Shown: positions 1 to 35,498 of the stretch, piece after piece | How the letters are laid out: every line of letters starts with the position of its first letter | Numbering within the stretch: position 1 is the first letter of the stretch | Source: a virus | Taxonomy: Duplodnaviria; Caudoviricetes | Length of the DNA: 35,498 nt | IMG/VR virus record: IMGVR_UViG_3300026851_000019 | Location: 1-35,498 of that record | Reading direction: 5' to 3' (one strand) | Translations under genes and position numbers: made by a program | Notes under the pieces: model-generated | Databases searched by the model: none | The model's input: only the letters and a program-made list of their open reading frames with translations | What the model was told of the DNA's origin: nothing

Positions 1-107
1 GTCCTTGGCATAGCAACGTCCTTTCTCGGTGGTATTTTTGATTTTTGGCGAAACCATTATACCTTGTTGCTATGCCGTTCATTTTTCACCCAAAGATCAA
101 CAGCCTC
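1..107 (-). mobile_element. IS5-family (IS427-like) insertion sequence, left end with transposase start (partial)
   Basis: The tail ORF loses phage character at CTAG (107-110). The minus strand then reads GAGGCTGTTGATCTTT (IR-like), a TATAAT (56-61), RBS AAGGA and ATG CCA AGG AC (MPRT, ATG at 11), which resembles IS427-group transposase starts. Confidence 0.7.
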
Positions 108-371
108 TAGGGCATCGGCGGTGCGGTTGCTGATGCGGTAGGTTACCCGTGCGCCGTCTTCGGTGGCTTCGGCCAGTTTAAATAGGTCGGTAAGTTGCTG
201 CTGGTTGTCAAACGGCAAAAAACCGCTGACGGTGAGCATTTTGGCTTTTATGCCTGTTTCGGCAAAATCGGTGCTGCTGCTCTGGCCGCTGGCGTCTTCG
301 GTGGCCAGTTCTTGGCTGGCCGTGATGCGCAGGGCTTTAAGGCTCATTGAGGTTGCGTTGAGTGTTAGCAT
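108..371 (-). pseudogene. HP1/K139-type baseplate/tail protein, 5' part, interrupted by IS
   Basis: ATG at 371 after GGAGGG/GGA. MLTLNATSMSLKALRITASQEL..DASGQSSSTD.AETGIKAK.LTVSG resembles the HP1-family baseplate protein. The frame runs into IS sequence after RTADAL. Confidence 0.7.
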
Positions 372-467
372 TTCAGTCCATCCCTCCGATGATAAACATC
401 GCCAGTTGCTCATATCTAAGTCCATAGCGACTGCCAGTGAGCCGCGCCGAGAAAAGCGAGCACCAGC

Positions 468-510
468 GACTACTAAACTGGGCACTGGAGTATTGCTCAG
501 TTTAGTAGTC
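468..510. repeat. 13-bp perfect inverted repeat (hairpin) downstream of tail fibre gene
   Basis: GACTACTAAACTG (468-480) / CAGTTTAGTAGTC (498-510). Confidence 0.8.
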
Positions 511-517
511 TAAGTTT

Positions 518-2608
518 CTAATACAGTAAATTAACTGCCCCTGTGGCATCTTTAAACTTTGCTTTCCCATCTGTGCTATCAACAAAAATTGATAAATTTC
601 TTGCTGTAGCGGCTGATATTGGAATCATGCTAAGTTCTTTGGATATGACCTTATTCCAAGGGGTTCCTGAAGTTCCTAAATTTTGAGTCGCCGAACCTGG
701 TCTAAGTGCATAATCTTCTGAAGAATCTTCAACTACGACTCTAGAAACGGCATCAGTGACAAGCTGAACTTTTTTGTCTCCTTCAACTCCAAGTGAAACG
801 CCCACACTGTTAGCGTCTAAGAACCCTCTTGTAGATAGACCATCACGCTCAATTGTCAGTGCAACACCCGCAATAGGTGCAGTGCCATTTGCAAGTCCGC
901 CGACCTTAGTTGTTTTTCCTAAGAAGCACGTAGCGTTAACTATTGTTGTTGCATTCAGTGTTGTAGTGCCATTGATGACTGTATTACCCCCAATCAGCCA
1001 TTGTCCTGCATTGGGTGCAAACATCGTATAGCCAGTTGATTGCGCTAAATTAATTGCAACATTGGAATTTGCTTCATTTAAATCCTCAATTAAAATACCG
1101 ATTTGGGATCCAACTTCGCCACCGCCAGTATTGTTGATATCTTTAATCCAGTGGCCATAGCGGTTATTTACATGTCCATCACCTGCCAGTTCTGGCCAAC
1201 TTATAAACCCGCCCCACGAGTTAATTGTACCAGCACCTGATCCTGCATAGACTTGTCTATCTTGGTATGAAAACATATGCGATTGGGCATGTTCACCTTC
1301 TGCCCGAGTGACGGAATCAAACGCACCGTAAGTACCTGCATCAGTAACGTCTTTTATTACGGTTCTGTCAGTGTAAGCGTGGCAGTCTGTTAATCCTTTA
1401 AGGTCACGCCCAACATAACTCGCATCACGTTTTGCGGCAGAATTAGCTAACGCATTAGTACCAATGCGAACACGCTTAAAGGCTTCTTTTAATCCAACCG
1501 CAACATAGTCAGTGCCACCACCCACATAAAAATCATCAGAGCCGTCAGGTACTGCAGCATAATCGCTTGCAGTCATAATCATATATGACTGCCCATTATC
1601 CTTTTCAGCGCTATTTCTCCAGCGAGTTCTAACTACAGCTTCACTTAACGCTAACTCATAAAAATCAACTTCAATACCGTTTAATGTTGTTCCAGATTGC
1701 AAATCGTTAATTGTTGAGAAAACTAACAAGCCCGTTCTAAACGATTTTTCAATTTTCTGCGCTAACCCATCTACATTCCGAAAATCTTCCACCGCATCAG
1801 CAGCGGTTATGCTGGCCAGCTTAAATACGTAGTGCTGTTTGCCTTGCACGTCTATGTAATCGTCCATTTCGGTATTGGTAACGGTAAAGGCGGTTTGGCC
1901 TTTCCACTGGCTTCCGCTGGTGCCGTCAAACCATGCGTCTACGTATACAAATTGCGGGTAGCTCGCCAGTGTTAAAATATGCTCTGCTGCCAGTTCTACG
2001 CGCAGGCCGGATACGTAACCTGCGCCGGGTGTTACTTTGAAGGTGTTTAATGTGCTGCGCGGTACTACTTTAAAACCGGCGCCTATAAACCAGTCTTTGC
2101 CGTTCATGTCGGCGGCAAGCTGGCGGGTTAGTTCGTCCATGCCGTTTAGGCGTGCTGTGTAATCCAACTGCCATGTTTCCGGCGCGACGGTAATACCGGT
2201 TAAATCGGCAATGCCGCTGTACTCAATACCAAAGTTACGGTTAAGGGTGTTACCTGCTGCACCTGGCACGGTTACGGTTTTTTGCACGGTTGGTATGTGG
2301 CTGATGGCAACCAGCGTTTGGTTTACCGATGAATATAGGCCGACCCAGTTGAACTCGAACGGGCCGGTTAAGCTGTCCATTACCGTAGAATAAATAACTA
2401 CGTTGTCGTTTACGCGGCCTACCTGCTGCACTATTTGGGTGTGTACTTGCTGGCCTACTGGCGGCACACCCTCGTTGCGGTTTATTGGTGCGTTAGGATC
2501 CTGCCCTGGCACGTTGGCAAAAATAAAGGTGTCGATGTCTAACTGTTCGTTATTTTGCGCTTTAAGTGCAAAAAGTTGCTCGCCTGCGATTGTGATCACT
2601 TGTGCCAT
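518..2608 (-). CDS. Tail fibre / receptor-binding protein (tail-collar N-terminus, variable C-terminus), 696 aa
   Basis: The N-terminus MAQVITIAGE..FIFANVPG..NDNVVIYSTVMDSLTGPFEFNWVGL is typical of HP1/K139 tail fibres. It follows the gpI-like gene, and the 3' part is AT-richer. Confidence 0.85.
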   Translation of the reverse strand: MAQVITIAGEQLFALKAQNNEQLDIDTFIFANVPGQDPNAPINRNEGVPPVGQQVHTQIVQQVGRVNDNVVIYSTVMDSLTGPFEFNWVGLYSSVNQTLVAISHIPTVQKTVTVPGAAGNTLNRNFGIEYSGIADLTGITVAPETWQLDYTARLNGMDELTRQLAADMNGKDWFIGAGFKVVPRSTLNTFKVTPGAGYVSGLRVELAAEHILTLASYPQFVYVDAWFDGTSGSQWKGQTAFTVTNTEMDDYIDVQGKQHYVFKLASITAADAVEDFRNVDGLAQKIEKSFRTGLLVFSTINDLQSGTTLNGIEVDFYELALSEAVVRTRWRNSAEKDNGQSYMIMTASDYAAVPDGSDDFYVGGGTDYVAVGLKEAFKRVRIGTNALANSAAKRDASYVGRDLKGLTDCHAYTDRTVIKDVTDAGTYGAFDSVTRAEGEHAQSHMFSYQDRQVYAGSGAGTINSWGGFISWPELAGDGHVNNRYGHWIKDINNTGGGEVGSQIGILIEDLNEANSNVAINLAQSTGYTMFAPNAGQWLIGGNTVINGTTTLNATTIVNATCFLGKTTKVGGLANGTAPIAGVALTIERDGLSTRGFLDANSVGVSLGVEGDKKVQLVTDAVSRVVVEDSSEDYALRPGSATQNLGTSGTPWNKVISKELSMIPISAATARNLSIFVDSTDGKAKFKDATGAVNLLY

Positions 2609-2612
2609 GGTA

Positions 2613-3245
2613 TTACGCCCCTTGTTTAACTGCTGCAACGTGGTAGCTGCTTTCGCTGTCCATCGTCATTAATCGTTTGGCCGGCAGCAGGTTGGTGTTT
2701 ACTGTTGCCAGATCTAAGTCGTTGTGGTTGTCAAAATTCTTTGGCGGCGATAACACAGCCATTTTTGCAATGGTGGTATATTGGTACCGGCGTGTTGTGC
2801 GACCATACTGTCGGCAAATAAAGTCGATTAGTTTTTGTCTGTCGCCAAAGTCCACGTCCATCAGCTGCAGGTCAACTACGTCCCAATCGGTGGTGCTTAC
2901 CCGCTCGTTGATGGTGATCCACGGTACGCCCAACTTTTTAAACATTTCCAGCCAGCCGCTGGTACTGCCCGCGCCTTTGGCGAATGGCAGCGCGTACTTA
3001 ACGCGGGTGCGGTACATCAGTTCGGTTTCGGTTGGGATCTGCTCTATGTCGCGCTCCCATGCCAGTAGGTGCACTAATTCAAGCTCGGCTGTCATTGGGT
3101 CCAGTTGTTTAGCCGGGAACTGCAGCATGTCTACAAAGCGCTGCCAAAACCGCACCGCGCCTTTGCGCAGTTTATCCAGTTCGCTGGCTGGGCGGGCCAG
3201 CCAGTGCGGCATTTTGGTTAGGGCTTTCCAGTCGATTTTTATCAT
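2613..3245 (-). CDS. Tail protein, P2 gpI-like
   Basis: QLDPMTAELELVHLLAWERDI..YRTRVKYA..AK.AGS..G; position between J-like gene and fibre. Confidence 0.85.
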   Translation of the reverse strand: MIKIDWKALTKMPHWLARPASELDKLRKGAVRFWQRFVDMLQFPAKQLDPMTAELELVHLLAWERDIEQIPTETELMYRTRVKYALPFAKGAGSTSGWLEMFKKLGVPWITINERVSTTDWDVVDLQLMDVDFGDRQKLIDFICRQYGRTTRRYQYTTIAKMAVLSPPKNFDNHNDLDLATVNTNLLPAKRLMTMDSESSYHVAAVKQGA

Positions 3246-4441
3246 GCGTTGCCGTTCACTATGGTAAGGGTGGTTAAGCGCGGCACGTTGTTTTCACTGG
3301 TTATGTCTGGCTGGGCCCAGTTAAGCGACTCTATGCCGTCAAACTGACGGTGCAGTTCTTGTCCTAAACGGCTAAAGCTAAAGCGGATAAACGGTTCTGT
3401 GCGGGTTACGGTGTAATCGGTGTTTTCTCTAAAGGCACAGCGGATAAAATTTTCTACGTCTGTCATCAAGGTTGTTACTTCCGCTTCTAGCAAGTAGCTG
3501 TGCGGGTAAACCGTTACGCCGACGGCAACGTCTGCACCTGGCATGGCCATTACCAGCATATCGTCGCCGTGGCCGTGGTAGCCCTTATCCATTACGTACT
3601 GGTTTAAATCTGCCAGCAGTTCTGGCGAGGGCTCGCCGGTGTCTAGCAGAATATAGGCGTTGGCTGTGCCTGGGCCGCGGGGCGCGTCATGCTGAAAGTA
3701 TACGTTGTCGGTGTCTAACCCGGCACGCTCGGTCAAAATAGCCCGGTATACGGCGTCAATATGCCAAGGTGCTGCTGCTGTAAAAGCGTTTCTTGTGCGT
3801 AACTTTAAATCTTCAAGGCTTTCATCATCGGAGCCGAGCACGTCCAGCCAATCCGGTTCGTTTGTTACGCTTCCTATGCCTGTTACTGCAGCCGGTAAAA
3901 TATGGTAGTAGCCAGCGCCTAAGTTATAGGCGGCACCGGCTAACTCTGCGACAACAGGTACTAAAATGGTTAAGCTGTTTTGCGGTAAGATCACATCAGC
4001 AACGGTTATTACACGGTACACTGTGCCGTTAATGGCATCAGTTTGTACAACCGTTCCGGCTGGTATCAGCAAACCTGGGCCACTTGCCGCCGCCCGGTTA
4101 AACCGAATTTTACCTTCTGCTTTGGTTTTCTCTTTTTGGGTTAAATTGTGCTCCCACGCTTTTGCCTTAACAAACTGGGCATCGTTGGCCGTTAACAAAA
4201 ACAGGTTAGGCAAAATAGCGCCTATCAGCACTTTGTTTACTATCCACGTTGCTGGCTTGGCGACTATTGCGCTGATTAAACGCCAGAACGGCGAGTAAGG
4301 AGAGTCATTTGCAATAATGCTTCCCTCCGCGGCTACGTCTTGCTTAAACAGCGCTTTCCAGCCTTCCTCTGTGGTTGGTATTCCTGCCGCTTCAACAATT
4401 TTTGCAAAGTCGATGGTTGGCACGGTTATTTTGTCGGCCAT
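3242..4441 (-). CDS. Baseplate J/gp47-family protein (399 aa from MADKIT)
   Basis: SPYSPFWRLI, IPAGTVVQT, APRGPGTANAYIL, HGHGDD motifs; synteny. Confidence 0.9.
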   Translation of the reverse strand: MADKITVPTIDFAKIVEAAGIPTTEEGWKALFKQDVAAEGSIIANDSPYSPFWRLISAIVAKPATWIVNKVLIGAILPNLFLLTANDAQFVKAKAWEHNLTQKEKTKAEGKIRFNRAAASGPGLLIPAGTVVQTDAINGTVYRVITVADVILPQNSLTILVPVVAELAGAAYNLGAGYYHILPAAVTGIGSVTNEPDWLDVLGSDDESLEDLKLRTRNAFTAAAPWHIDAVYRAILTERAGLDTDNVYFQHDAPRGPGTANAYILLDTGEPSPELLADLNQYVMDKGYHGHGDDMLVMAMPGADVAVGVTVYPHSYLLEAEVTTLMTDVENFIRCAFRENTDYTVTRTEPFIRFSFSRLGQELHRQFDGIESLNWAQPDITSENNVPRLTTLTIVNGNA

Positions 4442-4776
4442 TACTGCGCTCCGGTTTGTGTTAGTTGTTGTGCTACTGGCCCAAATTCGATGGTGTCGGC
4501 AAATACCCACCATTGGCCGCTGGCCTGCTGTTCAATGCGCACGGTACCCGGCTGAATTCGTATGTCATCTTCAACCAGCAGTTTCAGCTTTATGCGGGTG
4601 TCGGCGGTTACGCCGGTTCCGCGATCACTTATGAGCAAATGCGCAAGGCCGGTGTCTAAAATGGCGTGGGCAATGTCTTGAGCAATGGCGGCGCGGTCGG
4701 TTAAATACGTGGGGTTCTGCCCGACATCCAGCACCACATCGCCGTTATTTATGTGTAAGTCGCGGTAAATACTCAT
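4441..4776 (-). CDS. DUF2590-family baseplate wedge-like protein
   Basis: DRAAIAQDIAHAILDTGL..LVEDDIRIQPGT; position after tape measure. Confidence 0.8.
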   Translation of the reverse strand: MSIYRDLHINNGDVVLDVGQNPTYLTDRAAIAQDIAHAILDTGLAHLLISDRGTGVTADTRIKLKLLVEDDIRIQPGTVRIEQQASGQWWVFADTIEFGPVAQQLTQTGAQ

Positions 4777-6518
4777 GCGTGCATTTCCACGTAGTTAGCA
4801 AAATTGGTATCCACTTTTTGCGGGTAAATGTTAATTTCGCCTACGCTAGTGGATTTACTGGTATTGGCGTTGGCGATTTGTTGGCTGATGCCGCCTCGTG
4901 GCACGTTGCTTTTTAGCGGGGCAATGGCATCTAGACTGGCAATGCCGCCGTTGGCAAAGTTGGTTTGCGTGGGGGATAAGTCGTAAAGTTCTGGCTCGCT
5001 AAACCTAGTTTCAATATTAAAACCTATAAGGTTTAGTTTTTCGATAACCCAATCAATGTACTTAAGAAGTTTCTTAACCCACCCCCACTCTGACATTGTG
5101 TTTCTTAGGTCATCCCAGAAATAAATAAGGGAAGTAACTGCGGCGATTGCCGCAACAACACCGGCAACAATTAGGCCTATTGGGTTGGCGTACATTGCGA
5201 TATTTACCGCTAATAGTGCGGCACGTAGTGCCATTAGCCCGCCGTTAAGTAGCCAAACAGCGGTATTCCAAATTATTACCGCCCCGCCCCACGCTGTCAT
5301 GGCCATGCGCCCGGCGCCCATCATTAAATTAAATAACCCGCCAATCGCTATGGCTGCGGCAAAACCTAAAAACAGGTAGCCGAGCCAGCGCGTGATATTG
5401 GGGAATAGGCTGGTGAACCAGATCACCGAGCCGCCCATTTCTGCTATCCAACCCACAAAGCTGTTAAATGATGGCAGTATGGCGTTACCTAGTGCAGCGC
5501 GTATTACGTACCAGCTGGCCGCTAAACGCTTGCTTTGGTCTGTCATTGCGGCTGCCATTTTTTCAGCTTGCTGCATGCCGGTTACATTGCCCAGCATGTT
5601 TATGGAGTTGCCAAGGCCGTTGATGTCGTTTAGCAACAGCTTGACCATTGATACGGCCTCTTGCGAGCCAAACGCTTTGGCCAGTTCGTCGCCTTGCGCC
5701 ACCGTTAATGTTTCGCCGTACTTGCCTTTTATCTGGTTTAGTATGTCGATAATGGGCAGCATTTGGCCCTGTGCATCGGTAAATTGCAGGTTTAGTGCTT
5801 GCTGTGCCTTACCTACACCGGCTAAAAATGAGCGATATTTTGTGGCTGATTCGCTGCCCTGCATGGTTGCCTGCAGAGTACCCATAATTGCCATTTGCTC
5901 CTGCAGCGGAGCCAGACCAGCAGCTGCACCCAGCGCGCCAAATGCGTCTGACATCTTTTTACCGTCAGTTTTAAAAGCTTGTACTGCGGTTGCTGTCATG
6001 CCGGTTAAGCGTTCTACCCAGGCGCCCTCGCCCATTTGCATAGCATCGTTTTTAAAGATGCCATACATGGTGCCCATGTAGTTGGTTACTGTTGCTGCAT
6101 CCGCTTTGGTGGCTTTTGCTAATACGTTTGATGCCATGGTAAAGCGGGATAAATCTGAATCGTTTAGCCCGGCAATCGCGGATTGGATATCGTAACTGGA
6201 GCGTACAAAATCGGTGGATGATGCGCCGTATTTTAGCGCGTAGGTGTAGGCGTTATCGGTTAGCATTTTTAGGGCGCTGTCGCGTACCCCTAACGATTTT
6301 ACTTCGCCTAAGGCGCGGTCCATTTCAATAGCCGGCATAAGTGCGCGCTGTACGGCGTAACCGCTGGCCGCAATGCCACCAATGCCGCTGGCCATCTGCA
6401 TGGTACCGGCTTGGTAGTTGGCTGTTAGTCCGTTTAACTGCTGGCTGATTTTGGCGATCGGCTTAGTTATTTGGTCTATCAGGCCAATGGTAAACATTAG
6501 CGGCTTTGGTAAGCTCAT
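4773..6518 (-). CDS. Tail tape measure protein
   Basis: 581-aa Ala-rich protein; LIDQITKP, EMDRALGEVKSLGV, ANPIGLIV motifs; hydrophobic C-terminal segments. Confidence 0.92.
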   Translation of the reverse strand: MSLPKPLMFTIGLIDQITKPIAKISQQLNGLTANYQAGTMQMASGIGGIAASGYAVQRALMPAIEMDRALGEVKSLGVRDSALKMLTDNAYTYALKYGASSTDFVRSSYDIQSAIAGLNDSDLSRFTMASNVLAKATKADAATVTNYMGTMYGIFKNDAMQMGEGAWVERLTGMTATAVQAFKTDGKKMSDAFGALGAAAGLAPLQEQMAIMGTLQATMQGSESATKYRSFLAGVGKAQQALNLQFTDAQGQMLPIIDILNQIKGKYGETLTVAQGDELAKAFGSQEAVSMVKLLLNDINGLGNSINMLGNVTGMQQAEKMAAAMTDQSKRLAASWYVIRAALGNAILPSFNSFVGWIAEMGGSVIWFTSLFPNITRWLGYLFLGFAAAIAIGGLFNLMMGAGRMAMTAWGGAVIIWNTAVWLLNGGLMALRAALLAVNIAMYANPIGLIVAGVVAAIAAVTSLIYFWDDLRNTMSEWGWVKKLLKYIDWVIEKLNLIGFNIETRFSEPELYDLSPTQTNFANGGIASLDAIAPLKSNVPRGGISQQIANANTSKSTSVGEINIYPQKVDTNFANYVEMHA

Positions 6519-6577
6519 TTACTGCCCTTTTTAGCTGTGGCCAGTGCAGTTATGCCCGGCTATTATCTATTACCCAC

Positions 6578-6766
6578 TTACCCACCAAACGCCTTGCATA
6601 TTGCGTTGGTTACTATGTGCTCCAAGTCTTCGCGTTGCCGTTTCATTAGCCAACCGGCCCGCGCTAAACTTTGTTCACTGTCGCTTTCATGCGGCAGTAA
6701 ATGCCGCCTTAAAATGAACAGCTGTTCCAGCTGATTCGATTCTATTGATTCGATCAGCCCTTCTAT
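6578..6766 (-). CDS. -1 frame extension of tail assembly chaperone (gpE'/gpGT-like), 62 aa, not in ORF track
   Basis: Open -1 frame IEGLIESIESNQLEQLFILRRHLLPHESDSEQSLARAGWL..AICKAFGG* begins at the A7 run (6766-6772) just before the chaperone TAG; no usable start codon at its 5' end. Confidence 0.8.
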   Translation of the reverse strand: MEGLIESIESNQLEQLFILRRHLLPHESDSEQSLARAGWLMKRQREDLEHIVTNAICKAFGG

Positions 6767-7029
6767 TTTTTTACAGTAATGTCCAACATCGGGCTAAATT
6801 CTGCTTTTAAGAAACTGGCAATTTGCAGCTCTGCACCTGGGTTGGTTTCCAGCAGTTTTTTAAATTCGTCTTTTTGCTCGGCGCTAATTGTGCGCATCGT
6901 AAAATTGTGTGATGCGGCGGTTACAGACTGGCCGCGCGCGGTGGCGTCTATAAAATCGCTGTGATCTTGCACGTTTACGTTGAATGCAAAGCTCATTGCG
7001 CCAATGTTTAAGCTGATTGTCTTTTTCAT
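6763..7029 (-). CDS. Tail assembly chaperone
   Basis: 88 aa, upstream of tape measure, ends GTA AAA AAA TAG. Confidence 0.8.
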   Translation of the reverse strand: MKKTISLNIGAMSFAFNVNVQDHSDFIDATARGQSVTAASHNFTMRTISAEQKDEFKKLLETNPGAELQIASFLKAEFSPMLDITVKK

Positions 7030-7283
7030 AGTGTTTCCCTTTCTCTTCTGTTTATTAAAAACTGTTTTAGGTTGTCGAATTCTTTGGCCATTTGCCTTTC
7101 CATGCGGTCGCCAACCTCTTTAACATCGTTCTTGGTGGCGTAGGTTTCGGCTACGTGGGTTTTGTGGTTGCTCAGTTCTGCCCGGGTGGTATGGGCCACG
7201 TTGTTTAAATAGGCAACCAGCGGCACAACTATGGTTAGCAGCAATGCGATAAAACCAATTAATACTGATAACCAATCTGTCAT
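7026..7283 (-). CDS. Small membrane protein of lysis cassette (N-terminal TM plus helical tail)
   Basis: WLSVLIGFIALLLTIVVPLVAYL; ATGA overlaps with both neighbours. Confidence 0.6.
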   Translation of the reverse strand: MTDWLSVLIGFIALLLTIVVPLVAYLNNVAHTTRAELSNHKTHVAETYATKNDVKEVGDRMERQMAKEFDNLKQFLINRRERETL

Positions 7284-7834
7284 ACACCCGGCTCCGCTTT
7301 GGCGGGCTGGTTTTGCGCGCTCATTAGTTTTTCGCGGTTGTTTGCGTCTTTGGTGCTGCTTACCCAGTAGTACACAGCGGCCGATACAAACGGCAGAAAA
7401 TTACCGGACAGGTAAACCAGCAGATCGCGGTTGCCGTCTGGTATTGGCAGTAAAAATAAAACGGTCATTTGTGCCGCTAACATAAACAGTAAAAACAGCG
7501 TTAGCGCGGCTGGCATCCAGTGATCGCCGTGCATTAACCTGGCGTTCTGCCGGTCGCTAAGCTCTGCTTTGTATTCGTCCAGTGCTATTAGCTGCAACTG
7601 CACGTTTGCCTGGCGTATTTGCTCGCGCTCTTGCGCGGCCCATTCTTGCAATTTTAGTGCGGCGGCTGGGTCGTTTTGCAGGGCAGCGGCTACCGCTTCC
7701 GGGGTGTTGTTGGTACCCAATGCCCCGGCAATTTGGCTGCCAATGCTAATGGCTAAACCAGCTGGGCCACCAAGTAGCGGGGCCACTGAACCGGCAATAC
7801 TGCCTACTGTGTTTGCAATTGATTTCCAGCTCAT
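7280..7834 (-). CDS. Putative holin-like lysis membrane protein
   Basis: VAPLLGGPAG N-terminus, DRQNAR, two C-terminal TM segments ending YYWVSS; directly after endolysin. Confidence 0.6.
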   Translation of the reverse strand: MSWKSIANTVGSIAGSVAPLLGGPAGLAISIGSQIAGALGTNNTPEAVAAALQNDPAAALKLQEWAAQEREQIRQANVQLQLIALDEYKAELSDRQNARLMHGDHWMPAALTLFLLFMLAAQMTVLFLLPIPDGNRDLLVYLSGNFLPFVSAAVYYWVSSTKDANNREKLMSAQNQPAKAEPGV

Positions 7835-7843
7835 GGCGACCAC

Positions 7844-8392
7844 CTATAAATTCACGATGCGATGTAACCAGCCGAAGCTGTACTTTTCCTGACTTTCGTC
7901 ATTCGCTGCTATATCGATACAAAAGCTAATGCGCTGGCCGCGAACCGCTTCAACTAGCACTTTAATTCCTTGCAGCTTTCGGTGATTGGCATAGGCCGTT
8001 AGCGCGGAAATGCTGCGGCTGCCGATAACGCCATCCTCAAGCAAGTCTGGATAAAGGGTTTGGAGGTTGTTTAATACGTTAAGGGCGCGTTGCAAGCTTC
8101 TGCCAGCGCTGCCAATACCTGAGTTAACGCCAAAATCAAATAGCTGCTCTGTTAAGCATTCGCTAATTGCCTGCACGTCATCCAACCGCAATGGCGTCCA
8201 GTACATTGCTTCATAAATTTTGCACGCTAGCTCATAGGGCAAATGCTGCATTTGCCCGTTATAGCCGTACTGCCGGGCGGTTTTAATGGTGATGCCAAAC
8301 ATGGTTTCCCCACCGCGATCAGTTTTGTCGTTGACGTAACCGCCTTCGCGCTCGATCAGCTCTTCAATTAATTGCGGTTTTAGTAAACTCAT
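7844..8392 (-). CDS. Endolysin, glycoside hydrolase family 108 with PG-binding domain (start MSLLKP)
   Basis: EGGYVNDKTDRGGETMFGIT, LFDFGVNSG, DGVIG, QEKYSFGW.HR. Confidence 0.92.
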   Translation of the reverse strand: MSLLKPQLIEELIEREGGYVNDKTDRGGETMFGITIKTARQYGYNGQMQHLPYELACKIYEAMYWTPLRLDDVQAISECLTEQLFDFGVNSGIGSAGRSLQRALNVLNNLQTLYPDLLEDGVIGSRSISALTAYANHRKLQGIKVLVEAVRGQRISFCIDIAANDESQEKYSFGWLHRIVNL

Positions 8393-8598
8393 TGTTTTAT
8401 CTCTCTTAAACACTGGCATCCTGTGCATAGCTGCACGCCCTGTATGGCTTCCCTGCGCTTTTGTGGTATTACCTCGCCACACTCGGCGCAGTCCTTTGCG
8501 CTGGCTTGTACTGGTTTTTCTGCCAGCGCTTTGCGTTGTTCTTCAAAGCGCTGTTCTAACTGTATTTGCTGTGCTGTTACAAAGTCTGCTGCATCCAT
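8389..8598 (-). CDS. TraR/DksA C4-type zinc finger protein
   Basis: MDAAD..CAECGEVIPQKRREAIQGVQLCTGCQ. Confidence 0.9.
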   Translation of the reverse strand: MDAADFVTAQQIQLEQRFEEQRKALAEKPVQASAKDCAECGEVIPQKRREAIQGVQLCTGCQCLREIKQ

Positions 8599-8607
8599 TC
8601 CGCTGCT

Positions 8608-9057
8608 CTACTGCTTAATGTTGGCGATTTCTTCCGGGCGCAGGTACGACACACCATTGATATGCACAAAATCTGGGCTGGTTACGTCAAACGGGATTTT
8701 GAACAAACTGGCCTGCCCGCCTTTTTTGTCGATATCTAAAATGTCGCTTAATTTGATGCGGCAGCCGAAGGCCTCCACTTTCATTTCATCGCGGGCGGTT
8801 TTGCCGTAAAACATGATGTCGAACGTTTGCATTGCTCGCCACGCGCCGGCCGTTTTTGCCGCTTGTGAGATCAGATCAAACTGGCTGGCATTAACGTTAA
8901 GTTCGCCATTGGCTGAAACATCGCCATCAACGTAGCCGTCAGGTATGCCGCTGGTTTGGCTTACCGCGCTGTTGTCGGTAATCGTCAGGGTGGCGGTATC
9001 TACGTGGATCATGATATCGCCCATATTGACGTTAAAATTCATTCCTGATAAACGCAT
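8608..9057 (-). CDS. Tail tube protein (DUF2597 family)
   Basis: MRLSGMNF..PDGYVDGDVSA.GE..KVEAFGC..VTSPDFVHINGVSYL. Confidence 0.88.
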   Translation of the reverse strand: MRLSGMNFNVNMGDIMIHVDTATLTITDNSAVSQTSGIPDGYVDGDVSANGELNVNASQFDLISQAAKTAGAWRAMQTFDIMFYGKTARDEMKVEAFGCRIKLSDILDIDKKGGQASLFKIPFDVTSPDFVHINGVSYLRPEEIANIKQ

Positions 9058-9068
9058 GGTGCCAGCTC

Positions 9069-10175
9069 CTAGTTGCTGCTCAGGTCAAGCAGAATATTGA
9101 CCGTGATTTCTTTTGGTGAGTTGTAAGGCCGCACGATCAGATAAATGGTTACTGATTTGCTGTTGTGCCAAACAATGGTTATGTCGCCGTCTTGCGGCGG
9201 TTGAATATCGCCCGGGAACTGGACACCCAGTAACACGGTGCTTTTACTCATGTCGCGCAGCGGCTTGGTAAAATAGGCTTTGTTTAGCTCAATGCTGGCA
9301 GGCGTGGAATTAAGCGCCCGGTTTGCAATGCGGCGAATAGCTAAAATACGCACCTCGCGGCTGGCTTTATGCACTGGCCGCACATGCTCAATGTACTGAT
9401 AGTCACCACCGGCAGCGTCTAACGTGGTGCCATCGCTCCAGTACACGCCCTCTAAATCTGGGTACCACTGCGGCACACTAAAACGGGCATTAGCTAATGT
9501 TTCCAGTGTGGCCAGTGTTAATGGCGCGGCGTTGCTGTCTACTGGCGCAGCACCTAAGCCCACCACGGCACCTGTTGCCACGCGCATGGGGCTGTCGGCA
9601 ATGCTGACTGCTCGGTTACATAACCGGCCAGCTAATACTCCCACGTTGTTACCGTGTAGCTGCGGTACCGGGATAACCAAATGCGCGGCTACGCCGTTTT
9701 GCAATGCTGCTAATGCGGTTTCGTACTGCTGCCATGTTTGGTTGGCGGCATCAATACCGGCAACGGCAACAATGCCCGAGACAAAGCGGCCGTGGGACGC
9801 TTGCAGCCCTTGCAGATAGTCATGCTTAGCGGTAATAAGCGCGGCGGTTGCACTGATATCGCAGAACACCACCATTTCAAAGCTCTGCACCTCATTGGCT
9901 GCGGTGATTGCGTCAAATACGTCTTCTTCTTCTGCCAGCGGGTATACTGCTGCTGTCCAGTTTTGCCCGGCGTTTTTCTGTGCAGCAATTAGCTGATCGC
10001 GTAATACGCTATCGGCAAAAGCGGCTGCTAAATCAGTTTGGGCGCCAATGCTAAATAACTGGCTTTCTTCGGCCTCTGCCCCGGCGCGGCCTACGTACAA
10101 AAAGTGGCGTTCGATGGCTGTAATGTCACCCTGGCCTTGATTTAAATTGTTTACCTGCACTTTACCTAGTGACAT
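9069..10175 (-). CDS. Tail sheath protein (DUF2586 family)
   Basis: GKVQVNNLNQGQG..ERHFL, GVLAGRLCNRAVSIADSPMRVATG, RFSVPQWYPD. Confidence 0.9.
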   Translation of the reverse strand: MSLGKVQVNNLNQGQGDITAIERHFLYVGRAGAEAEESQLFSIGAQTDLAAAFADSVLRDQLIAAQKNAGQNWTAAVYPLAEEEDVFDAITAANEVQSFEMVVFCDISATAALITAKHDYLQGLQASHGRFVSGIVAVAGIDAANQTWQQYETALAALQNGVAAHLVIPVPQLHGNNVGVLAGRLCNRAVSIADSPMRVATGAVVGLGAAPVDSNAAPLTLATLETLANARFSVPQWYPDLEGVYWSDGTTLDAAGGDYQYIEHVRPVHKASREVRILAIRRIANRALNSTPASIELNKAYFTKPLRDMSKSTVLLGVQFPGDIQPPQDGDITIVWHNSKSVTIYLIVRPYNSPKEITVNILLDLSSN

Positions 10176-10177
10176 TT

Positions 10178-10837
10178 TTAGCCCCTTTGTGTTTTGTTAA
10201 TTTGTTCAATAATGCTGACCAGCTGCTGCTGCACATTTTCGGTTTTGTCGCCCAAAAACGCGCGGGCCGGTACTGGGATATCCCAGCGTTGTTTACTGGT
10301 TTTGCCACGTAATTCGCCCAGAATTACCCCGGCTTGGCCAACGGTTAATGTGTCCATAATTTCGCTAAGGCTGGCACGGCGATAACCGCCTTTTGCGGTT
10401 TTAATTTTGTAGCCCGCTGCCGACAGCGCTTTTGCCTGGGCCCGGCTGCAGGGTGCTTTGTAATCTGGGATACCGTGTATTTTTGCCATGCGGGTAGCGG
10501 TCATTTGCTCTCGGCCACCCTCTTGATGCAGCGCAGCAATGCGGCCGGTTAAGGCGTTTTTGTGCTTTAGCTCTAAACGATTGGCGTTTTTTACAAATGG
10601 CTCCAGCGTTTTGCCCAGGCGTGAGAGCATGCGGCCTTTTTTGCTGTTGGCACGGTTTTTAAATTTGCTGCCGTCAATCGCGGTTTGGGTTTGTAACCGT
10701 TTGCGCGCTAATGTGCGCTCGTAACGGCCCAAGGTTTTTAGTATGCGTACACGCTTACCCGCTGGCAGTTTTAGCAGGGCTAACTGTAAATTGGCGTCAA
10801 TGGCCTGCTTTTGGTTTGGCTTTATGCTCAGACTCAT
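10178..10837 (-). CDS. Virion morphogenesis / tail completion protein (gpS-like)
   Basis: Basic protein, Q..DGSKF..R, IAALHQEG, VPARAFLG; synteny. Confidence 0.8.
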   Translation of the reverse strand: MSLSIKPNQKQAIDANLQLALLKLPAGKRVRILKTLGRYERTLARKRLQTQTAIDGSKFKNRANSKKGRMLSRLGKTLEPFVKNANRLELKHKNALTGRIAALHQEGGREQMTATRMAKIHGIPDYKAPCSRAQAKALSAAGYKIKTAKGGYRRASLSEIMDTLTVGQAGVILGELRGKTSKQRWDIPVPARAFLGDKTENVQQQLVSIIEQINKTQRG

Positions 10838-11325
10838 GCGGCACCGCCCGGCACGGTTTCAACTGCCACTTCTTCGGCCACGTTTACCGGGGCTATTGCC
10901 ACGCTGTAACGCTCACTTAAAAAATACACTGGGCCCGTTTCGTCCGGCACAATGTCGATATCGTCCATCAGTTCTATTGCGATGATCACTGTGGCGTTAT
11001 CGCTGCTGATAATATCGATATCAATTTCAGGATCAGTTAGGCCGTATTCGTCCCGTTCCCAGCCGCTGCTAAGTAAAAACGCGGCTAACATGGCCAACAG
11101 GTTGTATGGGCCAACCCTTAAATGCGGGAAATTTTCAATCGCGATAATGGCATTATGTTTCCACTTTGCTACCCGGTAAGCGCCCACGCCTAAGTCGGCA
11201 CCGTCAAGCATGAGTTTGCCGTTTTCTTGCCATGCGTCGATATTATTGGCTTGTATATAGGGCTTTAGGCTGGCCAGTAAAAATTCGGTTACTTGCTGCA
11301 GCTGGGTTTTAGTTTGCTCGCTCAT
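10834..11325 (-). CDS. Tail completion protein (gpR-like)
   Basis: Acidic 163 aa between L and S; IDAWQENG, IENFPH, IELMDDI.IVPDETGP. Confidence 0.75.
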   Translation of the reverse strand: MSEQTKTQLQQVTEFLLASLKPYIQANNIDAWQENGKLMLDGADLGVGAYRVAKWKHNAIIAIENFPHLRVGPYNLLAMLAAFLLSSGWERDEYGLTDPEIDIDIISSDNATVIIAIELMDDIDIVPDETGPVYFLSERYSVAIAPVNVAEEVAVETVPGGAA

Positions 11326-11783
11326 AATGAGTGCACCCCCGCGCGGCCAAGGCCTAACAGCAGCCGCACGCCATGGTTTGAGTGGGCCAAAATGATACTT
11401 TGCTGCTCGCTGTCGTTGGCTTTGTTGTTGCCCGCTGGCTTTTGGTCTACGGCAGAAAAATAACCCAGCAAATCGGCGTGGGAGCGGGCATACACCGCGC
11501 CCCGGTAAATGCTAATTTGCTGCTCGCTAAAATTAGGAGCTAGGTTTTCACCCAGGGTGAATGGGACGTCCGTGTCTGCGCTTGCCTGCTGTGCAAATCT
11601 AACCAGTTGTAACTTTATTTCGGCAACGCTGCGGTTTAGTGAGTCGGCTATTGTTGCCTCTTCAAAATATTCAGGGATGCGGCGGTTTTTGCGAAATTCA
11701 CCGGTCGATAGCACCGGCCAGCCGCTAGCGGCATCTATTTCAATGCTCTCTTGTGCTGGTGACTGAAAACCGAATCCGCTCAT
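11322..11783 (-). CDS. Head completion/stabilisation protein (gpL-like)
   Basis: GWPVLSTGEFRKNRRIP, YRGAVYARSHADLL. Confidence 0.85.
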   Translation of the reverse strand: MSGFGFQSPAQESIEIDAASGWPVLSTGEFRKNRRIPEYFEEATIADSLNRSVAEIKLQLVRFAQQASADTDVPFTLGENLAPNFSEQQISIYRGAVYARSHADLLGYFSAVDQKPAGNNKANDSEQQSIILAHSNHGVRLLLGLGRAGVHSL

Positions 11784-11938
11784 TTATGCCGCCTCGTTGC
11801 CGTTAATTAGGTTCAGTGCATTTGGTTTCGCAGTGGTTTTAACAGTCGCCTGTTAAGCACTCCACCAGTGCACTGGAGGGTTGGGAGTCGTTCCCTTGCG
11901 GTTGGTACCGCGTAGTTGTTTGTAACTAGCCTTTTTAT

Positions 11939-12682
11939 TTACAGCTTTGTTGCTTCTTCTAAGGCTCTTAGCCGCATGGCGATTTTGTTTCGTACTGTTT
12001 TTACCTGGGCATGCTTGTGTAAGCTGGCCGCTTTTTCTAAAAGTTGATCGGCCTGCTTAAGCCGGTTTGCATCGCCAACATGGCTGGGCGTAATTTCGCC
12101 GTTGGCTGCGCGCAGTAAGGCGAGCCCTGCAAACTTGTAGAATTTCGCGGTAACCTGCTCGGGTAACTTCCATTCGCTGGTAACGCGCTTGAACACGGTG
12201 CCAAAATACGGTTCGATGCTGTGGCCGTGTTCGGCTTGTTGCTCTGCCCAATCAAAAACGGTGTCGGCAATAAAGCCAGGCCACTTGCGCTTAATGGCAC
12301 CTGCCATGGGTTGCTGTAATTCAATGGCAGTAAATGCAAGCTCAAGCCCACGGCCCAGATCGCCAATGTCAAACAGCCACACAGTGCAATAAGCAAAAAT
12401 AGGGTTGTCATGGATCCGTTCCTTCTCGCTGGCCGCGCTGCGGCTTTTTAGATACTCATCGACAATCGGTAGCCACTTAGGCAGCAACTTGTCGCGCTTG
12501 TGGGCTATTTTGTCTGCCCGTCTTTCAAAGGCTTTTAGCCTTTTTAAATCTGCCTCCAGCTCTATCAGCTGTAGGTGCAGGCTGGGCGCGTGTTCAGCGT
12601 TGCCCGTAAGCCTGACTTGTTCTAACTGCTTTTCGGCTCGGCGGCTTTCTTTCCACGCGAGGATGGCTGCGCCGCCGACGGC
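11939..12682 (-). CDS. Terminase small (endonuclease) subunit, gpM-like; frame open to 12694 and probably entered by -1 frameshift
   Basis: SLHLQLIELEADLKRLK..DKIAHKRDKLLPKW (upstream of TTG 12487), VWLFDIGDL, WKLPEQVTAKFYKFAGL. No ATG/GTG/TTG between the in-frame TGA (12695-12697) and 12487. Confidence 0.88.
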   Translation of the reverse strand, partial: AVGGAAILAWKESRRAEKQLEQVRLTGNAEHAPSLHLQLIELEADLKRLKAFERRADKIAHKRDKLLPKWLPIVDEYLKSRSAASEKERIHDNPIFAYCTVWLFDIGDLGRGLELAFTAIELQQPMAGAIKRKWPGFIADTVFDWAEQQAEHGHSIEPYFGTVFKRVTSEWKLPEQVTAKFYKFAGLALLRAANGEITPSHVGDANRLKQADQLLEKAASLHKHAQVKTVRNKIAMRLRALEEATKL

Positions 12683-13230
12683 TTTTTTAACTCTTCAGTC
12701 GCTTCTTTTAACTCGGCCGTGGCTTGGCCAATATCTTCGGCGCTGTAGGCAAGCTGGCTGGCTGTGTCTTCCAGATCACCTGTGGCGGTGTTCACGGTTT
12801 CAGCGGCGGCATTAACATTGGCTGCGGCATCTTCTACCTGTGCGGCGGCGTCTTCTACATTGGCCGCGCTTTGGCTTAATTCGTCTGCCGTTTGCGCTGC
12901 TGTGTCGCTTGGCTCGGCGGTTTGGTTCAAGGCTTTTTCAGTGGTGGCTACTTCGGCCAGTGCTTTGCTATCAACTGTCATAACTGCGGTTTCGTCCGAG
13001 CCATCTGCCAGATCAAAGCCGGTTACAAACGAAAAGCCGTTTCGCTCTGCGGTTTCAATCAATGCCTTGGCTTCATCAATCGCGCATTCATACTGGCAAC
13101 CCAGCAAAATAGCCAATAGCGCTACGGCTTCGTTTTCTGGTGCGGGTGTTGCAGCTTGCTGCGTTGTGGTGCTGCCTTGCTGGGCGCGCTGCGCTTCGCG
13201 GCGTTTTTTAAAATTGGCAATGGCACTCAT
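12622..13230 (-). CDS. Ala/Glu-rich coiled-coil protein (202 aa), 0-frame partner of gpM frameshift
   Basis: ATG at 13230 after AGGT; basic N-terminus MSAIANFKKRR; heptad-like SAANVED-AAAQVED-AAANVNA repeats; overlaps the gpM frame. Confidence 0.8.
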   Translation of the reverse strand: MSAIANFKKRREAQRAQQGSTTTQQAATPAPENEAVALLAILLGCQYECAIDEAKALIETAERNGFSFVTGFDLADGSDETAVMTVDSKALAEVATTEKALNQTAEPSDTAAQTADELSQSAANVEDAAAQVEDAAANVNAAAETVNTATGDLEDTASQLAYSAEDIGQATAELKEATEELKKPSAAQPSSRGKKAAEPKSS

Positions 13231-13255
13231 ATTTTTTACCTGGCTGGTTGTATTA

Positions 13256-13277
13256 ACCGGTGGCAACTGCCACCGGT
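13256..13277. repeat. 10-bp perfect inverted repeat after capsid gene (attenuator or mRNA stabiliser candidate)
   Basis: ACCGGTGGCA-AC-TGCCACCGGT; no U tract on the coding strand. Confidence 0.6.
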
Positions 13278-13312
13278 GCGGCTTAGCAGCTAGCTTATTC
13301 GCTGGCTATTGA

Positions 13313-14347
13313 TTAAGGCGTTGGCTCTGGAGCTGGGCCAATATTTACCGCGGCTTCGTCTACTGCACCGTAGGCGCTGTACTCTTCCACGGCGTAACCT
13401 TCAAAGCGCCAATACTTGTCTTCCCAGCGTTTGCGGTCTTCTACGTTCTCGCTCTTGCGTTGGCGGGTACCGCGCTGGGTGTAGCAGTGCAGGTTTTCCA
13501 GCATGGTTACTACAATGCGTTTACCAGGGAAAAACGGTGGCGTGTAAGCCCGTAAACCACCAATGGATTTATCCATCATTTGTGCGGCTACGCGCTCACT
13601 AGGCTTATCGGCTTGGTTCATCAGCTTGGTTTGGGCTGCGGCGGTTAAGTCGCTACCAATTAGCACCACTAAGCGCGGGTCGTTGCGGAACTGCTCAGGG
13701 ATCAGGGTGTTTTTAATTTCCGTAACAATGGCATCTAGCGTTTTGTATTCGCCTTCGCGTAGCTCACGTGTTGCATCTGGGTTAAAGTAAATTTCGTCTG
13801 TCATTACCTGATCAGGCGCTTTTTCTTTTACCAGTTGGTGCCAGCCTTTGTTAACGTCTTGCCCCAGTGGGTTGGCAGCTGGATCCGTGGTGGTGGCTAT
13901 TGATGTGCCGTTAAAGCCCACACGCAATACATCCAGTGCAAAGCGTAGTGTGGCGTTTTGGCTCATCAGCTGCATAAACTCGCGCTCGTTACCGGCGTTC
14001 GCCCAGGCGGCCATGGTTGACCAGGTAACAAAGGCGCAGCTGTCTGTTTCAATCAGTTCGTAGGTGTTACCGTCTACTGTTTGGCCGGAGGTAAAACGGC
14101 CTGATGCGCTGCGGCCTGTTGCAATGGTATTGCTACCAACGTTAACTACCTGACCTTTAATCTGGTCCACGTCCATCATGGTGATCAGTTTTAAAAATTC
14201 TACTGATTCCAACATGGCCGCACGTAAGCGGGTTTCCATTGGGCTGGTTACGGCAAACTGTTTGCTGACATCTGGCGTGTCGTACGCTTTGGCCAGTGAA
14301 GCGCTGTAAGCCAGTGCGCAGGATATTGCTAATTTGGTTAAGTTCAT
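13313..14347 (-). CDS. Major capsid protein, P2 gpN family
   Basis: KQFAVTSPMET.LRAAMLES.EFL, ALDVLRVGFNGTS, PLGQDVNKGW, PPFFPGKR. Confidence 0.95.
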   Translation of the reverse strand: MNLTKLAISCALAYSASLAKAYDTPDVSKQFAVTSPMETRLRAAMLESVEFLKLITMMDVDQIKGQVVNVGSNTIATGRSASGRFTSGQTVDGNTYELIETDSCAFVTWSTMAAWANAGNEREFMQLMSQNATLRFALDVLRVGFNGTSIATTTDPAANPLGQDVNKGWHQLVKEKAPDQVMTDEIYFNPDATRELREGEYKTLDAIVTEIKNTLIPEQFRNDPRLVVLIGSDLTAAAQTKLMNQADKPSERVAAQMMDKSIGGLRAYTPPFFPGKRIVVTMLENLHCYTQRGTRQRKSENVEDRKRWEDKYWRFEGYAVEEYSAYGAVDEAAVNIGPAPEPTP

Positions 14348-14400
14348 GCGGTTCTCTCGCTGCTAATAGTGGCTAAGGGTTAAGCTGCTTACTGCAGCGC

Positions 14401-15309
14401 TTAAACAATGGCAAAGGTGGTTTCGCCAACCGGATCAGGCTCTTGCCCTTTTACTTCACCGCTGGACGCTTTAAATTTTGTTTCTAACTCGCCCACTTGG
14501 CTTACCATGGCGGTTAGCTTGTCGTTCAGTTGGTTAAACTGTTCGGCAGTAATGCCCTCTGGCTTGGCTTCTGGTACCGGATCGGTTTTAACCGTTTCCG
14601 TGGTGGCTGGCGTTTCTGGCTTTTGCTGCTGGCTGAATTTGGTTTCAAGGTCTAATACCTTGGTTTCAATACCGCCAATTTTGCCCATTAGGGCGTCAAA
14701 CTGTTCTTGGGTCATCGGGGTTTCCTCGGGTTCTGCTGCCGGTTGCGGCGGTTTCTTTTTGAAGTAGTCTTGCAGCAAGGCAAACAGGCCCTTTTCCGTG
14801 GCCGGTTGGTGTTGTGGGTGTTGTTCTTGTTGGTCTTTAATAAAGTCGCTAAACAATAGCTGCTCTAACTGGCTGGCTTCTTGTTCGTGGAGTTTTTCGC
14901 CTACCGAGAATTTAAGGCGTGTAGTGCCGGTACTGGCTGGGCTGTCGGTAACAGCAATACCTTGCAGGTAGGCTTTGCCAGTGCCTTTGTAATCAATGTT
15001 CGGCTCAATTGACATAAACAGCTTTTGGCCGTCTTTGTTGGCAGCTAGCAGGTAGTCGTTAGCGGTAAGTTTGACAAATAAGCGCAGCTTGCCGCCTGAT
15101 TTACCCGCTTTTACTTCGTCTACCGTGCCCCAGTTTTTACCCTCAAAGGTTGACCAGGATGAACGGAAGTGCTCAGGCCAAATCAGCGCGGTGTATTCCT
15201 CAGTGGAATACTGCTCGGCCATGTCTTTAATCCACTGCTCGGTAATAATGCGCCCGTCAATGGTAGCGCCTGCGGTTGCTGCTATTACCCAGCCAGTTTG
15301 CTTTGCCAT
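14401..15309 (-). CDS. Capsid scaffolding protein/protease, gpO family
   Basis: ATAGATIDGRII, YTALIWPEH, QKLFMSIE, YLQGIAVTDSPASTGTTRLKFS. Confidence 0.95.
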   Translation of the reverse strand: MAKQTGWVIAATAGATIDGRIITEQWIKDMAEQYSTEEYTALIWPEHFRSSWSTFEGKNWGTVDEVKAGKSGGKLRLFVKLTANDYLLAANKDGQKLFMSIEPNIDYKGTGKAYLQGIAVTDSPASTGTTRLKFSVGEKLHEQEASQLEQLLFSDFIKDQQEQHPQHQPATEKGLFALLQDYFKKKPPQPAAEPEETPMTQEQFDALMGKIGGIETKVLDLETKFSQQQKPETPATTETVKTDPVPEAKPEGITAEQFNQLNDKLTAMVSQVGELETKFKASSGEVKGQEPDPVGETTFAIV

Positions 15310-15512
15310 GTGTGCCTGCCGTTTTGCTGTAAAAAATACCTGTTAATGCCAACAGCTTAAGGCTTTGTTAAGGGGTAATCACGGGGCAAACTTCGGGGCA
15401 ATTCCGATTTTTACAAAATAGGAATTTATAGGAATATTAGTTAGTTAATGCAGGCAAACAAGCAAATACACTGGGGGCATTCTGTTAGTTAACCGGTATT
15501 GCTTCCCTTTTT
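15310..15512. promoter_or_regulatory. Divergent late promoter region (O/P) with candidate activator site
   Basis: AATTCC (15400-15405) / GGAATT (15421-15426) inverted pair; ATAGGAAT repeated at 15418 and 15428; position equals P2 late promoters. Confidence 0.5.
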
Positions 15513-17300
15513 ATGGCTTACTCTTCTGAAATTCGTGAAGCGGCAAAACGTTTGTATTTAAAGCGCTGGACGCCTGACGAAATACGGGACGATTTAGGCC
15601 TACCAAACAACCGCATAATTTATTACTGGGCCGAGAAACACGGCTGGCGTGATTTGCTGCGCGAAGAAGAGGTTGACGAGGCTATCAACCGCCGCATTGT
15701 GCTACTTACTGACATACCCGAAAAAAGCAATAACCAGATTAAAGAACTGGAAATGCTGATAAACCAGCATGTACGCCTTAAAAAGCAACGGGTAGACGCA
15801 GAACGCAAAGCGCAAACTGATACCGGTGATGGTACCGTCATCAATGACGGTACCAAAACACAGGGCAAAGCAAAAGATAGCGACAACAACGGCAAACGTA
15901 AAGGCCGCAGCAAAAAGAATGATGTTAGCCATTTAACTGCCGAAGATTTTGCAGCATGGCACGATACGCTGTTTGAATATCAAAAAACGATGCACCAAAA
16001 CCTGCATCAGCGCATACGTAATATTTTAAAAAGCCGCCAAATTGGGGCTACCTATTACTTTGCCGGTGAAGCCTTTGAACAGGCCGTATTAACCGGCGAA
16101 CCGCAAATATTCTTATCTGCCAGCCGCGCCCAGGCTGAGGTGTTCCGCAGTTACATTATTGCCATTGCGCAGCAGTTTTTTGAAATAGAGCTAACCGGCA
16201 ACCCGATCACACTTAACACCGCCCACGGTGCCGCCGAACTGCGCTTTTTAAGTACCAACAGCAAAACCGCGCAAAGCTATCACGGCCATGTGTATATCGA
16301 TGAGTATTTTTGGATCGGCAAGTTTGACGTACTAAACAAACTCGCCAGCGCCATGGCCACGCATAAGAACTGGCGTAAAACCTACTTTTCCACGCCATCG
16401 ACCAAAGCGCACCCCGCTTACCCTTTCTGGACCGGCGATCACTGGCGGCAAGGCAAGCCAGAACGGGAAGAAATAGAGTTCCCCAGTTTTGATGCACTGC
16501 GCGATGGCGGCAGGCTATGCCCCGACAGGCAATGGCGTTATGTGGTTACCATTGAAGATGCGCTTGCCGGTGGCTGTGAGCTGTTCGACATTGACGAACT
16601 GCGCGATGAATACAACGGTGACGATTTTGCCAACCTGTTTATGTGCGTGTTTGTGGATGACGCGGCCAGCATCTTTAAATTTACCGACCTTGAAAAGTGC
16701 ATGGTTGACGCTGCGCGCTGGCAAGACTACAAACCCGCCGCACCGCGCCCCTTTGGCAACCGTGAAGTGTGGCTAGGGTATGATCCTAGCCGCACCCGCG
16801 ACAATGCCACGCTGGTAGTGTTAGCACCTGGCGAAAACAAAGGCGAAAAATTCAGGGTACTGGAAAAGCACTATTGGCGCGGCATGAACTTTGCGCACCA
16901 TGTAAGCGAAATTCAGAAGATTTATGCCAAGTACCGCGTTACCTACATTGGCGTAGATACCACCGGCATTGGCGCTGGGGTGTTCGACAGCATAAGCACC
17001 CTTTACCCACGCGAAGCCACAGCCATTCATTACAGCGTAAGCAGCAAAACCCGCTTGGTGCTAAAAATGATTGACGTAATTGAGGGTGGCCGCATTGAGT
17101 GGGATGCCAGCCACAAAGACATAGCAATGAGTTGCCTTTCTATACGCCGCACGGTTACCGACACAGGCGGCGCCATAACCTTTAAAGCGAGCCGCGATAA
17201 TGCCACCGGCCACGCTGACGTGTTTTTTGCCATTGCCCACGCAGTGATAAACGAACCCCTTAACTTTGAACATACGAGAACATCATCATGGTCGATTTAA
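15513..17300 (+). CDS. Terminase large (ATPase) subunit, gpP family
   Basis: N-terminal [45 protein letters not shown]. Confidence 0.96.
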
Positions 17301-18325
17301 CGGCACAACCAACAGCAGCAACCGAACAGGCCAGCACCGATACCGAGCAAACACCGGGTACTGTGGTTTTTAGTATGCCCTCGGCCGTGATGCCGAATAT
17401 GTGGCTAACCGATTATGACTCGTTGTACTACAACCAAACGCACGACTACTGGGAACCACCGGTAGACCGCCACTTTTTAGCCAATTTAACCCGGCGCAAT
17501 GCCCAGCATGGCGGCATAGTGCAAAGCCGCGCCAATATGGCCGCCGCCCGTTTTGTGTCTGGCGGGATGAGTGCGCAAGAGGTTAGCGCGGCTTTTTTAA
17601 ACCTGGTGCAGTTTGGTGACGTGGCATTGCTGAAAATACGCAACGGCTTTGGCAAGGTGCTAAGGCTGTTTCCGTTACCCAGTTACCGTACACGGGTTAC
17701 GGGTGACGGCGGCGCGGCGGTACTGCAGCGCGATAACGAGGTTAAAAAGTACAACGCCACCGACATTATTTGGGTGCGTATTTACGACCCCGTACAGCAG
17801 GTGTACGGTTGCCCTGATTATCTGGGCGGTTTGCAGTCGGCCTTGCTTAACGAAGATGCCACCCTGTTTCGGCGTAAGTACTACATTAACGGTGCCCATA
17901 TGGGCTTTATTTTGTATGCCACGGATCCTAACTTAGATGCTGACGTGGAAAAGGAACTGAAAGAGAAAATTAAAAATTCTAAAGGCGTGGGTAACTTTAA
18001 TTCGTTGTTTGTGAACATACCCAACGGCAAAGAAAAAGGGATACAAATTATTCCCGTGGGTAACTTTGAAAGCAAAGACGAATTTGGCAACGTAAAAACC
18101 GTAAGTGCGCAAGATGTGTTTAACGCCCACCGCTTCCCCGCTGGCCTTGGCGGTATGATCCCCACTAACACCGCGGGGCTGGGTGATCCCACTAAGTACG
18201 ATAAGGTGTATTTTAGAAGTGAAACGCGGCCGTTAATTAATATGCTGGTGGATGCGGTATTGCGTGATGCCGAAGTGTCGCAAGCGCTGCGGCTGGTGTT
18301 TGATATGAGTACGGATGAAATTTAA
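17288..18325 (+). CDS. Portal protein, PBSX/gpQ family
   Basis: [59 protein letters not shown]. Confidence 0.96.
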
Positions 18326-18373
18326 TTAGCCTCAATGGATTGTGTTTTCACCTATGAGTCTATAATTTGTAAG

Positions 18374-18401
18374 TTGTTTAGGTTTTTTACCTACGTATAA
18401 T
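18374..18401 (+). promoter_or_regulatory. Putative sigma70 promoter for cargo genes
   Basis: TTGTTT-N16-TATAAT; a second TATAAT at 18361. Confidence 0.45.
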
Positions 18402-18450
18402 GCGCACACTCAGGCTGATTAACAGCCTGTTTTCTTCAATGGAGCGTCAA

Positions 18451-18738
18451 ATGTCTGTTTTCTTGATAGTGTTGAAAGAGCCGGTTGATCCCGAAAAAGC
18501 TTCTGAGCTGCGGGAAAAATGCAGTATGGTTTTTGGGCAACATAACATAAAGGAAATTTGCGCTGGACAAATTTTAATTTCATCTGAAAAAATTTTTATG
18601 CCTGACGGTATTGCTAAAGATTTAGGCGATGAATTTAGCAGAGGTGAGTTTGGTTCATATTTGTTAGTTCCTGTTCACGCATACTGGGGCTTTCATGACA
18701 GAACAATTTGGAACTGGCTATTAGAGAAAGGAATTTAA
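18451..18738 (+). CDS. Cargo protein, 95 aa, possible Cas2/VapD-like ferredoxin fold
   Basis: GGAG RBS then ATG at 18451; low GC; beta-alpha pattern and terminal YWGFHDRTIWNWL. Confidence 0.65.
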   Translation: MSVFLIVLKEPVDPEKASELREKCSMVFGQHNIKEICAGQILISSEKIFMPDGIAKDLGDEFSRGEFGSYLLVPVHAYWGFHDRTIWNWLLEKGI

Positions 18739-18739
18739 T

Positions 18740-19156
18740 ATGCCTAATATTGAACCCCCAAAACAAGAAGTTATTTCATCAGGCATGTCTGATAGCATAG
18801 CTATGCAGTGGGCTCAGCGGCAGTTAAATTCTCTTGAAGGTGAATTAAAACTTATTGAACAACAGCTCAATGCTATCGATAAAACAAACGCGTTGCATGA
18901 TAGAGATATTTCTGATTTAAAACAGAACATAACTAATCGCTTCGATAAGCTCGAAGCACTTTTGGAAAAAAACGCGACCAAAGTTATTGGGGATTTAGAA
19001 AAAGTTGAAAACAGAATTGCTAAAACGCTCGAAGAACACAAGACAGAGCTTAAATCTTTAAACAGATTAACCAACCGGTATATTGGCGGTCTTTCAGTGC
19101 TTGTTTTTGTAATTGGTATAATTGGCCTTGCCATTCGTTACTGGCCTGCCACTTAA
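18740..19156 (+). CDS. Cargo protein, coiled coil with C-terminal TM anchor
   Basis: Heptad-rich body followed by YIGGLSVLVFVIGIIGLAIRYW; AAGGA RBS; 1 bp from upstream gene. Confidence 0.75.
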   Translation: MPNIEPPKQEVISSGMSDSIAMQWAQRQLNSLEGELKLIEQQLNAIDKTNALHDRDISDLKQNITNRFDKLEALLEKNATKVIGDLEKVENRIAKTLEEHKTELKSLNRLTNRYIGGLSVLVFVIGIIGLAIRYWPAT

Positions 19157-19191
19157 AAATCTTACTAAGTAAAAAATCTTTTATATAGCAC

Positions 19192-35405: not shown

Positions 35406-35498
35406 CTAAAGACTCACCTGCTGAAGATTTTCAATTAGTTCTGGAATTAGTTTTTTGCTTGGGGAAATTGCTTTAGGTGGGATTTTAGTATTTAACGG
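35406..35498 (-). CDS. Possible 3' end of a flanking gene (partial)
   Basis: Open frame ..PLNTKIPPKAISPSKKLIPELIENLQQVSL* from the window edge. Confidence 0.3.
   Translation of the reverse strand, partial: PLNTKIPPKAISPSKKLIPELIENLQQVSL

Follow-up and report, generated by a model that had tools for sequence, protein, structure and literature searches.

The small terminase gpM of the P2-like phage carried by the window, as we call the whole 35,498-nt stretch of viral DNA analysed here, is best explained as the product of a conserved programmed -1 ribosomal frameshift out of an upstream reading frame, ORF1, and we put the probability of this explanation at about 0.88. The reading draws together a two-frame layout, a missing start codon, a slippery heptamer fixed base by base, a switch of coding constraint at that heptamer, and the presence of these traits throughout one branch of P2-like phages. 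A frameshift with a 202-aa short product and a 430-aa fusion had been proposed in a preliminary description of the sequence, and it draws strong support from the layout, the heptamer and the frame-specific constraint on codons, all of which are conserved. In P2, gpM acts with gpP in cos cleavage and packaging. The features discussed are collected in Table 1.

In the window, the portal gene Q and the large terminase gene P lie on the + strand, and the head block runs on the - strand in the order scaffold O, capsid N, ORF1, small terminase M, head completion L, R and S. After S, the - strand continues with sheath (DUF2586), tube (HP1 Orf24 family), lysis genes, tail chaperone, tape measure, baseplate and fibre; ogr, the replication gene A and an inovirus-like block follow. 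The gpM gene is placed in an O-N-M-L operon divergent from P-Q, with ORF1 inserted between N and M. A sigma-70-like site for an internal gpM promoter was sought on the coding strand between 11700 and 15600, and none was found. Genomes of Rheinheimera, Alkalimonas and Shewanella carry the named gpM proteins nearest to that of the window (80-82% identity).

Table 1. Features of the ORF1-gpM region and its neighbours, in order of transcription (positions in the window)
Feature	Position	Strand	Basis
Major capsid gene N, upstream neighbour	13313..14347	-	PF05125
GC-rich 9-bp hairpin in the N/ORF1 intergenic region	13256..13277	-	sequence; hairpin in about 8 of the 12 relatives shown
SD-like AGGT ahead of the ORF1 ATG	13238..13243	-	SD-like core also in 72/85 relatives
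ORF1, 202 aa, 0 frame, ATG start	12622..13230	-	open reading frame
TGA closing the gpM frame, three codons ahead of the heptamer	12695..12697	-	sequence
Slippery heptamer A_AAA_AAG, predicted -1 shift site	12682..12688	-	sequence, relatives
gpM part, P2-type small terminase, 247 aa, -1 frame	11939..12682	-	PF05944 E 6e-31; phrog_74 E 4e-60
Two-frame overlap: ORF1 tail and first gpM helix	12622..12681	-	coding constraint, junction comparison
8-bp stem	12638..12678	-	arms 12678-12671 / 12645-12638; present in the window, not conserved
Alternative AUC start site: GGCGG (Gly-Gly codons) 7 nt ahead of ATC	12662..12676	-	junction comparison
Head completion gene L, downstream neighbour	11322..11783	-	PF05926

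The gpM frame is open from 12694 to its stop at 11941-11939 (251 codons), and the first ATG, GTG or TTG within it is a TTG at 12487, codon 70. Profile matches begin well before any such codon, at codon 19 for phrog_74 and codon 43 for PF05944, so the earlier remark that the startless stretch nevertheless encodes gpM-like sequence is borne out. The PF05944 score is 107.6 bits, against a curated cut-off of 29.4. The gpM part is predicted to be all-helical (pLDDT 82, pTM 0.75); its fold gave weak TPR-type matches (best E 0.0045), and no solved structure related to it by sequence was found. Small terminases of Peduoviridae, such as K139 orf19, HP2 orf19, phiO18P terS and those of SMHB1, ESSI-2 and YenM324 (PF05944, phrog_74), resemble the window protein in their above-cut-off family match, in their identity to it (40-47%) and in their position between N and L. 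All six phages have a single gpM gene with its own annotated start 0-20 nt past N; in contrast, the window has an additional gene between N and a gpM devoid of a standard start. An own in-frame ATG right after N is likewise present in all 58 more distant gpM loci (41 + 17).

Among 90 distinct junctions, the stretch between the shift site and the SLH motif of gpM is free of ATG, GTG and TTG in 81. Stops in the -1 frame within 8 codons of the heptamer are found upstream of it in 64/90 junctions and downstream of it in none. The first residue after the predicted shift lies 33 aa ahead of the SLH motif (32-34 aa in three deep members), and the distance from the own Met to this motif is 33-34 aa in phiO18P and in three further loci (L204, L205 and L207). 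This agreement suggests that the shift site stands approximately where the ancestral start codon stood; in K139, SMHB1 and ESSI-2 the distance is 29-30 aa, and for these outgroups the match is inexact.

As the preliminary description stated, ORF1 reads TTA AAA AAG, which places A_AAA_AAG in phase for a -1 shift into gpM; the predicted fusion has 183 + 247 = 430 aa. Relatives were drawn from named phages, GTDB genomes, viral contigs and metagenomes, and loci with gpM more than 55% identical were treated as close (n = 225, a redundant set that counts certain contigs twice and also contains the record of the window itself). The two-frame layout and the in-phase heptamer are kept in 223/225 of them (179/180 + 44/45), the two others (L063 and L269) being contigs that start downstream of the site. 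A further ten loci in which gpM was not matched at E 0.01 were left uncounted (L098, L158, L175, L195, L200, L201, L220, L221, L225 and L230). The 225 loci reduce to 110 distinct junctions (90 + 20), 108 of which carry A_AAA_AAG and two A_AAA_AAA.

The heptamer is conserved beyond what the protein needs. The codon preceding Lys-Lys encodes Leu, Ile, Val or Ala and invariably ends in A, in genes where CTA and ATA each account for 13% of the codons for their amino acid (Leu and Ile, respectively). On a quick tree of 90 distinct gpM proteins, the first base of this codon, which supplies the first A of the heptamer, changes 19 times and its third base never. The wobble positions of the heptamer change 0, 0 and 1 times on the same tree, compared with 11-26 times for ten upstream wobble bases. 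The other Lys-Lys pairs encoded in N, ORF1 and gpM number 150, and only 11 of them are spelt A_AAA_AAG.

The frame under coding constraint changes at the heptamer. Of the single-base differences before the site, a share of 0.49 is synonymous when read in the ORF1 frame and 0.19 when read in the gpM frame; in the 17 nt past it, the values are 0.21 and 0.70, respectively. These counts come from 73 junctions (L081 was excluded for its insertion), and the pairs compared are not independent.

The layout is found throughout one branch of P2-like phages, in Shewanella, Pseudoalteromonas, Colwellia and Rheinheimera, within which gpM proteins diverge by up to about 40%. Quick maximum-likelihood trees, rooted at the midpoint only, were built from 44 frameshift-type proteins (selected from 90 at <90% identity) and 43 ATG-started ones, with ten loci that were cut or had no clear start kept out. 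The frameshift group occupies one side of a single branch, with SH-aLRT support of 100 for all columns and 93 after removal of the N-terminal columns; one gain and no loss of the layout would be the simplest reading of these trees. A Lys-Lys purine run is present in the gpM frame of 4/41 distant loci, each time downstream of the own ATG.

A single continuous ORF in relatives, named beforehand as a finding that would speak against recoding, did not appear in three protein searches. No in-frame ORF1-gpM fusion was seen among 7,995 candidates of 437-2000 aa, a search that weighs little, nor among the best 150 of 204 matches to an ORF1 profile, in which relatives covering the full profile have 72-249 aa and long matches hit the heptad part only. 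None was found among 93 close gpM proteins either (search range 135-433 aa), the longest of which has 253 aa. ORF1 and gpM as separated genes were not met among the members examined.

Two cultured Pseudoalteromonas phages, C5a (Catalunyavirus) and vB_Psp_PY3, share the two-frame layout and the heptamer, and they are the only phage records with ORF1 matches. Of the two proteins compared, gpM is 74% identical to that of the window and ORF1 39-40%. Their records list a hypothetical protein and a truncated terminase of 176-178 aa, whose start lies about 65 codons downstream of the shift site, and no frameshift is annotated in the displayed features.

The question of what stimulates the shift is the weakest point of the mechanism. 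The preliminary description had spoken of a strong dnaX/IS3-type signal, composed of the heptamer and an 8-bp stem. The heptamer half of this claim stands; the hairpin half does not, and the wording was overstated because the stem is not conserved. In the window, the stem begins just 3 nt past the heptamer and belongs to the minimum-energy fold (-20.8 kcal/mol), but it does not stand out clearly from chance (z -1.67 over 52 nt, and -1.23, -0.77 and -0.02 for three longer pieces). All 8 pairs are present in 3/90 junctions and at least 6 in 34/90, and the stem may help in part of the branch. As a conserved stimulator it was rejected: 60.4% of cells are paired, versus 59.4% after shuffling. No covariation above shuffles was detected in 42 sequences, and the consensus fold reaches only -2.2 kcal/mol. 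Individual fold energies of the 60 nt 3' of the site range from -2.8 to -25.6 kcal/mol, with z < -2 in 11/90 junctions.

An internal SD sequence that promotes a -1 shift usually lies about 10-14 nt upstream. An SD core 7-22 nt upstream of the heptamer is present in 34/90 junctions compared with 2/450 control windows, an excess that may follow from the codons, and it is absent from the window. Across the 90 junctions, no stimulator shared by all was found, be it a 3' stem-loop or a 5' SD. According to PMC4066793, a 3' stem-loop or pseudoknot is usual, though not always present, at bacterial -1 sites; in E. coli, A_AAA_AAG ranks in the top three motifs when accompanied by stimulators, and heptamers devoid of them gave 2-10 times a background of 0.055%. 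Given this low yield, a bare site might give less than 1% fusion. Either little gpM suffices or a further stimulator exists. The 110 junctions would be a natural series of A_AAA_AAG sites in which the shift, if it takes place, does so with no shared RNA structure.

In the mechanism we favour, ribosomes would begin at the ORF1 ATG, the two tRNA-Lys on AAA AAG would re-pair one base back, on AAA AAA, and past K183 the chain would proceed in the gpM frame, at the place where gpM of the phiO18P type has its Met. We infer these three steps jointly and regard them as very probable. The outcome would be a plentiful 202-aa short protein and a rarer 430-aa fusion. With moderate confidence we take the shift to be inefficient, since no shared stimulator was found, and an inefficient shift would lower the dose of gpM and tie it to the level of the short protein.

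The role of ORF1 can be approached through its predicted shape. Residues 1-19 are predicted to form a basic N-terminal helix (net +4), followed by a variable middle with two short helices and a loose acidic stretch, and then, at about 110-182, by an acidic 73-residue helix with Ala/Val/Leu heptads (net -17) ending at Lys-Lys. Residues 184-202 form a basic Ser/Lys-rich tail present only in the short product. Codons 2-11 are under purifying selection (70% of single-base differences are synonymous). The length of ORF1 ranges from 75 to 251 aa in 83 relatives, which makes a tether likelier than a ruler. No Pfam family was found for ORF1, PHROG returned weak compositional matches only, no viral fold matched its low-pTM model with an E value of 0.001 or lower, and the protein falls in two unnamed Atlas clusters. 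Its first helix bears a weak likeness to the first post-shift helix of gpM (HHalign probability 43%, E 2.5e-4, 18 columns), and no likeness to the N-termini of ordinary gpM was seen (probability 4%).

We consider it possible, and hold it tentatively, that, as in the G/GT tail chaperones, the acidic heptad helix brings the short product and the fusion together in a mixed oligomer with few gpM heads. The basic N-terminal helix, possibly a copy of the first gpM helix, would bind DNA or the prohead. The short and long forms of G/GT reportedly co-assemble, as Xu, Hendrix and Duda are said to have described in 2004. Co-assembly in the window is argued with low confidence from this analogy and from the position of the heptads. 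A further-reaching version is unlikely in our estimate: an essential small terminase would exist solely as a fusion, the short form would polymerise with it and display a copy of the terminase first helix as a scaffold or an anti-satellite decoy, and the shift would rely on an undescribed type of stimulator in conserved unstructured 3' sequence or in the nascent chain.

It is about as conceivable as the mixed oligomer that the shift is real and sets the dose only. ORF1 would then be an unrelated late protein, such as an anti-pirate decoy or an extra scaffold, and its part of the fusion would be a passenger or would be cleaved; this possibility competes with the co-assembly step and not with the shift. 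The post-shift part does have a complete gpM length with its N-terminal helix, and the middle of ORF1 is highly variable. ORF1 extends 19-24 codons beyond the heptamer in 87/90 junctions, and the kept length of this Ser/Lys tail, which belongs to the short product alone, suggests a role of its own. Against a purely dose-setting shift speak the absence of members with the two genes separated or fused in frame, the fact that ORF1 is best kept in its first helix and in the heptads adjoining the junction, and the loss of the tail in L016 (Pseudoalteromonas obscura). In this locus (L016:2501-2510), ORF1 terminates directly past the heptamer (AAA AAG TAA), so the tail is dispensable there, and the stop codon may itself favour the shift.

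A different route to gpM would dispense with the shift: gpM could initiate alone at an AUC codon (12664) served by a weak SD, GGCGG or GGAGG, that lies 7 nt before it; ORF1 would then be a separate overlapping gene. A non-canonical start, raised in the preliminary description as a refuting case, is a real rival, and as the only route we judge it improbable. ATC at +24 is kept in 80/90 junctions, in genes whose other Ile codons are 67% ATT and 20% ATC; mean anti-SD pairing in the region is strongest (-5.8 kcal/mol) at +9 to +12, 3' of the heptamer; and two database proteins (P0160 and P0154) begin at that codon. An AUC start nevertheless leaves the fixed heptamer unexplained, and the codons between heptamer and ATC already show -1-frame constraint. 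CTC replaces ATC in 3/90 junctions, and L081, with a 60-nt insertion open in both frames, lacks GG-GG before ATC. The putative SD is mostly GGCGG, made of the commonest Gly-Gly codons, and not GGAGG (68 C versus 16 A). A Ser codon in the overlapping frame accounts for the C of ATC: in L016, whose ORF1 ends at the heptamer, the codon is ATT. A 3-nt insertion displaces the ATC column in four junctions, which count neither way. Beside the frameshift, the AUC start could run as a minor route.

Less probable still is transcriptional slippage, in which RNA polymerase would add one A in the A6 run and the same fusion would arise from altered mRNA. An A run is present in all members and is extended to A7 in 2/110 junctions. 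Transcriptional slippage usually requires longer runs, and here the run is just six long. Its 3' G is kept in 108/110 junctions where an A would extend it, and the kept G fits the preference of tRNA-Lys for AAA over AAG described in the accessible text of PMC4066793. Sequencing error or prophage decay, to which a homopolymer site in a metagenome contig might point, is refuted by a layout conserved in 110 distinct junctions, isolate genomes and two cultured phages, by purifying selection on both frames, and by the T6 run being bridged with no indel in contigs (not raw reads) from three studies (runs X2, X3 and X8; X1, possibly the sample from which the record came, was left out of the count), which excludes the homopolymer error considered earlier.

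Among tailed phages, tail chaperones and extensions of the capsid or tail supply most of the conserved frameshifts known. If the programmed frameshift is true, the DNA-packaging machine joins the recoded systems, with a packaging subunit reachable only via the shift. Like lambda G/GT and P2 E/E', the window would pair a short 0-frame product with a minor -1 fusion sharing its N-terminal part, inside a morphogenesis operon; unlike them, it involves a head-packaging gene and not a tail gene, and no homology was found. The site lies in the head operon and not just before the tape measure, which, with the lack of a Pfam match for ORF1, sets it apart from the G/GT family. For the HK97-type cluster, shifting amounts to 6-7% (PMC3711429). 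The window also has a site of the ordinary kind: just ahead of the stop of the tail chaperone (gene 6763-7029), an A_AAA_AAA is found at 6772 (whole feature 6772-6578, - strand), and the open -1 frame matches DUF6890 (E 8e-14), as in a G/GT-type shift. This phage therefore likely uses two -1 sites.

The shift in E. coli dnaX yields the shorter product, and the predicted one in the window yields the longer, the opposite arrangement. The heptamer itself is identical to that of dnaX and of IS3-family elements, and the predicted tandem tRNA-Lys slip is the same (accessible text of PMC4066793); unlike there, a conserved 3' stem-loop is lacking and the 5' SD is patchy. The only terminase recoding named in the accessible part of a 2016 review (PMC5009743) is that of Hau3, a proposed translational bypass tied to UUA decoding and not a -1 shift joining two genes.

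The type of signal is already known; its use for making a packaging subunit was not found in print. In agreement with the earlier statement that no such recoding is known in P2-type terminases, no report of a frameshifted small terminase in Peduoviridae came up in full-text searches of papers outside subscription journals. The word "terminase" is absent from the main text of PMC3711429 and from two of its three supplementary files, as well as from the accessible part of the PRFect paper (PMC10885494), and "ribosomal frameshift" does not occur in the accessible parts of PMC10612066 and of a 2026 survey of P2-like viruses (PMC13100340). The recoding is missed by current annotations, and recognising it would correct those of the whole branch, where gpM is called short or from odd codons. 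It would also give a handle on P2-type gpM, whose N-terminus would tolerate or need a long arm. With C5a and PY3 in culture, the question can be tested now.

Several further observations concern ORF1 and its relatives. The shortest ORF1 (L188, from G488), of about 75 aa, consists of the first helix, three heptads and the tail, a natural minimal version; in L044 (the same contig as L152) ORF1 is broken. A G-x-D-L-A-x-G-x-D motif in the middle of ORF1 (about 13010-12980, - strand) recurs, by eye, in distant gpM proteins with an ATG start, within their N-terminal arms (L191 and L227-L229), and hints at an origin of ORF1 from such an arm. In 60/90 junctions (e.g., L001:2573-2582), G_AAA_AAG followed by TAA or TAG closes ORF1, a feature absent from the window. 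It is possibly a second, weaker -1 site 22 codons past the first, or it may merely reflect two-frame coding.

Elsewhere in the window, the hairpin between N and ORF1 could stabilise or step down late mRNA. A scan of 51 ORFs named no integrase family (noted for 20701-27233, - strand), and the record may accordingly be cut on its immunity side or interrupted by an inovirus. The inovirus-like block (26998-35342, + strand) beside the P2-like phage encodes a rolling-circle Rep (G2P families), a DUF2523 protein and a Zot-family assembly protein. A HicB-like antitoxin and a Gp49/HI1420-type addiction pair lie between the portal region and ogr (19216-20379, - strand), and two small genes follow the portal gene (18400-19156, + strand), the second with a coiled-coil profile.
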